Shown here piece by piece: positions 1-64,000 of a stretch of 64,000 bases of DNA (position 1 is its first letter; every line of letters starts with the position of its first letter). The translations under genes and the position numbers were made by a program. The DNA is from Comamonadaceae bacterium (GTDB lineage: Bacteria > Pseudomonadota > Gammaproteobacteria > Burkholderiales > Burkholderiaceae_C). Where the stretch lies: assembly GCA_027486755.1 (NCBI GenBank), contig JAIXOM010000063.1, positions 2,213-66,212 of the forward strand. Reading direction: 5' to 3'. The notes under the pieces are model-generated. The model saw nothing but the letters and a program-made list of their open reading frames with translations. It did no database searches and was not told the DNA's origin.

Positions 1-1
1 G

Positions 2-973
2 CGCTTTGTGGAGCAGACCGGCATTGCGTTTTACACCACGCCGCAAGGCCGCGGCGTGATTGCCGAAGACCATCCCCTGAACTTCCCGCAGGGCCGCTCG
101 ACCGCCTTCAAGGAAGCCGACTTTGTGCTGGTGGTGGGCACGCGGCTGAACTTTGTTTTCTCGCACGGCAAGCCGCCCCGGTTTTCAGCGCAGGCCCGAT
201 TTGCGCGCATAGACGTGGACCCGACCGAGGTTCAAACCTGCCAGCGCACGGATCTGCCCCTGGTGGGCGACGCCCGCGCCGTGCTCGAGCAACTGATAAC
301 CGCGGCGCAAGGCCGCGTCCATGCCAGCCTGTATGCCCCCTGGCGCGAGCAGTTGCAGGCGATCGAGCTGGCCAAAGGGCCGGCGGCCGAGGCCAAGCTG
401 GCCACCGATGCGCAGCCGATTCACCCGCTGCGCTTGTGCAAAGAGGTGCGCGACTGGATTTCACGCGATGCGATTTTGTGCGTGGACGGGCAAGAGATCC
501 TCAACTTCGCCCGCCAGACCATCCCGAGCTTTCATGCCGGCCATCGCCTGAACTCCGGCCCCTTTGGCACCATGGGTGTGGGCCTGCCCTTCGGGGTCGG
601 CGCCAAGGCGGCGCGCCCCGACAAGCAGGTGGTGGTGCTGCACGGCGACGGCTCGTTTGGCCTCAATGCGATGGAGCTTGATACGGCGGTGCGTCACCGC
701 TTGCCGCTGTTGGTGATCATCAGTCTCAACGGGGGCTGGACCGCCGACCCCGACCGCATCAAGCCCGGCCGCGACCTGGGCTACACCCGTTTCGACCTGA
801 TGGCCCAGGCCCTGGGCTGCTACGGCGAGCAGGTCGAGCGGGCCGAGGACATTGGGCCGGCACTGGCCCGCGCGGCCCGCGCGGTGGAGAATGGTCAAGT
901 GGCGGTGGTCAACGTAGTGACCGACTGGCAGGCCCGCGCCAGCACAGCAGCGTTTACCAGTTTTTCCACCTGA
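2..973 (+). CDS. Thiamine-pyrophosphate-dependent enzyme (acetolactate synthase / oxalyl-CoA decarboxylase-like), C-terminal part; 5' end lies outside the window
   Basis: The frame is open from the window edge. The product carries the TPP-binding C-terminal signature GTMGVGLPFGVGAKAA...VLHGDGSFGLN...SLNGGW. Confidence 0.8.
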   Translation, partial: RFVEQTGIAFYTTPQGRGVIAEDHPLNFPQGRSTAFKEADFVLVVGTRLNFVFSHGKPPRFSAQARFARIDVDPTEVQTCQRTDLPLVGDARAVLEQLITAAQGRVHASLYAPWREQLQAIELAKGPAAEAKLATDAQPIHPLRLCKEVRDWISRDAILCVDGQEILNFARQTIPSFHAGHRLNSGPFGTMGVGLPFGVGAKAARPDKQVVVLHGDGSFGLNAMELDTAVRHRLPLLVIISLNGGWTADPDRIKPGRDLGYTRFDLMAQALGCYGEQVERAEDIGPALARAARAVENGQVAVVNVVTDWQARASTAAFTSFST

Positions 974-1022
974 AGACGATCTTTAGCCCACCTCAACCAT
1001 CCCGCCTCGATAGGAGAACACC

Positions 1023-1982
1023 ATGATGAAACGTCGATCCCTCATGCTCGCCTGCGCCGTGGCCTTATCGGCTCCGGTATTGGCGCAAAATTGGCCGACC
1101 GCGCCGGTTACCCTGCTCGTCGGCTTTGCGCCGGGGGGCAGTACCGACATCGCTGCGCGTGTGCTGGCCGAACAGCTGGGCAAAAAACTCGGGCAGAACG
1201 TGGTGGTGGTCAACCGCCCTGGCGCCTCCGGCGTGGTGGGCGCCAATGCGGTGGCCATCGCCAAGCCCGACGGCCAGACCTTCCTGTTCGGCTCGGGCTC
1301 GCTGGCCTCGGGCCCCAGCCTGAACAAGAGCCTGCCCTTCGACCCCGCGCAAGACTTCGTGCCCGTCACGCAGATCACCAGCATTGCCAGCATCCTGGCG
1401 GTGCACCCTTCGCTGCCGGTCAAGACCGTCAAGGACTTTGTGGACTACGCCAAAGCCAATCCAGGCAAGCTCAATTACGGCTCGGCGGGCGCCGGCTCGC
1501 TGCAGCATGTCTCAGGAGCCCTGTTTGAAAAATCCATAGGCGCGCGCATGGTGCACGTGCCCTACGCGGGTGGCGCTCCAGCCAACACCGACCTGGTGGC
1601 AGGACGGGTACAGGCGGTCTTCGGCCCCATCGTCGAGCTGGCCAGCTTTCACAAGGCCGGCTCGATCCGGGTGCTGGGCGTGACTTCGACCAAGCGCTCG
1701 TCGGCCATGCCCGATGTGCCGCCGATCGCAGAGACAGTGCCCGGCTATGACATTGGTACCTGGCACGGGCTGTTCGCGCCCAAGGCCACGCCCGCGCCCA
1801 TCGTTGAGGCGATGAGCAAGGCCATGGCCGCAGCCTTGGCTGAGCCGTCGGTGCGCAGCCGCCTGCTCGACCTGGGGCTAGATCCGGTTGGCTCTAGCCC
1901 GCAAGAATTCAGCGCCTTCTTCCAAAGCGAGATCCGGCGCTGGCGCGAGTTGGTGCAAATTTCTGGCGCCACTCCCAACTGA
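1023..1982 (+). CDS. Bug-family (TctC-like) tripartite tricarboxylate transporter substrate-binding protein
   Basis: It has an N-terminal signal peptide (MMKRRSLMLACAVALSAPVLA). It also has the family-typical stretches LVGFAPGGSTDIAAR and NYGSAGAGSLQHV, and the length is about 320 aa. Confidence 0.85.
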   Translation: MMKRRSLMLACAVALSAPVLAQNWPTAPVTLLVGFAPGGSTDIAARVLAEQLGKKLGQNVVVVNRPGASGVVGANAVAIAKPDGQTFLFGSGSLASGPSLNKSLPFDPAQDFVPVTQITSIASILAVHPSLPVKTVKDFVDYAKANPGKLNYGSAGAGSLQHVSGALFEKSIGARMVHVPYAGGAPANTDLVAGRVQAVFGPIVELASFHKAGSIRVLGVTSTKRSSAMPDVPPIAETVPGYDIGTWHGLFAPKATPAPIVEAMSKAMAAALAEPSVRSRLLDLGLDPVGSSPQEFSAFFQSEIRRWRELVQISGATPN

Positions 1983-2111
1983 AGGCCATAGCCCTCCCCC
2001 CCACGCAGGCTGCGGTGGGGGCCAGCACCGGCCTAGCCTGTTGCGGGCAAAACCTTGGCCTTGCGCTACCGTTACCATGGGCCCCTGAGTTCACCGCTGC
2101 CGCGACTGCCC

Positions 2112-2855
2112 ATGCGCCACACGCCCCACCCTGTTCCCTGGCTGCTCGACGATGAGCCCTTCCCGCCTTTGGAGCAGGCCTGGGGGCCGAGGGCCCCAGC
2201 CCCAGGGCTGCTGGCTGCCGGTGCCTCGCTCACGCCTGAACGCCTGGTTGACGCCTACCGACGCGGCATTTTTCCCTGGTTCAGCCCGGGCCAGCCGGTG
2301 CTGTGGTGGAGCCCAGACCCGCGCATGCTGCTGCGCACCGAGCAGTTCAAGCTGCACCCTTCCCTGCGCAAGACGCTGCGTCAGTTCGCGCGAGCACCGA
2401 ATTGCGAGCTGCGCATAGACCACGACTTCGCCCAGGTGATCCGGCACTGCGCCGGCACGCCACGCGCTGGCCAGGGCGGCACCTGGATCGTGCCGGAGAT
2501 GATCGAGGCCTACCAGCGCCTGCATGCGCTCGGACTGGCTCACAGCATCGAAACTTGGTGGGACGGGCAGTTGGTGGGCGGTCTGTACTGCGTGTCTATC
2601 GGGAAGATGGTCTACGGTGAATCGATGTTTGCTCACCGCCGGGACGCCTCCAAAATCGCACTGAGCGGCCTGGTTGCGCTGTGCCGCAGCCAGGGGCTGG
2701 ACGCTATAGACTGCCAGCAAAACACCGCTCACCTGGCCTCGCTGGGGGCGGCCGAAATCGCCCGCTCGGCTTTTGTGGCGCTGGTGTCTGAGCGCGTCGA
2801 CCGCCCAGCGGCGCAATGGCAATTCGACCCTTTATACTGGAACGAGATCCTGTGA
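2112..2855 (+). CDS. aat: Leucyl/phenylalanyl-tRNA--protein transferase
   Basis: Motifs [27 protein letters not shown] and GESMF are typical of Aat. I moved the start to the internal ATG at 2112 (MRHTPHP...), and this start is uncertain. Confidence 0.85.
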
Positions 2856-2865
2856 GGAACCGGCC

Positions 2866-3651
2866 TTGACGCATCTCAAAGAGCTGCCACTGCAGACCCT
2901 GCAGTTCTACGCCACCGCTCCCTACCCCTGCAGCTACCTGCCGGGACGGGTGGCCCGCTCGCAGGTCGCCACCCCCAGCCATCTCATCCACAACCAGGCC
3001 TATTCCGAGCTGGTTGCCAGGGGCTTTCGCCGCAGCGGTATGTTCACCTACCGGCCGCACTGCCACGACTGTCAGGCCTGCGTGCCCTTGCGGGTGCCGG
3101 TGGAACAGTTCAAGGCTGACCGCAGCCAGCGCCGCGCCTGGAAGCAGCACCAGGGACTCGAGTGGCGGGCGCTGCGGCTGTGTTTCATGCCCGAGCACTA
3201 CCAGCTGTATCTGCGCTACCAAAACAGTCGCCACGCCGGTGGCGGCATGGACAACGACAGCATCGACCAATACACCCAGTTCCTCTTGCAAAGCCGGGTC
3301 AATTCGCGGCTGGTGGAATTTCGCGAGCCTGCCACCGGCTCGCAGCCGGGCACGCTGCGCATGGTCGCCATCCTCGACGTGCTCGAAGACGGCATATCGG
3401 CGGTCTATACCTTCTACGACCCGGACGAAAAAGCCAGCTTCGGCAACTTCGGCATCCTCTGGCAGATCGAGCAGGCCCGGCGGCTGAAGCTGGCCTATGT
3501 TTACCTGGGCTACTGGATCGAGGCGAGCGACAAGATGAACTACAAGACCCGGTTTGCTCCCCACGAAAAACTGATAGGCGGCCGCTGGGTCGGCGACGCA
3601 GACCTCAGGGGAGATGCGCAGACCGCCAGCCAAGTGCAGCAGCCTGGCTGA
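2866..3651 (+). CDS. bpt: Arginyltransferase-family aspartate/glutamate leucyltransferase (Bpt)
   Basis: The product has [32 protein letters not shown] and YVYLGYWI motifs of the ATE/Bpt family. It sits directly after aat. The TTG at 2866 was chosen because the longer ORF overlaps the aat 3' end, so the start is uncertain. Confidence 0.85.
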
Positions 3652-3671
3652 ACGCAAAGGTCGGCCCCGAG

Positions 3672-3704
3672 CTGGCCCTGAACTGGCCCTGAACTGGCCC
3701 TGAG
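3672..3704. repeat. Three tandem copies of an 11-bp unit (ctggccctgaa, last copy ending in g)
   Basis: Read directly in the bpt-iclR intergenic region: ctggccctgaa ctggccctgaa ctggccctgag. Confidence 0.9.
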
Positions 3705-3716
3705 CCGGAGATGCCT

Positions 3717-3737
3717 CAGGATGAATTTTTCATCCTG
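3717..3737. promoter_or_regulatory. Perfect 9-bp inverted repeat with 3-nt spacer (caggatgaa ttt ttcatcctg); candidate operator or bpt terminator stem
   Basis: Seen directly. It ends about 20 nt upstream of the IclR-family regulator start at 3759. IclR regulators commonly bind palindromes near their own promoters. The functional assignment is inference. Confidence 0.35.
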
Positions 3738-3758
3738 TAAAATGAGATCTCCAAACCC

Positions 3759-4553
3759 ATGAAAAAAAGCGACGACAACCCGCTGCCGGCCGAGCCTACT
3801 GTGCAAGTGCTCGGGCGCATGTTCAGCCTGCTGGAAATCCTGGCCAGCCGTGAGGAGCCGGTGTCGCTCAAGGAGATCAGCGAGAAGTCCGGTCTGCACC
3901 CTTCTACCGCGCATCGCATCCTCAATGACCTGGCCTGCGGGCGCTTCGTCGACCGGCCCCAGGCGGGCAGTTATCGGCTGGGCATGCGGCTGCTGGAATT
4001 GGGCAATTTGGTCAAGGCCCGCTTGAGCGTGCGCGATGCGGCCTTGATACCCATGCGTGAGCTGCACAAGTTGATTCAGCAGCCCGTCAACCTCAGCGTG
4101 CGGCAGGGCGACGAAATCATCTACATCGAGCGCGCCTACAGCGAGCGCTCGGGCATGCAGGTGGTGCGCGCCATTGGCGGCCGCGCCCCCTTGCACCTGA
4201 CCTCCACCGGAAAATTATTCCTGGCGGCCGACGATCCGGTGCGGGTACGGGCTTATGCCACCCGCACCGGTCTGCCCGGCCATACCCATAACAGCCTGAC
4301 CCAGCTGCCTACCCTTGAACGCGAATTGTCCAAAGCGCGTCAATACGGGGTGGCGCGAGATAACGAAGAACTTGAAATGGGTGTGCGCTGCATGGCCGCC
4401 GGCATTTACGACGATCAAAACCGCTTGGTGGCCGGCCTGTCAATCTCGGCACCTGCAGACCGGCTCGACGATGCCTGGCTGCCCAGGCTGCAACTGACAG
4501 CCCGCGAGATTTCAGCGGCACTGGGCCATAGCTCGTCGCAGGCGGGGCGCTAA
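3759..4553 (+). CDS. IclR-family transcriptional regulator
   Basis: The N-terminus has a winged HTH (VQVLGRMFSLLEILASREEPVSLKEISEKSGLHPSTAHRILNDL). The C-terminus has an IclR effector domain (GVRCMAAGIYD...AGLSISAPADRL). Confidence 0.85.
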   Translation: MKKSDDNPLPAEPTVQVLGRMFSLLEILASREEPVSLKEISEKSGLHPSTAHRILNDLACGRFVDRPQAGSYRLGMRLLELGNLVKARLSVRDAALIPMRELHKLIQQPVNLSVRQGDEIIYIERAYSERSGMQVVRAIGGRAPLHLTSTGKLFLAADDPVRVRAYATRTGLPGHTHNSLTQLPTLERELSKARQYGVARDNEELEMGVRCMAAGIYDDQNRLVAGLSISAPADRLDDAWLPRLQLTAREISAALGHSSSQAGR

Positions 4554-4556
4554 ACC

Positions 4557-5627
4557 TCAGCCCTTAGAAGGCAAGGCGCCCGCTTGACCAGAATGTGAGA
4601 CAGGGCTTTTTTCTACCCAACGCTTGACGCGCTCAGCATCGGCAATGCGGCTAAATTTACCCGCCGAATCCAGAAACACCATGATGACTTTGCGCCCTGC
4701 CACCTTGGCCTGCATCACCAGACATTGGCCGGCCTCAGAGATGTAGCCGGTCTTTTGCAGGCCAATGTCCCACTGAGGGCTGCTGACGAGGCGGTTGGTA
4801 TTGTTGAACTGCAGAGTCTGTCGCCCAAGCACCACCTGGTGACCCAATGAAGTCGACAGCTCGCGCAGGAGCGGGTCGGCCGAAGCCGCACTGACCAGCA
4901 AAGCCAGATCCTGAGCGCTGGCCTGATTGCGGCTGGATAGGCCCGTAGGCTCGACGAAGCGGGTGTCCTTCATGCCCAGCATCTGGGCCTTGGCATTCAT
5001 GACCCCCACGAAAGCAGGCAGGCCGCCAGGGAAGGTTCGGCCCAGGGCATGGGCTGCACGGTTTTCGCTGGACATCAAAGCCAGGTGCAGCAGTTCGCCC
5101 CGGCTCAGTGTGGTGCCTACCCGCAGTCGCGAGGTGCTGCCTTTTTCGGTATCCACATCGTCCTGGGTAATGGTGATCGGCTCGTCCAGGGACAGCTTGG
5201 CTTCGCTGACCACCATGCCCGTCATCAGCTTGGTCAGCGAGGCAATCGGCAACACCGCCAGGTCGTTCTTGCTAAAGAGCACCTCCCGGGTGTCCTGGTC
5301 GATCACCAGCGCCACGCTGGAGCGCAGGGCCAGAGGGTCACTGACCGCATGCAGGCCCGCCATCTGGCCGAATGATGGCCGCACCGGCTGGCTTGAGGGC
5401 TGCAATCTGGAGGCTTTGACACCGGAAGAGCGCACCACCGCCGCCTTGGCCGGGCTGCCCCCCGGCTTGAGCGCCTTGCGCTTTTTCTGATCCTTGCCCT
5501 TCTTGGCTTGGGCTGACGGCTTGTCCAATTTTTGCGCCAGCACCGGCGTCGCCGCCAGCGACAGGGCCAGGAGACAAGTCACACCAAGCCACCGTGGCAG
5601 CAGGCCAAAACTGAGGGATGCAGTCAT
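4557..5627 (-). CDS. D-alanyl-D-alanine endopeptidase/carboxypeptidase (PBP7/PbpG-like class C low-MW PBP)
   Basis: The product has a signal peptide and the three serine-PBP boxes SLTK, SEN and KTG in the correct order. A Lys-rich low-complexity linker follows the signal peptide. Confidence 0.8.
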   Translation of the reverse strand: MTASLSFGLLPRWLGVTCLLALSLAATPVLAQKLDKPSAQAKKGKDQKKRKALKPGGSPAKAAVVRSSGVKASRLQPSSQPVRPSFGQMAGLHAVSDPLALRSSVALVIDQDTREVLFSKNDLAVLPIASLTKLMTGMVVSEAKLSLDEPITITQDDVDTEKGSTSRLRVGTTLSRGELLHLALMSSENRAAHALGRTFPGGLPAFVGVMNAKAQMLGMKDTRFVEPTGLSSRNQASAQDLALLVSAASADPLLRELSTSLGHQVVLGRQTLQFNNTNRLVSSPQWDIGLQKTGYISEAGQCLVMQAKVAGRKVIMVFLDSAGKFSRIADAERVKRWVEKSPVSHSGQAGALPSKG

Positions 5628-5771
5628 AAAGCGACGCGCTTTCGGCTGTAAAACTAGATCTGATGAGTTTACCCAATGTAAAAAAGTTATGCAATATCAA
5701 AAACTTGCGTCATGTTTCTAAAGCGCGACATGGCTCGCGGCCCCCGCTAAGACCCAGGCCCGGCACAAACG

Positions 5772-5799
5772 AAAACAGGGGCCTCAAGCCCCTGTTTTT
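5772..5799 (-). terminator. Rho-independent terminator-like hairpin downstream of leuA (symmetric, could act in both directions)
   Basis: aaaacagggg cctcaag cccctgtttt forms a 10-bp stem flanked by A and T runs, about 30 nt after the leuA stop. Confidence 0.6.
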
Positions 5800-5829
5800 A
5801 AACCCGATCGCGGCCCAAGCCGCAGTCAC

Positions 5830-7368
5830 TCAGCCCTGGGCCGCCACCCGCTCAGCCTTGCTCTGGAGCTTGTTGAGCGCACTCAGGTAGGCCTTGGCCG
5901 ATGCCACCACGATGTCGGGGTCAGAACCGACCCCGTTGACCACGCGGCCGCTGTTTTGCAGGCGCACCGTCACCTCGCCCTGGCTCTCAGTCGATCCGCT
6001 GATAGCGTTGACCGAATAGAGCACCATTTCGGCGCCACTTTGAACCTGCGCTTCAATGGCTTTGAGCGAAGCGTCTACCGGCCCGTTACCGTGGGCTTGG
6101 CTGCGCACCTCTTTACCGGCGACGGTAAAAACGATGGCCGCCTGCGGCGTCTCACCGGTCTCGCTGCGCTGCGACAGCGAAACGAAGCCGTACTGCTCCT
6201 TGTCGCCGGCCACGCTCTCCTGGCTGACCAGGGCCAGGATGTCTTCATCAAAAATCTCACTCTTGCGGTCGGCCAGCTCCTTGAAGCGGGCGAAGGCGCT
6301 GTTGACTTCGGTTTCACTGTCCAGCGCCACCCCCAGGTCTTGCAAGCGCTGCTTGAAGGCATTGCGGCCGCTGAGCTTGCCCAAGACGATTTTATTGGCA
6401 CTCCAGCCGACATCTTCAGCGCGCATGATCTCGTAGGTGTCGCGCGCCTTGAGCACGCCGTCCTGGTGAATACCGGACGCGTGGGCAAATGCGTTGGCTC
6501 CGACCACCGCCTTGTTGGGCTGGACCACAAAGCCGGTGGTCTGGCTGACCATGCGGCTGGCTGCAACAATTTGCCGGGCATCTATGCCCACCTCAAGCCC
6601 GAAATAGTCGCGGCGCGTCTTGACCGCCATCACGATTTCTTCCAGCGAGCAGTTGCCTGCGCGCTCACCCAAGCCGTTGATGGTGCACTCCACCTGACGG
6701 GCTCCGCCGATCTTGACCCCGGCCAGGGAATTGGCCACCGCCATGCCCAGATCATTGTGGCAATGTACCGACCAGATTGCCTTGTCAGAATTGGGGACCC
6801 GCTCGCGCAGGCTGCGAATGAACTCGCCATACAGCTCTGGCACCGCGTAGCCTACGGTGTCGGGCACATTGATGGTGGTGGCGCCTTCCTTGATCACCGC
6901 TTCAATGACACGGCACAGAAAGTCGGGCTCGCTGCGGTAGCCGTCTTCAGCGCTGAACTCAATGTCATCGATCAAATTGCGCGCAAAACGTACCGACAGC
7001 TTGGACTGCTCAAACACCTCATCGGGCGTCATGCGCAGCTTCTTTTCCATGTGCAGCGGCGAGGTGGCAATAAAGGTGTGAATGCGCGCCCGGTTGGCGC
7101 CTTGCAGCGCCTCGGCTGCGCGGGAGATGTCCCGGTCATTGGCGCGCGAGAGTGAGCACACGGTGGAGTCCTTGATCGCCTGGGCAATGGACTGCACCGC
7201 CTCAAAGTCGCCATTGGAACTGGCCGCAAAACCAGCCTCGATCACATCGACCTTCAGTCGCTCGAGCTGACGCGCGATGCGCAGCTTCTCGTCGCGCGTC
7301 ATGGATGCGCCAGGCGACTGCTCGCCATCGCGCAAGGTGGTGTCAAAAATAATCAGTTTGTCGGTCAT
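5830..7368 (-). CDS. leuA: 2-isopropylmalate synthase
   Basis: The product starts [23 protein letters not shown]. It contains the [16 protein letters not shown] motif and a C-terminal LeuA dimerisation/regulatory domain, and is 512 aa long. Confidence 0.95.
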
Positions 7369-7438
7369 GGCTGAAAGTTCCTGCTAGGCTGAAAAATCGA
7401 TCCGCTGCTTCAGCGATCAGGGCAATGCACAAAGACAA

Positions 7439-7469
7439 ACGGCCCGGATGCTGAGGGCAAACGGGCCGT
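7439..7469 (-). terminator. Hairpin between pssA and leuA (pssA terminator or leuA leader structure)
   Basis: acggcccg pairs with cgggccgt across a 15-nt loop. On the minus strand it is followed by TTGTCTTTGTG. The T tract is weak, so the call is tentative. Confidence 0.35.
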
Positions 7470-7615
7470 TGACTTAGAACACGCGTGTGCGCTAGCGTCT
7501 CCGCCCGTAGGGAGATAGCGATAGCGTCAGTAGCTTGCTCATGGCTTGCAGTCTAGCACAGCGAAAAAACCGGCCGACAAGGTCGCGCGCCCACAGCCGG
7601 TGTGCGCCGAGCGGC

Positions 7616-8428
7616 TCATTTGTGCAGATCGCGCTCGTCCGGCTCCTCGGTCGAGGTGGAGATCACGCTGGCCTGCAGGCCTTTGGACCGGCGCCACGCA
7701 TAGAGCGCATAGCCTGAGGTGCCATAGAGCACAAACAGTCCGAAGATCACGGTGGGCGGGTCGATGTTGATGACTGCAATGCCCAGAGCAATCGAGACGA
7801 TCACAGCAAAGGGCACGCTGCGCTTGAGGCTGACATCCTTGAAGCTGTAGAAGGGCACGTTGGTGACCATGGTCAGGCCGGCATAGAGCGTCAGGCCGAA
7901 CATCAGCCAGCTGACCTCTGCGCCCTTGACGCCCGCCTCGGTCATCAGCCAGATAAAGCCTATGACCAATGCCGCCGCTGCTGGCGATGGCAAACCCTGG
8001 AAAAAACGCTTGTCCACTACCGAGGTGTTGACGTTAAAGCGCGCCAGGCGCAGCGCGGCGCAGGCACAGTAGACGAAGGCGGCAATCCAGCCCCAACGCC
8101 CCAGCCCGGTGAGTGCCCACACATAGGCAATCAGCGCAGGTGCAGCACCGAAAGACACCATGTCAGCCAGCGAATCCATCTGTTCGCCAAAAGCGCTTTG
8201 GGTGTTGGTCATGCGGGCCACGCGCCCATCCAGGCTGTCAAGCACCATGGCACAAAACACGCCGATGGCCGCCTGCTCAAAACGGCCGTTCATGGCCATC
8301 ACGATGGAGTAAAAGCCACCGAATAAGGCCGCCAGCGTGAAGAGGTTGGGCAGGACATAAATGCCCTTGCGCGGCTTCCTCGGCTCGCTCGCTTCCAGTT
8401 TGGTATTGGGTTCAGAGCCGTCTGTCAT
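7616..8428 (-). CDS. pssA: CDP-diacylglycerol--serine O-phosphatidyltransferase
   Basis: It carries the CDP-alcohol phosphatidyltransferase motif DSLDGRVARMTNTQSAFGEQMDSLADMVSFG and is multi-pass hydrophobic. I moved the start to MTDGSEPN. Confidence 0.85.
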   Translation of the reverse strand: MTDGSEPNTKLEASEPRKPRKGIYVLPNLFTLAALFGGFYSIVMAMNGRFEQAAIGVFCAMVLDSLDGRVARMTNTQSAFGEQMDSLADMVSFGAAPALIAYVWALTGLGRWGWIAAFVYCACAALRLARFNVNTSVVDKRFFQGLPSPAAAALVIGFIWLMTEAGVKGAEVSWLMFGLTLYAGLTMVTNVPFYSFKDVSLKRSVPFAVIVSIALGIAVINIDPPTVIFGLFVLYGTSGYALYAWRRSKGLQASVISTSTEEPDERDLHK

Positions 8429-8450
8429 GACACAAGTGTAAGGCTTGCAC

Positions 8451-8487
8451 AAAAAACAAGGCCGCTCCGGGTGGGGGCGGCCTTGTC
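8451..8487 (-). terminator. Rho-independent terminator after ilvC
   Basis: On the minus strand the sequence reads acaaggccgc-ccccacccgga-gcggccttgt followed by TTTTTTG. It lies about 40 nt after the ilvC stop. Confidence 0.6.
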
Positions 8488-8526
8488 GAGAGGAACAGGC
8501 AGCCTGCTTGGGCTGCGCCAACCTCG

Positions 8527-10160
<1,634 letters not shown>

Positions 10161-10297
10161 ATCAGCTTCCTCATTTGCCCTGCCCTCCCCCGCGCACGGT
10201 AATGCGCAGACTTGGCAGGCCATAGATTCGTCAATCAAATAGGCCAGGGCTGCTTTCAGCCTAGCCAGGCTTCAGATGCAGCGACAGGCTCCGCGGC

Positions 10298-12067
10298 TTA
10301 GAGGTCTTCGCTGCCCAGCAGCATTTCGGTGATGCCCTTGCCGGCCTGCACCATCGGGAAGACGTTTTCCGTCGGGTCGGTGCGAAAGTCCATGAACACG
10401 GTGCGGTCCTTGAGCTTGCGCGCCTCCCGCAGGGCCGGCTCCACATCTTGAGGACGCTCGATCAGCATCCCGACATGGCCGTAGGCTTCTGCGAGTTTGA
10501 CGAAATTGGGCAGGGCATCCATGTAGCTATGGCTGTAGCGGCCGGAATACTCGATCTCCTGCCACTGGCGCACCATGCCCAGGTAGCGGTTATTGAGCGA
10601 GATCACCTTGATCGGCGTGTTGTACTGCAGGCAGGTGGAGAGCTCCTGTATGCACATTTGCACCGAGCCTTCGCCCGTGACGCAGTAGACCTCGCTGTCT
10701 GGCTTGGCCAGCTTGATGCCCATGGCATAAGGAATACCCACGCCCATGGTGCCAAGGCCGCCAGAGTTGATCCAGCGGCGCGGCTGGTCAAACTTATAGA
10801 ACTGGGCAGCCCACATCTGATGCTGACCGACGTCGGAGGTCACATAGGCGTCGACATCATGGGTCATGTTCCAGAGGGTCTCGATCACCATCTGCGGCTT
10901 GATCACATCCTTGTTGCCGCGGTCGTACTTGAGGCAGTCGCGGCCGCGCCAGCCTTCGATGGTCTGCCACCACTGCTGCAGCGCCTGCGCATCGGGCTTG
11001 AGGCCAGACTCGCGGATCATGGTGAGCAGCTCAGTGAGCACGTCCTTGACGTCACCGACGATGGGCACGTCGACCTTGACGCGCTTGGAAATGCTCGAGG
11101 GATCAATGTCGATATGGATGATCTTGCGCTCGTTCTGCGCAAAATGCTTGGGATTGCCGATCACCCGGTCGTCAAAACGCGCGCCGATGGCTATCAGCAC
11201 ATCGCAGTTCTGCATCGCGTTATTGGCCTCGATGGTCCCGTGCATGCCCAGCATGCCCAAGAACTTGGGGTCGGTCGCAGGGTATGCACCCAAGCCCATC
11301 AGCGTGTTGGTGCAGGGGTAGCCCAGCATATCCACCAGCGTGCGCAGCTCTTGCGAAGCGTTGGACAAAAGCACACCGCCGCCGCTATAGATGTAAGGGC
11401 GCTTGGCCCCCATGAGCAGTTGCAAGGCCTTGCGGATCTGACCACCGTGGCCCTTGCGCACCGGGTTGTAGCTGCGCATATCGACCGTCTCGGGATATTC
11501 GTAGACACACTTCTTGAGGGAGACGTCCTTGGGAACGTCGACCACCACAGGGCCGGGCCGGCCTGAGCGGGCGATGTGGAAGGCCTTTTTCATGACCCCG
11601 GCCAGTTCGCGCACATCCTTGACCAGGAAGTTGTGCTTGACGATGGGCCGGGTGATGCCCACCGTGTCACACTCCTGAAAGGCGTCAAGGCCGATGGCAG
11701 CGGTCGGCACCTGCCCGGTGATGATCACCATGGGGATGCTGTCCATGTAAGCAGTGGCAATTCCGGTGACCGCGTTGGTCACGCCAGGGCCGGATGTCAC
11801 AAGCGCTACGCCCACCTCGCCAGTGGCGCGCGCATAGCCGTCGGCTGCATGGACCGCCGCCTGCTCGTGGCGTACCAGCACGTGCTGCATCTTGTCCTGC
11901 TTGTACAGGGCGTCATAGATGTAAAGGACGGCGCCACCGGGATAGCCCCAGATGAACTCGACCTTTTCCTCAATGAGCGAGCGCACGAGGATTTCGGCGC
12001 CCATGATTTCGGTGTCTTTGGGGGTGGCAGCAGCGGCGCTGGCCAGTTCCGCCTTGGAGATTTCCAT
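10298..12067 (-). CDS. ilvI: Acetolactate synthase large (catalytic) subunit
   Basis: All three TPP-enzyme domains are present, with the signatures GYPGGAVLYIYDAL and GGLGTMGVGIPYAMG...GEGSVQM. The product is 589 aa. Confidence 0.95.
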   Translation of the reverse strand: MEISKAELASAAAATPKDTEIMGAEILVRSLIEEKVEFIWGYPGGAVLYIYDALYKQDKMQHVLVRHEQAAVHAADGYARATGEVGVALVTSGPGVTNAVTGIATAYMDSIPMVIITGQVPTAAIGLDAFQECDTVGITRPIVKHNFLVKDVRELAGVMKKAFHIARSGRPGPVVVDVPKDVSLKKCVYEYPETVDMRSYNPVRKGHGGQIRKALQLLMGAKRPYIYSGGGVLLSNASQELRTLVDMLGYPCTNTLMGLGAYPATDPKFLGMLGMHGTIEANNAMQNCDVLIAIGARFDDRVIGNPKHFAQNERKIIHIDIDPSSISKRVKVDVPIVGDVKDVLTELLTMIRESGLKPDAQALQQWWQTIEGWRGRDCLKYDRGNKDVIKPQMVIETLWNMTHDVDAYVTSDVGQHQMWAAQFYKFDQPRRWINSGGLGTMGVGIPYAMGIKLAKPDSEVYCVTGEGSVQMCIQELSTCLQYNTPIKVISLNNRYLGMVRQWQEIEYSGRYSHSYMDALPNFVKLAEAYGHVGMLIERPQDVEPALREARKLKDRTVFMDFRTDPTENVFPMVQAGKGITEMLLGSEDL

Positions 12068-12378
12068 GATGAACCTTTGCGATTTTCTCTGACGAAAAAC
12101 CTTCGGTGCCCCTCAGAACACCCTTGTGGGGCGGCTTCGGAACTTAAGGCCTGAGACCATGGGCCCGATCTGATGATCGGCCGGATCCAGACCCGTTTGC
12201 CTGATTGACAGAACCGTAGATTATGGCACTAAAAACTGCCACTTTCTGAGCATGGTCAGCAGATTCAGGGCCGACGCGAGCTCAATGAGATAATCGAGCG
12301 AGCGTCACCTACACCCAAAAAGAGCCAGCCACCCCAGGCAAGCTGGCTTAAATTCAGCGCGCTAGCAAACACCCTATC

Positions 12379-12942
12379 TTGGCCACCGAAAAAGAACTGT
12401 CTGACTTTCTTCGCAGTGTGGAGCGGCGCGCCTTCAAGCGCAGCTTCTACCAGGTCAGGAACGAAGAATCGGCGCTAGATATCGTGCAAGACAGCATGAT
12501 GAAATTGAGTCAGCATTACGGAGACAAGCCCCCAGCCGAACTGCCCATGCTTTTTCAGCGTATCCTGACCAATACTATTTTGGATTGGTTCAGGCGGCAA
12601 AAGACCCAGCATGCCCTGGTCAGCAATCTGAGCGATCTGGGCGCAGCTGGGAGTGAGGACGACGATCCGCTGGAAATGCTGGAAGACCTGCTGGGCCATG
12701 AAGGGACGGAAAGTGCCCAAGACTCGCTGGAAAGATCACAAACCCTGAAAATCTTGGAATCCTCGATCATGGAACTGCCGGCGCGTCAACGCGAAGCCTT
12801 CCTCATGCGTTATTGGGAGGATATGGACCTGGCTGAGACAGCCGCGGTCATGGGCTGTTCCCAGGGCAGTGTCAAAACGCACTGTTTCAGGGCAGTACAG
12901 GCGCTCAGCCAAGCCTTGAGGGCCAAAGGATTTTTGCGATGA
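12379..12942 (+). CDS. ECF-type RNA polymerase sigma-70 family factor
   Basis: It has a region 2-like stretch ALDIVQDSMMKL...ILTNTILDWFRR and a region 4 HTH (DMDLAETAAVMGCSQGSVKTHCFRAVQAL). The start codon is TTG. Confidence 0.85.
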   Translation: MATEKELSDFLRSVERRAFKRSFYQVRNEESALDIVQDSMMKLSQHYGDKPPAELPMLFQRILTNTILDWFRRQKTQHALVSNLSDLGAAGSEDDDPLEMLEDLLGHEGTESAQDSLERSQTLKILESSIMELPARQREAFLMRYWEDMDLAETAAVMGCSQGSVKTHCFRAVQALSQALRAKGFLR

Positions 12943-13364
12943 ACCAGAAAAATCGACAGTTAGAGCTGTTAATGGACCGGCAGGGCATGCGTTTGGCCGG
13001 TCAGCTCAATGCAGGAGCCGCTGGGCTGCCCCATGCTGTGACCGAGCGCCTGCGGGCGGCCCGCGAGCGTGCCCTGGCCAGCCGCAAGGTCGAGGTGAGC
13101 CGCCCCGTCGCGGTGGCAAGCCGCGGTGGTGAACTCAGCCTAAGCTGGGGCGGCGAAGAGCAGATGGGCTGGTTCGGGCGACTGAGTTCCACCCTGGCAC
13201 TGTGTCTGCTGGTGTTTGGCATGCTGGGCATTAACGAAGCCCAAAGCGAGATGCGCGCCCGCGAACTGGCCGAGGTCGATGTGGCCTTGCTCACCGACGA
13301 GCTGCCGCCAGCAGCCTTTGCAGACTCCGGCTTCCTGCAGTTTCTGCAGTCCGACGAGCTTTGA
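12939..13364 (+). CDS. DUF3619-like membrane protein (candidate anti-sigma partner)
   Basis: It overlaps the sigma gene in an ATGA stop/start. The product has a single central TM segment and occupies the position seen for DUF3619 genes next to this sigma in Burkholderiales. The family assignment is from memory of that neighbourhood. Confidence 0.6.
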   Translation: MNQKNRQLELLMDRQGMRLAGQLNAGAAGLPHAVTERLRAARERALASRKVEVSRPVAVASRGGELSLSWGGEEQMGWFGRLSSTLALCLLVFGMLGINEAQSEMRARELAEVDVALLTDELPPAAFADSGFLQFLQSDEL

Positions 13365-14014
13365 AGCTAACCAAGGCCATGAGCTTGCACGCCTTCAGCC
13401 CATCCAAAGTCAGCGCCCGAGGCCCCTGGCTTGGTTTGCTGGTCACCTTGCTGAGCCTCGGCGCCTGGGCTCAGTCTTCTGGGCCGCTTGCGCCGCAAAG
13501 CCCAGCGACGGCCAACAGATCCGATGCAAAACCTTCTGGCTGGAGTCGCCTCAGCCCTGCCGAACAGCAGGCCTTGGCGCCTCTGGCCTCAAGTTGGCCC
13601 AGCATGAACCTGGCGCAACAGCGCAAATGGTTGGAGGTTTCACGTAGTTTTTCGTCCTTGCCGCAGCCCGAGCAGGCCAAGCTGCAGCAGCGCATGCGCG
13701 AATGGGCCGCCCTGAGCCCACAGGAGCGCGCGCAAGCCCGACTGATTTTTGGCAAGACGGCCGAAGTTGCGCGAGAGCTTAGCCCGGCTGAAAAACTGGC
13801 CAAATGGCAGGCTTACCAAGCTTTGTCACCCGAGCAGCGCCAAAAGCTGGCCGAGCAAGTCAAGGCCAAGCCTCAGGGCGCCGCACCGGCCGTACAACCG
13901 GTGCCTGCGCAAAAACTCGCTGTTGTGCCAGCGCTGACCACCGCCAAGGCGACAAAACCTGCCGAAACCCAGGGTGAGTCTGCTGAAGCTGCTGAAGGCT
14001 CGAGCAGCCAGTAG
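13361..14014 (+). CDS. DUF3106-like secreted protein
   Basis: It overlaps the preceding gene in an ATGA stop/start and has a signal peptide. W..LSPxxR-type motifs are repeated (WSRLSPAEQQAL, WAALSPQERAQARL, YQALSPEQRQKL). Confidence 0.6.
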   Translation: MKLTKAMSLHAFSPSKVSARGPWLGLLVTLLSLGAWAQSSGPLAPQSPATANRSDAKPSGWSRLSPAEQQALAPLASSWPSMNLAQQRKWLEVSRSFSSLPQPEQAKLQQRMREWAALSPQERAQARLIFGKTAEVARELSPAEKLAKWQAYQALSPEQRQKLAEQVKAKPQGAAPAVQPVPAQKLAVVPALTTAKATKPAETQGESAEAAEGSSSQ

Positions 14015-14074
14015 ACTTCTTACCGCACGCGCGCTGGTAGCCCCAAGGTCGGCCGCCATTAAAAACCCGCCCCT

Positions 14075-14614
14075 TTGGCAACCCCGAACACGCCCTCCGT
14101 GAGCTCAGCACCTGCACCAACTCCGTCCATCCTGCGCCGCCTGGCCTGCTGGTGTTACGAAGGCATATTGCTCTTCGGCGTGGTGTTCATCGCCGACTAC
14201 CTGTTCAGCGCCCTGAGCCAGACCCGGCATGCGCTGGAAAACCGCCATCCGCAACAAGCCTTCCTTTTCCTGGTGCTGGGCATTTACTTTGTCTGGTTTT
14301 GGTCCCGGGGCCAAACTCTGGCGATGAAAACCTGGCACATCCGGGTGGTCCGGCGCGACGGCGGGCCGCTGACCCAAACACAGGCACTGGCGCGCTATCT
14401 GCTGAGCTGGCTGTGGTTTCTGCCTCCCTTGGGGCTGGTCTGGCTGCTGGACTTGGACGCTCGGTTTTCCCTGCTCGTCATGACCATCTGGGTTATTTTC
14501 TGGTCGGCCTCGGCAAGGCTGCACAAGGACAGACAGTTCCCGCACGATGTGCTAGCGCGCACCCGCCTGATCAGCTCCGTGCAAGATCAGGCTGCGGTGC
14601 GCAAGATCATGTGA
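14075..14614 (+). CDS. RDD-family membrane protein
   Basis: It has three hydrophobic segments and the RDD-like context RRLACWCYEGILLFGVVF...VVRRDGGPL. The TTG start is uncertain. Confidence 0.65.
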   Translation: MATPNTPSVSSAPAPTPSILRRLACWCYEGILLFGVVFIADYLFSALSQTRHALENRHPQQAFLFLVLGIYFVWFWSRGQTLAMKTWHIRVVRRDGGPLTQTQALARYLLSWLWFLPPLGLVWLLDLDARFSLLVMTIWVIFWSASARLHKDRQFPHDVLARTRLISSVQDQAAVRKIM

Positions 14615-14647
14615 CCGCGCCAACGGTCGCCCAAGCACTGATCGCCA

Positions 14648-15040
14648 ATGTCACAAATTGAAGACGCTGCCCGGGAGCACAAGCGCCGCAGGGGCCTGGA
14701 GAGATGGCGGCATGCCCTCACCTACTCCCTGGCGGGCCTTCGCACAGCCTGGGCCCAGGCGGCCTTCAGGACGGAGATCTTCATAGCCGCCCTCGCGCTG
14801 CCCGCCTCCTTCTGGCTCGGCCAGGGTTGGGTAGAGATCAGCCTGCTGGCCGGTTCTGTGATGCTGGTGCTGATTGTCGAATTGCTCAACACCGGCCTTG
14901 AAGCGGCAATAGATCGGATCGATCGGTCCTGGCATGATCTGTCCAAGCAAGCCAAAGATGTGGGCAGCGCCGCCGTCTTGCTCAGCCTGCTTTTTTGCAT
15001 CGCCGTCTGGGGCGCTGCCCTGTGGACGCGCTGGGGATAA
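14648..15040 (+). CDS. dgkA: Diacylglycerol kinase (DgkA family)
   Basis: It is a 130-aa three-TM protein with the AFRTEIFIAALALP and ELLNTGLEAAIDRI motifs. Confidence 0.85.
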   Translation: MSQIEDAAREHKRRRGLERWRHALTYSLAGLRTAWAQAAFRTEIFIAALALPASFWLGQGWVEISLLAGSVMLVLIVELLNTGLEAAIDRIDRSWHDLSKQAKDVGSAAVLLSLLFCIAVWGAALWTRWG

Positions 15041-15042
15041 AA

Positions 15043-15621
15043 ATGAACTTTTCAGTGGCTGTGTATTGCGGCTCTCGCCCTGGGCTGGACCCTGCCTGGG
15101 CTGAGCAAGCCCGGATCGTGGGACGCTGGATCGCACTGCATGGTGGCCGCCTGGTCTACGGCGGCGGCCACAACGGACTGATGGGCATCGTCGCCGACGC
15201 AGCGCTGGAAGCCGGCGCTCAGGTGCTCGGCGTGATTCCTCAAGCTCTGGTCGAGAAGGAATACGCTCACCACGGCTGCACCGAGCTGCGCATCGTGCAG
15301 ACCATGCATGAGCGCAAGCGCATCATGGCCGAAGAGGCCGATGCATTTTTAGCCCTGCCCGGCGGGATCGGTACTCTGGAGGAGTTTTTCGAAGTCTGGA
15401 CCTGGCGTCAACTGGGCTACCACAACAAGCCGGTGGGCTTGCTCAACCACAAGGGCCACTATGACGGACTGCTGCGCTTCATGGCGTACACGGTCGCCCA
15501 GGAATTCATGGGTCCCTGGCAAATGAGCCTCATCGAGGTGGGCGATGAGCCCGAGAGCCTGCTCAGGTCCCTGGTGCAATCGGCCGGATTGAGCAGCGCG
15601 GCCGGGCTCGATCAAATCTGA
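15043..15621 (+). CDS. LOG-family (TIGR00730) nucleotide phosphoribohydrolase
   Basis: Motifs VAVYCGS, LVYGGGHNGLMG and PGGIGTLEEFFEVWTW are present. I moved the start to MNFSVAVY. Confidence 0.85.
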   Translation: MNFSVAVYCGSRPGLDPAWAEQARIVGRWIALHGGRLVYGGGHNGLMGIVADAALEAGAQVLGVIPQALVEKEYAHHGCTELRIVQTMHERKRIMAEEADAFLALPGGIGTLEEFFEVWTWRQLGYHNKPVGLLNHKGHYDGLLRFMAYTVAQEFMGPWQMSLIEVGDEPESLLRSLVQSAGLSSAAGLDQI

Positions 15622-15634
15622 ACCTAGAAACGAC

Positions 15635-17717
<2,083 letters not shown>

Positions 17718-17772
17718 TGGTGTGTGTTGGGCCGAAAAAATAAAGGCGCAAGCGGAAAGGACACAATGGCCC

Positions 17773-18960
17773 ATGCTTGGAAAAGATTATGTCACCCGGG
17801 TTCTGCAGACATGGTCCGACATGCCAGCGGCCCCATGGAATGCCCTGCTCGGCGTCCAGGGCCTTGAGCCTATCGGCCCCTTCATGCGCCAGGAATACCT
17901 GGCGGCCATGCAGGGTAGCGGCAGCGCCACAGCGCAGACCGGTTGGGGCCTGCGCATCCTCACCGTCTGGCAGGGCGATGACTTGCACGCGGCCTGTCCG
18001 CTTTACCTGAAAGACCACTCCTACGGGGAGTATGTGTTTGACTGGGCCTGGGCCAATGCCTATCAGCAGCACGGCCTGAGCTACTACCCCAAGGCCCTGG
18101 TGGCCTCGCCCTTTACCCCGGTGCCTGGCCCGCGCCTGCTGGCTAAAAATGATGCGGCTCGGCTGGCCCTGGTGCAGGCGCTGCTCGCCTGGTGCCGCCA
18201 GGAGCAGTTGTCGTCCTTGCATCTGCTCTTCCTGAGCGAAGCCGACCTGGCCGCCTGCACGCATGCAGGCCTGATGCTGCGCCAGACGGTGCAATTTCAC
18301 TGGCTCAACCGTCGGCCCACAGACGCAGCACGGTTTGCTGATTTCGATGATTTTCTGGCCTCCTTGAGTCAGGACAAGCGCAAGAAAATCCGACAGGAAA
18401 GGCGCAAGGTGAGCGATGCGGGTGTGGTGTTTCGCTGGTCCCGTGGCAGCAACATCTCACAAGCTGACTGGGATTTCTTTTACCGTTGCTATGAACGCAC
18501 CTATCTGGAGCACGGCAATCGGCCTTATCTCAGCCGCGAATTTTTCGCGCAGATCGCCGATCAGATCCCTGAGCACTGGTTGCTGTTTGTGGCCGAGCGC
18601 GAGGGCCGGCCGGTGGCCAGCAGCCTGATCGGCCTGAGCCAGGACGGCCCCGCCGGAGCCAGCGTGGCCTACGGCCGCTACTGGGGCGCGCTTGAGCGGG
18701 TCGACTGCCTGCACTTTGAAGCTTGCTACTACCAACCCCTGGCCTGGTGCATCGCGCACGGGGTCGGCCGCTTTGAAGGTGGCGCCCAGGGCGAGCACAA
18801 AATGGCCCGCGCACTCATGCCCACCCCCACACACAGCGCGCACTGGCTGGCGCACCCGGCGTTTGCCGACGCGGTTGAACGGTTTTTGGAGCGCGAGGGC
18901 CAGGGCGTGCAGAGCTACTTAGAGAACCTGCAGGCCCGCACGCCTTTCAAGCAGCCCTGA
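17773..18960 (+). CDS. GNAT/FemAB-like N-acetyltransferase family protein (DUF482-type)
   Basis: It is about 395 aa. The conserved stretches PLYLKDHSYGEYVFDWAWANAY and YGRYWGA...LHFEACYYQ match my recollection of the PF04339 family. The function is unknown. Confidence 0.65.
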   Translation: MLGKDYVTRVLQTWSDMPAAPWNALLGVQGLEPIGPFMRQEYLAAMQGSGSATAQTGWGLRILTVWQGDDLHAACPLYLKDHSYGEYVFDWAWANAYQQHGLSYYPKALVASPFTPVPGPRLLAKNDAARLALVQALLAWCRQEQLSSLHLLFLSEADLAACTHAGLMLRQTVQFHWLNRRPTDAARFADFDDFLASLSQDKRKKIRQERRKVSDAGVVFRWSRGSNISQADWDFFYRCYERTYLEHGNRPYLSREFFAQIADQIPEHWLLFVAEREGRPVASSLIGLSQDGPAGASVAYGRYWGALERVDCLHFEACYYQPLAWCIAHGVGRFEGGAQGEHKMARALMPTPTHSAHWLAHPAFADAVERFLEREGQGVQSYLENLQARTPFKQP

Positions 18961-18981
18961 ACCCGAGGGCCGCCGGTGCCT

Positions 18982-19521
18982 CTAGGCTGCATGCTCCTTG
19001 TTGTAGTTGGCGATGCCCTGCAGGATTTCCTGGTGGGCCGACTCCTTGCCCTCCCAGCCCAGCACCTTGACCCATTTGCCCGGCTCGAGGTCTTTGTAAT
19101 GCTCGAAGAAATGGGCGATGGTCTTCAGGCGCATGGGATTGAGGTCCTCGGGCTTTTGCCATTGGGTGTAGATCGACAAGATCTTGTCGATCGGCACCGC
19201 CAGCACCTTGCCGTCTTCGCCGGCCTCGTCCTGCATCTTCAAGATACCAATGGCCCGGCAGGGCACCACCACGCCGGGGATCAGCGGCACCGGGGTGATG
19301 ACCAGCACGTCGACCGGATCGCCATCACCCGAGATGGTCTTGGGCACATAGCCGTAGTTGGTCGGGTAGTGCATGGCCGTGCTCATGAAGCGATCGACGA
19401 AGATCGCGCCGGTTTCCTTGTCGACCTCGTATTTGATCGGGTCGGCGTTCATCGGGATCTCGATGATCACGTTGAACGCATCGGGAACTTTCTTGCCAGG
19501 GGTGACGTTGTCCAGAGACAT
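18982..19521 (-). CDS. ppa: Soluble inorganic pyrophosphatase (family I)
   Basis: The product contains NVIIEIP...KYEVDKETG and the DGDPVDVLV signature, and is 179 aa. Confidence 0.95.
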
Positions 19522-19788
19522 GATGGATTTTCTAGAGTTGTAAAAACGGAGTGACAGCTCAAAACGTCTTACTAAGTAGGAAAGATCGTCTCGTTTGCCT
19601 AGGATTTACCCTCATTTTACTGATGCCAGCCTGACGCAGGCCACGAAAAGGTCGCGTTTGGCGCTAAATTCCAGAGGTTGGCCAATCAGTCCCCGTGTGG
19701 AGGCGGGGGTGGAGGAAGCAACGCAAGGCGGTGTAGCGTGACCCCTGCGGTGCACCGAAACCCTCACGTCTAACAATGGAGATTCGAT

Positions 19789-21984
19789 ATGACGGGCAAC
19801 TCCGCGCTTATCCTGGCGCTGGTATGTGGATTGATAGCGGTCGCCTACGGCTTTTGGGCTCGTAGCTGGATCCTGTCACAAGACGCGGGCAACGCCCGCA
19901 TGCAAGAAATTGCAGCCGCCATTCAGACAGGTGCTGCAGCCTACCTGGCCAGACAGTACAAAACCATCTCGGTGGTCGGCATCGTATTGGCCGTGCTGAT
20001 CGGCCTGTTCCTCGATGGCAAAACCGCCATGGGCTTTGTGGTGGGCGCCGTGCTCTCCGGCGCCTGCGGCTTCATCGGCATGAATGTGTCGGTGCGCGCC
20101 AATGTGCGCACCGCACAGGCGGCCACCAAAGGCATAGGTCCGGCGCTGGACGTGGCCTTCCGCGGCGGCGCCATCACCGGCATGCTGGTGGTCGGTCTGG
20201 GCCTGCTGGGCGTGACCGGCTTTTATTGGTTCCTCGTAGGCAGCAATCCGGCGGCCGACAAGACCCTGGCTGGCCTGCTCAACCCCCTGATCGGCTTTGC
20301 CTTCGGTTCCTCGCTGATTTCCATCTTCGCCCGCCTGGGCGGTGGCATCTTCACCAAGGGTGCTGACGTGGGCGCCGATCTGGTGGGCAAGGTTGAGGCC
20401 GGCATTCCTGAGGATGATCCGCGCAACCCGGCCGTGATCGCCGACAACGTCGGCGACAACGTGGGCGACTGCGCCGGCATGGCCGCCGACCTGTTTGAGA
20501 CCTACGCAGTGACCCTGATCGCCACCATGGTGCTGGGCGCCCTGCTGGTGACCGCAGCGCCCCTGAGCGCGGTGCTTTACCCGCTGGGCCTGGGCGCAGT
20601 GTCCATCATCGCCTCCATCATCGGATGCTTCTTCGTCAAGGCCTCGCCCGGCATGAAAAACGTCATGCCCGCCCTGTACAAGGGCCTGGCCATTGCCGGC
20701 GTGCTCTCCCTGGTGGCGTTTTACTTCGTCACCACCTGGCTGGTCCCCGACAACGCCCTGGGCGCGGCCGGCAGCCAAATGAAGCTTTTCGGCGCCTGCG
20801 TGGTCGGCCTGGTGCTGACCGCCTTGCTGGTCTGGATCACCGAGTTCTACACCGGCACCCAGTACGCGCCCGTGCAGCACATCGCGCAGGCCTCGACCAC
20901 CGGTCACGGCACCAACATCATTGCCGGCCTGGGCGTGTCCATGCGCTCGACCGCCTGGCCTGTGATCTTTGTTTGCATCGCCATCATCGTGGCCTACAAG
21001 CTGGCCGGCCTGTACGGCATCGCGATTGCCGCCATGTCCATGCTCAGCATGGCCGGCATCATCGTTGCGTTGGACGCCTATGGTCCGATCACCGACAACG
21101 CCGGCGGCATTGCAGAAATGTCGGACCTGCCCGCCTCGGTGCGCGACATCACCGACCCGCTGGACGCCGTGGGCAACACCACCAAGGCGGTGACCAAGGG
21201 CTATGCCATCGGCTCGGCCGGCCTGGCCGCGCTCGTCTTGTTTGCCGACTACACCCACAAGCTGGAAGGCTATGGCAAGGCCATCAGTTTTGACCTGAGC
21301 GACCCCATGGTGATCGTGGGCCTGTTCATCGGTGGCCTGATTCCCTACCTGTTCGGTGCCATGGCCATGGAAGCCGTCGGCCGTGCAGCCGGTTCGGTGG
21401 TGGTCGAGGTGCGTCGCCAGTTCAAAGAGATCAAGGGCATCATGGAAGGCACGGCCAAGCCCGAGTACGGCCGCGCCGTCGACATGCTCACCAGCGCTGC
21501 CATCAAGGAGATGATGATCCCCTCGCTGCTGCCTGTGGTGGTGCCGATTTTGGTGGGTCTGATTCTTGGCCCCAAAGCCCTGGGTGGTCTGCTGATGGGC
21601 ACCATCATCACCGGCCTGTTTGTGGCGATCTCCATGTGTACCGGCGGCGGCGCTTGGGACAATGCCAAGAAGTACATCGAAGACGGCCATCACGGCGGCA
21701 AAGGCTCTGAAGCCCACAAGGCTGCTGTCACCGGCGATACCGTGGGTGACCCCTACAAGGACACCGCCGGTCCGGCCGTCAACCCCTTGATCAAGATCAT
21801 CAACATCGTGGCCCTGCTCATCGTGCCGCTGATGATGAAGTTCCATGGTGACAGCCAGGCCGCGCCCGCACCGGCTCCCGCTGCTCCTGCAGCGGTGGTA
21901 GCGCCGGCTGCAGTGGCAGCTTCGGCACCGGCGGCTGATGCTGCATCAGCACCGGCCGCTGCGGCCGCCTCTGCCAGCAAATAA
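19789..21984 (+). CDS. hppA: Membrane-bound proton-translocating pyrophosphatase, K+-independent type
   Basis: It is a 731-aa polytopic protein with [19 protein letters not shown] and [19 protein letters not shown] motifs. It has [16 protein letters not shown], with Lys rather than Ala at the position reported to distinguish K+-independent enzymes. There is an Ala/Pro-rich C-terminal tail. Confidence 0.95.
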
Positions 21985-22004
21985 GCCGCTTGCGCTGCGA
22001 CTCT

Positions 22005-22036
22005 CAAAAAAGGCCCGCCCCGTGCGGGCTTTTTTA
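22005..22036 (+). terminator. Rho-independent terminator after hppA
   Basis: aaaaaaggcccgc cccgt gcgggc tttttt lies about 20 nt after the stop codon. Confidence 0.7.
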
Positions 22037-22181
22037 CTTCGGAGCCCCAGCGGGGCCAGTTAAGCGCGGGCCCGGCCCACGAAGAAACCCTAGCAGCCAC
22101 AGCCCAGGCCAATCGGTATGGTCTGCGGCAGCTCCGGCAAGCCGACTATTGACCCCTAAGCCCCTGCACTGAACATCGACC

Positions 22182-23021
22182 ATGCTGCATTTCGCCGCCA
22201 ACCTGAACCTGATGTACAACGAAGTCCCCTTTATGGACCGCTTCGCTGCCAGCGCTGATGACGGTTTTTCTGCCGTCGAGTACCTGTTCCCCTACGAATA
22301 CGATGCCGAAGAAATCAGCGCGCAGTTGCGGCGTTACGGTTTGACACAAGCCCTGTTCAACCTGCCGCCCGGTCAGTGGAGTGCCGGCGAGCGGGGCATG
22401 GCCTGCCTGCCGCAAAGGCGCGCTGAATTTGAGCAGACCGTGAGCACGGCACTGCACTATGCGCAGGCCACTGGCGCGCGGCGCCTGCACATCATGGCCG
22501 GAATCAGGCCCGAGGCGGTCAATCCGGCCTTACTGCATCACACCTACGTCAGCAACCTGCGCTGGGCCTGTGACCGCTTGGCCGAACACAACATCACCGC
22601 CACAATCGAACCGCTCAATCCGCGAGATATGCCCGGCTACTACCTCACCCACCAAGCACAGGCGCATGCCATCTGTGCGGAAGTGGCCAGGCCCAATATC
22701 AAGGTGCAGATGGACTTCTACCACTGCCAGATTGTTGAGGGTGACCTGGCCAGCCGTCTGCGGGCGCACTGGGCTGGCATTGGCCACATACAGATTGCCG
22801 GTGTACCCGATAGACATGAACCCGATGAGGGTGAGGTCAACTACCCCTATCTGTTTCACTTGCTCGAGTCCCTGGGTTACGATGGGTTCGTAGGCTGCGA
22901 ATACAAACCCCGCAAGGGCACCTCGCAAGGACTAGGCTGGTTGCGCAAGTACATACAGAGACGCCCACAGACAGGGCCCGAAATATTTTTCACAGGACAA
23001 GCGCATGCGTCTCCAAGGTAA
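22182..23021 (+). CDS. Hydroxypyruvate isomerase-family (TIM-barrel sugar-phosphate/oxo-tetronate isomerase-like) protein
   Basis: The product starts MLHFAANLNLMYNEVPFMDRF. It contains the IEPLN motif, QMDFYHCQ and GHIQIAG. The gene overlaps the following SDR gene by 17 nt. Confidence 0.8.
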   Translation: MLHFAANLNLMYNEVPFMDRFAASADDGFSAVEYLFPYEYDAEEISAQLRRYGLTQALFNLPPGQWSAGERGMACLPQRRAEFEQTVSTALHYAQATGARRLHIMAGIRPEAVNPALLHHTYVSNLRWACDRLAEHNITATIEPLNPRDMPGYYLTHQAQAHAICAEVARPNIKVQMDFYHCQIVEGDLASRLRAHWAGIGHIQIAGVPDRHEPDEGEVNYPYLFHLLESLGYDGFVGCEYKPRKGTSQGLGWLRKYIQRRPQTGPEIFFTGQAHASPR

Positions 23022-23766
23022 AACCATCATCGTCACCGGCGCTGGCAATGGCATCGGCGAAGGCATTGCAAAGCGACTGGCCGAAGAAGGCGCCGCCATC
23101 GTCGTCAACGACATCGACGCCAAAGGTGGCCAGCGGGTGGCCGACGAGATCCGCGCTGCGGGCGGTCGGGTCCGCTACGTGCAGGCCGACGTCACCCGCA
23201 GCGCCGACATGAAGCGCCTGATCGATGAGGCGGTGGCACACCACGGACGTCTGGATGTGATGGTCAACAACGCCGGCTGGACCCACCGCAACCAAAGCGC
23301 GCTCACCGTCAGTGAAGACGAGTTTGACCGTTGCTACGCGGTCAACGTCAAGAGCATTTATCTGAGCACCTTGCATGCGGTGCCGGTGTTTCGCAGCCAG
23401 GGCGGCGGCAGTTTCATCAACATCGCGTCCACCGCTGGCGTACGCCCGCGGCCTGGCCTGACCTGGTACAACGGCTCCAAAGGCGCAGCCATCATCACCA
23501 GCAAATCTTTAGCCGCCGAGTTCGGCCCTGACAACATCCGGGTCAACTGCATCAACCCCGTCATGAACCCCTCTACCGGCCTGGGCGAATCGTTTGCCGG
23601 CGGCGAGCTCACCGAAGAGCGACTGGCGCGCTTTCGCGCCACCATCCCCCTGGGGCGGTTTTCCACCGCGCTGGATGTGGCCAATGCGGCGCTGTACCTG
23701 GCCAGCGACGAGGCGGCCTTCATCTCGGGCGTGTGTATCGAGGTCGACGGCGCGCGCTGCGTCTGA
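23005..23766 (+). CDS. SDR-family oxidoreductase
   Basis: It has the [10 protein letters not shown] cofactor motif, NNAG, and the catalytic S...YNGSK arrangement. The product is 253 aa. Confidence 0.85.
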
Positions 23767-23825
23767 GCGGGCAAACCGCACGCGGCGCAGGACCGCCGAC
23801 TGCGGCAAAATCCAGTACAAGCCTT

Positions 23826-24953
23826 ATGAACGATCCCAAGCCTGTCCGAACCATCGCCGTGGCTGACCTGCGCTACCGCGGCGCCCTGCCCCACATTCCT
23901 GATTTGTTGTCGACCCCTAGCGGGCAACTGAGCGACCGACTGCACCGGCCCTTGCGCGATTTGCGTATCAGCGTGACCGACCGCTGTAACTTCCGCTGCA
24001 GCTACTGCATGCCGCGCGAAGTCTTTGACAAAGACTATGCCTTCCTGCCGCAAAGCTCCCTGCTCAGCTTCGAGGAGATCACCCGTCTGGCGCGGCTGTT
24101 CGTCGCCCATGGCGTGGAAAAGCTCAGGCTGACCGGCGGCGAGCCGCTGCTGCGCAAAAACATCGAGATCCTGATCGGCATGCTGGCCGAGCTTCGCACG
24201 CCGCAAGGCCGTGAGCTCGACATCACCTTGACCACCAATGGCTCGCTGCTGGCTAAAAAAGCACAGTCGCTCAAGGATGCCGGTCTGCGCCGTGTCACCG
24301 TCAGCCTCGACGGCCTGGACGATGCCGTGTTTCGCCGCATGAACGATGTGGACTACCCGGTGGCCGACGTCTTGCGCGGCATCGAGGCGGCAGAAAAAGT
24401 GGGGCTGGCCCCGCTGAAGGTCAATATGGTGGTCAAGCGTGGCACCAATGACCAAGAGATCGTGCCCATGGCCCGGCATTTCCGGGGCAGCGGCGCGGTG
24501 CTGCGCTTCATCGAATACATGGACGTGGGAGCCTCCAACGGCTGGCGCATGGACGAGGTGCTGCCCTCGGCCCAGGTCATCAGGCGCATTGCGGAGCACT
24601 TTCCGCTGCAAGCGCTTGAAGCGAGTGCAGCGGGCGAAACGGCCGAGCGCTGGCGCTATGTCGATGGCGCTGGCGAGATCGGCGTCATCAGCAGCGTGAC
24701 CCAGGCCTTTTGTGGCGACTGCAACCGGGCCCGCCTGTCCACCGAGGGGCAGCTGTTTCTTTGCCTGTTCGCCAGTCAGGGGCAAGACCTGCGCGGCCTG
24801 CTGCGCGGCGCCTACAGCGACGAGCAGATCAGCGCCGCCATCGCCCACATCTGGCAGGCCCGCTCCGACCGTTATTCCCAGCTGAGGTCCGCCCAAGGCG
24901 CAGAGCTGCCAGCGGGGCAGCGGCGCGTCGAGATGAGCTACATCGGGGGCTAA
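23826..24953 (+). CDS. moaA: GTP 3',8-cyclase (radical SAM)
   Basis: It has the [10 protein letters not shown] radical-SAM cluster motif and the C-terminal [10 protein letters not shown] second cluster. I moved the start to MNDPKPV. Confidence 0.9.
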
Positions 24954-25589
24954 ATGCTGCAGGCAGCCGACATCACCGGCATGGTGCTGGCCGGCGGGCA
25001 AGGCTCCCGCATGGGCGGCATCGACAAAGGCCTGCAGCTTTTTCGAGGCCAGGCGCTGGCCAGTCAGGCTTGGCAGCGCCTGGCCCCACAGGTCGGCAGC
25101 ATCGCCATCAATGCCAACCGGCATCTGGATACCTATCGCAGCTGGGGCGCACCAGTCTGGTCCGACGCTGCTGACCCAGAGGCTTTTGCCGGGCCGCTGG
25201 CCGGCTTTCTCAGTGGGCTGAGCCACTGCACCAGCGACTATCTGTGTACGGTAGCCTGCGATACGCCGCTGTTCCCGCAGGATCTGGTTGCGCGGCTAGC
25301 GAAGGGCTTGCGAGAGGCACAAGCCGACATCGCCATGGCCGCCGGGCCGGAAGGCGACGGCCGCGTCCGAAACCAACCTGTGTTCTGCCTGATCAAAACC
25401 GAGCTGCGCCCGGCGCTGCTGGAATTCATGCAACAGGGCGGCCGAAAAATCGATGCCTGGACAGCCAGTCAGCGCAGCACCGTGGTCCGCTTCGACCAGC
25501 CGGGCGACGACCCGCGGGCTTTTTTTAATATCAATACCCTGCAAGAGCTGCAGCAGCTCGAAACCCTGGCCACGTCCGCAAAACCATGA
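24954..25589 (+). CDS. mobA: Molybdenum cofactor guanylyltransferase
   Basis: The product starts GMVLAGGQGSRMGGIDKGL and contains the VACDTPLFP motif. It starts immediately after the moaA stop. Confidence 0.85.
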   Translation: MLQAADITGMVLAGGQGSRMGGIDKGLQLFRGQALASQAWQRLAPQVGSIAINANRHLDTYRSWGAPVWSDAADPEAFAGPLAGFLSGLSHCTSDYLCTVACDTPLFPQDLVARLAKGLREAQADIAMAAGPEGDGRVRNQPVFCLIKTELRPALLEFMQQGGRKIDAWTASQRSTVVRFDQPGDDPRAFFNINTLQELQQLETLATSAKP

Positions 25590-26875
25590 AGAGCCTGGCC
25601 GAAATCGCGGATGCCCTGCAAGGCTATGACCCGCAGTCCTTGCCGGTCGAGCAAGCCCTGGCCTTCCTGCGCGCTCTGGTCGAGCCCATTGTCGATACCG
25701 AAGACATTGCCCTGGCAGACGGACTGGATCGCATCCTCGCCGGTGACCTCATCAGCCCCCTGAATGTGCCACCGCATGACAACTCAGCCATGGATGGCTA
25801 TGCATTCGACGGCGCGCAGATCCAAGCCGGCAAAGACATCAGCTTGCGCGTGGTGGGCACTGCCTGGGCTGGTCGGGCCTGGCGCGGCCAGGCTGGGCCG
25901 GGTCAGTGTGTGCGCATCATGACCGGCGCCATCATGCCAGCCGGACTGGACACGGTCTTGCCGCAAGAGCTGGCCCAACTCAGCCCTGACGGCCAACAAC
26001 TGACGGTGCCGGCCGACCGTCTGGCCGCCGGCGACAACCGGCGCTTGCAGGGCGAAGACCTGCACCTGGGCGAGACGGCCCTGCGCAGCGGCACCCGCAT
26101 GGGCCCGGCCCAACTGGGGCTGGCCGCCTCCCTGGGCCTGGAGCGCCTGCAGGTCTTGCGACGCCCGCTGGTGGCATGCTTTTCCACCGGCGACGAAATT
26201 CTCAGCGCTGGCCAGGCACCGCGCGAAGGTGCGGTCTACGACAGCAACCGCTACAGCCTGATCGGCCTGCTCCAGCGCCTAGGCTGCAGCGTGCTGGACT
26301 TGGGCCTGGTGCCGGACGACCCTGCCCGCTTGCAAGCGACTTTCGAGCACGCCGCCAGCCAGGCCGATGCCATCATCAGCTCCGGCGGCGTGAGCGTGGG
26401 CGAGGCTGACCATACCCGCGCCATGCTCCAGCGGCTGGGCGAGATGGTGTTCTGGCGGGTGGCCATGCGTCCAGGCCGGCCACTGGCCACCGGCCGCATC
26501 GCGCACCTGGCGCGCAGCCGGCCGGCACTCGTGTTTGGCCTGCCCGGCAATCCGGTGGCGGTGATGGTCACCTTCCTGGCCTTCGTGCGCCCTGCCCTGC
26601 TACAGCTGATGGGCTGCAGCGCGCCGCCCAACCCACTGTTGCAGGCCCGCAGCCTGGAAACGCTGCGCAAGAAACCGGGCCGCACCGAATACCAGCGCGG
26701 CTGGGTCAGCCGCAACGCACAGGGGCAGTTACAGGTACGCACCACCGGCAACCAGGGCTCGGGCGTGCTCAGCTCCATGACCCAGGCCAACGGCCTGATC
26801 GTGCTGCACCACCAGCAGGCAACGGTGCAGGCCGGCGAACTGGTGGATGTGATGATGTTCGACGGCGTCATCTGA
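25586..26875 (+). CDS. moeA: Molybdopterin molybdotransferase
   Basis: It has the MoeA N, MoCF-biosynthesis and C domains, with motifs NSAMDGYA and SSGGVSVGEADH. It overlaps mobA in an ATGA stop/start. Confidence 0.9.
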   Translation: MKSLAEIADALQGYDPQSLPVEQALAFLRALVEPIVDTEDIALADGLDRILAGDLISPLNVPPHDNSAMDGYAFDGAQIQAGKDISLRVVGTAWAGRAWRGQAGPGQCVRIMTGAIMPAGLDTVLPQELAQLSPDGQQLTVPADRLAAGDNRRLQGEDLHLGETALRSGTRMGPAQLGLAASLGLERLQVLRRPLVACFSTGDEILSAGQAPREGAVYDSNRYSLIGLLQRLGCSVLDLGLVPDDPARLQATFEHAASQADAIISSGGVSVGEADHTRAMLQRLGEMVFWRVAMRPGRPLATGRIAHLARSRPALVFGLPGNPVAVMVTFLAFVRPALLQLMGCSAPPNPLLQARSLETLRKKPGRTEYQRGWVSRNAQGQLQVRTTGNQGSGVLSSMTQANGLIVLHHQQATVQAGELVDVMMFDGVI

Positions 26876-26909
26876 GGCCGCCTAGCGCAGCTCAGGCCCG
26901 TGCCGCGCC

Positions 26910-27206
26910 TTAAGCGCCTTCAATGATGCGGATGTCGCGCACAGCGGCATTCGTGCCCAGCGCCGCCAGAGCCGCCTTGTAGCCCGGGCTCTGATACGCA
27001 TCCAGGGCCGCCTGCAGGCTGTCAAACTCAATCAGCACGGTGCGCATTTGCTTGCCGTGCTCCTTGACCGCGGCCGGCAAACCGCGGGCCAGGAAGCGTC
27101 CGCCAGAGGCCGTCAGAGCCGGCCCTGCCAGCTGCGCATAGGCCTGCAAGGCCGCCTCATCATGAATGGCATGGTACTCACTGATCCAGTAGGCTTTGGG
27201 CATCAC
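26910..27206 (-). CDS. DUF1330 domain protein
   Basis: It is a 98-aa product (PKAYWISEYHAIHDEAALQAYAQLAGPAL...LIEFDSLQAALDAYQSPGY) with the dimeric alpha/beta-barrel family pattern. Confidence 0.7.
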   Translation of the reverse strand: MMPKAYWISEYHAIHDEAALQAYAQLAGPALTASGGRFLARGLPAAVKEHGKQMRTVLIEFDSLQAALDAYQSPGYKAALAALGTNAAVRDIRIIEGA

Positions 27207-27235
27207 GGCTCCGTTGGTTGAAAGCTTCTGTCGAT

Positions 27236-30200
27236 TTATTTGGCGATCAGCTCATGATCATGGCCGGCCTGGTCCTTGACCTCGCGCACATCGGCACCCG
27301 GCACTGCATCGCGGGCGAACAGCAAGTACATGGTCGGCACCACGAACACGGTCAGCAGGGTGCCCAGAGACATACCGCCGACGATCACCCAGCCAATCTG
27401 TGTGCGACTTTCAGCACCGGCCCCGGTGGACAGGGCCAGCGGGATGGCGCCCAGCACCATGGCGCCGGTGGTCATCAAAATCGGACGCAGACGCTGCGAC
27501 GATGCCTTGACCACTGCGTCGATGGTCTGCATGCCTTGCTCGCGCAGCTGGTTGGCGAATTCAACGATCAAGATACCGTGCTTGGTGATCAGGCCCACCA
27601 GGGTGATCAGGCCAATCTGCGAATACACATTGAGCGAGCCGCCGGACCACTTGAGTGCCAGCAGAGCACCAATCATGGACAGCGGTACCGACAGCATGAT
27701 CACCAACGGATCGACAAAGCTTTCGAACTGCGCAGCCAGCACCAGAAAAATAAACAGCAAGGCCATCACAAACACTAGCGCCAGCGCGCCTTGGGATTTG
27801 CGGAACTCGCGCGAGGTACCGTTCAGGTCGGTGGTGTAGCCGGGCTTGAGCACCTTGGAAGCGGTCGCGTCCATGAAAGCCAAAGCCTCGCCCAAGGCGT
27901 AGTCGGCCGACAGGTTGGCAGTGATCGTGACCGAGCGGCGCTGACCGAAGTGATTAAGCTCGCGCGGACTCACGCTCTCGCGCGTCTTGACCAAGGCCGA
28001 CAGCGGCACCATCACATCATTGCGGCCCCGCACATTGATGTTTTCAATGTCCTGGGGCACGTCGCGGCCGCTGGCGCGGTTCTGAATGATCACATCGTAT
28101 TGCTCGGCATCGCGCTTGTAGCGGGTCACCTGTCGGCCGCCCAGCGTGGTTTCCAGGGCTCGCGCCACCACATCGACGCTCACGCCCATGTCGGCCGCCT
28201 TATCCCGGTCAATGACAATGCGCAGCTCGGGCTTGTTCATGCGCAGGTCAATATCGGGCTGAACAATGCCGGGATTCTTGGCTATCTCGTCAAGCAACTG
28301 CCTGACCACCCGGTTGAGGTTCTCATAGCTGTCCGAGGTCTGAATCACAAAGTTGATCGGCCGTTCGCGAAAGCCCTGGCCCAGCGACGGCGGGGTGATG
28401 GGGAAGGCGTTGATACCGGCCAGCCCGCTGAACTTCGGGCCCAGTTCCCGCGCAATCTGCAGCGTAGTGCGATCCCGTTTTTCCCACTCGACGGCCCTGT
28501 AGACCACCGTGCCTTGCGAGACGGTCGGATTGCCCAGATTGGCAAAAATCCGGTCAAACTCAGGGTATTGCGAGCCCATGCGCTCCAAAATTCGTGCATA
28601 ACGGTCGGTGTAATCTATGGTCGATCCGTCGGGCGCGTTGATGGTCGCCAAAATAGTGCCGCGGTCCTCTAGCGGCGCAAGCTCGGACTTCATCGTCGGC
28701 CATACCGCCGAAATTCCCCAGCCGGCCACAGCCATAACCACCAGAATTAACCACCGCGCCTGCAAGAAAAATCCAAGCAGGCCACCCGCAGCGCCACCGC
28801 CGGCCGGTCGCCAACGGGCCAGCAAGATCCAGCGCAGCACGCCACCGTAGCCATTGGACAGCCCGGTCAACAAGCGCTCCATGCTCCGGTCGAACAAATT
28901 CGGCTTGGGATTGTGCTTGAGCAGCTTGGAACACATCATGGGCGTGAGCGTGAGCGCCACAAAACCCGATACCAATACCGCCCCCGCCAAGGCCAGCGCA
29001 AATTCGATGAACAGACGCCCGGTTCGCCCCGGCGTGAACGCCAAGGGCGCATACACCGCCACCAACGTAATGGTCATGCAGATCACCGCAAAGGAGATTT
29101 CCCGAGCGCCTTTGATCGATGCTGAAAAGGGATCCATGCCCTCTTCAATATGCCGAAAGATATTCTCCAGCATCACGATCGCGTCATCGACCACCAGGCC
29201 GATGGCCAACACCAGGGCCAGCAGCGTCAAGGTGTTGATGGTAAAGCCGGCGAGCGCCATCATCGCGAAGGTGCCGATCAGCGACACCGGAATCGTGACG
29301 ATGGGAATCAAAGAGGCCCGGAGGGTACGCAGGAACACAAAAATCACCAGCGCAACCAAAACCACCGCCTCCGCAATCGTCTGGTAGACGTTCTTGATGG
29401 AACGGTCGATGAAAAGCGAGTTGTCGTTGGCCACCTCGATGCTCAGGTCACCCGGCAGGTCGGCCTTGAGCTTGGGAATCATTTCACGAACGCCCTGGGC
29501 CAACTGCAAAGGATTGGCCGTAGCCTGGCGGATCACACCCGCCGAGATCGCCAGCCGTCCATTCAGACGGGCGGTGCTGCGGGTATCGGCCGGACCCTCC
29601 TCGATACGGGCCACATCACGCAGCTTGACCGGAAATCCGTTGACCACGCGCACCACGATGTCGCCAAACTGCCCCGGCCGGTTCAGGTCGGTCTGCGAGG
29701 TGACGCTGAACTCACGCTGCGTAGACTCGATGCGCCCAGCCGGCACATCCAAGTTATTGCGGCGCACCGCGTCTTCAATGTCTTGCGTGGTCAGGCGGTA
29801 GCCGGCCATGCGATCGGGGTCCAACCAGACCCGCATCGCGTACTTGCGCTCGCCAAAAATACGGACATCCGCTACACCCGTGACGGTCTGCAGGCGCGGC
29901 TTGACCACCCGGTTGACCAGGTCGTTGATCTGCAGCGGATTGAGCACATCACTGCTAAAGGCCAGCCAGATCACCGGAAAGGCGTCGGCCTCCACCTTCG
30001 CAATGACTGGCTCATCAATAGACAGTGGCAGACGGTTGCGCACCCGCGCGGTACGGTCACGCACCTCGGCGGCAGCCGCATCGGCGTCCTTTTCCAGCCT
30101 AAAACGCACAGAAATCTGACTCTGCTCGGCCCGGCTGATCGAGGTGATCACGTCAACCGCATCAATGCCTGCAATCGAGTCTTCGAGCGGCTTGGAAACC

Positions 30201-30385
30201 TGGCTCTCGACCACTTCGGCCGACGCGCCCGGGTATCTGACGGTGACGGTGACCACCGGCTCGTCGATCTTCGGATACTCACGAACCGACAGCTTGTCGA
30301 AGCAGACCGCTCCGATCAGCACGACGAGCAGGGACAACACCGTCGCAAAAACCGGCCGCCGTATGGAAATTTCAGGCAAAAGCAT
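27236..30385 (-). CDS. RND efflux transporter permease (AcrB/HAE1-like)
   Basis: It is 1049 aa and starts with SIRRPVFATVLSL. It has 12-TM RND topology with two large periplasmic loops and the motif AIGLVVDDAIVMLENIFRH. Confidence 0.9.
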   Translation of the reverse strand: MLLPEISIRRPVFATVLSLLVVLIGAVCFDKLSVREYPKIDEPVVTVTVRYPGASAEVVESQVSKPLEDSIAGIDAVDVITSISRAEQSQISVRFRLEKDADAAAAEVRDRTARVRNRLPLSIDEPVIAKVEADAFPVIWLAFSSDVLNPLQINDLVNRVVKPRLQTVTGVADVRIFGERKYAMRVWLDPDRMAGYRLTTQDIEDAVRRNNLDVPAGRIESTQREFSVTSQTDLNRPGQFGDIVVRVVNGFPVKLRDVARIEEGPADTRSTARLNGRLAISAGVIRQATANPLQLAQGVREMIPKLKADLPGDLSIEVANDNSLFIDRSIKNVYQTIAEAVVLVALVIFVFLRTLRASLIPIVTIPVSLIGTFAMMALAGFTINTLTLLALVLAIGLVVDDAIVMLENIFRHIEEGMDPFSASIKGAREISFAVICMTITLVAVYAPLAFTPGRTGRLFIEFALALAGAVLVSGFVALTLTPMMCSKLLKHNPKPNLFDRSMERLLTGLSNGYGGVLRWILLARWRPAGGGAAGGLLGFFLQARWLILVVMAVAGWGISAVWPTMKSELAPLEDRGTILATINAPDGSTIDYTDRYARILERMGSQYPEFDRIFANLGNPTVSQGTVVYRAVEWEKRDRTTLQIARELGPKFSGLAGINAFPITPPSLGQGFRERPINFVIQTSDSYENLNRVVRQLLDEIAKNPGIVQPDIDLRMNKPELRIVIDRDKAADMGVSVDVVARALETTLGGRQVTRYKRDAEQYDVIIQNRASGRDVPQDIENINVRGRNDVMVPLSALVKTRESVSPRELNHFGQRRSVTITANLSADYALGEALAFMDATASKVLKPGYTTDLNGTSREFRKSQGALALVFVMALLFIFLVLAAQFESFVDPLVIMLSVPLSMIGALLALKWSGGSLNVYSQIGLITLVGLITKHGILIVEFANQLREQGMQTIDAVVKASSQRLRPILMTTGAMVLGAIPLALSTGAGAESRTQIGWVIVGGMSLGTLLTVFVVPTMYLLFARDAVPGADVREVKDQAGHDHELIAK

Positions 30386-30459
30386 GGTGGAGGTTTCCTA
30401 TTGCTGAGACGGTGAAGGCTACGGCAGGTGGCTCAATACTGAAGACCGAAGCGCCCGAC

Positions 30460-31914
30460 TCAGGTCGGTCCGGGGCCAGTGCGTTGTGCAGGAACCGCGG
30501 CAGGAGCGGCGCTGGCAGGAGCGGCAGGGCCTGCCGGGCGAGCCGCTGCGCGACCTGAGCCGTCAAGGGCCACCAGGCAGGGATCCGGACCCTGCAAGGG
30601 CGGCAGATTGGCCGCTGGGCGACCTGCCGGTGGACGACCAGGACCGCCAGCGGCCGGGCCGGCCCCCGAAGGCACCGCCCCCGGAGCAGCCCCTGGACCA
30701 CCCGGGGCACCGGGAGCACCACCTGGGCCGCCTGGGCCGCCTGGGGCACCACCTGGACCACCCGGGGCACCACCGCGACCGGCACCTTCAACCACCCGCA
30801 CCACCGTACCGTCGCGCTGTAAGCGCTGTTGGCCGGCCACCACCACGGTATCGCCCAGAGCCACGCCATCGAGCAACTCGACCTTGCCCGGTGTTCTCAT
30901 GCCGACCTTGACCTCAACCCGCTTGGATACCAGGCCCTCCGGACTGTCAACCAAGCGAATCACAAACAGCCGCGGCCCCTGGGGCACGATGGCCTCCTCG
31001 GGCACCACCAGCGCCTTGTCCCGGGTACTGAAATTGGTGGCCACCCGGGCAAACATGCCCGGGCGCAGTTGCATGCGACGGTTGTCGATGCAGGCGCGCA
31101 CGCCCAGCGAGCGCCCATTGGCGTCAACCAGGGGGTCGATGGCCTGCACCACCGCAGAAAATTTTCGCCCTGGCACCGCATCGACCTCCACTTCGGCCCG
31201 CTGGCCGGCTCGAAGCCGCGTCTGAAAACGCTCGGGCAGCCGGTAGTCCACATAGACCGCGTCCATGTCTTCCAAATTCACCACATCGGCGCCGTCTTTC
31301 AGGTAGTCACCCAGGTTAATGGAGCGTATGCCCACGGTGCCATCGAAGGGCGCCAGAATCTTGAGTCGGTCGGCCGTGGCCTTGGCCAGAGCCAGCTTAG
31401 CCTGAGCCACTTCCAGGCTGGCACCACTTTCATCGACGGTCCGCCGGCTGATGAAGTTTTGCTCCACCAATTCCTTGTTGCGGTTGAAATTAACTTGCGC
31501 GATCGACAGTTCCGCCTGGGCCTGCTTGACCTGGGCCTGCGCGAGCTGGTCGTCGAGTTGGATCAGCAACTGCCCGCGACTGACCTTTTGACCATCGCGA
31601 AAATTGACCTGGGTGATGCGCCCGCTCACCTCGGGCCTGACCATGATGTTCTGGCGCGAGCGCAAACTACCGGTGGCCTGCGCTTCATCGACCAGTTTGG
31701 CCTGTTCCACCTTGGTCACTTCGACCGCAGGCTTACCGCCCCCGCCAGGGCCACCGGCAGCAGCCGGACCTGAAGCCGCGCCTGTCGGACCCGCTGCCAC
31801 CGGCGCGGCACCCGAAGGGCTTTGTTGACCACGGTTCTGGTACCACCAGGCGCCACCGCCTGCGACAACAATCAGGATCAAGGACAGGGCCCGTACCACG
31901 GATTTAGATGCCAT
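30460..31914 (-). CDS. RND efflux periplasmic adaptor (membrane fusion protein) with long Gly/Pro/Ala-rich C-terminal tail
   Basis: From MASKSVVRALSLILIVVAGGG it has a TM anchor, a coiled-coil hairpin (AQAQVKQAQAELSIAQVNFNRNKEL), a lipoyl domain and a beta-barrel domain. These are followed by about 130 residues of GGAPGGPGGAPGGPGG-type low complexity. I moved the start to the internal ATG at 31914. Confidence 0.85.
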   Translation of the reverse strand: MASKSVVRALSLILIVVAGGGAWWYQNRGQQSPSGAAPVAAGPTGAASGPAAAGGPGGGGKPAVEVTKVEQAKLVDEAQATGSLRSRQNIMVRPEVSGRITQVNFRDGQKVSRGQLLIQLDDQLAQAQVKQAQAELSIAQVNFNRNKELVEQNFISRRTVDESGASLEVAQAKLALAKATADRLKILAPFDGTVGIRSINLGDYLKDGADVVNLEDMDAVYVDYRLPERFQTRLRAGQRAEVEVDAVPGRKFSAVVQAIDPLVDANGRSLGVRACIDNRRMQLRPGMFARVATNFSTRDKALVVPEEAIVPQGPRLFVIRLVDSPEGLVSKRVEVKVGMRTPGKVELLDGVALGDTVVVAGQQRLQRDGTVVRVVEGAGRGGAPGGPGGAPGGPGGPGGAPGAPGGPGAAPGAVPSGAGPAAGGPGRPPAGRPAANLPPLQGPDPCLVALDGSGRAAARPAGPAAPASAAPAAVPAQRTGPGPT

Positions 31915-32155
31915 CTCTACGCCTTGGAGCTGGGCCGGCACCCTTCCTGAAGAAAGACTGCGCCGGCAACAATTGAATAACTTAGCAATGTAACAGCAGC
32001 CAATCAAGTCCGTGCGAGGCGCACCCCGGGATTTCCCAGGAGCGCACATAGGTAATTCCACGAATGAGCAGCCTGAGGCTGGCCCACCGTCCCTCACCAG
32101 CCCACAATTCCAGGGCGCGCCAGCGGCACGAAAGCCGCCGCCTACACTGCCTGCC

Positions 32156-33385
32156 ATGCATGCTTTTGACGTGGTCATCGTTGGCGCCGGCGCGGCCGGA
32201 CTGTTTTGCGCCGGCCAGGCCGGCCGACTCGGCCTGCGGGTGCTGCTGATCGATCACAGCGCCAAGGTGGCCGAAAAAATCCGCATCTCCGGCGGCGGCC
32301 GCTGCAACTTCACCAATACCGGTACCAGCGCCCAGCAGTTTTTAGGCGAAAACCCCCACTTTTGCCGCTCGGCGCTTTCGCGCTACACGCCGCAAGACTT
32401 CGTCGACCTGGTGCGTGAACACCGCATCGCCTTCCATGAAAAGCACAAGGGCCAGCTGTTTTGCGACCGATCGGCCGAAGACATCATCACCATGCTGCTG
32501 GCCCTGTGCGAGGCTGGCCAGGTGGAGCGCTGGCAGCCCTGCGCGGTTGGCGCGGTCGAACACAGCCTGGGCCTCTACCGCTTGCAGACCGAGCGCGGAC
32601 CGGTAGAAGCGGCGCAACTGGTGATCGCCACCGGCGGCCTGTCCATTCCAAAGATCGGCGCCACCGACTGGGGCTACCGCATCGCGCGCCAGTTCGACCT
32701 GCGGCTGGTCGAGCCACGGCCTGCCCTGGTGCCCCTGGTGTTCGAAGGCAGCCCCTGGGCGCCCTACAGCAGCCTGGCGGGCCTGGCCCTGCCCGTGCGC
32801 ATCAGCACCCCGGTGGCGGGCAAAAAAGGCCGGCAGGTGTTTGACGAGGACCTGCTCTTTACCCACCGCGGCCTGAGCGGCCCGGCGGTCCTGCAGATTT
32901 CTAGCTTCTGGCTCCCTGGCGCACCGATCGCTGTCCACCTGGCACCGGCCTGGGACAAAGCCGAGGCATTGCAAGCGCAGCTGCTGGCGGCCAAGGCCCG
33001 CTCGCGCAAGCTGGTCAGCAATGAGCTGAGTACCTTGCTGCCGGCCCGGCTGGCCGAGGCCTGGGTCAGCGCCGATAGCCGGCTGCAGCAACCCATCTGC
33101 GACGTGCCCGACAAGGCCTTGGCCGCCCTGGCCCAGGCCCTGACGCACTGGGAGCTGCGGCCCAGCGGCACCGAGGGCTACCGCAAGGCCGAAGTGACCG
33201 CCGGCGGCGTCGATACCCTTGACCTGTCGTCCCAGACGCTGGAGAGCCGGCAAGCGGGCTTGTATTTCATCGGCGAGGTGGTCGATGTCACCGGCTGGCT
33301 CGGCGGCTACAACTTTCAGTGGGCCTGGGCCAGTGCCTACGCCTGCGCGCAGGCTATGGCCGAACGCCGGGCGGCGCTGGCCTGA
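32156..33385 (+). CDS. HI0933/BaiN-family NAD(P)/FAD-dependent flavoprotein
   Basis: It has the [17 protein letters not shown] dinucleotide fold, [11 protein letters not shown], and the C-terminal [19 protein letters not shown] motif. I moved the start to MHAFDV. Confidence 0.85.
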
Positions 33386-33504
33386 GAGGCTGCAGGTCCC
33401 ATGCAGCAGGCTCTGTGCCTGCTATACTCTCCGGCTTTGCTAGCAAACCTGCGCCTACAAGGATCCTGATCAGATCCCCCGCGGCGCACCCTTGGGATCC
33501 ATCA

Positions 33505-33717
33505 ATGACCACCATTCGTGTAAAAGACAACGAGCCGTTCGACGTGGCCCTGCGCCGTTTCAAGCGCACCATTGAAAAGCTCGGCCTGCTGACCGACCTG
33601 CGCGCCCGCGAGTTCTATGAGAAGCCGACGGCCGAGCGCAAGCGCAAGAAAGCAGCGGCAGTCAAGCGCAACTACAAGCGCATCCGCTCGATGCAACTGC
33701 CCAAGAAGATGTACTGA
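33505..33717 (+). CDS. rpsU: 30S ribosomal protein S21
   Basis: The product reads [49 protein letters not shown]... and is 70 aa. Confidence 0.95.
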
Positions 33718-33757
33718 TGCAGTGGGCGGCCACGGCCGCCAAGCAAGGTGCTAATCC

Positions 33758-33795
33758 AGCCCGCTCGAGGACGCTCTAGCGGGCTTTGTTTTTTC
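33758..33795 (+). terminator. Rho-independent terminator after rpsU
   Basis: agcccgct pairs with agcgggct and is followed by ttgtttttt. Confidence 0.7.
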
Positions 33796-33812
33796 CCCAC
33801 CGGAGATCCGCT

Positions 33813-34259
33813 ATGGCCCTGAAAGAACAGATCAACGACGACATGAAAACCGCCATGCGCGCCCGCGATAGCGAGCGACTGGCCACCATACGCCTGCTGA
33901 TGGCAGCGCTGAAGCAAAAAGAGGTTGACGAGCGCATCGTGCTTGACGACGCTGCTGTGATCGGCATCGTCGACAAGCTGATCAAGCAGCGCAAAGACTC
34001 GATCGAAGCTTTTCGCAAGGCCGAGCGCCATGACCTGGCCGACAAGGAAGAGGCCGAGATGAAGGTGCTGCAAGGCTATTTGCCCGTGCGCATGAGCGCG
34101 CAGGAGGTCAGCGACGCGGTAAGCGCCCTGGTGGCCAGCCTGGGCGCAAGTGGTCCCGGGGACATGGGCAAGGTGATGGCTGCCGCCAAAGCGCAATTGG
34201 CCGGCCAGGCCGATATGGGCCAGGTCTCAGCTGCCGTCAAAGCCGCCCTGGCCGGCTGA
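33813..34259 (+). CDS. GatB/YqeY domain protein
   Basis: The product starts MALKEQINDDMKTAMRARD and contains the LIKQRKDSIEAFRKA pattern. It follows rpsU, as is common. Confidence 0.85.
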   Translation: MALKEQINDDMKTAMRARDSERLATIRLLMAALKQKEVDERIVLDDAAVIGIVDKLIKQRKDSIEAFRKAERHDLADKEEAEMKVLQGYLPVRMSAQEVSDAVSALVASLGASGPGDMGKVMAAAKAQLAGQADMGQVSAAVKAALAG

Positions 34260-34282
34260 AACTGGAGCGAGCGGCGCGCCGC

Positions 34283-35169
34283 TCAGGCCAGGATCAGGGC
34301 GGTGCCCATCACCGCCATAGCAGAGCCTACCCAGGCCCCCAGCGCGGGGCGGCGGCGGTAGATCATCCACAGCAGCGGCAAGAGCAGCACCGGCGAAATC
34401 GAGGACATGATGCCCACCAAATTGGCCTGCCCGGTGCGCAGCGCCGCCAGAATCAAGGTCATGCCCAGGGCCATGGCCACCGCTGCACTGGCGCCGGTGT
34501 TCGCAAGCACCTTGGCGGTCAGTGGCTGCAACAGGCGCGAATGCCGCAGCCCGGCCCACAGCAAGATCAGATGGGCCAGGAAGGCGGCACTGGTGCGTAC
34601 GGCAGAGGCGGCCACCGCGTCGACCCCGGTCGTCATCAGGGGCTTGATCATCAAGGTAGCCACCGCCTGACACAGGGCTGCCAGCAAACCCAGCGCTACG
34701 CCGACAGCCAGCGTACCCCGGGTGTCCTCCCATTGGTGACTTTCGTCTGCGCGCCTGCCCCAGGCAATGGCCACCATCACACCAGAGACCAACAAGCCGC
34801 TGCCAGCCAAGGTCCAGCCCCAAAGTGTCTCACCCAAAAAAAGCCAGGCCAGTACCACCGAAAACAGCGCATGGGTGGCAAAAGAATGCCACAGCGCCGA
34901 GGCCCCAGCCGGTTCATACAGGCGAACAAGGCGGTATCGCCCACAAAAATGCCGACCAAGCCAGAGAGCACCAGCAGGCCAGTGGCGTGCAGGTCGAGGC
35001 TACGCCACTGCCCGCTCCAGGTTGCCACGGCCCACAACAGGCAAAGCGCGAAAAAAAGGCGCCAGCGGGTAAAGGCGAAGGCGCCCATACGGCTGGCGGC
35101 CTGGGCCGACAACACACTGCCCACAGCCCAGCACAGGGCCGCAAGAGCGGCGAGCAGTTCAGCGCGCAT
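34283..35169 (-). pseudogene. EamA/DMT-family transporter interrupted by a single frameshift
   Basis: Two overlapping minus-strand ORFs (34777-35169 and 34283-34858) encode the N- and C-terminal halves of a 10-TM EamA protein. After ...FACMNRLG the homologous sequence continues in another frame (ASALWHSFATHALFSVVLAWLFLGE...). The junction coincides with a C4 run at 34903-34906. Confidence 0.7.
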
Positions 35170-35176
35170 CCGCGCC

Positions 35177-36547
35177 TCAGCTGCCGGCCACCTTCATGCG
35201 CTCAATGAGTACCGAGCCTACCGTCTTGGCGCCGTAGTTGTAGGCATCAGCACCTATGGCCGCGATGCCCATGAACATGTCCTTCATGTTGCCGGCAATG
35301 GTGATCTCCTCAACCGGATAGGCAATGCGACCGCCCTCCACCCAAAAGCCGCTGGCCCCGCGCGAATAGTCGCCGGTGACAGGGTTGACGCCTTGACCCA
35401 TCAGTTCGGTCACGAACAAACCGGTGCCCAGCTTGCGCAGCATGGCGTCCAGGTCGTCGCCCGGGCGAGTCAGCCGACTGCTCATCACCAAATTGTGCGA
35501 GCCCCCAGCATTGCCGGTGGTGCGCATGTCCAGCTTGCGCGCCGAATAGGTGCTTAGGAAATAGCCCTGAACCACACCGGCGTCGACCACCTTGCGGGCG
35601 CGGGTGCTCACCCCTTCTTCGTCAAAGGGCGCGCTGCCCTTGCCCTTGCGCACATGCGGGTCCTCGCTGATGTCGATATGGGACGGCAGCACCGCCTGAC
35701 CCAGACTATCGAGCAAGAAGCTGCTCTTGCGGTAGAGCGAGCCGCCGCTGGTGGCCTGTACATAGGCGCCCAGCAGCCCAGCGGCCAGGGGCGACTCGAA
35801 CAGCACCGGGCATTCGGTGGTGGCAATCTTGCGCCCATTGAGGCGCGCCAAAGCCCGCTCAGCTGCATAGCGCCCGACCACGCGGGCGCTGGCCAGCTCA
35901 CGCGCATCGCGCATCGAGCTGTACCAGGCGTCGCGCTGCATGCCCTCGCCCACCCCGGCGATCGGCGCTACCGACAGGCTGTGGCGCGAGGAGGCGTAGC
36001 CGCCTCGGAAACCAAGGCTGTGGGCGCTGAAAAAATGGCTTTGCTGGGCCGACACGCCGGCGCCTTCGCTATTAGTAATCAGGCTGCTGGTGGCCAGTGC
36101 TGCCGCCTCGCATTCCAGGGCCAGCTCAGCCGCCTGCTCTGCAGTGATCGCCCAGGGATGGCAAAGATCGAGCTCGGGCGGATTTTTGGCAATGTCGTCC
36201 TGATCGGGCAGGCCAGCGGCCGGATCGCTGGCGGTAAAGCGAGCGATGTCGTAGGCGGCCTGCACGGTCGCCTCAATGGCTGCCGCCGAAAAATCGCTGG
36301 TCGAGGCATTGCCTCTCTTTTGGCCCAGATAAACGGTAATGCCCAGAGACTTGTCGCGGTTGCGCTCCACATTCTCTAGCTCGCCCTTGCGAACGCTGAC
36401 CGAAAGCCCACAGCCCTCTGAGGCTTCGGCAGCGGCGTCGCTGGCACCGAGCTTGCGCGCATGACCCAGGGCGCTGTCGACCAGTTGTTCGAAAAATTTG
36501 CGGCTGTAGGCAAAGCCGCTATCGGCACGGGAGGTGTTTTTTTTCAC
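35177..36547 (-). CDS. pmbA: PmbA/TldE-family metalloprotease component
   Basis: The product has PmbA_TldD family patterns (GLSVSVRKGELENVE, ITVYLGQKRG, GxxSGGS.YRKSSFL, and C-terminal AGNMKDMF). It is divergent from yjgA, as in E. coli. The GTG start at 36547 is uncertain. Confidence 0.85.
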   Translation of the reverse strand: MKKNTSRADSGFAYSRKFFEQLVDSALGHARKLGASDAAAEASEGCGLSVSVRKGELENVERNRDKSLGITVYLGQKRGNASTSDFSAAAIEATVQAAYDIARFTASDPAAGLPDQDDIAKNPPELDLCHPWAITAEQAAELALECEAAALATSSLITNSEGAGVSAQQSHFFSAHSLGFRGGYASSRHSLSVAPIAGVGEGMQRDAWYSSMRDARELASARVVGRYAAERALARLNGRKIATTECPVLFESPLAAGLLGAYVQATSGGSLYRKSSFLLDSLGQAVLPSHIDISEDPHVRKGKGSAPFDEEGVSTRARKVVDAGVVQGYFLSTYSARKLDMRTTGNAGGSHNLVMSSRLTRPGDDLDAMLRKLGTGLFVTELMGQGVNPVTGDYSRGASGFWVEGGRIAYPVEEITIAGNMKDMFMGIAAIGADAYNYGAKTVGSVLIERMKVAGS

Positions 36548-36626
36548 GAAAGTAGAGTCCTTAGGAGGACAACTATGATACCCAGCCCCAACCGCCGAGC
36601 CGATTGAACGCTGCCATAGCCCCACC

Positions 36627-37229
36627 ATGCCCCGCAAACTCCAAAAAGGCTACTTTGTCCGAGGCCAGTTCGTCGCTGAAGGCAGCGAGCTCGACCTCGA
36701 ACTCAAGCGCGAACTCAAAGGTGGCGTTGAAGTCAGCAAAACCGACCTCAAGCGCGAGAGCGCCGAACTTCAGGCCCTGGGCGAGCAATTGCTGGGACTG
36801 CGCGCTGCTTTGTTCGAACCCCTGGGTCTGTCCGACAAGCTCGTCGACGCCGTGGCCGAGGCCAGGCGCATCACCAATTTCGAGGGCAAACGCCGTCAGA
36901 TGCAGTTCATCGGCAAACTCATGCGCCAGCTCGACGAAGACAGTTTGCAGGCCGTGCGCGAGGCCTTGCAGGTGCAGCAGCACGGCAGCGCGCAAGAGGC
37001 TGCGGCCCTACATCAGGCTGAGGGCTGGCGCGACCGGCTGATCGCCGACGATACCGCCGTGGGTCAGTGGCTGAGCGCCCACCCCAGCACCGATTCTCAG
37101 CAGCTGCGCGCCCTGGTGCGCCAGGCCCGCAAGGACGCCCAACCCGAAAAGCCCGGCCTGGCCCCGCGCCACAGCCGGGCCTACCGAGAGATTTTTCAAC
37201 TGGTCAAGGAAGAGCTGATTCATGCCTGA
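36627..37229 (+). CDS. yjgA: YjgA/DarP (DUF615) ribosome-associated protein
   Basis: The product contains SKTDLKRESAELQALGEQLL and NFEGKRRQMQFIGKLMR motifs, and is divergent from pmbA. Confidence 0.85.
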   Translation: MPRKLQKGYFVRGQFVAEGSELDLELKRELKGGVEVSKTDLKRESAELQALGEQLLGLRAALFEPLGLSDKLVDAVAEARRITNFEGKRRQMQFIGKLMRQLDEDSLQAVREALQVQQHGSAQEAAALHQAEGWRDRLIADDTAVGQWLSAHPSTDSQQLRALVRQARKDAQPEKPGLAPRHSRAYREIFQLVKEELIHA

Positions 37230-37812
37230 TTTCGATCCCGTGCGCATAGGCATCGTCTCGGTGAGCGACCGCGCCTCCAGTGGCGTCTATGAAGACAAAG
37301 GCCTGCCGGCCCTCAAGGGCTGGCTGGGCGCCGCGCTGCACAACCCCCTGACTTTTGAAGAACGCCTGATCCCTGACGAGAAGGACCGCATCAGCCAGAC
37401 CCTGATCGAGTTGGTCGATGCCGGCTGCGCGCTGATACTGACCACCGGCGGCACCGGCCCAGCCCTGCGCGACGTAACGCCAGAGGCCACCCTGGCCGTG
37501 GCACACAAGGAAATGCCGGGCTTTGGCGAACAGATGCGGCAGATCAGCCTGAAGTTCGTTCCCACCGCCATCTTGTCGCGCCAAGTGGCGGTGATCCGCG
37601 GGACCAGCCTGATCATCAACCTGCCGGGGCAGCCCAAGTCCATCCAGGAAACGCTCGAGGGTCTGAAAGACGCCCAAGGCCAGGCCCTGGTGCCGGGGAT
37701 CTTTGCGGCCGTGCCCTACTGCATAGACCTGATCGGCGGGCCCTATCTGGAAACCCGCGACGAGGTCTGCAAGGCCTTTCGGCCCAAGAGCGCGGTACGA
37801 CCGCCGCGCTGA
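37222..37812 (+). CDS. mog: Molybdopterin adenylyltransferase
   Basis: The product contains IGIVSVSDRASSGVYEDKG, LILTTGGTGPALRDVTPEAT and PGFGEQMR. It overlaps yjgA by 8 nt. Confidence 0.85.
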   Translation: MPDFDPVRIGIVSVSDRASSGVYEDKGLPALKGWLGAALHNPLTFEERLIPDEKDRISQTLIELVDAGCALILTTGGTGPALRDVTPEATLAVAHKEMPGFGEQMRQISLKFVPTAILSRQVAVIRGTSLIINLPGQPKSIQETLEGLKDAQGQALVPGIFAAVPYCIDLIGGPYLETRDEVCKAFRPKSAVRPPR

Positions 37813-37821
37813 AGCTGCGGC

Positions 37822-38589
37822 CTACTTGCCCACCATCTGACTGAGCTTGTCGGCCTGGAAGTTTTCCTGGCGGGCCGCATCGACGGGAACACAGTCACGC
37901 TGCTGCTGGGAGAGCTTTTCGATGGCCTGCCACAGCAGGGCAATCTGATGCTCCTGCGACGAGGCATTGTCGATCAGACCGCGCATGGCCTGCGACAGAG
38001 GATCGTCACTTTGCGTCACACCGTAGGCCGAAAACCCCATCTGGCTGGCCGCCTGCTCGCGCCGCAGATCGGAGTCGGCCTGAATGATGCGCGCCGGGTT
38101 ACCGACCGCTGTGGCGCCGGCCGGCACCGGCTTGACCACCACCGCATTCGAGCCGATGCGGGCGCCCTCGCCCACTTCAAAGCCGCCCAGCACCTGAGCG
38201 CCGGCGCCCACCACCACATTACGCCCCAGCGTCGGATGGCGTTTGGCGCCCTTGTAAAGCGAGGTGCCGCCTAAGGTCACGCCCTGGTAGATGGTGCAGC
38301 CGTCACCGATCTCGGCGGTCTCGCCCACCACCACGCCCATGGCATGGTCAAAAAACACCCGCTCGCCGATGCGCGCGCCGGGGTGAATTTCAATGCCCGT
38401 AAAAAACCGCGAGAGGTGCGAGACAAAACGCCCCAGCCACTTCAGCCCATGGGTCCAACACCAATGGGCCAGGCGGTGCAAGATCACCGCATGCAGGCCC
38501 GGGTAGCAGGTCAGCACCTCGAAGGCAGAGCGCGCCGCCGGGTCGCGCTCGAGGATGCACCGAATATCTGATCGCAGACGGTTGAACAT
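37822..38589 (-). CDS. cysE: Serine O-acetyltransferase
   Basis: An N-terminal SATase helical domain ([21 protein letters not shown]) is followed by hexapeptide repeats ([35 protein letters not shown]). Confidence 0.9.
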
Positions 38590-38595
38590 AGGTGC

Positions 38596-39342
38596 TCAGT
38601 CTAACGGCGAAGGCGCAGCACCCGGGCCCTTGGCTTTGCTCATGGCATTGGCAATGCCGCGCAAAATGTGAATTTCTTGCAAACTCAACTTTGCCCGGTT
38701 GAACATCTGGTTCAGGCGCGGCATCAGTTTTTTGGGCGCGGCCGGATCCAGAAAACCGATGTCCTTGAGCCCCTGCTCCCAATGCCCCAGCATGGCCTCG
38801 ACCTGGGCAGCATCGGCCAAATCGGCCGCGTTGGTGGCCGGCGCCACCGGGAACGCACCCAATTGCTGGCGCCATTCATAGGCGATCAGCTGAACTGCCG
38901 CCGCGATATTGAGCGATCCATAGCCCGGCGCCGTGGGGATGCTCAGGCAGACATGGCTGCGCCAAACGTCCTGATTGCTCATGCCAAAGCGCTCGGAGCC
39001 AAATAAGAACGCCACGCCCTTGGGCGCAGGCTGAGCGCGCAGTTGTTCAAAATGCGTGCGCGGGCTTAAGGTCGGCGGGCCAAAATCGCGCGGCGTCATC
39101 GCGGTGGCGCAAACATGGTCTATGCCTTCGAGCGCCTCGGCCAGCGTCGGCACCACCCGGGCCCGCGCCAACACGTCGGCAGCGCCGCTGGCGCGCTCGA
39201 TCGCCTCCGACCGCGTCAAAACATCGGCCCAGCGCGGTTGCACCAGCACCAGGTCCTCAAAACCCATCACCTTCATAGCGCGTGCCACCGCGCCCACATT
39301 GCCGGCATGGCTGGTTTGGATCAGGACGAATCGGGTCTTCAT
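38596..39342 (-). CDS. trmJ: SpoU/TrmH-class RNA 2'-O-methyltransferase (TrmJ-like)
   Basis: The product contains [34 protein letters not shown] and [15 protein letters not shown]. It neighbours suhB divergently, as in enterobacteria. I moved the start to MKTRFVL. Confidence 0.8.
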
Positions 39343-39469
39343 GGCCAAGGCAGATTGTCGCGTCTGCGCCCACTGCGGCGTGAAGGGCCGCGCTGTAACC
39401 GTAAAATCGCGCCCTTGCTCTGCCACCGGTCCCCGGCTCTGGCAGCCCCAACGCTCCTTGGTTCTCGCT

Positions 39470-40462
39470 ATGTCCAGCACCCTGCACCCCATGCTCAACG
39501 TGGCCATCAAGGCTGCGCGCGCCGCTGGCGCCATCATCAACCGCGCCGCACTCGATGTCGAGGCCGTGCGGATTTCAGCCAAGCAAACCAACGACTTCGT
39601 CACCGAAGTCGATCACAACGCTGAAACCGCCATCATCGAAACCTTGCTGCAGGCCTATCCTGGACATGGCATCTTGGCCGAGGAATCGGGCAGTGAACAC
39701 GGAGCCCGGCATTCGGACTACCAGTGGATCATCGACCCGCTGGACGGCACCACTAACTTTATCCACGGTTTCCCGGTGTACTGCGTGAGCATTGCGCTGG
39801 CCGTCAAAGGCCGCGTCGAGCAGGCCGTGGTGTACGACCCGACCCGCAATGACCTGTTTTGCGCGACCCGCGGCCGTGGTGCCTTCCTCAATGACCGGCG
39901 CATCCGTGTCTCCAAGCGTACCCGCCTGCAGGAATGCCTGATCTCCACCGGCTTTCCTTACCGGCCCGGCGACAAGCTGCGGGCCTACCTGAGCATGCTC
40001 GGCGAAGTGATGAGCCAATGCGCTGGCGTGCGCCGGCCAGGCGCCGCTGCGCTCGACCTGGCTTATGTGGCCGCGGGCTACAGCGACGGTTTTTTTGAGA
40101 CCGGTCTGAAGGCCTGGGACGTGGCCGCCGGCTCGCTGCTGGTCACCGAGGCGGGCGGCCTGGTGGGCAATTACACCGGCGATGCCGACTTCATGCACCA
40201 AAGCGAATGCGTGGCCGGCAACCCCCGCATCTACGCCCAGCTGGTCACTGTGCTGGCCAAGTACAGCAAGTTCGCTGGCGTGGCCGACAAGATGCAGCTG
40301 GCGCAAGCACAGCCGGCTTCAAACGATCAGGACCCCAGCGCGGCCGCCGCCCCCAAACCCAAAACCCTGCTCAAGGCCCCCAAACCCGCAGCTGGCGAGG
40401 TGCAGCAGGCAACCAGGCCCGAGGACAGGCCGCGCACTGCAGTTCGCAAGCCCAGGGCCTGA
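39470..40462 (+). CDS. suhB: Inositol monophosphatase family protein (SuhB) with extended basic/Pro-rich C-terminal tail
   Basis: Motifs [19 protein letters not shown] and [16 protein letters not shown] are present. About 65 extra C-terminal residues are rich in A, P and K. Confidence 0.9.
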
Positions 40463-40525
40463 ACCCGGCGCCGGGCCTCAAGGAGCTGGCTCGCCTGACG
40501 CCACCAGGCACATCAGCCGCACCGC

Positions 40526-40930
40526 TCACCGCACGCTCCAGGCCCAGTCTGAGCGCAAAACAAACACCTGTTGGTGCTCACGCAAGTCCCGGGTTCGACC
40601 GGGGCTGAAAAAAAATGCAAGCACCCCGGGCGGCGATGAATGCACCTGATACTCCAGCCTGTCCTGACCCGACCCCCTCCATGCAAACACCAGCAGCACC
40701 TGCTGGGAAAAATCGACTTCCTGACTCAGCCGGGCCAGATCTTGCGCAGGCAGGTAGATGGCTGCCTCCTGCGCAGAACTGATGACCAGCGGGCGCCTGA
40801 CCGAAGCGGCTTCAAAGGCCCGGGCCTGCACGCCGGTGACGTCCATACGGGCGATGGGCGGTAAGACGCCGGCCTGCGGCTGCGCGTTCAGCATCAGGAC
40901 CAGCAACAAAAGCGGGAGTAAAAACACCAT
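40526..40930 (-). CDS. Hypothetical small secreted protein
   Basis: It has a hydrophobic N-terminus (MVFLLPLLLLVLMLNA) and no motif I recognise. Coding status is supported only by ORF length and the signal-like N-terminus. Confidence 0.4.
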   Translation of the reverse strand: MVFLLPLLLLVLMLNAQPQAGVLPPIARMDVTGVQARAFEAASVRRPLVISSAQEAAIYLPAQDLARLSQEVDFSQQVLLVFAWRGSGQDRLEYQVHSSPPGVLAFFFSPGRTRDLREHQQVFVLRSDWAWSVR

Positions 40931-41137
40931 GGCTTGGACGAGGGCGGACTCTGTTTACGAAAAGCTTAAGCGATGGCAGGCGGGGAGAGCAAGAACAAGG
41001 AGGCCAAAAAGTCAATCAAACACATTGCGATCAAGATCTCCCCTGCTTGAACAGCGGTTCAGTGGAAAATCTTGAGCGATCAGCCCCTAAGCCGAATGAA
41101 CTTATAGTTCAGCCCGAACCGCAGACAGACTCCGGCC

Positions 41138-43840
41138 TTGGCACCGCAGGCCGACACGCACTGGCGCATCACCGACCCAGGACACCGCAAGTTGTTGAAA
41201 CCATCAGAAAACGACAAGGACTCGAGCCAGGTCGAGAGCGCCGACAAGCACACGCCGATGATGGCGCAGTACCTGGCCATCAAAAAGGACCATCCGGATA
41301 CCTTGCTGTTCTACCGCATGGGCGACTTTTATGAGTTGTTCCATGAGGACGCGATCAAGGCTGCGCAGTTGCTGGACATCACCCTGACGAGCCGTGGCCA
41401 ATCGGCGGGCCAGCCCATACGCATGGCAGGCGTGCCCTATCACTCGGCCGAAGCCTATTTGGCCCGGCTGATACAGCTCGGCGAGTCGGTGGCGATTTGT
41501 GAGCAGGTCGGCGATGTGGGCGCCTCCAAAGGCCCGGTCGAGCGCAAGGTGGTGCGGGTAATCACCCCGGGGACCCTGACCGAATCGGAACTGCTGGGCG
41601 ACAAGGCTGAGGCCCTGTTGCTCTCCGTACACCAAGGGCCCCGCAACCGCTGCGGCCTGGCCTGGCTGAGCGTGACGCAAGGGCAGCTTCATCTGGCCCA
41701 GTGCGACGCCGATGCGATCGCACCTTGGCTTACGCGGATAGGCCCGAGCGAACTGATTCACAGCGCCGAGATCACGCCGGCATTTGAGGCCCAGCTCAAG
41801 GCGGCATTGGCTGGCATGGGCCGCTGCCCGGTCAGCGCCCGGCCCCATTGGGCTTTTGATGCCGGCCTGGGCCAGCGACGCCTGCTCGAGCAATTGGGCG
41901 CCGCATCGCTGCAGGCCTGGAACGCCCAGGACCTGCCCGAGGCCCATGCTGCGGCCAGCGCCCTGCTGGCCTATGCAGAACATACCCAGGGCCGGGCCTT
42001 GAGCCATCTGCATGGGCTGCAGGTGGTGCGGCCTGACGAATACATCGACCTGCCGGCCAGCACCCGGCGCAATCTGGAGCTGACCCAGACCCTGCGCGGT
42101 GAGAGCGAGCCCACCCTGCTGTCCTTGCTCGACAGCTGCATCACCGGCATGGGCAGCCGCCAGCTCAAACACTGGCTGTTGGCCCCGCCGCGCCAGCGCG
42201 AAATGGCCCAAGAGCGGCTACAAGCCATTGCCTGCCTGCGCGAAGGCCTGCAGGCCAGGCTGCGCGATCAGCTCAAGGGCAGCGCGGATGTGGAGCGCAT
42301 CGGCGCGCGCCTGAGCCTGCGCCAGGTGCGTCCGCGTGAACTGGTGGCTCTGGGCCACAGCTTGCAGCGTGCGCAGATTCTGCGCGCACTGCTGGTGCAA
42401 ACCACCGGCCTGCCGCCCTTGCTCGAGCGCTTGTTGCAAGCGCTGCAGACGCCGCCGCAGTGCGCCGAACAACTGGCCAGCACCTTACTCGAGGAACCGG
42501 CTGCGCTGCTGCGTGAGGGCGGTGTCATCCGGGATGGCCACGACAGCGAGCTCGACGAACTGCGCGCCATTGAAAACAACTGCGACGCCTTCCTGCTCGA
42601 GCTGGAGGTGCGCGAGCGCGAGCGCACCGGCATAGTCAATCTGCGGGTGCAATTTAACCGGGTGCACGGCTTTTACATCGAGGTCACCCAGGGGCAGCTC
42701 GACAAAGTGCCCGAAGATTACCGCCGCCGGCAGACGCTCAAAAACGCCGAGCGCTTCATCACCCCCGAGCTCAAGGCCTTTGAGGACAAGGCCTTGTCAG
42801 CCCAGGAGCGGGCACTGGCACGAGAAAAGTTTCTCTACGAACAGCTGCTGGACGGACTGCAGGTCTTCGTGCCTGACCTGGCTTCACTGGCCCAGGCGCT
42901 GGCGGCGCTAGACGCCCTGGCCGCCCTGGCTGAGCGATCGCTCGCCCTGCAATGGTGCGAGCCGGTGTTTGTGCGCGAGCCCTGCATCGCCATCAGCGGC
43001 GGGCGCCATCCGGTGGTCGAGGCGCGGCTGGCCGAAACCGGGGCCGGGCCTTTCATTGCCAACGACTGCCGGCTCGATGGCAAGACTCGAATGCAGATCA
43101 TCACCGGGCCCAATATGGGCGGCAAGTCCACCTATATGCGGCAGGTGGCACTGATCGTGCTTCTGGCCAGCATGGGCTCTTACGTACCTGCCAGCCAATG
43201 CCGCCTCGGACCGATCGATGCGATTCACACCCGCATCGGCTCGGCCGACGACCTGGCCAACGCCCAGTCGACCTTCATGCTCGAGATGACCGAAGCCGCG
43301 CAAATTCTCCACACCGCCACCGCCCAGTCCCTGGTGCTGATGGACGAGATCGGCCGCGGCACATCGACCTTCGATGGGCTGGCCCTGGCCGGTGGCATCG
43401 CCACCCACCTGCACAACAAGACACAGGCCTTTACCCTGTTTGCAACCCACTACTTCGAGTTGACCGAGTTGAGCACCCGGCACCCGGGGGCGGTCAATGT
43501 GCATGTCAGCGCGGTTGAGTCGGGCCGAGATATCGTCTTCATGCACCAGATCGAGCCCGGGCCGGCCAGCCGCAGCTACGGCATTGCGGTTGCCCGCCTG
43601 GCCGGCGTGCCGGCGCCAGTGGTGCAACACGCCCGCCACGCCCTGCAGGCCCTTGAGGCCGAACAGCGCCAGGCCCAGGTCGATCTTTTTGCGCCGCCGC
43701 CGGTGGCCAGCGATGCGGGCCCCAGCCCCTTGGACAAGGCCGTTCAGGCCATAGAGCCCGACACCCTGAGCCCGCGCGAGGCGCTGGATCTGATTTACCA
43801 ACTCAAAAAACTCTCTAGCGGCCCCAGTGCCGCTGCCTGA
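41138..43840 (+). CDS. mutS: DNA mismatch repair protein MutS
   Basis: The product contains [31 protein letters not shown], the Walker A motif [13 protein letters not shown], and [14 protein letters not shown]. The true start is uncertain; a TTG at 41138 or 41195, or the ATG at 41258, are all possible. Confidence 0.95.
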
Positions 43841-43842
43841 TC

Positions 43843-44670
43843 ATGACTTATTGCGTTGCCATCAAACTCAATGCCGGCCTGGTTTTCCTGTCGGACTCGC
43901 GCACCAATGCCGGCCTCGACCATATCTCGACCTTTCGCAAGATGATCGTCTACGAGCGCCCCGGCGACCGCTTCATGGTGCTGCTGTCGGCGGGTAACCT
44001 CTCGATCACCCAGTCAGTGCGCGAGTTGCTGCAGGTCGAAAGCATCAAGGACCCAAGCGGCGGAGAGCCGCTGAGCATCTGGAATGCGCGCAGCATGTTC
44101 GACGCCACCCGGGTACTGGGCGCGACGGTGCGCCGGGTCTACGAGCGCGACGGCGTAGCTCTGCGCGGCGCCGATGTGGACTTCAATGTGTCCTTGCTGT
44201 TTGGCGGGCAGATTCAGGGCGAAGGCATGCGCCTGTTCCAGATGTACTCGGCCGGCAATTTCATTGAAGCCACCCAAGAAACGCCCTACTTCCAAATTGG
44301 CGAGGCAAAATACGGCAAGCCGGTGCTTGATCGGGTGATCAAGCCCCAGACCCCGCTACAAGAGGCTGCCAAATGCGCCCTGGTCTCCATGGACTCGACC
44401 ATGAAGTCCAACTTGTCGGTCGGCTTTCCGCTGGACCTGGCGGTCTATGAAAACAACCACCTCCAAAGCGACAAGGTGGTCTGCATCGACCAGGACAACC
44501 CCTACTACCGCATGATGCACAACAACTGGGGCGACAAGCTGCGCCAGGTGTTTGACAGCATCGAAGACCCGGTCTGGGACGATACCCAAACCGCCGTTCC
44601 CTTGAAGATGCCCAGCGCACGCCACGGCACGCTCAAGAAGATCACCACGCCCGACGAAAAGCTGATCTGA
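43843..44670 (+). CDS. Anbu-type proteasome-like Ntn hydrolase (peptidase T1 family)
   Basis: The product starts MTYCVAIKLNAGLVFLSDSRTNAGLDHISTFRKM, with Thr directly after the initiator Met. It has a proteasome beta-subunit-like core and is 275 aa. It starts 2 nt after the mutS stop. Confidence 0.75.
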   Translation: MTYCVAIKLNAGLVFLSDSRTNAGLDHISTFRKMIVYERPGDRFMVLLSAGNLSITQSVRELLQVESIKDPSGGEPLSIWNARSMFDATRVLGATVRRVYERDGVALRGADVDFNVSLLFGGQIQGEGMRLFQMYSAGNFIEATQETPYFQIGEAKYGKPVLDRVIKPQTPLQEAAKCALVSMDSTMKSNLSVGFPLDLAVYENNHLQSDKVVCIDQDNPYYRMMHNNWGDKLRQVFDSIEDPVWDDTQTAVPLKMPSARHGTLKKITTPDEKLI

Positions 44671-44671
44671 G

Positions 44672-45538
44672 TTGCCCGCCATTGCGCCCATGACCCGCCC
44701 CCTGCTGATTTTTTCGCACGGCAACAGCTTCCCGGCCAGCACCTACGGGGTGATGCTGCGCGAGCTCGAACGCAGGGGCTTCGAGGTCGCTGCGATCGAG
44801 AAATTTGGCCACGACCCGCGCTACCCAGTCAGCAGCAACTGGCCCCATCTGGTGCAAGAGCTGGCCGACTTCACCACCGCCCAATGCATCCAAGCAGGGC
44901 AAGGTGCGATTTTGGTGGGCCATTCACTGGGCGGCTTCCTGAGCCTGATGTGCGCAGCGCAGCATCCGCAGCTAGGGGGTCACAAGATCCGTGGCGTGGT
45001 GTTGCTCGACTCACCCATCCTCGGTGGCTGGAAAGCAGCCGCCCTGTCGGTGGCCAAGCGGGCGCGCCTGGTGGGCTCGATCTCACCAGGCGCGGTCAGC
45101 CGCAAACGCAAGCAATCCTGGGCGAATTTGCAAGAGGTGCAAGCGCATTTCCGGGGCAAAAAGCTCTTTGCCTCGTGGGACGAGCGGGTGCTGCAGGACT
45201 ACATCGCCCAGGGCACCCAGCCAAGCGATGGCCCAGATGGCCACGATGGCCCGCGCGTGCTCAGCTTCGACCGCGATGTCGAAACCGCGATCTACAACAC
45301 CCTGCCTGACAACCTCGACGGCCTGCTGAAAAAACACCCGCTACGGTGCCCGGCAGCCTTCATCGGTGGCCGCGCTTCGCTAGAGATGCGCCAGGTTGGC
45401 ATGGCGCTTACCCAAACCGTCACCCACGGGCGCATCATGATGCTCGACGGCGGCCACCTGTTTCCCATGGAGAGGCCCGAGGCCAGTGCGGCCACCGTGG
45501 AGGCTGCTGTGCTCAATCTGCTGAGCCTTAAAGGCTGA
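44672..45538 (+). CDS. Alpha/beta-fold hydrolase
   Basis: It has LLIFSHGNSF, the nucleophile elbow VGHSLGG, and a late GGHLFPME His motif. The TTG start is uncertain, and the ATG at 44690 is an alternative. Confidence 0.8.
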   Translation: MPAIAPMTRPLLIFSHGNSFPASTYGVMLRELERRGFEVAAIEKFGHDPRYPVSSNWPHLVQELADFTTAQCIQAGQGAILVGHSLGGFLSLMCAAQHPQLGGHKIRGVVLLDSPILGGWKAAALSVAKRARLVGSISPGAVSRKRKQSWANLQEVQAHFRGKKLFASWDERVLQDYIAQGTQPSDGPDGHDGPRVLSFDRDVETAIYNTLPDNLDGLLKKHPLRCPAAFIGGRASLEMRQVGMALTQTVTHGRIMMLDGGHLFPMERPEASAATVEAAVLNLLSLKG

Positions 45539-45546
45539 GTCTGCGC

Positions 45547-46377
45547 TCAGGCAGCCCAGCGCACCCAGCCCATCTGTGCGGTGATGAGGACCACCGCGCC
45601 AAAAATAATGCGGTACCAGGCAAAGGGCACGAAGCTGTGGGTAGCCACATAGCGCAGCAGCCAGCGTATACACAGCCAGGCACTGCCGAACGCAAACACC
45701 AAGCCAACAGCAAACATCGGCAGATCGGCCACCGACAGCAAGGCCCGCTCCTTGTAGAGGCTGTAGGCGCCGGCGCCAATCAATGTGGGGATGGCCAGGA
45801 AGAAGGAAAAGTCGGTCGCGGCCCGGCGCGACAGGCCCAAGAGCATGCCGCCGATGATGGTGGCGCCGCTGCGACTGGTACCCGGAATCATGGCCAGGCA
45901 TTGCACCAGACCGACCTTGAGCGCGTCGCGCCAAGCCAGATCGTCAACCGTTTGAATACGCACCCTGCTGGCCGGCCTGCGCTCGGCCCACAAAATGATG
46001 AAGCCGCCGAGGATGAATGTGGTGGCCACCACGGTCGGGGTGAACAGGTTGGCCTTGATCGCCTTGCCCAGGAGCAGTCCCAATACCGCTGCCGGCAAAA
46101 ACCCGATGAGTACATTGAAGGCGAAACGCTGCGCCTGCTGGCTGCTCGGCAGGGCCAGCAGCGTCTCACGCAGCTTTTGCCAGTACACCAAAATCACCGC
46201 GAAGATCGCGCCGGTCTGAATGGCGATGTCGAAAACCTTGGCCTTTTCGTCGTCAAAACCGAGTAAGGCGCCGGCCAGGATCAGATGGCCGGTCGAAGAG
46301 ATCGGCAGGAATTCGGTCAGGCCTTCGACCACGCCCATGATGGCGGCTTTGATCAAAAGCAAACTGTCCAATTCCAT
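45547..46377 (-). CDS. uppP: Undecaprenyl-diphosphate phosphatase
   Basis: The product contains [18 protein letters not shown] and [10 protein letters not shown] motifs and has 8-TM topology. I moved the start to MELDSLLL. Confidence 0.9.
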
Positions 46378-46540
46378 TCCACGCCCTTTTAAAAAAAGTT
46401 CACAGGTTACACGGCATCTCCGAGATTGTCGCACTGCAAGTGACGCCAACCCCTATGCCTTCATCAGCGCAAAACCGGGGCTCATTGCAAAGGCAAAGCG
46501 CCTCTTTGCAGAAATACAGTATTTCAGCTATGCTGCGATT

Positions 46541-46780
46541 ATGCAAGCCACCCTCACCATCAATAGCCGCGGCGTGGTCACGCTGCCGGCCAAATTGCGT
46601 CAGGCCATGGGCCTCAAAGCGGACGACCAATTGATCGCCGAAACCACGCCGCAAGGCCTGCTGCTGCGACCTGCTGTCACGCTTGCGCTGGAGCTCTACA
46701 CGCCCGAACGCCTGAAAGAATTTGACGCAGCAGAGGCCGAGCTTGCCGCCGTGCTACCCAAGCGCAAACTGCCGCGCTGA
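46541..46780 (+). CDS. AbrB/MazE/SpoVT-type antitoxin
   Basis: It is a 79-aa product (MQATLTINSRGVVTLPAKLRQAMGLKADDQLI) with a swapped-hairpin DNA-binding pattern. It lies directly upstream of a PIN gene. Confidence 0.75.
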   Translation: MQATLTINSRGVVTLPAKLRQAMGLKADDQLIAETTPQGLLLRPAVTLALELYTPERLKEFDAAEAELAAVLPKRKLPR

Positions 46781-46794
46781 GCCCGCAGCAGCCT

Positions 46795-47214
46795 ATGCGC
46801 ATTTTTCTGGATGCCAATGTCCTGTTTTCTGCGTCCAAATCGGCGGGCGCTATCCGGCAGCTGGTCCATGCATTGCAAGCCGGTGGCCACATCCTGGTGG
46901 CGAACGAATACGTCGCCTCAGAGGCCCGTCGAAATATTGCTGGCAAGGCCCAGGCTGACAGTCAGGCGCATTTACACACCTTGCTCTCGCAGATCGAAGT
47001 CAGTGCAACGCACTATCCTGCAAATGACAACGCTGCGGTGATCTGGCTGCCTGAAAAAGACCGCCCGGTCCTGATGGCCGCAATAGCACTGAACTGCGAG
47101 GCACTATTGACCGGAGACAAAACCCACTTCGGGCCAGGCTATGGCCAGACTTTTGCTGGCGTCACTATTTATGCACCAGCTCAACTGGCCATGGCTGTGT
47201 TTCCACCAGCCTGA
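46795..47214 (+). CDS. PIN-domain toxin (VapC-like)
   Basis: The product contains MRIFLDANVLFSA, EKDRPVLMAA and LLTGDKTHF, with acidic residues at PIN positions. It is 139 aa. Confidence 0.75.
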   Translation: MRIFLDANVLFSASKSAGAIRQLVHALQAGGHILVANEYVASEARRNIAGKAQADSQAHLHTLLSQIEVSATHYPANDNAAVIWLPEKDRPVLMAAIALNCEALLTGDKTHFGPGYGQTFAGVTIYAPAQLAMAVFPPA

Positions 47215-47356
47215 AGCCAGTTGGGCACACTATTCCGATACCAAAGCACGCATGGCAGGGTGATGGCAGGAACTGATAGATGCAGCCGTCTTGGCGGGTC
47301 TGGCTAGTGCCCATGCTCGCCGCATTGAAGCCCAAGCGGGGGCCTAAAATCGCTGC

Positions 47357-49174
47357 ATGACCGTGCCCCACACCGCTCCTGAGACCGACAAGCCCAGTAA
47401 CTTTCTGCGCCAGATCATCGAGCACGATCTGGCCCAAAGCACCTACGCCAGCCGCCGCTGGGCCGGCAGCCCAGGCGGCGCAGCCCACCAGGCCCAGGGC
47501 GAACCCGACCCGGCCAAGATCCGCACCCGCTTTCCGCCCGAGCCCAACGGCTACCTGCATGTGGGCCATGCCAAGAGCATCTGCCTGAACTTCGGCCTTG
47601 CGCGCGACTACGGCGGCGTGTGCCATCTGCGCTTTGACGACACCAACCCCGAAAAAGAAGACCAGGAGTATGTGCGCAGCATCATCGATGCGGTGCAGTG
47701 GCTGGGCTTTGACTGGGCGCAGATCGGCCAAACCCCGGGCAGCACCGCACCCTACCAGGCCAGCGACTATTTCGGCTTCATGTACCACGCCGCCGAATAC
47801 TTGATCGAGGCCGGCCACGCCTATGTGGACGAGCAGAGCCCAGAAGACATGCGCGCCAACCGCGGCGACTTTGGCAAGCCCGGCGTCAACAGCCCCTACC
47901 GCGACCGCAGCCCGGCAGAGAACCTGGCGCGCTTTCGCGAAATGAAGGGGGGCCAGCACCCCGACGGCGCCATGGTGCTGCGGGCCAAGATTGACATGGC
48001 CTCGCCCAACATCAATATGCGCGACCCGGCCATCTACCGCATCCGCCACGCCGAGCACCACCACACCGGCAATGCCTGGTGCGTCTACCCCATGTACACC
48101 TTTGCGCATCCGATCGAAGATGCGCTGGAACAGATCACGCACAGCATCTGCACGCTCGAATTCGAAGACCAGCGTCCGTTCTACGACTGGCTGATGGAGC
48201 GCTTGATCGAAGGCGGCCTGCTGACCAGCCCGCCACCCAAGCAGTATGAATTTGCCCGCCTGAACCTCACCTATGTGGTGACTTCCAAGCGCAAGCTGGC
48301 GCAACTGGTCAACGACAAGCGCGTCAGCGGCTGGGACGACCCGCGCATGCCCACCATCGTGGGCCTGCGCCGACGCGGCTACACGCCTGAGGCGCTGCAG
48401 CTGTTTGCCGAGCGCATCGGCGTGACCAAAAGCGACAGCTGGATAGACTACAGCACGCTCGAAGGCTGCCTGCGCGAGGACCTGGAAAACAAGGCTCACC
48501 GCGGCATGGCGGTGCTGGATCCGGTCAAGCTGGTATTGAGCAATTGGGCCGAGGTCTTTGGCTCGGACGACTACCTCGAAGACTGCACCCAGCCCGCCCT
48601 GCCCCACAGCGCCATGGCCGAGGGCCAGACGCCGCCACCCGATCGGGCCTTCAAGATCGGCAAGCAGGTGTGGATCGAGCGCGAGGACTTCGAGGAAGTG
48701 CCGCCCAAGGGCTACAAGCGGCTCTTTCCCGGCAATGTGGTGCGCCTCAAGGGCGGCTACGTGATTGAATGCACGGGCTGCCAGCGCGATGCAACGGGCC
48801 AGATCACCGAAGTCCATGCCAAGGTGATCCCTGGCACCAAGAGCGGCACGCCTGGGGCCGACAGCGTCAAGGCCAAGGCCGCCATCACCTGGGTCGGTGT
48901 AGCCGACGGCGTCCAGGCCGAGGTAAGGCTGTACGAGCGCCTGTTTTTAGAGGCCCACCCGGACGCGGGCGGCAAGGACTTTTTACAGGCCCTCAACCCC
49001 GAAAGCCTCAAGCTCGTCACCGCCGTCTTGGAGCCATCCCTGGCCGCCGCCCAGCCGGATCAGAAGTTTCAGTTTGAGCGCCACGGCTATTTTGTCGCCG
49101 ACCGCCAGGACCATGCGCCGGGCCGGCCTGTGTTCAACCGAGCGGTGGGGTTGAAGGACTCCTGGGGGAAATAA
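47357..49174 (+). CDS. glnS: Glutamine--tRNA ligase
   Basis: It has the HIGH-type motif (PEPNGYLHVGHAK) and the VVTSKRKL (KMSKS-type) motif. It also has the class I Gln/Glu core and an anticodon-binding barrel. Confidence 0.95.
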   Translation: MTVPHTAPETDKPSNFLRQIIEHDLAQSTYASRRWAGSPGGAAHQAQGEPDPAKIRTRFPPEPNGYLHVGHAKSICLNFGLARDYGGVCHLRFDDTNPEKEDQEYVRSIIDAVQWLGFDWAQIGQTPGSTAPYQASDYFGFMYHAAEYLIEAGHAYVDEQSPEDMRANRGDFGKPGVNSPYRDRSPAENLARFREMKGGQHPDGAMVLRAKIDMASPNINMRDPAIYRIRHAEHHHTGNAWCVYPMYTFAHPIEDALEQITHSICTLEFEDQRPFYDWLMERLIEGGLLTSPPPKQYEFARLNLTYVVTSKRKLAQLVNDKRVSGWDDPRMPTIVGLRRRGYTPEALQLFAERIGVTKSDSWIDYSTLEGCLREDLENKAHRGMAVLDPVKLVLSNWAEVFGSDDYLEDCTQPALPHSAMAEGQTPPPDRAFKIGKQVWIEREDFEEVPPKGYKRLFPGNVVRLKGGYVIECTGCQRDATGQITEVHAKVIPGTKSGTPGADSVKAKAAITWVGVADGVQAEVRLYERLFLEAHPDAGGKDFLQALNPESLKLVTAVLEPSLAAAQPDQKFQFERHGYFVADRQDHAPGRPVFNRAVGLKDSWGK

Positions 49175-49286
49175 CTTGCAAAGCAAGCGCTTGGGCGGGC
49201 AGAGAGGACAACTTGCTTTGTGTCGCGGTGGTCATTGACAATGTGCTGGTGATCAAGACCGTGATGCATCACTGGAAATTCACGCC

Positions 49287-49478
49287 ATGAAAAGTACCTA
49301 CTTCGAAAACGACGACATCCTGCAGATTCGGCTGTCAGACAAACTCATCGTGCGCGAAGAATCTCAAGACTGGCACACCAACATCAGCTATGCAGAAGAC
49401 GGCAGCATCGTTGAAATCGTGCTGCTCGACGCCAAAAAGGAAGGCCTGCTGCCGGTAGAGTACCGCCACGCGGCCTAA
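49287..49478 (+). CDS. DUF2283 domain protein (antitoxin-like)
   Basis: It is a 63-aa product (YFENDDILQIRLSD...YAEDGSIVEIVLLDAKK) matching the DUF2283 pattern as I recall it. Confidence 0.7.
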   Translation: MKSTYFENDDILQIRLSDKLIVREESQDWHTNISYAEDGSIVEIVLLDAKKEGLLPVEYRHAA

Positions 49479-49653
49479 AACGGGCCGCGCGAACTCAGAT
49501 CAGCAGCCACCGACATCCCTACGCCACAGCACTGGGTAGGCTCGCCAGCGGAACCCGGTGGCTGGCGCCGAAACCGGCGCTTACATGCGGCAGCGCCTGA
49601 CCCATCCAAACCCCTATGAGCGCGCCCTTCGCAACGAAAGCAGCCTGCTGCCC

Positions 49654-50901
49654 ATGAACACCCCCTTGGAAAACCTGCCCGAAAGCTGCGATGTGCTGGT
49701 CATCGGTGCTGGCCCGGCCGGCTCGGCCGCGGCCATCACCCTGGCGCGCAATGGCCTGGACGTGTTGCTGGTCGATCAGCATAGCTTTCCGCGCGACAAG
49801 ATCTGCGGCGACGGCCTGATTCCCGATGCGCACCGAGCCCTGGCAGAGCTGGGCGTGCTGGACGAAGTGATGCAACGGGCCCAAGCAGCCCAGTTCGTGC
49901 GCTGCACCAGCCCGCGCGGACGTCAGCTCGATGTGCAAGGCACGCTGGCCGTGCTGCCGCGCAAGCAACTCGACGAGATCATCTGCCGCGCGGCGGTGCG
50001 TGCCGGTGCCCGCATGTATGCGCCGCTGCGCCTGAACCGGCTGATGGAAGAAGACGGCCAGGTGGTCGGCGCGCATTTGCAGCAAGGCGGCGAGCAGCGG
50101 CAACTGCGCGCCCGCTGGGTGGTGTTGGCCACCGGCGCAGTGCCGCAGGCCTTGATGGACGCTGGCATGGCCCTGCGCCAGCGGCCCAGTGCCGTGGCCC
50201 TGCGCTGCTACATCCGCAATCCGGCCATGACGCAAGAGATCACAGGCCTGGAGGTGCTGTTTCACCGCAGCCTGGCGCCCGGCTATGGCTGGATCTTCCC
50301 CTGCGGGCAGGGTGTGTTCAACGTCGGCGTGGGCATTGTCCGGCCCGCTGGCGCCAAGCGAGAAGCAGCTGGCCAGATGAATCTGCGCGAGATGTTCCAC
50401 AAGCTCGGCAGCCTGTCTGACACGGCCCGCCGCCTGCTCGAAGGGGGCGAGCAAATGGGCCCGCTCAAGGGGGCGCCCCTGCGCTACAGCCTTGAAGGTG
50501 CGACGCTGAGTCGGCCGGGGCTGTTGGTGACAGGCGAAGCTGCCGGCAGTACCTACGCGCTGACCGGCGAGGGCATAGGCAAAGCGCTGGAGACCGGGAT
50601 CCTGGCCGCCCAGGCCATTGCGCTGGGCGCCAAGAGCGCCCAGGGCGGGCAGGCACCGGCCTTCAGTGAGGCCCAGGTGCGTGACCATTACCAGGCGCAG
50701 GTCGATGCACTGCGCCCGCGCTTTCACTTGTACGAGCGAGCCCAGGCGGCCAGTGCCAGCCCTTGGCTAACCGAGCTGCTGCTCTGGCGGGCGCAGAAGA
50801 GCCCGCGCCTGCGCCGAGGCCTGGCCGGCATCCTCAACGAGAGCACAGACCCTTCCCGGCGCTTTTCCCTCAAGGACATGCTGCGTCTGCTGAGCAGCTA
50901 A
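49654..50901 (+). CDS. Geranylgeranyl reductase-family FAD-dependent oxidoreductase
   Basis: The product contains CDVLVIGAGPAGSAAAITLARNGLDVLLVD and PRDKICGDGL motifs. I moved the start to MNTPLEN. Confidence 0.8.
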   Translation: MNTPLENLPESCDVLVIGAGPAGSAAAITLARNGLDVLLVDQHSFPRDKICGDGLIPDAHRALAELGVLDEVMQRAQAAQFVRCTSPRGRQLDVQGTLAVLPRKQLDEIICRAAVRAGARMYAPLRLNRLMEEDGQVVGAHLQQGGEQRQLRARWVVLATGAVPQALMDAGMALRQRPSAVALRCYIRNPAMTQEITGLEVLFHRSLAPGYGWIFPCGQGVFNVGVGIVRPAGAKREAAGQMNLREMFHKLGSLSDTARRLLEGGEQMGPLKGAPLRYSLEGATLSRPGLLVTGEAAGSTYALTGEGIGKALETGILAAQAIALGAKSAQGGQAPAFSEAQVRDHYQAQVDALRPRFHLYERAQAASASPWLTELLLWRAQKSPRLRRGLAGILNESTDPSRRFSLKDMLRLLSS

Positions 50902-50925
50902 TGACTGGCGGGGCAGCTGACGGGA

Positions 50926-52197
50926 TCAGCGCGGCCGTGCGGAGTCGCTCAGGGTGCGCAAAAACGCCACCACATCGTCGATCTCGGAGGGGCTGAGCAC
51001 CGCCGGTGCAGAAGCCGGCAAATTGAAGGGTGCCTTGGTCTTTTCGATATTGCCCAGGTACTTGGCGGGCAAGTCATTGGGCGTGCCGTCGCCGCCGTAA
51101 AACTCGGTCGGGTTGCGATGACGCGTGGCATAAAAGCGCACCACCTCGCGCAGATCCTTGAAAAATCCGTTGTGCATGAAGGCCGGTCGCTCTGCCACAT
51201 TGCGCAGCGTCGGCATGCGGAACATGCCACAAAAGTTATCCAGCGTGACGCCGGTGGCCAGCACCTCGGCGGGCAGCGTCGGCGCTGTGCGTTCGGGCCC
51301 GCACAGGCCCAGGTCGAAAAACGTGGGATCCGTATTGCGGGCAATAGCCCGGTTACGCGGCACCCCAATGGCGTAGAAGCTGAACTCGGTGAAGGGCGAA
51401 TCCTCAGGTTTGCCGGTGTCCGGATTCATCAGATGACAGCCTGCGCAATTGGCTCGGGCCGGATCACGAAACAGCGCCATGCCCCGGGCTTCGCTGGCTG
51501 TCAGCGTGGCGGTGCCCCGCACCATATCGTCGTACTTGGAGCTAAAGGTCTGCAACTGGCTGCGCTGGAAGCCCTCCAGGGCGTTGCCGATGCGGGTGAA
51601 GGCGGCGGCGGGGTCGTCAAACACCCTGGAGCCAAAAAGCCGCCGAAATTCTCCGGCGTAGGGCGCCGCGGCGATCTTGGCCACCACGGAGGCCGTGTCG
51701 CTGTTGTTCATCTCCAGCGGGTGCAGCAGGGGTCCGGCCGCCTGCTGGGTCAGGGTATCGGCGCGGCCGTCCCACAGCAGCCCGCCCACCGCCTCTGCTT
51801 TACCGTCTTCAACGCTGAAATGAAACGCAGGGATCAGGCCGCTGTAGCTGTTGGTCATGGCATTGCGCAGCCCCAAAGCGGCTGGAGTGCCGCCGCGCGC
51901 TACGCCCAAAGTGGAGCCGTTATTGCCGGCAAAGCCCATATTGGCTTGGTGGCAGTTGACACAAGCCGTACCGCGCGGCTCGGACAAATTGGGATCGGTA
52001 AAGATCCGCTGGCCCAGCGCCGCCATATCGGCCGAGGCCAGCAACTGCGGTGTGACCGCCGCCAGGGCCGGCGCCATCGTCGCATCGGACTTGTCCCCGC
52101 CCCCTCCGCCGCAGCCGGCCAGCCACAAGGACAGCAGGCTCAGAATCACGACCAGACGCTGCCGACGGGCAGAGCAAGAAGTAGCGGAAGAGTTCAT
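50926..52197 (-). CDS. Di-haem cytochrome c peroxidase (CCP/MauG family), lipoprotein
   Basis: It has two CxxCH motifs (CVNCH, CAGCH), the lipobox LWLAGC, and the conserved MPTLRNV segment. Confidence 0.85.
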   Translation of the reverse strand: MNSSATSCSARRQRLVVILSLLSLWLAGCGGGGGDKSDATMAPALAAVTPQLLASADMAALGQRIFTDPNLSEPRGTACVNCHQANMGFAGNNGSTLGVARGGTPAALGLRNAMTNSYSGLIPAFHFSVEDGKAEAVGGLLWDGRADTLTQQAAGPLLHPLEMNNSDTASVVAKIAAAPYAGEFRRLFGSRVFDDPAAAFTRIGNALEGFQRSQLQTFSSKYDDMVRGTATLTASEARGMALFRDPARANCAGCHLMNPDTGKPEDSPFTEFSFYAIGVPRNRAIARNTDPTFFDLGLCGPERTAPTLPAEVLATGVTLDNFCGMFRMPTLRNVAERPAFMHNGFFKDLREVVRFYATRHRNPTEFYGGDGTPNDLPAKYLGNIEKTKAPFNLPASAPAVLSPSEIDDVVAFLRTLSDSARPR

Positions 52198-52316
52198 CGC
52201 TGGTACCGAAAGTCAAGAGAATTTCAGTATCAGCCCCGGATGTAGAGCTTGTGTAAAGATTGCAAAAAAGTAATGCAAAGTACCTTGGCGGCGGCCCCTT
52301 AAGCACCGGGCCAGGC

Positions 52317-53486
52317 TCAGCTCGAGTTGCGATCCAAGCGCCAGGCACCCCAGGCTGCCAGCAGGCTGAGCAAGGCCACCGGCACCGAGATCCAAAATAC
52401 GCTGACCAGACCCCAGTGGCTAGACAGCACCCCGCCAGCCACACCCCCGAGCACCCCGGGCAGGCCATAGGCGACGATGGTGTAGAGCGCCTGAGCACGC
52501 CCTCGCATCTGACCTGAGAAACGTTGCGACAGCCAGGTGACGCAGACGGTATGGTGGGCGGCAAAGGTGATGGCGTGCATGCTCTGGGCCAACATCAAGG
52601 CCCAGAGTTGCTCGCCAGCGCCAGCTGTGATGAGCATGCGCACCACCACCACCCCAGCGCAAATCATCAGCCAGACGGTGGGCCCAAAACGCGGCAGCCA
52701 GCGCGCTTGCGTGAAGAACCAGACCACCTCGACCAGCACCGACAAGGCCCACAGCAGTCCAATGGTGGTCTTGCTGTAACCCAGTTCGTCCAGGTAGAGG
52801 GAAAAGAACACATAAACGCTGATGTGTGCCAGCACGTGAAAGAAGGCCGAGGCAAAAAACAGTTGCACCGAACGCTGACGCAGCAAGGGCCAGATGCTTT
52901 CTTTGTCTTCCTGGGCCGGCACGGTCTCGCGCACACTAGGCAGGGCCCAGGCACTGGCCGCAAGAGCAGAAATGGTGAGTAAGGTCAGCAGCGGAAACTG
53001 GACCATGCCGTGGCGCTCGAACCACCAGCCTGCGGCAATGACGGTCAGCAAAAATCCAACCGAGCCGAACACCCGCACATGGCCATAGCGCCGCGCATCA
53101 AACTGGCCGTCGTGACTGACGTTCTGTATCACCAGGGCCTCGGCCATGGGCATCATGCCGCTGGTATGGATAAACAGCAGCAGTAAAACCGCAAACAGCC
53201 AGACCACGCCGCCATCGAACCACAAGCCCAAGGAGATCACCAGCGAGGCGCCCGCGCCATAGCGCAGCAACCAGGTCCGGCGGCCGGTGTGGTCGCTCAG
53301 CCAGCCCCAGCCATAGGGCGCAACCAGGCGACTGGCCGATTGCAAGGACACCAGCACGCTGATGGCCACCAGGCTCAGGCCCATCTCCTTGAGCCACAGC
53401 GGCAGATAGGGATTGAAGAAGCCGATATGCGCGAAATAAGTGGCCACCAAAGCCGACAGGGCGGCCAACGATCGTGTTTGGGGCAT
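52317..53486 (-). CDS. MFS transporter (HcaT/LacY-like subfamily)
   Basis: It has 12 predicted TM segments and the motif GWLSDHTGRR after TM2. Confidence 0.8.
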   Translation of the reverse strand: MPQTRSLAALSALVATYFAHIGFFNPYLPLWLKEMGLSLVAISVLVSLQSASRLVAPYGWGWLSDHTGRRTWLLRYGAGASLVISLGLWFDGGVVWLFAVLLLLFIHTSGMMPMAEALVIQNVSHDGQFDARRYGHVRVFGSVGFLLTVIAAGWWFERHGMVQFPLLTLLTISALAASAWALPSVRETVPAQEDKESIWPLLRQRSVQLFFASAFFHVLAHISVYVFFSLYLDELGYSKTTIGLLWALSVLVEVVWFFTQARWLPRFGPTVWLMICAGVVVVRMLITAGAGEQLWALMLAQSMHAITFAAHHTVCVTWLSQRFSGQMRGRAQALYTIVAYGLPGVLGGVAGGVLSSHWGLVSVFWISVPVALLSLLAAWGAWRLDRNSS

Positions 53487-53709
53487 GGCGCTCAGGGCTC
53501 AGACCCGCAGGCCGGGGCGCGAAGGTAGCCACTGAATGGGAAGGACGGGCCAAGAATCGGGAAGAAACGTCGCGCAGATCGAACAAGAGGCATCAGGGCA
53601 GTATAAAAGCTGGCCCCGGAGGCGACTGCGGCCAAGGCGGCCCGCCAAGGTCGCAGATGCACCACCGCAATGGGCTAGCGCCTGCGCAAAACGCGGCTAA
53701 AGTCAGACC

Positions 53710-54873
53710 ATGCATGCCGTCCCCTCCCATGTCTTGCCCATCTTGGTGCTGGCGCAACTGGCGGGCACCTCGCTGTGGTTCGCGGTCAATGCCGTTATGC
53801 CCGATCTGCAGCGCAGCCTGGGCTGGCCGGCCACCTCGGTGGGCACGCTCACCTCGGCCCTGCAGCTGGGTTTTATTTTGGGCACCTTGGTGTTCGCATT
53901 GCTGGCCATTGCCGACCGCTTCAAAGCCACCCGCGTGTTCCTGCTGTGTGCGCTGGCAGGCTCAGCCTGCACGGTGGGCGCCTGGGCCATGGTGGCCGAC
54001 TTCCAGGCGCTGCTGCTCTGGCGATTTGCGACCGGGTTTTTTCTGGCGGGCATCTACCCGGTGGGCATGAAGATCGCGTCGCAGTGGTACCAGCAAGGCC
54101 TGGGCTCAGCGCTGGGCTATCTGATCGGGGCCTTGGTGCTGGGTTCGGCCAGTGCGCACGGCCTGCGGGCTTTGGCCGACGCCCTGCCCTGGCCCGCCCT
54201 GATGCTTGGCGTGGCCGCCCTGGCCGCCGGTGGCGGACTGCTGATCTTGGCCCTGGGCGAAGCCCCGCGCGCGCCGGTGCGCGCCAGCACCCTGCAATGG
54301 CGGGCGCTGGCCACACTGTGGACCGACGCGCGGGTGCGCAGCTCGGTGCTGGGCTATTTCGGGCATATGTGGGAGCTCTACACCTTCTGGGTTTTGATGC
54401 CGCTGATCCTGGCCACCCGCTTGAGCGGCGTGCAACTGTCGTGGGCGGCGTTCCTCATCCTGGGCAGCGGAGCGCTGGGCTGCGTGATCGGCGGCTACGC
54501 TGCGCGCCGCTGGGGCAGCGCCCGGGTGGCCGGCTTGCAGCTGAGCATCAGTGGCCTGTGCTGCCTGCTCGCGCCTTGGCTGATGAGCGCGCCGGCACCG
54601 GCTTTCTACGGCTGGTTGCTGCTGTGGGGCATCACCGTGGCCGGCGACTCGCCGCAGTTTTCCACCCTGACCGCCCGCAACGCGCCGCCGCAAGCGGTAG
54701 GCAGCGTGCTGACCCTCACCAACAGCCTAGGCTTTGCCATCAGCATTGTGAGCATCTTGCTCTTCGTCGCGCTCACTGCCCACCTGCCTTTGGGCTGGCT
54801 GCTCACAGGACTGGCCTTGGGCCCGGCACTGGGCCTGTGGGCGCTGTGGCCCTTGATGCGCGAAGGCGCTTGA
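53710..54873 (+). CDS. MFS transporter
   Basis: It is a 387-aa polytopic protein with about 12 TM segments and is divergent from the preceding MFS gene. The substrate is unknown. Confidence 0.8.
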   Translation: MHAVPSHVLPILVLAQLAGTSLWFAVNAVMPDLQRSLGWPATSVGTLTSALQLGFILGTLVFALLAIADRFKATRVFLLCALAGSACTVGAWAMVADFQALLLWRFATGFFLAGIYPVGMKIASQWYQQGLGSALGYLIGALVLGSASAHGLRALADALPWPALMLGVAALAAGGGLLILALGEAPRAPVRASTLQWRALATLWTDARVRSSVLGYFGHMWELYTFWVLMPLILATRLSGVQLSWAAFLILGSGALGCVIGGYAARRWGSARVAGLQLSISGLCCLLAPWLMSAPAPAFYGWLLLWGITVAGDSPQFSTLTARNAPPQAVGSVLTLTNSLGFAISIVSILLFVALTAHLPLGWLLTGLALGPALGLWALWPLMREGA

Positions 54874-54908
54874 GTCCCGTCAGCTCCCCGCGATAAGACC
54901 GAGGTCGC

Positions 54909-55994
54909 CTAAGCGATGCGCGGCAGGCTGGCGCGCACATCAGCGCACTGGGCCCGGTGCTGCAGCACATGTTCCATCACCACCAGGGCCAGCATCGCCT
55001 CCAGGATGGGGGTGGCGCGAATGCCGACGCAGGGGTCATGGCGGCCCTTGGTCACCACCTCGGTGGGCTGGCCCTGCTGGTCGATGGACGGGCGCGGCGT
55101 GAGGATGGACGAGGTCGGCTTGATCGCCACCGACACCTCCAGGTCCTGCCCCGTGGAAATGCCGCCGAGCACACCGCCCGCGTTGTTGCCCACAAAGCCG
55201 CTGGGGGTGAGCGCATCGCCATGCACGCTGCCGCGCTGACCCACGCTGGCAAAGCCGGCGCCGATTTCCACGCCCTTGACCGCGTTGACACCCATCATTG
55301 CGTAGGCGATGTCGGCATCGAGCTTGTCAAACAGAGGTTGGCCCAGGCCCACTGGCATGCCGGTGGCCACCACCCGCAGACGGGCGCCGCAGGAGTCTCC
55401 CGACTTGCGCAGCGCATCCATATAAGCCTCGAGCGCCGACACATCAGCGACTGGCGCAAAAAACGGGTTGTGGCCGACATGCTCCCAGGACTCGAAGGCT
55501 ATTGGCAGTTCGCCGATCTGAGTCATGCAGCCCTTAAAGGCGATGCCCCGGTTGAGCTGCAGCCATTTCTTGGCCACCGCACCGGCAGCCACCATGGGCG
55601 CGGTCAAGCGCGCAGACGATCGCCCCCCGCCGCGCGGATCACGCACGCCGTATTTATGGGCATAGGTGTAGTCGGCGTGGCCGGGGCGAAAGGTATCGAG
55701 CAGGTTGCCGTAGTCTTTGCTGCGCTGGTCGGTGTTGCGGATCAGCAGCGCGATCGGGGTGCCGGTGGTCTGGCCCTCATAGACGCCCGAAAGGATCTCC
55801 ACCGCATCGGGCTCGTTGCGCTGGGTCACATGGCGACTGGTGCCGGGGCGGCGGCGATCAAGGTCAGGTTGAATGTCGGCTTCGCTGAGCGCGAGGCCCG
55901 GCGGGCAGCCGTCGATCACGCAGCCGACGGCCGGCCCATGCGACTCACCGAAATTGGTGACCGCGAAAAGATGTCCAAAAGTATTGCCGCTCAT
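54909..55994 (-). CDS. aroC: Chorismate synthase
   Basis: The product contains [31 protein letters not shown] and [10 protein letters not shown] signatures. Confidence 0.95.
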
Positions 55995-56039
55995 GCCTGG
56001 GATTATCCCCGAGCCGGCAACCGCGCTGCCGGGCCTGGA

Positions 56040-56498
56040 TCACTGAGGGGCGCTGGCTTGGTCCTCGCCCGGCCAATCGCGAATATAGGCCTTGAGCAGC
56101 TTGTTTTCGAAGTTCTGGCTGTCAACCACCGCCTTGGCCACATCGTAAAAGCTGATCACGCCCATCAGGGTGCGCCTGTCCATCACCGGCATATAGCGGG
56201 CGTGGCGCTCAAGCATCATGCGCCGCACCTCGTCGAGCTCGGTCTCCAGGGTGCAGGTCAGTGGGTGGTCGTCCATGGCGCTGCGCACCAGGGTGCTGCC
56301 CAGGCTGCCGCCATTTTTGACCAAGCTGAGCATGACCTCGCGAAAGGTCAGCATACCCACCAGATCGCCATGCTCCATGACGACAAGCGAGCCGATGTCT
56401 TTGTCGGCCATGATGGTGGTGGCATCGGCCAGGGGCTGGTCGGGCCGAACGGTAAACAAGGTACCGCCCTTGACTCTGAGTATGTCTGAGACCTTCAT
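56040..56498 (-). CDS. CBS-domain pair protein
   Basis: From MKVSDILRVKGG it has two CBS repeats (DIGSLVVMEHGDLVGMLTFREV and RYMPVMDRRTLMGVISFYDV). I moved the start to the internal ATG. Confidence 0.8.
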   Translation of the reverse strand: MKVSDILRVKGGTLFTVRPDQPLADATTIMADKDIGSLVVMEHGDLVGMLTFREVMLSLVKNGGSLGSTLVRSAMDDHPLTCTLETELDEVRRMMLERHARYMPVMDRRTLMGVISFYDVAKAVVDSQNFENKLLKAYIRDWPGEDQASAPQ

Positions 56499-56618
56499 GA
56501 GCGCTCCTCCTTGACTGATGCATGGCGCCGGGCAGCGAGGCCGGCAGTTCTGGCAATATAGCCCACAATCGCCCTCTTGCCAGTCACGGACTGCACAAAC
56601 GAAGGAGCTCAACATCCC

Positions 56619-57920
56619 ATGCCCGGCTACCTCGACCCTGGTTTTGACACCCTCGTACTGCATGCCGGCGCCGCCCCCGACCCGGCCACCGGCGCGCGGG
56701 CGGTGCCCATACACCTGAGCACATCCTTCGTCTTCGAGTCCAGCGAGCAGGCCGCCAGCCTGTTCAACCTGGAGCGGGCCGGCCATGTGTATTCACGCAT
56801 CAGCAACCCCACCAATGCGGTGCTGGAGCAAAGGATCTCAGCCCTGGAAGGCGGTATTGGCGCGATCGCCACCGCCAGTGGCCAGGCCGCGCTGCACCTG
56901 GCGGTAGCCACCTTGCTCGACGCCGGCTCACACATCGTCGCCTCTTCGGCCATCTATGGCGGCTCACACAATTTACTGCACTACACCCTGAGCCGCTTCG
57001 GCATAGAGACCACCTTTGTCGCGCCGGGCGACTTGGATGCCTGGCGGGCCGCCCTGCGGCCCAACACTCGCCTGCTGTTTGGCGAGACGGTGGGCAATCC
57101 GGGGTTGGACGTGCTCGACATTGCCGCTGTGGCCGAGATCGCCCACGCCGCGGGCGTGCCGCTGCTGGTCGACTCCACCCTCACCTCACCCTGGCTGCTC
57201 AAGCCTTTCGAGCATGGCGCCGACCTGATCTACCACTCGGCCACCAAATTCCTGTCGGGCCACGGCACGGTGATCGGTGGCCTGGTGGTCGATGGCGGCA
57301 GCTTTGACTGGCAGGCCAGCGGCCTGTTCCCGCAGCTCAGCCAGCCTTATGCAGGCTTTCATGACATGGTGTTCACCGAAGAGAGCACGGTGGGCGCTTT
57401 TCTGCTGCGCGCGCGGCGCGAAGGCCTGCGCGACTTCGGCGCCTGCATGAGCCCGCACACCGCCTGGCTGATCCTGCAAGGCCTGGAAACCCTGCCGCTG
57501 CGCATGGCACGCCACATGAGCAATACCGAAAAGGTGGTCGAGTTTCTCCATGCCCACCCCTTGGTCACAAGGGTGGGCCATCCCATGCTGCCCGAGCACC
57601 CCAGCCATGCGCTGGCACAGCGCCTGCTGCCACGCGGGGCCGGCTCGGTGTTCAGTTTCGACCTCAAAGGCAGCCGGGCCCAGGGCGCGGCCTTTGTCGA
57701 CGCGCTCAAGGTGTTCAGCCACCTGGCCAATGTGGGCGACTGCCGCAGCCTGGTGATCCACCCGGCCAGCACCACCCACTTTCGCATGGACGACGCGGCC
57801 CTGGCTGGGGCGGGCATTGCGCAAGGCACGATCCGCCTGTCGATCGGTCTGGAGGACCCCGCCGATTTGGTCGAAGACCTCAAACGGGCCCTGAAGGCGG
57901 CCGAGAAAGCGGGGGCCTGA
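56619..57920 (+). CDS. metY: O-acetylhomoserine aminocarboxypropyltransferase (sulfhydrylase), PLP-dependent
   Basis: The product contains GFDTLVLHAG, YSRISNPT, and SATKFLSGHG with the PLP lysine. I moved the start to MPGYLDPG. Confidence 0.9.
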   Translation: MPGYLDPGFDTLVLHAGAAPDPATGARAVPIHLSTSFVFESSEQAASLFNLERAGHVYSRISNPTNAVLEQRISALEGGIGAIATASGQAALHLAVATLLDAGSHIVASSAIYGGSHNLLHYTLSRFGIETTFVAPGDLDAWRAALRPNTRLLFGETVGNPGLDVLDIAAVAEIAHAAGVPLLVDSTLTSPWLLKPFEHGADLIYHSATKFLSGHGTVIGGLVVDGGSFDWQASGLFPQLSQPYAGFHDMVFTEESTVGAFLLRARREGLRDFGACMSPHTAWLILQGLETLPLRMARHMSNTEKVVEFLHAHPLVTRVGHPMLPEHPSHALAQRLLPRGAGSVFSFDLKGSRAQGAAFVDALKVFSHLANVGDCRSLVIHPASTTHFRMDDAALAGAGIAQGTIRLSIGLEDPADLVEDLKRALKAAEKAGA

Positions 57921-57922
57921 TC

Positions 57923-58744
57923 ATGCAATTCAATGTCGCCGGCGCCAGCATCTACGGCTACAGCGGCGGGCGCAGCTGGCAGACCGGCCAGCCCACCTCC
58001 GTCTTCATTCACGGCGTGCTCAACGACCACAGCGCCTGGATTTTGCAAAGCCGCTACCTGGCCCACCACGGCTGGAATGTGCTGGCCATCGATCTGCCCG
58101 GCCATGGGCGCAGCGCCGGCCAGCCGCCAGAGACGGTTGAGCAAGGCGCCGACTTTGTGGCCGCGCTGCTCGACGCCGCCGGCATAGCGCGCGCCGCGCT
58201 GATCGGTCACAGCTGGGGCTCGCTCATCGCCCTGGAGGCTGCCTCACGTCTGAGAGATCGCATCAGCCATGCAGCGCTGGTGGGCACCGCCTTCCCGATG
58301 CGCGTCTCAGCCGCTCTGCTGGACGCCGCGCAAAACGAGCCGCTCAAGGCGATTGCCATGATCAACCAGTTCTCGCGCAGCACCCTGGCCCCGCCGCCTT
58401 CAGCGCTAGGGCCAGGCACCTGGGTCGACGGCGCCAGCATCGCACTGAACAAACGCATCCTGGCAGGCAACCGCCAGGTCAATCTGCTGCACACCGGCTT
58501 TACAGCCTGCGACCGCTACGCGGGCGGACTCGAAGCAGTCACCAAGCTCAGCTGCCCGCTTCTGTTTGTGCTGGGCCAGGTCGACCAAATGACCCCGCCG
58601 AAAGCCGCCCAGGGCCTGATCGAGCAAGCCCGAGCGCAGGGCCAGTCGGTTCAGGTGGTGAGCGTCCCGGTGGGTCACCACGAAATGACCGAGGCGCCCG
58701 AGGGCACGCTGGCGGCACTGCGGGGGTTTCTCAACTCGACCTGA
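57923..58744 (+). CDS. Alpha/beta-fold hydrolase (intact copy)
   Basis: It has VFIHGVLNDHSAW, the nucleophile elbow GHSWGS, and a late VPVGHHEMTE His motif. It starts 2 nt after the metY stop. Its 3' two thirds form the left copy of the repeat flanking the low-GC island. Confidence 0.8.
   Translation: MQFNVAGASIYGYSGGRSWQTGQPTSVFIHGVLNDHSAWILQSRYLAHHGWNVLAIDLPGHGRSAGQPPETVEQGADFVAALLDAAGIARAALIGHSWGSLIALEAASRLRDRISHAALVGTAFPMRVSAALLDAAQNEPLKAIAMINQFSRSTLAPPPSALGPGTWVDGASIALNKRILAGNRQVNLLHTGFTACDRYAGGLEAVTKLSCPLLFVLGQVDQMTPPKAAQGLIEQARAQGQSVQVVSVPVGHHEMTEAPEGTLAALRGFLNST
58197..58744 (+). repeat. Left copy of a ~545-bp imperfect direct repeat (3' part of the hydrolase gene)
   Basis: I aligned it by hand to 62917-63461. 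There are about 50 mismatches and one 3-nt indel (about 90% identity). The central portion is nearly identical. Confidence 0.85.
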
Positions 58745-58868
58745 CGACGCCAAAGACACCCGTGAAGCGGCACACAACAGCCAGTGGGATACCGTACGAA
58801 CAATCAAAAACCAGCGGTTTTTGTCGAAGCCACTAATCTGCCCATGGGGGGGATTATCCCGCCACAGA

Positions 58869-60347
58869 TTAATATCCATGAATTTCTAATTTCCACCTAA
58901 CAAAGACGCCAACATTACCTCTCCGCATGTCTCTAACCATCAACTTCCATTCACCACTCGCACCCTCTCCAAGGTGACGAATGCTTCCAAACCTCCAGTT
59001 ACTATACCTAAACACACCGAATGCCTGATTATGAATTTCAGACAAAATGCTTTTTGTTCCGGATGGAGACACAAGCACAACCTCCAAATCACCAACTTTC
59101 GGATGCCCCGGGGCATCAAAATATATATCAACAAATTCGGTATGCATATTTTTATCGACAGTAATTGAACTAACCAACCCCGCCAAATCATTATCCGGTA
59201 TAGGCATACTAACAAGTTTTTCAACCGAAACACTTTTAGAGGAAGGCAAATTCTTCCAATTGAGCGCCAAACCAACAGCAGCGGCAGCATCGACAACTCC
59301 AAAACCATAACTGTGATTCACCCACAGTCCAGCTCCATTTTTTACCCAATCGATATTAGCCGGATCGTTTTTCTTTGCTGACATTGCTAAAATTTTTCTT
59401 ACGTCTCTCCACGATAAACTTGGATTAGCTTCGAGAATTAGAGCGACAACGCCAGTCACCATGGGGGCTGCAGCTGATGTTCCACCAAAAAGCCTGGTAT
59501 AGTTAGTATTAGAAAAATCGTTTATCTTGTCCTTGGAGTTGTATCCAAAATCTCCTGTTACATCAGTACTCACGACACCCAAGTTGTTCGACCCACCCTT
59601 AGAGGGCGCACAGATAAGTAACGTTGCCCCAGCCTCAGAATAGCCAGTCCTCATCCCAAAATGATCAACAGCACATACTGGTAATGTATATCTATTGTTC
59701 ACGAGACCACTGTAGTTGACATTATCAAAAGGCACTCCATCACCATCAATCATGGCGCCATTACCAGCGGAAAATACGTAAACTACCCCTTTCCCGGAGC
59801 GGCCTCTCGTCGTCCCCATTTCAAGGGCACCCTCTATCTCCGCTTTTAAATGGAGAGGCTCGCCCCAGCTATTAAAATCACCCCAACTATTATTTGATAC
59901 ATCAACCAAATCCAACCTTCTTATCAAGGCATCAGCTAGATTTTTTGTAGCAGGCGCCCTTAAGGCATTAAAAGAAATAATGGTGGATTTCGGCGCAACA
60001 CCCCTTCCACCCAAGCCATTACCTTCTACGGCGGCTATGATTCCAGCCACAGAGGTTCCATGATTCGCATTAGAGAAATTATATTCAATTGGCAAATAGC
60101 TAAAATTGCCGTATCCAACATTGTCACTCAAATCCTCATGCTCAATATCCACTCCGTCATCGACAATAGCGATAGTTATACCCCTACCCTTGTAAGGAAA
60201 ATCACTTGGTAGGTTTATATTCGAATGATATTCGGAACCCAGTTGCCTCAAATACCATTGCTCCTTTTCAAGAGGGTCCAATCTATAGTCATCACCACCA
60301 CCACATCCGGCAAGCAGACATACAAGCCACAAGACCCACGTTTTCAT
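58869..60347 (-). CDS. Kexin-like S8 subtilase lipoprotein with C-terminal proprotein-convertase P-domain
   Basis: It has the lipobox LLAGC. The catalytic triad contexts are IAIVDDGVD (Asp), NHGTSVAGII (His) and GGTSAAAPMVTGV (Ser). The C-terminal region of about 130 aa (GDLEVVLVSPSGTKSIL...GEWKLMVRD...WKLEIHGY) matches the P-domain pattern. Confidence 0.85.
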   Translation of the reverse strand: MKTWVLWLVCLLAGCGGGDDYRLDPLEKEQWYLRQLGSEYHSNINLPSDFPYKGRGITIAIVDDGVDIEHEDLSDNVGYGNFSYLPIEYNFSNANHGTSVAGIIAAVEGNGLGGRGVAPKSTIISFNALRAPATKNLADALIRRLDLVDVSNNSWGDFNSWGEPLHLKAEIEGALEMGTTRGRSGKGVVYVFSAGNGAMIDGDGVPFDNVNYSGLVNNRYTLPVCAVDHFGMRTGYSEAGATLLICAPSKGGSNNLGVVSTDVTGDFGYNSKDKINDFSNTNYTRLFGGTSAAAPMVTGVVALILEANPSLSWRDVRKILAMSAKKNDPANIDWVKNGAGLWVNHSYGFGVVDAAAAVGLALNWKNLPSSKSVSVEKLVSMPIPDNDLAGLVSSITVDKNMHTEFVDIYFDAPGHPKVGDLEVVLVSPSGTKSILSEIHNQAFGVFRYSNWRFGSIRHLGEGASGEWKLMVRDMRRGNVGVFVRWKLEIHGY

Positions 60348-61522
60348 TGGAGAATCTGCTTGGGCGAAATAGGAGTGAGCATAGTTGATATTCTGATATT
60401 TGAAAAATCTACATCAGACTTGAGAAGCTGAAAACCCATGAAGTCCTTTGATGTAAGGAACAGCGAGATCTGATTGGCTTTATTGGCGCCAGCAATAAGA
60501 TATGAATCCTGCAATTCACCGATTGAAAGCCAATGATATCCTTGCATTGGGATTTGAAATTTTCTCAAGACATGCGATCGATGATCAAACTCAAATGCAG
60601 TTTGCCTACACAGAATTATTAACATAGAATCATTGTGAATCACGAGCAAAGGGTTATCATCAAGATCAAAGATATTGATCCATTTTTTTGAGCCCTCATC
60701 AAAATAAAATACGGTATTTTTAGTTAAGTATTTTACGCCAGACTGAAGCAAGGAAGCCGGAGTCTCGCCATTCACCAAATAGAGACGATTAGAGAGATAA
60801 AAGCGCTGGGCGCCGAACTGATCAACATCAACCGTGTTCCTGCCTTCCGTTGTATTTTTTCTGTAATCAACAATTACTCTTCTATCGCCGTTCTCCGGAT
60901 TAAAATCCAGCGCAACTTTATCATTGGTGTACGTGATATATCGTTTATCTTGATATTCATGCGGATCCAATGTTCCTGGAATTTTTTTTACAACTTCGAA
61001 TCTTTTAACATCCAAAACAACGTCATCTATGTACGTGGACTTTTGAAGCAATGAGTCAGTATCCACAGAACCGAGCACGTGAGGCAACCCAGAACTCCTC
61101 ACTGCATCAGCACTTTTTCCTCGAATTATCTGCTCACTAACAAGATATTCATCTGCTGTATAAGGAATTATTGAATTAATCCCGTTCTTAAAATCCAGTT
61201 TTTTTTCCCCGTTTTTAAAAACAGCACGCAAGATTGTATCAATTCCAGATTTCATCCTTTCCTGTGTATATAGCAAGAAAACTCCATTGTTACAATTATA
61301 GATCGCCTGAAAAATAACATCATTTTCCGGAGAAATTGTGCGCAGAAAATATGCCATCTTGCTTTGCTCATCAATCTCCAATAACTCTGCTCGGAATGAA
61401 CTATGAATCACAGCATGTTTAGGACATGCAACATCAAATTTTATCAAGGACTGTTTCTCAGCACACCCCATCAAAAGGACTGAGCAAATCAAAATACACA
61501 ATTTATGCATATTCAAGGTCAT
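60344..61522 (-). CDS. Hypothetical lipoprotein, no recognisable domain
   Basis: It is a 392-codon ORF filling the gap between the two enzyme genes, with ATGA overlaps at both ends. It has the lipobox LLMGC and an SD-like AAGGTG 8 nt upstream of the ATG. Its composition matches the island. Confidence 0.7.
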   Translation of the reverse strand: MTLNMHKLCILICSVLLMGCAEKQSLIKFDVACPKHAVIHSSFRAELLEIDEQSKMAYFLRTISPENDVIFQAIYNCNNGVFLLYTQERMKSGIDTILRAVFKNGEKKLDFKNGINSIIPYTADEYLVSEQIIRGKSADAVRSSGLPHVLGSVDTDSLLQKSTYIDDVVLDVKRFEVVKKIPGTLDPHEYQDKRYITYTNDKVALDFNPENGDRRVIVDYRKNTTEGRNTVDVDQFGAQRFYLSNRLYLVNGETPASLLQSGVKYLTKNTVFYFDEGSKKWINIFDLDDNPLLVIHNDSMLIILCRQTAFEFDHRSHVLRKFQIPMQGYHWLSIGELQDSYLIAGANKANQISLFLTSKDFMGFQLLKSDVDFSNIRISTMLTPISPKQILQ

Positions 61523-62679
61523 AGGTTCGACACCTTGAATGTCGTCAATGCTGAACTATCGCGGAACTGACTTGGAGTAATAATTCCATACGCACCAAGA
61601 GACCGCGGGGCAATGATATTGTATCTATACGAATTGTATGCGCTCCATATTAATGAGGTGCAGTAGAACTTTGATGTATCTCTTGAGTTAGTAAAATTCC
61701 AATTATATGGCTTGCCAGTCTGTCTATCAGAATACCAAAATGCATTGGACCTAATCCAGGAATCTGGTTTACAATATGCGCCATACAAATCGTAGCAGTC
61801 GTACTCTGACCAACTCCAATTCAATCGAGGCGTCAATGCCCTAACCTCAGTGTATTTATCCATCCACCTTTGTGCATCGTTTGTCCTTGAGACTCCTACA
61901 CCTGTATTTGCATCGACTATGTTAATACCACCTTCAAATGCCCAAACAATAGCGACATGCCCGGGCACACCCGTAATCGAGCCTTCTCCATTTGTCCAAA
62001 TGACATCTCCCGGACGCCAGCCCCAGCTTGTAATGTTTTGATGACTTTTGGGCTTGGTTGTATTTCTGCTTTGATTGGTACCACGGCCTTTTCCACCACC
62101 TTTCATGGTTGGGGAATAAACAAACCATTGCTCCTTGTGCTCAGAGATTTTATATGGTAACTGGTATTCTTCCGCTAATTTTCGAATCTCTGATTCCTCT
62201 GCCAGATCCCTCTGCTTTGCTTCTTCAATAGCAATTTTGTCGTCAGCTGAGATGGTTGGCTCGCGAAAGTCTGTGCTACTTGAGACTTCCGCCTCACTAA
62301 TAATTTGATCTTTTCTACTTTGGATATCCAGTTGCACCTGCGAGAAGAATTTCGCAGCCTCCCCTGACGCTGCATATTGCAAAAACAAGGTGTGAACTTG
62401 CTCAATGTTCTCTTTAACATCTTTACCCGTTTTGAGCTGCAGCACGAAACCATTGGCCAACATTTTTAAGGCAGGCATAAAATTTGGCTTTACCTCTTCT
62501 GGCAAACCATAATCTCCAAAATAATTCTGGTAGATCCAATCTGCGTTGGTGTAATCTGCCACCGTCCCTGCCGCAATCTTGTCGGAGTACTCAACTTTCG
62601 ATGCTGTAGCACCACCGCCTCCACATGAAGAAAGCAAGAAAGTCGAGGAGATAAGAATAGTAATAGCGGAGAGATTCAT
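61519..62679 (-). CDS. Two-module lipoprotein with a C-terminal permuted papain-fold (NlpC/P60-YiiX-like) domain
   Basis: It has the lipobox LLSSC. The ATG at 62679 is preceded by AAGGA, whereas the ORF track uses the upstream TTG at 62694. The C-terminal region has GDVIWT...GHVAIVW about 100 residues before FYCTSLIWSAYN. This His-before-Cys order is characteristic of permuted NlpC/P60 enzymes. The domain call rests on motif recognition only. Confidence 0.6.
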   Translation of the reverse strand: MNLSAITILISSTFLLSSCGGGGATASKVEYSDKIAAGTVADYTNADWIYQNYFGDYGLPEEVKPNFMPALKMLANGFVLQLKTGKDVKENIEQVHTLFLQYAASGEAAKFFSQVQLDIQSRKDQIISEAEVSSSTDFREPTISADDKIAIEEAKQRDLAEESEIRKLAEEYQLPYKISEHKEQWFVYSPTMKGGGKGRGTNQSRNTTKPKSHQNITSWGWRPGDVIWTNGEGSITGVPGHVAIVWAFEGGINIVDANTGVGVSRTNDAQRWMDKYTEVRALTPRLNWSWSEYDCYDLYGAYCKPDSWIRSNAFWYSDRQTGKPYNWNFTNSRDTSKFYCTSLIWSAYNSYRYNIIAPRSLGAYGIITPSQFRDSSALTTFKVSNL

Positions 62680-62916
62680 ATTGAGTCCTTTCAAATTAAT
62701 ACAACGATATCAATCTCTCAGATGATATGCACCTGCAAAGTGCAAAGAAATGCCTCCTACATAGTTAATATTTTTAATAAGATTGGCCGTAGTGAACGCT
62801 GTTAGAGACGGATGATGCGGCATTGCCTATGGCATGGTGTTGCCCAGGGCACTACACACCTATCCCTCGGCCTAGGATTTCCAGCCGACCTGAACGGGGC
62901 CTCAGCCTTGTGACCG

Positions 62917-63461
62917 TGCTGATCGGCCACAGCTGGGGCTCGCTGATCGCGCTGGAAGCTGCCGCCCGCCTGGGGGAGCGCATCAGCCATGCAGCACTGG
63001 TGGGAACGGCTTTTCCGATGCGGGTCTCGGCCGCGCTGTTGCAGGCAGCCCTGGAGCAGCCGCTCAAGGCGATTGCCATGATCAACCAGTTCTCGCGCAG
63101 CACCTTGGCCCCGCCGCCTTCAGCACTGGGGCCAGGCACCTGGGTCGACGGCGCCAGCATCGCACTGAACAAACGCATCCAGGCCGGCAACCGCCAGGTC
63201 AATTTGCTGCACACCGGCTTTACGGCCTGCGACCGCTACGCGGGCGGACTCGAAGCAGTCACCAAGCTCAGCTGCCCGCTGCTGTTTGTGCTGGGCCAGG
63301 TCGACCAAATGACCCCACCCAAAGCAGCCCAGGGCCTGATCGAGCAGGCCCGAGCGCAAGGCCAATCAGTTCAGGTGGTAAGCGTCCCGGTGGGTCACCA
63401 TGAAATGACCGAGGCACCCGAGGGCACGCTGGCGGCGCTGCGGGGGTTTCTGTCTACCTGA
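62917..63461 (+). pseudogene. 5'-truncated second copy of the alpha/beta hydrolase gene (right copy of the direct repeat)
   Basis: It encodes LIGHSWGSLIALEAA...GFLST and aligns to residues of about 92-273 of the intact copy. It lacks the first ~90 codons. The upstream in-frame sequence in ORF 62823-63461 has no similarity to the hydrolase N-terminus. Confidence 0.8.
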
Positions 63462-63600
63462 AGGCTGCGCCACCGCCGCTCTTTGAACCGAGAACGCCGT
63501 GGTCCACCGCTCTTCGGGGAACTGTCAGTAATCGGCTTGACTTTGGCATTGACCCGGATATGCTTTCATACTGCACAGTATTACTGAAACTGGTTTGAGA

Positions 63601-63864
63601 ATGATCGTCATGACTGCAAACACGCTTCGCGCCTCTTATTCGATTTCAGCCTCAACGCTTCAACGCTTCAATGCGGTGGTTCCTGCCGGCGAGCGCAGCC
63701 GGGTGATAGAAGAGTACATGCAACAAGCCCTGGTGAACCGTGAGCAGGAGCTCGAGGCGATTGCCAGCGCATTCATGAGTGACCCAGCCAATGCGCAAGC
63801 ACTTGCAGACGAAAAGGCTTGGGATGTGACCATAGGCGATGGCCTGAGCGGCCCCAAGGTCTAA
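63601..63864 (+). CDS. Antitoxin-like small protein upstream of MazF (possible ribbon-helix-helix type)
   Basis: It is an ORF of about 85 aa ending 12 nt before the mazF-like start. Its size and position are typical of a type II antitoxin. The start is ambiguous (63595 TTG, 63601 ATG or 63610 ATG). The fold assignment is a guess. Confidence 0.55.
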   Translation: MIVMTANTLRASYSISASTLQRFNAVVPAGERSRVIEEYMQQALVNREQELEAIASAFMSDPANAQALADEKAWDVTIGDGLSGPKV

Positions 63865-63876
63865 GACCTTCACGCC

Positions 63877-64000
63877 ATGGAATTTAAGCGCGGACAAATC
63901 TACCGATTCAACTTAGAGCCTGCGCGCGGCAGTGAGCAGCAGGGGACGGCCCGCCCCTGCGTCGTCCTCTCACTGACCCCCTTCAACAGGCAATTTCGCA
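63877..64000 (+). CDS. PemK/MazF-family toxin, N-terminal part (runs off the window)
   Basis: MEFKRGQIYRFNLEPARGSEQQGTARPCVVLS matches the MazF/PemK N-terminal signature (RGxIY...L.P..GSEQ.G.RP.VVLS). Confidence 0.8.
   Translation, partial: MEFKRGQIYRFNLEPARGSEQQGTARPCVVLSLTPFNRQFR

Follow-up and report, generated by a model that had tools for sequence, protein, structure and literature searches.

A Rare, Horizontally Acquired Cassette of Three Predicted Lipoprotein Genes in a Comamonadaceae Bacterium

Introduction

The dentilisin (CTLP) operon of Treponema denticola, prcB-prcA-prtP, encodes three lipoproteins that form an outer-membrane complex, in which PrcA undergoes a PrtP-dependent split into an acylated N-terminal part and a free C-terminal part (PMC8167434). 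A different arrangement is found in Aeromonas sobria, where the protease ASP, kexin-like with an S8 domain and a P-domain, is propeptide-deficient and needs the chaperone ORF2 encoded by the adjacent gene; the C-terminal tail of ORF2 occupies the ASP active site, acting as a temporary inhibitor as well as a folding aid (PMC5638518). Permuted NlpC/P60 enzymes possess a hydrophobic pocket, bind fatty acids, and display phospholipase or acyltransferase activity (PMC3142127; PMC12994826; PMC13559823).

The cassette analysed here touches on all three. We found no published description of it in the literature, and a preliminary description of the DNA could name no system of this composition. That statement stands for the composition, but the logic has described analogues in dentilisin and ASP/ORF2.

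Results

The Insert and Its Empty Site

Near the end of the window (the whole 64,000-nt stretch that was analysed) lies an AT-rich insert core of about 4.2 kb carrying a minus-strand operon of three predicted lipoproteins, P1, P2, and P3 (Table 1). The abrupt fall in G+C that the preliminary description had reported was confirmed in 400-nt windows, with values of 0.63–0.69 up to 58799, 0.375–0.458 across 58800–62799, and 0.65 again by 62800–63199, or about 38–45% inside the insert against about 65% in the flanks. Third codon positions deviated as well: GC3 of the three genes was 0.43, 0.37, and 0.38, versus 0.82 in the flanking metZ and hydrolase genes. The lengths of the three ORFs (386, 392, and 492 codons) and the positions of their ATGA stop/start overlaps at 61519–61522 and 60344–60347 agreed with those first given, and neither the ORF list nor profile searches revealed an integrase, transposase, regulator, or secretion gene within 58745–62916, as had been claimed.

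Table 1. Features of the insert and its flanks (window coordinates).
Feature	Position	Strand	Remarks
Alpha/beta-hydrolase gene, host, intact	57923–58744	+	273 aa; Pfam Abhydrolase_1/6; 3' part is the left repeat copy
Left repeat copy	58194–58731	.	Mosaic
Spacer 3' of gene 3	58732–58868	-	137 nt; absent from empty site
Gene 3 (P3)	58869–60347	-	492 aa; lipoprotein subtilase, S8 domain and P-domain
Gene 2 (P2)	60344–61522	-	392 aa; Kelch-like beta-propeller lipoprotein (predicted)
Gene 1 (P1)	61519–62679	-	386 aa from ATG; alternative TTG at 62694 gives 391 aa
Operon leader and putative promoter region	62680–62817	-	AT-rich; Shine-Dalgarno AAGGA 7 nt 5' of the gene 1 ATG
metZ-like (Cys/Met PLP enzyme) 3'-end relic, degenerate	62818–62913	+	Putative; may have come with the insert
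Right repeat copy	62914–63451	+	Displaced native hydrolase 3' fragment
RHH/MazE-like antitoxin	ATG 63610 to 63864 (listed ORF from TTG 63595)	+	Native flank, outside insert
PemK/MazF toxin, start only	63877 to window end (64000)	+	Native flank, outside insert

Five metagenomic contigs of relatives (L025–L029) carry aroC, CBS, metZ, hydrolase, RHH, and PemK genes, with the toxin-antitoxin pair directly 3' of the hydrolase gene and no insert, and they matched the window at 95.6–97.1% identity on either side of a 4720-bp gap. The DNA missing from this empty site is 58732–62913, within a few bases of the island limits proposed earlier (58745–62916). The hydrolase orthologues in these contigs are 272 aa long, and the antitoxin and toxin proteins of the window are 100% identical to the pair directly after the hydrolase gene in L025.

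The insert is flanked by a direct repeat of about 538 bp, formed by the 3' part of the alpha/beta-hydrolase gene, whose two copies are about 90% identical; the preliminary description did not contain this repeat. In sliding comparisons with L025/L028, only about 80% identity to native sequence was seen over the first 170 nt or so and the last 15 nt or so of the left copy, whereas its middle was 95–100% native-like, and the divergent ends look donor-like. The right copy stayed at 93–98% identity to the empty-site sequence throughout, and the NCBI record calls a 183-aa fragment there. Because close relatives hold the empty site, a repeat flanks the insert, GC3 is 0.37–0.43 against 0.82, and at 14 of 14 other loci the cassette again has a higher A+T content than the DNA around it, we conclude directly that the insert was acquired horizontally, as had been proposed.

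Downstream of gene 3, the spacer holds a terminator-like hairpin at 58823–58805, CAAAAACC-GCT-GGTTTTTG and then a T-rich tail, recognized by consensus match only. No strong sigma-70 consensus was found in the operon leader, and no promoter was confidently called. In a tblastx comparison against a small database (E 0.001), 13 of 19 aa of the metZ-like relic agreed with the C-terminus of native metZ; its DNA is about 65–70% identical by eye, with 71% mean column identity over the whole alignment.

The Three Predicted Lipoproteins

The lipoboxes already noted were present in all three proteins, LLSSC followed by GGGG in P1, LLMGC by AEK in P2, and LLAGC by GGGD in P3, and in those homologues checked whose N-terminus is intact, the Cys was retained. 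These lipoboxes, together with conserved Cys pairs in P2 (C33/C77) and P1 (C295/C303, from the homologue alignment), point to an extracytoplasmic location. For none of the three did we find a match to a well-characterised unrelated function; such matches of the first two proteins had been named in the preliminary description as evidence against a linked system.

P1 comprises a helical domain (about residues 27–190), an invariant MKGGGKG with a Gly-rich disordered tether (192–210), and a permuted NlpC/P60 (YiiX/C92-like) domain with predicted catalytic residues His241 and Cys340. The His-before-Cys dyad was invariant in an alignment of 23 homologues. The papain-fold hydrolase first suspected was borne out and refined to the circularly permuted NlpC/P60 type. 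An AF2 model (pLDDT 74, pTM 0.73, linker disordered) matched YiiX (2if6; Foldseek E 1e-4, TM 0.61) and B. cereus 3kw0. The His-before-Cys order is common to the YaeF/YiiX family (MEROPS C92; relatives LRAT/PLAAT, LnsA, Tox-Act1, TseH), whose members are phospholipases or acyltransferases, including for lipoprotein N-acylation, and the motif GKPY(N/D)...YC(S/T)S is shared with YiiX. Sequence similarity is, however, marginal (PF05708, E 7e-6, 26.6 bits, just under the cut-off of 27), and P1 differs from the family in being a lipoprotein with the tether and an extra helical domain of about 165 aa. This domain had no match in PDB or Pfam and appears to be new. Tether length varies, for example as (GGGTN)n in L037. 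P1 had no PADLOC or PHROG match. No variant C-termini were found; loci matching only residues 1–192 were contig ends or decayed remnants. Because the permuted NlpC/P60 class is lipid- or acyl-directed, P1 is expected to act on fatty-acyl linkages, in lipids rather than in the cell wall, and a cell-wall-targeting toxin is the least favoured of the roles suggested earlier.

P2 had been described as of unknown fold. Its family profile matched Kelch domains in the PDB (E 7e-8), and Foldseek also returned Kelch matches, at low TM and from a poor model (pLDDT 48), suggesting a Kelch-like beta-propeller. P2 itself had no match in Pfam, NCBIfam, PHROG, or PADLOC. Among 5.8e9 proteins its homologues make up just 5 clusters, and the 18 representatives in 1.84e9 proteins were seen nowhere outside this operon. 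P2 evolves fastest in the operon, at 21–56% identity versus 57–77% for P1 and 61–75% for P3 at the same loci. Its Pro-rich C-terminal tail, ISTMLTPISPKQILQ, is strongly conserved and disordered in the model, while identity outside the tail drops to 21–32% among three-gene loci.

P3, the most conserved member of the operon, matched PF00082 (E 2.7e-40) and PF01483 (E 1.9e-16). Its predicted catalytic residues are D63, H96, N196, and S291, and the triad and oxyanion Asn are invariant in the family. Kexin and furin in the PDB aligned with it over their full catalytic and P-domains (E 1e-53 to 1e-51), residue 23–24 falling at the start of the mature enzyme; because the alignment begins at this mature N-terminus, P3 has no prodomain. 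The kexin-like assignment holds for the architecture but not for the prodomain or the acidic S1 residues. Across the P3 family, Asn and Ser stand in place of the furin S1 residues Asp258 and Asp306, and the furin pocket residues Asp191 and Asp264 have been exchanged as well. Given the loss of the acidic S1 residues, specificity for paired basic residues is not expected. The PADLOC S8 'subtilase' model matched at E 1e-18, a generic S8 similarity only, and a PrtP model matched below threshold (E 7e-19).

Comparison with Described Systems

The cassette resembles dentilisin in that a single operon encodes three lipoproteins, the last an acylated S8 subtilase. PrcA and PrcB, however, have no detectable similarity to P1 or P2, and PrtP is made with an N-terminal propeptide that is cleaved off and has another C-terminal domain, whereas P3 has a P-domain and no propeptide. 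The first protein of the cassette is itself an enzyme, and a complex is known for dentilisin and proposed for the cassette.

With ASP (structures 3hjr/3wqb, E 1e-39), P3 shares the S8 plus P-domain layout without a propeptide, but ASP is secreted and favours basic residues, whereas P3 is predicted to be lipidated and lacks the acidic S1 residues; kexin and furin differ from P3 in having a prodomain and in not being lipid-anchored, and furin also in the S1 residues. The ORF2 gene lies downstream of ASP. Nine distant lineages carry an extra small gene between the P2 and S8 genes, encoding a secreted protein of about 130 aa, immediately upstream of the protease gene. A single sub-threshold Pfam match (ORF_2_N, E 0.041) and a pattern seen by eye hint that it could be akin to ORF2- or I9-type chaperones. 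The window holds no such gene, which is lost from the betaproteobacterial three-gene version, and P2 may be the chaperone here.

Distribution and Linkage

Functional linkage had been made to depend beforehand on conserved co-occurrence. Eighteen lineages, the nine with the small gene among them, had an intact gene-1 homologue and sufficient sequence beyond it, and the order P1-P2-S8 was the same in every one. They span Betaproteobacteria, Gammaproteobacteria, Geobacteraceae, and Sulfurovum, four phyla-level groups; this co-occurrence and order support functional linkage of the three genes. In distant lineages, P1 is at 26–40% identity, and its catalytic domain is conserved within the three-gene clade. 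The P2 tail motif STMxTP[ILV] occurred in 9/9 three-gene loci versus 0/9 four-gene loci, a correlation confounded by phylogeny, the three-gene loci being one clade.

The cassette is rare: a set of 185,579 species representatives contained 7 loci, spread over 6 genomes. Its hosts are environmental and uncultured (freshwater, wastewater, and sediment metagenomes), with MAGs assigned to Limnohabitans, Ottowia, Sideroxydans, Geobacteraceae, Methylococcaceae, and Sulfurovum. It often lies beside toxin-antitoxin genes on plasmid-like contigs: L001/L002 add ParA/ParB, a DNA methylase, DUF2958, and a tyrosine recombinase, and L009 adds RPA, KfrA, and IS21. Many copies lie amid housekeeping genes, as in L020, where tgt and yajC are the neighbours on either side, or in Sulfurovum, where metG is close by. 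IMG/VR viral contigs yielded no copy.

Discussion

We tentatively favour, with a probability of roughly 0.4, an envelope-anchored enzyme complex of the three lipoproteins, dentilisin-like and with trans-chaperoning as in Aeromonas ASP/ORF2. Co-translated, P1, P2, and P3 would probably operate together as one assembly. Since P3 has no prodomain of its own, we infer that it relies on a partner encoded alongside; P2, translationally coupled to P3, may be its scaffold, and the P2 tail may fill the P3 cleft for a time, to inhibit or to chaperone the protease. P1 would be the effector, a YiiX-type acyl-hydrolase or acyl-transferase hung from the membrane via its helical domain and variable-length tether, with phospholipids or lipoprotein acyl chains, not peptidoglycan, as expected substrates. 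P3 may cleave P1 at or near the tether; against this, since P3 lacks the furin S1 aspartates, nothing points to a cut at the Lys-containing MKGGGKG.

It is unlikely that the operon instead encodes a membrane-lipid-degrading toxin (P1), displayed on, or set free from, the cell surface or vesicles once P3 has cut it, with P2 as its periplasmic immunity lipoprotein. P1 would then be like the permuted NlpC/P60 effectors Tox-Act1 and TseH, and such effectors are periplasm-acting phospholipase toxins paired with membrane-associated immunity proteins (PMC12994826); the rapid evolution of P2 and the mobility of the cassette, often next to toxin-antitoxin genes, would also fit. Yet neither the cassette nor its surroundings showed a trafficking domain, whether secretion-system, Rhs, PAAR, or other. 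Within the three-gene clade the catalytic domain of P1 shows conservation and not polymorphism, an immunity protein would seldom be as large as a 390-aa propeller, and PADLOC and PHROG offered nothing for P1 or P2. To our knowledge, the order toxin, immunity, protease has no precedent.

It is quite unlikely that P1, as a lipase or acyl-hydrolase, and P3, as a protease, scavenge independently at the surface or in the periplasm, merely co-regulated for nutrient uptake by freshwater and sediment bacteria, while P2 binds substrate and the three need form no complex, even though the environmental hosts suit it, dentilisin is also used in nutrient acquisition, and a lipoprotein anchor would hold exo-enzymes close to the cell. 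The strict order, ATGA coupling, and co-occurrence across phyla favour interdependence over co-regulation, P2 is confined to this operon, a prodomain-less protease probably requires a dedicated partner, and the rarity is extreme for a generally useful trait. Very unlikely, finally, is envelope-level defence or exclusion on mobile elements, whereby surface lipids, lipoproteins, or receptors would be remodelled against phage adsorption or incoming conjugation. The neighbours in L001/L002 and L009 and the PADLOC 'subtilase' match fit, and permuted NlpC/P60 proteins include lipoprotein N-acyltransferases that alter surface lipoprotein chemistry (PMC13559823). That match is generic, however, and P1 and P2 have none in PADLOC; the copies among housekeeping genes and the lack of any in IMG/VR viral contigs also argue against defence. 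We know of no exclusion system with this composition.

Whichever role the proposed lipoprotein complex may serve, the comparison of loci indicates that the cassette is a horizontally moving unit, rare and undescribed, that recurs whole in distant bacteria.

Composition and Gene Content of the Insert

The preliminary description had claimed a sharp drop in base composition, three minus-strand ORFs joined by ATGA overlaps, three lipoboxes, and a lack of mobility, regulator, and secretion genes, and the computed data bore these out. In 400-nt windows the G+C fraction was 0.63–0.69 up to position 58799, 0.375–0.458 over 58800–62799, and 0.65 by 62800–63199, and the rest of the 64-kb window held steady at 0.59–0.67. 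GC3 was 0.43 for P1, 0.37 for P2, and 0.38 for P3 versus 0.82 for two host genes on the left. The ORF coordinates place ATGA overlaps at both the P1/P2 and the P2/P3 junction. Each protein begins with a hydrophobic segment closing in LSSC (P1), LMGC (P2), or LAGC (P3), which as a pattern match only fits the lipobox [LVI][ASTVIM][GAS]C, and the three are predicted on this pattern to be lipoproteins of the Lgt/LspA pathway. The lipobox is kept in those checked homologues whose N-terminus is intact. No recombinase, regulator, or secretion component was found in the stretch when its three ORFs were checked against family models, and an Rfam search of 56000–64000 returned nothing credible.

Coordinates of features in the window and in other contigs or loci (L-numbers)
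Feature	Locus	Coordinates	Strand	Remarks
P1	window	61519–62679	minus	386 aa from ATG with AAGGA Shine-Dalgarno; 391 aa from TTG at 62694
P2	window	60344–61522	minus	392 aa
P3	window	58869–60347	minus	492 aa
alpha/beta-hydrolase gene	window	57923–58744		
Left direct repeat	window	58194–58731		
Right direct repeat	window	62914–63451		
Foreign part of insertion	window	58732–62913		
GC-rich segment	window	62818–62913		between operon leader and right repeat
Antitoxin and toxin start	window	63595–64000		RHH/MazE-like and PemK/MazF; immediately downstream of insertion site
Small ORF	L020	4950–5354		~130–155 aa, secreted (all small ORFs); between propeller and S8 genes
Small ORF	L021	4585–5010		
Small ORF	L022	12489–12956		
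Small ORF	L040	10712–11119		
Small ORF	L041	12377–12778		
Small ORF	L042	12675–13127		
Small ORF	L046	8609–9001		
Small ORF	L048	8613–9011		
P1 remnant	L018	10001–10573		Limnohabitans MAG
P1 remnant	L038	3375–3947		
Lone P3-family gene with flanking transposases	L045	7055–11984		3.16-Mb ENA genome contig
ORF splitting P1 from P2	L009	11280–11795		same position in L010–L012
Direct repeats	L042	9008–9073 / 16226–16290		67 nt
Three-gene form				nine betaproteobacterial-type lineages: window, L001, L003, L006, L009, L013, L016, L031, L034
Four-gene form				nine distant lineages: L019 Geobacteraceae, L020 Sideroxydans, L021 Methylococcaceae, L022 gammaproteobacterial, L040–L042, L046 Sulfurovum, L048

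An Empty Site and a Diverged Direct Repeat Delimit the Insertion

The stretch had been described as an island, and its insertion was established by an empty site in relatives; a direct repeat flanking it had gone unseen. The repeat, ~538 bp long and ~90% identical between copies, brackets the insert, and both copies represent the 3′ two-thirds of an alpha/beta-hydrolase gene. Five metagenomic contigs from close relatives (L025–L029) carry aroC, CBS, metZ, the hydrolase, RHH, and PemK, with the toxin-antitoxin pair directly after the hydrolase. Aligned with L025, the window is 95.6% identical to position 58731 and resumes at 97.1% from 62914, with 538 nt of L025 used twice, which gives an insertion of 4720 bp. 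The right repeat copy is 93–98% identical to the empty site throughout and is the native one. The left copy, which now completes the hydrolase gene, is a mosaic, native-like in the middle, with its first ~170 nt and last few codons only ~80% identical. Such a copy, donor-like at its ends and native-like between them, suggests that integration was driven by homology and that gene conversion came afterwards.

The GC-rich segment that separates the operon leader from the right repeat has 13 of 19 residues in common with the native metZ C-terminus and might be the degenerate remains of a metZ-like C-terminus. In that case the orthologous metZ–hydrolase locus of a diverged relative would have supplied the incoming DNA, and recombination through metZ–hydrolase homology would have brought it in. 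A short att core is less likely, since a repeat of ~538 bp is far longer than usual att cores and is only ~90% identical, so that homology-driven recombination fits better than core-site recombination. As for integrative elements, the repeats derive from the 3′ end of the target gene, but a recombinase gene is absent from the element.

The adjoining toxin-antitoxin genes were considered as a member of the island and rejected. The RHH and PemK proteins are 100% identical to the pair in L025 and only 25–35% identical to the PemK-type pairs that adjoin the cassette in two other three-gene loci, L001 and L013. The pair is native to the locus.

Distribution, Gene Order, and Genomic Contexts

The inference of a linked module was upheld, as P2 and the S8 gene follow P1 in the same order in every evaluable lineage, meaning each one whose P1 homologue is intact and whose sequence extends far enough downstream. 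The operon occurs in a three-gene form and in a four-gene form with an extra ORF between P2 and the S8 gene; in L019 (Geobacteraceae) this ORF is not of the small-ORF family. Exceptions to the gene order are decay products or rearrangements. The P1 remnants in L018 and L038 are cut exactly at the Gly-rich linker and have no P2 or P3 after them, and L045 holds a lone P3-family S8 lipoprotein gene between two copies of a DDE_Tnp_1 IS transposase, both of 445 aa. The L045 arrangement resembles a composite transposon, with a DarT/Macro toxin-antitoxin pair and integrase fragments nearby. The Ottowia-type plasmid-like contigs L009–L012 have an otherwise tight operon in which P1 and P2 are split by an ORF of 171 aa that encodes a zinc-ribbon domain of IS1595-type transposases.

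The cassette is rare: a set of 185,579 species-representative genomes yielded 7 loci, spread over 6 genomes. P1 falls into 29 clusters, all of ~390 aa. P2 is nearly an orphan, with 5 clusters among 5.8 billion proteins and 18 matches in a filter-free HMMER profile search of 1.84 billion representatives. P3 has ~80 clusters at ≥50% identity, beyond which similarity falls to longer multi-domain subtilases. In PLSDB plasmids, neither the DNA of the insert nor the P1 and P2 proteins had a match, and IMG/VR viral contigs gave none either.

The cassette has a higher A+T content than the surrounding DNA at 14 of 14 loci. Its context is plasmid- or ICE-like in L001 (ParAB, DUF2958, a methylase, and a tyrosine recombinase) and in L009 (RPA, KfrA, and IS21); tyrosine recombinases lie near the cassette in both, outside the cassette itself. 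In L020 (Sideroxydans) its setting is one of housekeeping genes, with tgt on one side and yajC on the other. Insertion may favour variable regions where toxin-antitoxin genes abound.

A Possible Circular Form of the Cassette

Recombination between the two repeats around the insert would release a 4720-bp circle, with the hydrolase fragment in antisense orientation, bordered by the end of P3 on one side and the P1 leader on the other. An independent freshwater contig, L031 (JGI Ga0114972_10022497), has an exact terminal overlap of 123 nt, the length of the largest k-mer in JGI's MEGAHIT assemblies, and thus closes into a 4363-bp circular path. This path contains only P1–P2–P3 and a 540-nt spacer, with the P2/P3 ATGA junction spanning the contig ends. 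At the core of the spacer, an antisense stretch of ~300 nt matches the 3′ end of an ABC-transporter gene at 77% identity; in L025 this gene lies 1.7 kb beyond the window's insertion site. The topology agrees with the prediction for the window's circle, except that another host fragment has been captured at the corresponding place. L031 could represent either the cassette excised as a circle or a tandem array of it, one circular assembly path not being proof.

Flanking repeats were also present in L042 and L019 (38 nt) and in none of the other loci. Those of L042 include the terminator hairpin of rpsA, the upstream gene, and bracket the four genes together with a 441-aa Cys/Met-PLP (metZ/metY-like) gene. 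The window's cassette lies one gene away from metZ and has the putative metZ-like relic; the link with the L042 gene could be a coincidence or recurring. Inspection of the flanks of eight loci disclosed no conserved non-coding att-like motifs at the cassette ends, except in the related pair L001/L003. There is a hint of movement by Campbell-type homologous recombination through captured host DNA, with mobilisation in trans as the alternative.

P3 Is a Subtilase of Kexin Architecture without a Prodomain

The protein described as a kexin-like protease is one in architecture, an S8 domain joined to a P-domain, but it has neither a prodomain nor the acidic S1 subsite residues. P3 matches the Pfam S8 catalytic domain (PF00082, E 2.7e-40), directly followed by a P-domain at residues 415–488 (PF01483, E 1.9e-16), and aligns over its full length, P-domain included, with kexin and furin (E 1e-53 to 1e-51). 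The D63, H96, S291 triad and the oxyanion residue N196 are invariant in 17 family members. The alignment begins at residue 23–24, right after the lipobox Cys15 and a GGGDD stretch, and is matched there to residue 7–15 of the mature crystallised enzymes. No Pfam match to an I9 or S8_pro domain was obtained. Since the alignment starts at the mature-enzyme N-terminus, a few residues past the predicted lipidated Cys, P3 has no prodomain.

Furin Asp258 and Asp306 (S1), Asp191, and Asp264, which we take to be the pocket residues of the furin structure, correspond to N159, S213, A94, and H166 in P3, respectively; D154 alone is kept (D64). All 17 family members have this Asn and this Ser at the S1 positions. 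In kexins, acidic S1, S2, and S4 subsites confer specificity for basic residues; P3 is a kexin by architecture, but probably not by specificity. Dibasic cleavage of P1 at MKGGGKG/KGR was considered and found unsupported, in that the S1 aspartates are replaced family-wide and the linker is variable both in its length and in its residues.

Subtilases that lack a prodomain normally require a folding partner. To our knowledge, bacterial kexin-type proteases are little understood, and Aeromonas ASP with ORF2 is the one prodomain-less subtilase whose folding has been explained. ASP is kexin-like and propeptide-deficient and needs ORF2, encoded next door, whose C-terminal tail acts as a transient inhibitor in the active site (PMC5638518). 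Unlike ASP with its adjacent chaperone gene, the window's insert has no ORF2-like gene; its six frames contain no ORF2-like or small-ORF sequence or remnant. In the four-gene cassettes, one member of the small-ORF family matches the family of the Aeromonas chaperone, Pfam ORF_2_N (PF18492), weakly (E 0.041, 14.5 bits against a cut-off of 29.2). Pfam gives no confirmation, and PDB profiles gave no meaningful match. The small-ORF pattern LTGxIIVxF ... SLxIANxIY ... VxAAYPDW looks prodomain-like by eye. By analogy with ORF2, the small ORF is a candidate for the chaperone role in four-gene cassettes. The three-gene form has lost it.

P2 Resembles Kelch Propellers and Carries a Constrained Tail

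What had been described as an unknown protein can now be given a probable Kelch-like fold, on a profile match and on structural matches of a poor model. A 22-sequence P2 profile compared with the PDB matched the Kelch domain of KBTBD10 with E 7.1e-8, at the head of a series down to 1e-2 that includes KLHL20 and a Kelch protein (E between 5.5e-5 and 3.2e-4). The AF2 model, built from 5 sequences with a mean pLDDT of only 48, is all-beta with blade-like strand groups, and its top Foldseek matches are all Kelch propellers, at a TM of only 0.3–0.44. Pfam returned nothing for single P2 sequences, and NCBIfam had no P2 match. P2 is predicted to be a Kelch-like beta-propeller, a fold that closes with about six four-stranded blades. 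Its two conserved Cys residues would fit an oxidising compartment.

Across the three-gene lineages, P2 identity is 21–56%, compared with 57–77% for P1 and 61–75% for P3; P2 evolves much faster than its neighbours. The last 15 residues of P2, ISTMLTPISPKQILQ, are exempt from this divergence. The STMxTP[ILV] tail is present in 9 of 9 three-gene lineages and in 0 of 9 four-gene lineages.

P1 Joins a Conserved Helical Domain to a Permuted NlpC/P60 Domain

The AF2 model of P1 (pLDDT 74, pTM 0.73) has three parts: a helical N-terminal domain (~39–171), a disordered Gly-rich segment (185–208), and a confident alpha/beta domain (210–386, pLDDT ~90). Its only significant structural neighbours in Foldseek are E. 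coli YiiX (2if6, E 9.6e-5, TM(target) 0.61) and the B. cereus permuted NlpC/P60 enzyme (3kw0, E 2e-3, TM 0.58). H241 (GVPGH) and C340 (FYC[ST]S) stand in the permuted His-then-Cys order; neither varies among 23 homologues, and both persist in distant loci. The GKPYN...FYCTS motif can be aligned with YiiX. Against PF05708 (Peptidase_C92, YaeF/YiiX-like), P1 scores 26.6 bits with a cut-off of 27; many homologues have a precomputed PF05708 match, and the match of L048, a four-gene locus, is unmarked. The NLPC_P60 match reaches only E 0.0046, and NCBIfam gives only a sub-threshold YiiX-family match. The proposed papain-fold hydrolase is, more specifically, a permuted NlpC/P60 (YiiX-like) protein by fold, and the idea of a cell-wall toxin is disfavoured: the domain is of the permuted YiiX type, not canonical P60, and its fold matches are YiiX and BcPPNE.

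Permuted NlpC/P60 enzymes are fatty-acid binders with a hydrophobic pocket (PMC3142127). Those that have been characterised work as phospholipases or acyltransferases; T6SS lipid toxins and LnsA, a lipoprotein N-acyltransferase of staphylococci, are examples (PMC12994826, PMC13559823). Because these relatives act on fatty-acyl groups, a lipid or lipoprotein is a more likely substrate of P1 than the cell wall. From the same family knowledge, P1 may have a hydrophobic S1 pocket and fatty-acyl activity (PMC3142127, PMC12994826).

Neither PDB nor Pfam contains a relative of the N-terminal domain, which is better conserved across phyla than the catalytic domain. At its end, SP(T/A)MKGG is nearly invariant, and the tether that follows varies in length, being expanded into (GGGTN)n repeats in contig L037. 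Assemblies often break in the P1 linker, whose DNA appears unstable or repetitive. Four loci matching residues 1–192 only had prompted a polymorphic-toxin reading of P1, with a constant N-domain and variable C-domains. This was rejected because in L037 and L039 the contig stops within the Gly-rich repeat, and L018 and L038 are frame-broken remnants.

A Proposed Envelope Assembly and Its Alternatives

In the three-gene form the small ORF is absent, the P2 stop codon overlaps the P3 start, and the P2 tail is constrained, disordered, and Pro-rich; on these grounds we propose that P2 would scaffold P3 and that its tail would substitute for that of the chaperone. The association of tail and gene loss is confounded, as the three-gene lineages are one clade. 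The nearest described logic for the whole assembly is dentilisin. The three lipoproteins of its prcB-prcA-prtP operon assemble into a protease complex of the outer membrane, and one of them, PrcA, is cut protease-dependently to give an N-terminal piece that is acylated and a C-terminal piece that is free (PMC8167434). The likeness is organisational only: homology of the components to PrcB, PrcA, and PrtP was not found, and the NCBIfam model of PrtP gives P3 67.9 bits against a cut-off of 300. By analogy with PrcA, P1 could be cut in or near its tether, which would free or activate the acyl-hydrolase domain and leave the conserved helical domain anchored or complex-bound. This integrated assembly of envelope lipoproteins, with a P2-chaperoned P3 and processing of P1, is our tentative main reading, with a probability of about 0.4.

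Its main rival, a module of toxin, immunity protein, and activator, we consider doubtful; T6SS lipid toxins do occur among the relatives of P1, and the cell-wall and polymorphic forms of a P1 toxin were set aside on the evidence of its domain type and of the truncated loci. That the genes encode independent scavenging enzymes seems unlikely to us: the genes overlap and retain one order from lineage to lineage. An envelope-level defence or exclusion function is improbable. PADLOC-DB 2.0 had no match for P1 or P2, and P3 matched generic subtilase and IetS models only.

The main reading, an envelope assembly, can also be joined with the evidence for mobility. The insert between ~538-bp repeats, the diverged incoming copy with its possible metZ relic, and the independent L031 circle could together mean that this is a recombinase-less, circularisable cassette of 3–4 genes that enters and exits by Campbell-type recombination through a captured host-gene fragment and that encodes a new envelope machine. 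In that machine the P2 tail would have taken over the trans-chaperone role for P3, and P3 would mature a tethered lipid- or lipoprotein-modifying P1. We regard the full combination as a rather unlikely one.

Significance of the Cassette

The enzyme families are known; for their combination, the P2 family, the P1 N-domain, and the conserved cassette, we found no description or informative database annotation. The literature yielded no paper linking C92 with S8 and none on bacterial kexin-like lipoprotein operons of this type. As a class, the cassette would belong with lipoprotein-anchored subtilase assemblies that have dedicated partners. The observation made in the preliminary description is confirmed overall, and its interpretation is supported with the refinements on P1, P2, and P3. 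The cassette is a clean, well-delimited, rare, phylogenetically widespread, and evidently mobile conserved operon, with roles predicted from sequence.

It offers a natural comparison of two folding solutions for a subtilase, the four-gene form with a small adjacent secreted protein versus the three-gene form without it. The clean empty site, the long diverged repeats, and the circular assembly path make it a tractable case of recombinase-less cassette movement. With a protease joined to a permuted NlpC/P60 enzyme, it could reveal how mobile DNA rewires the lipid and lipoprotein surface of Gram-negative bacteria.
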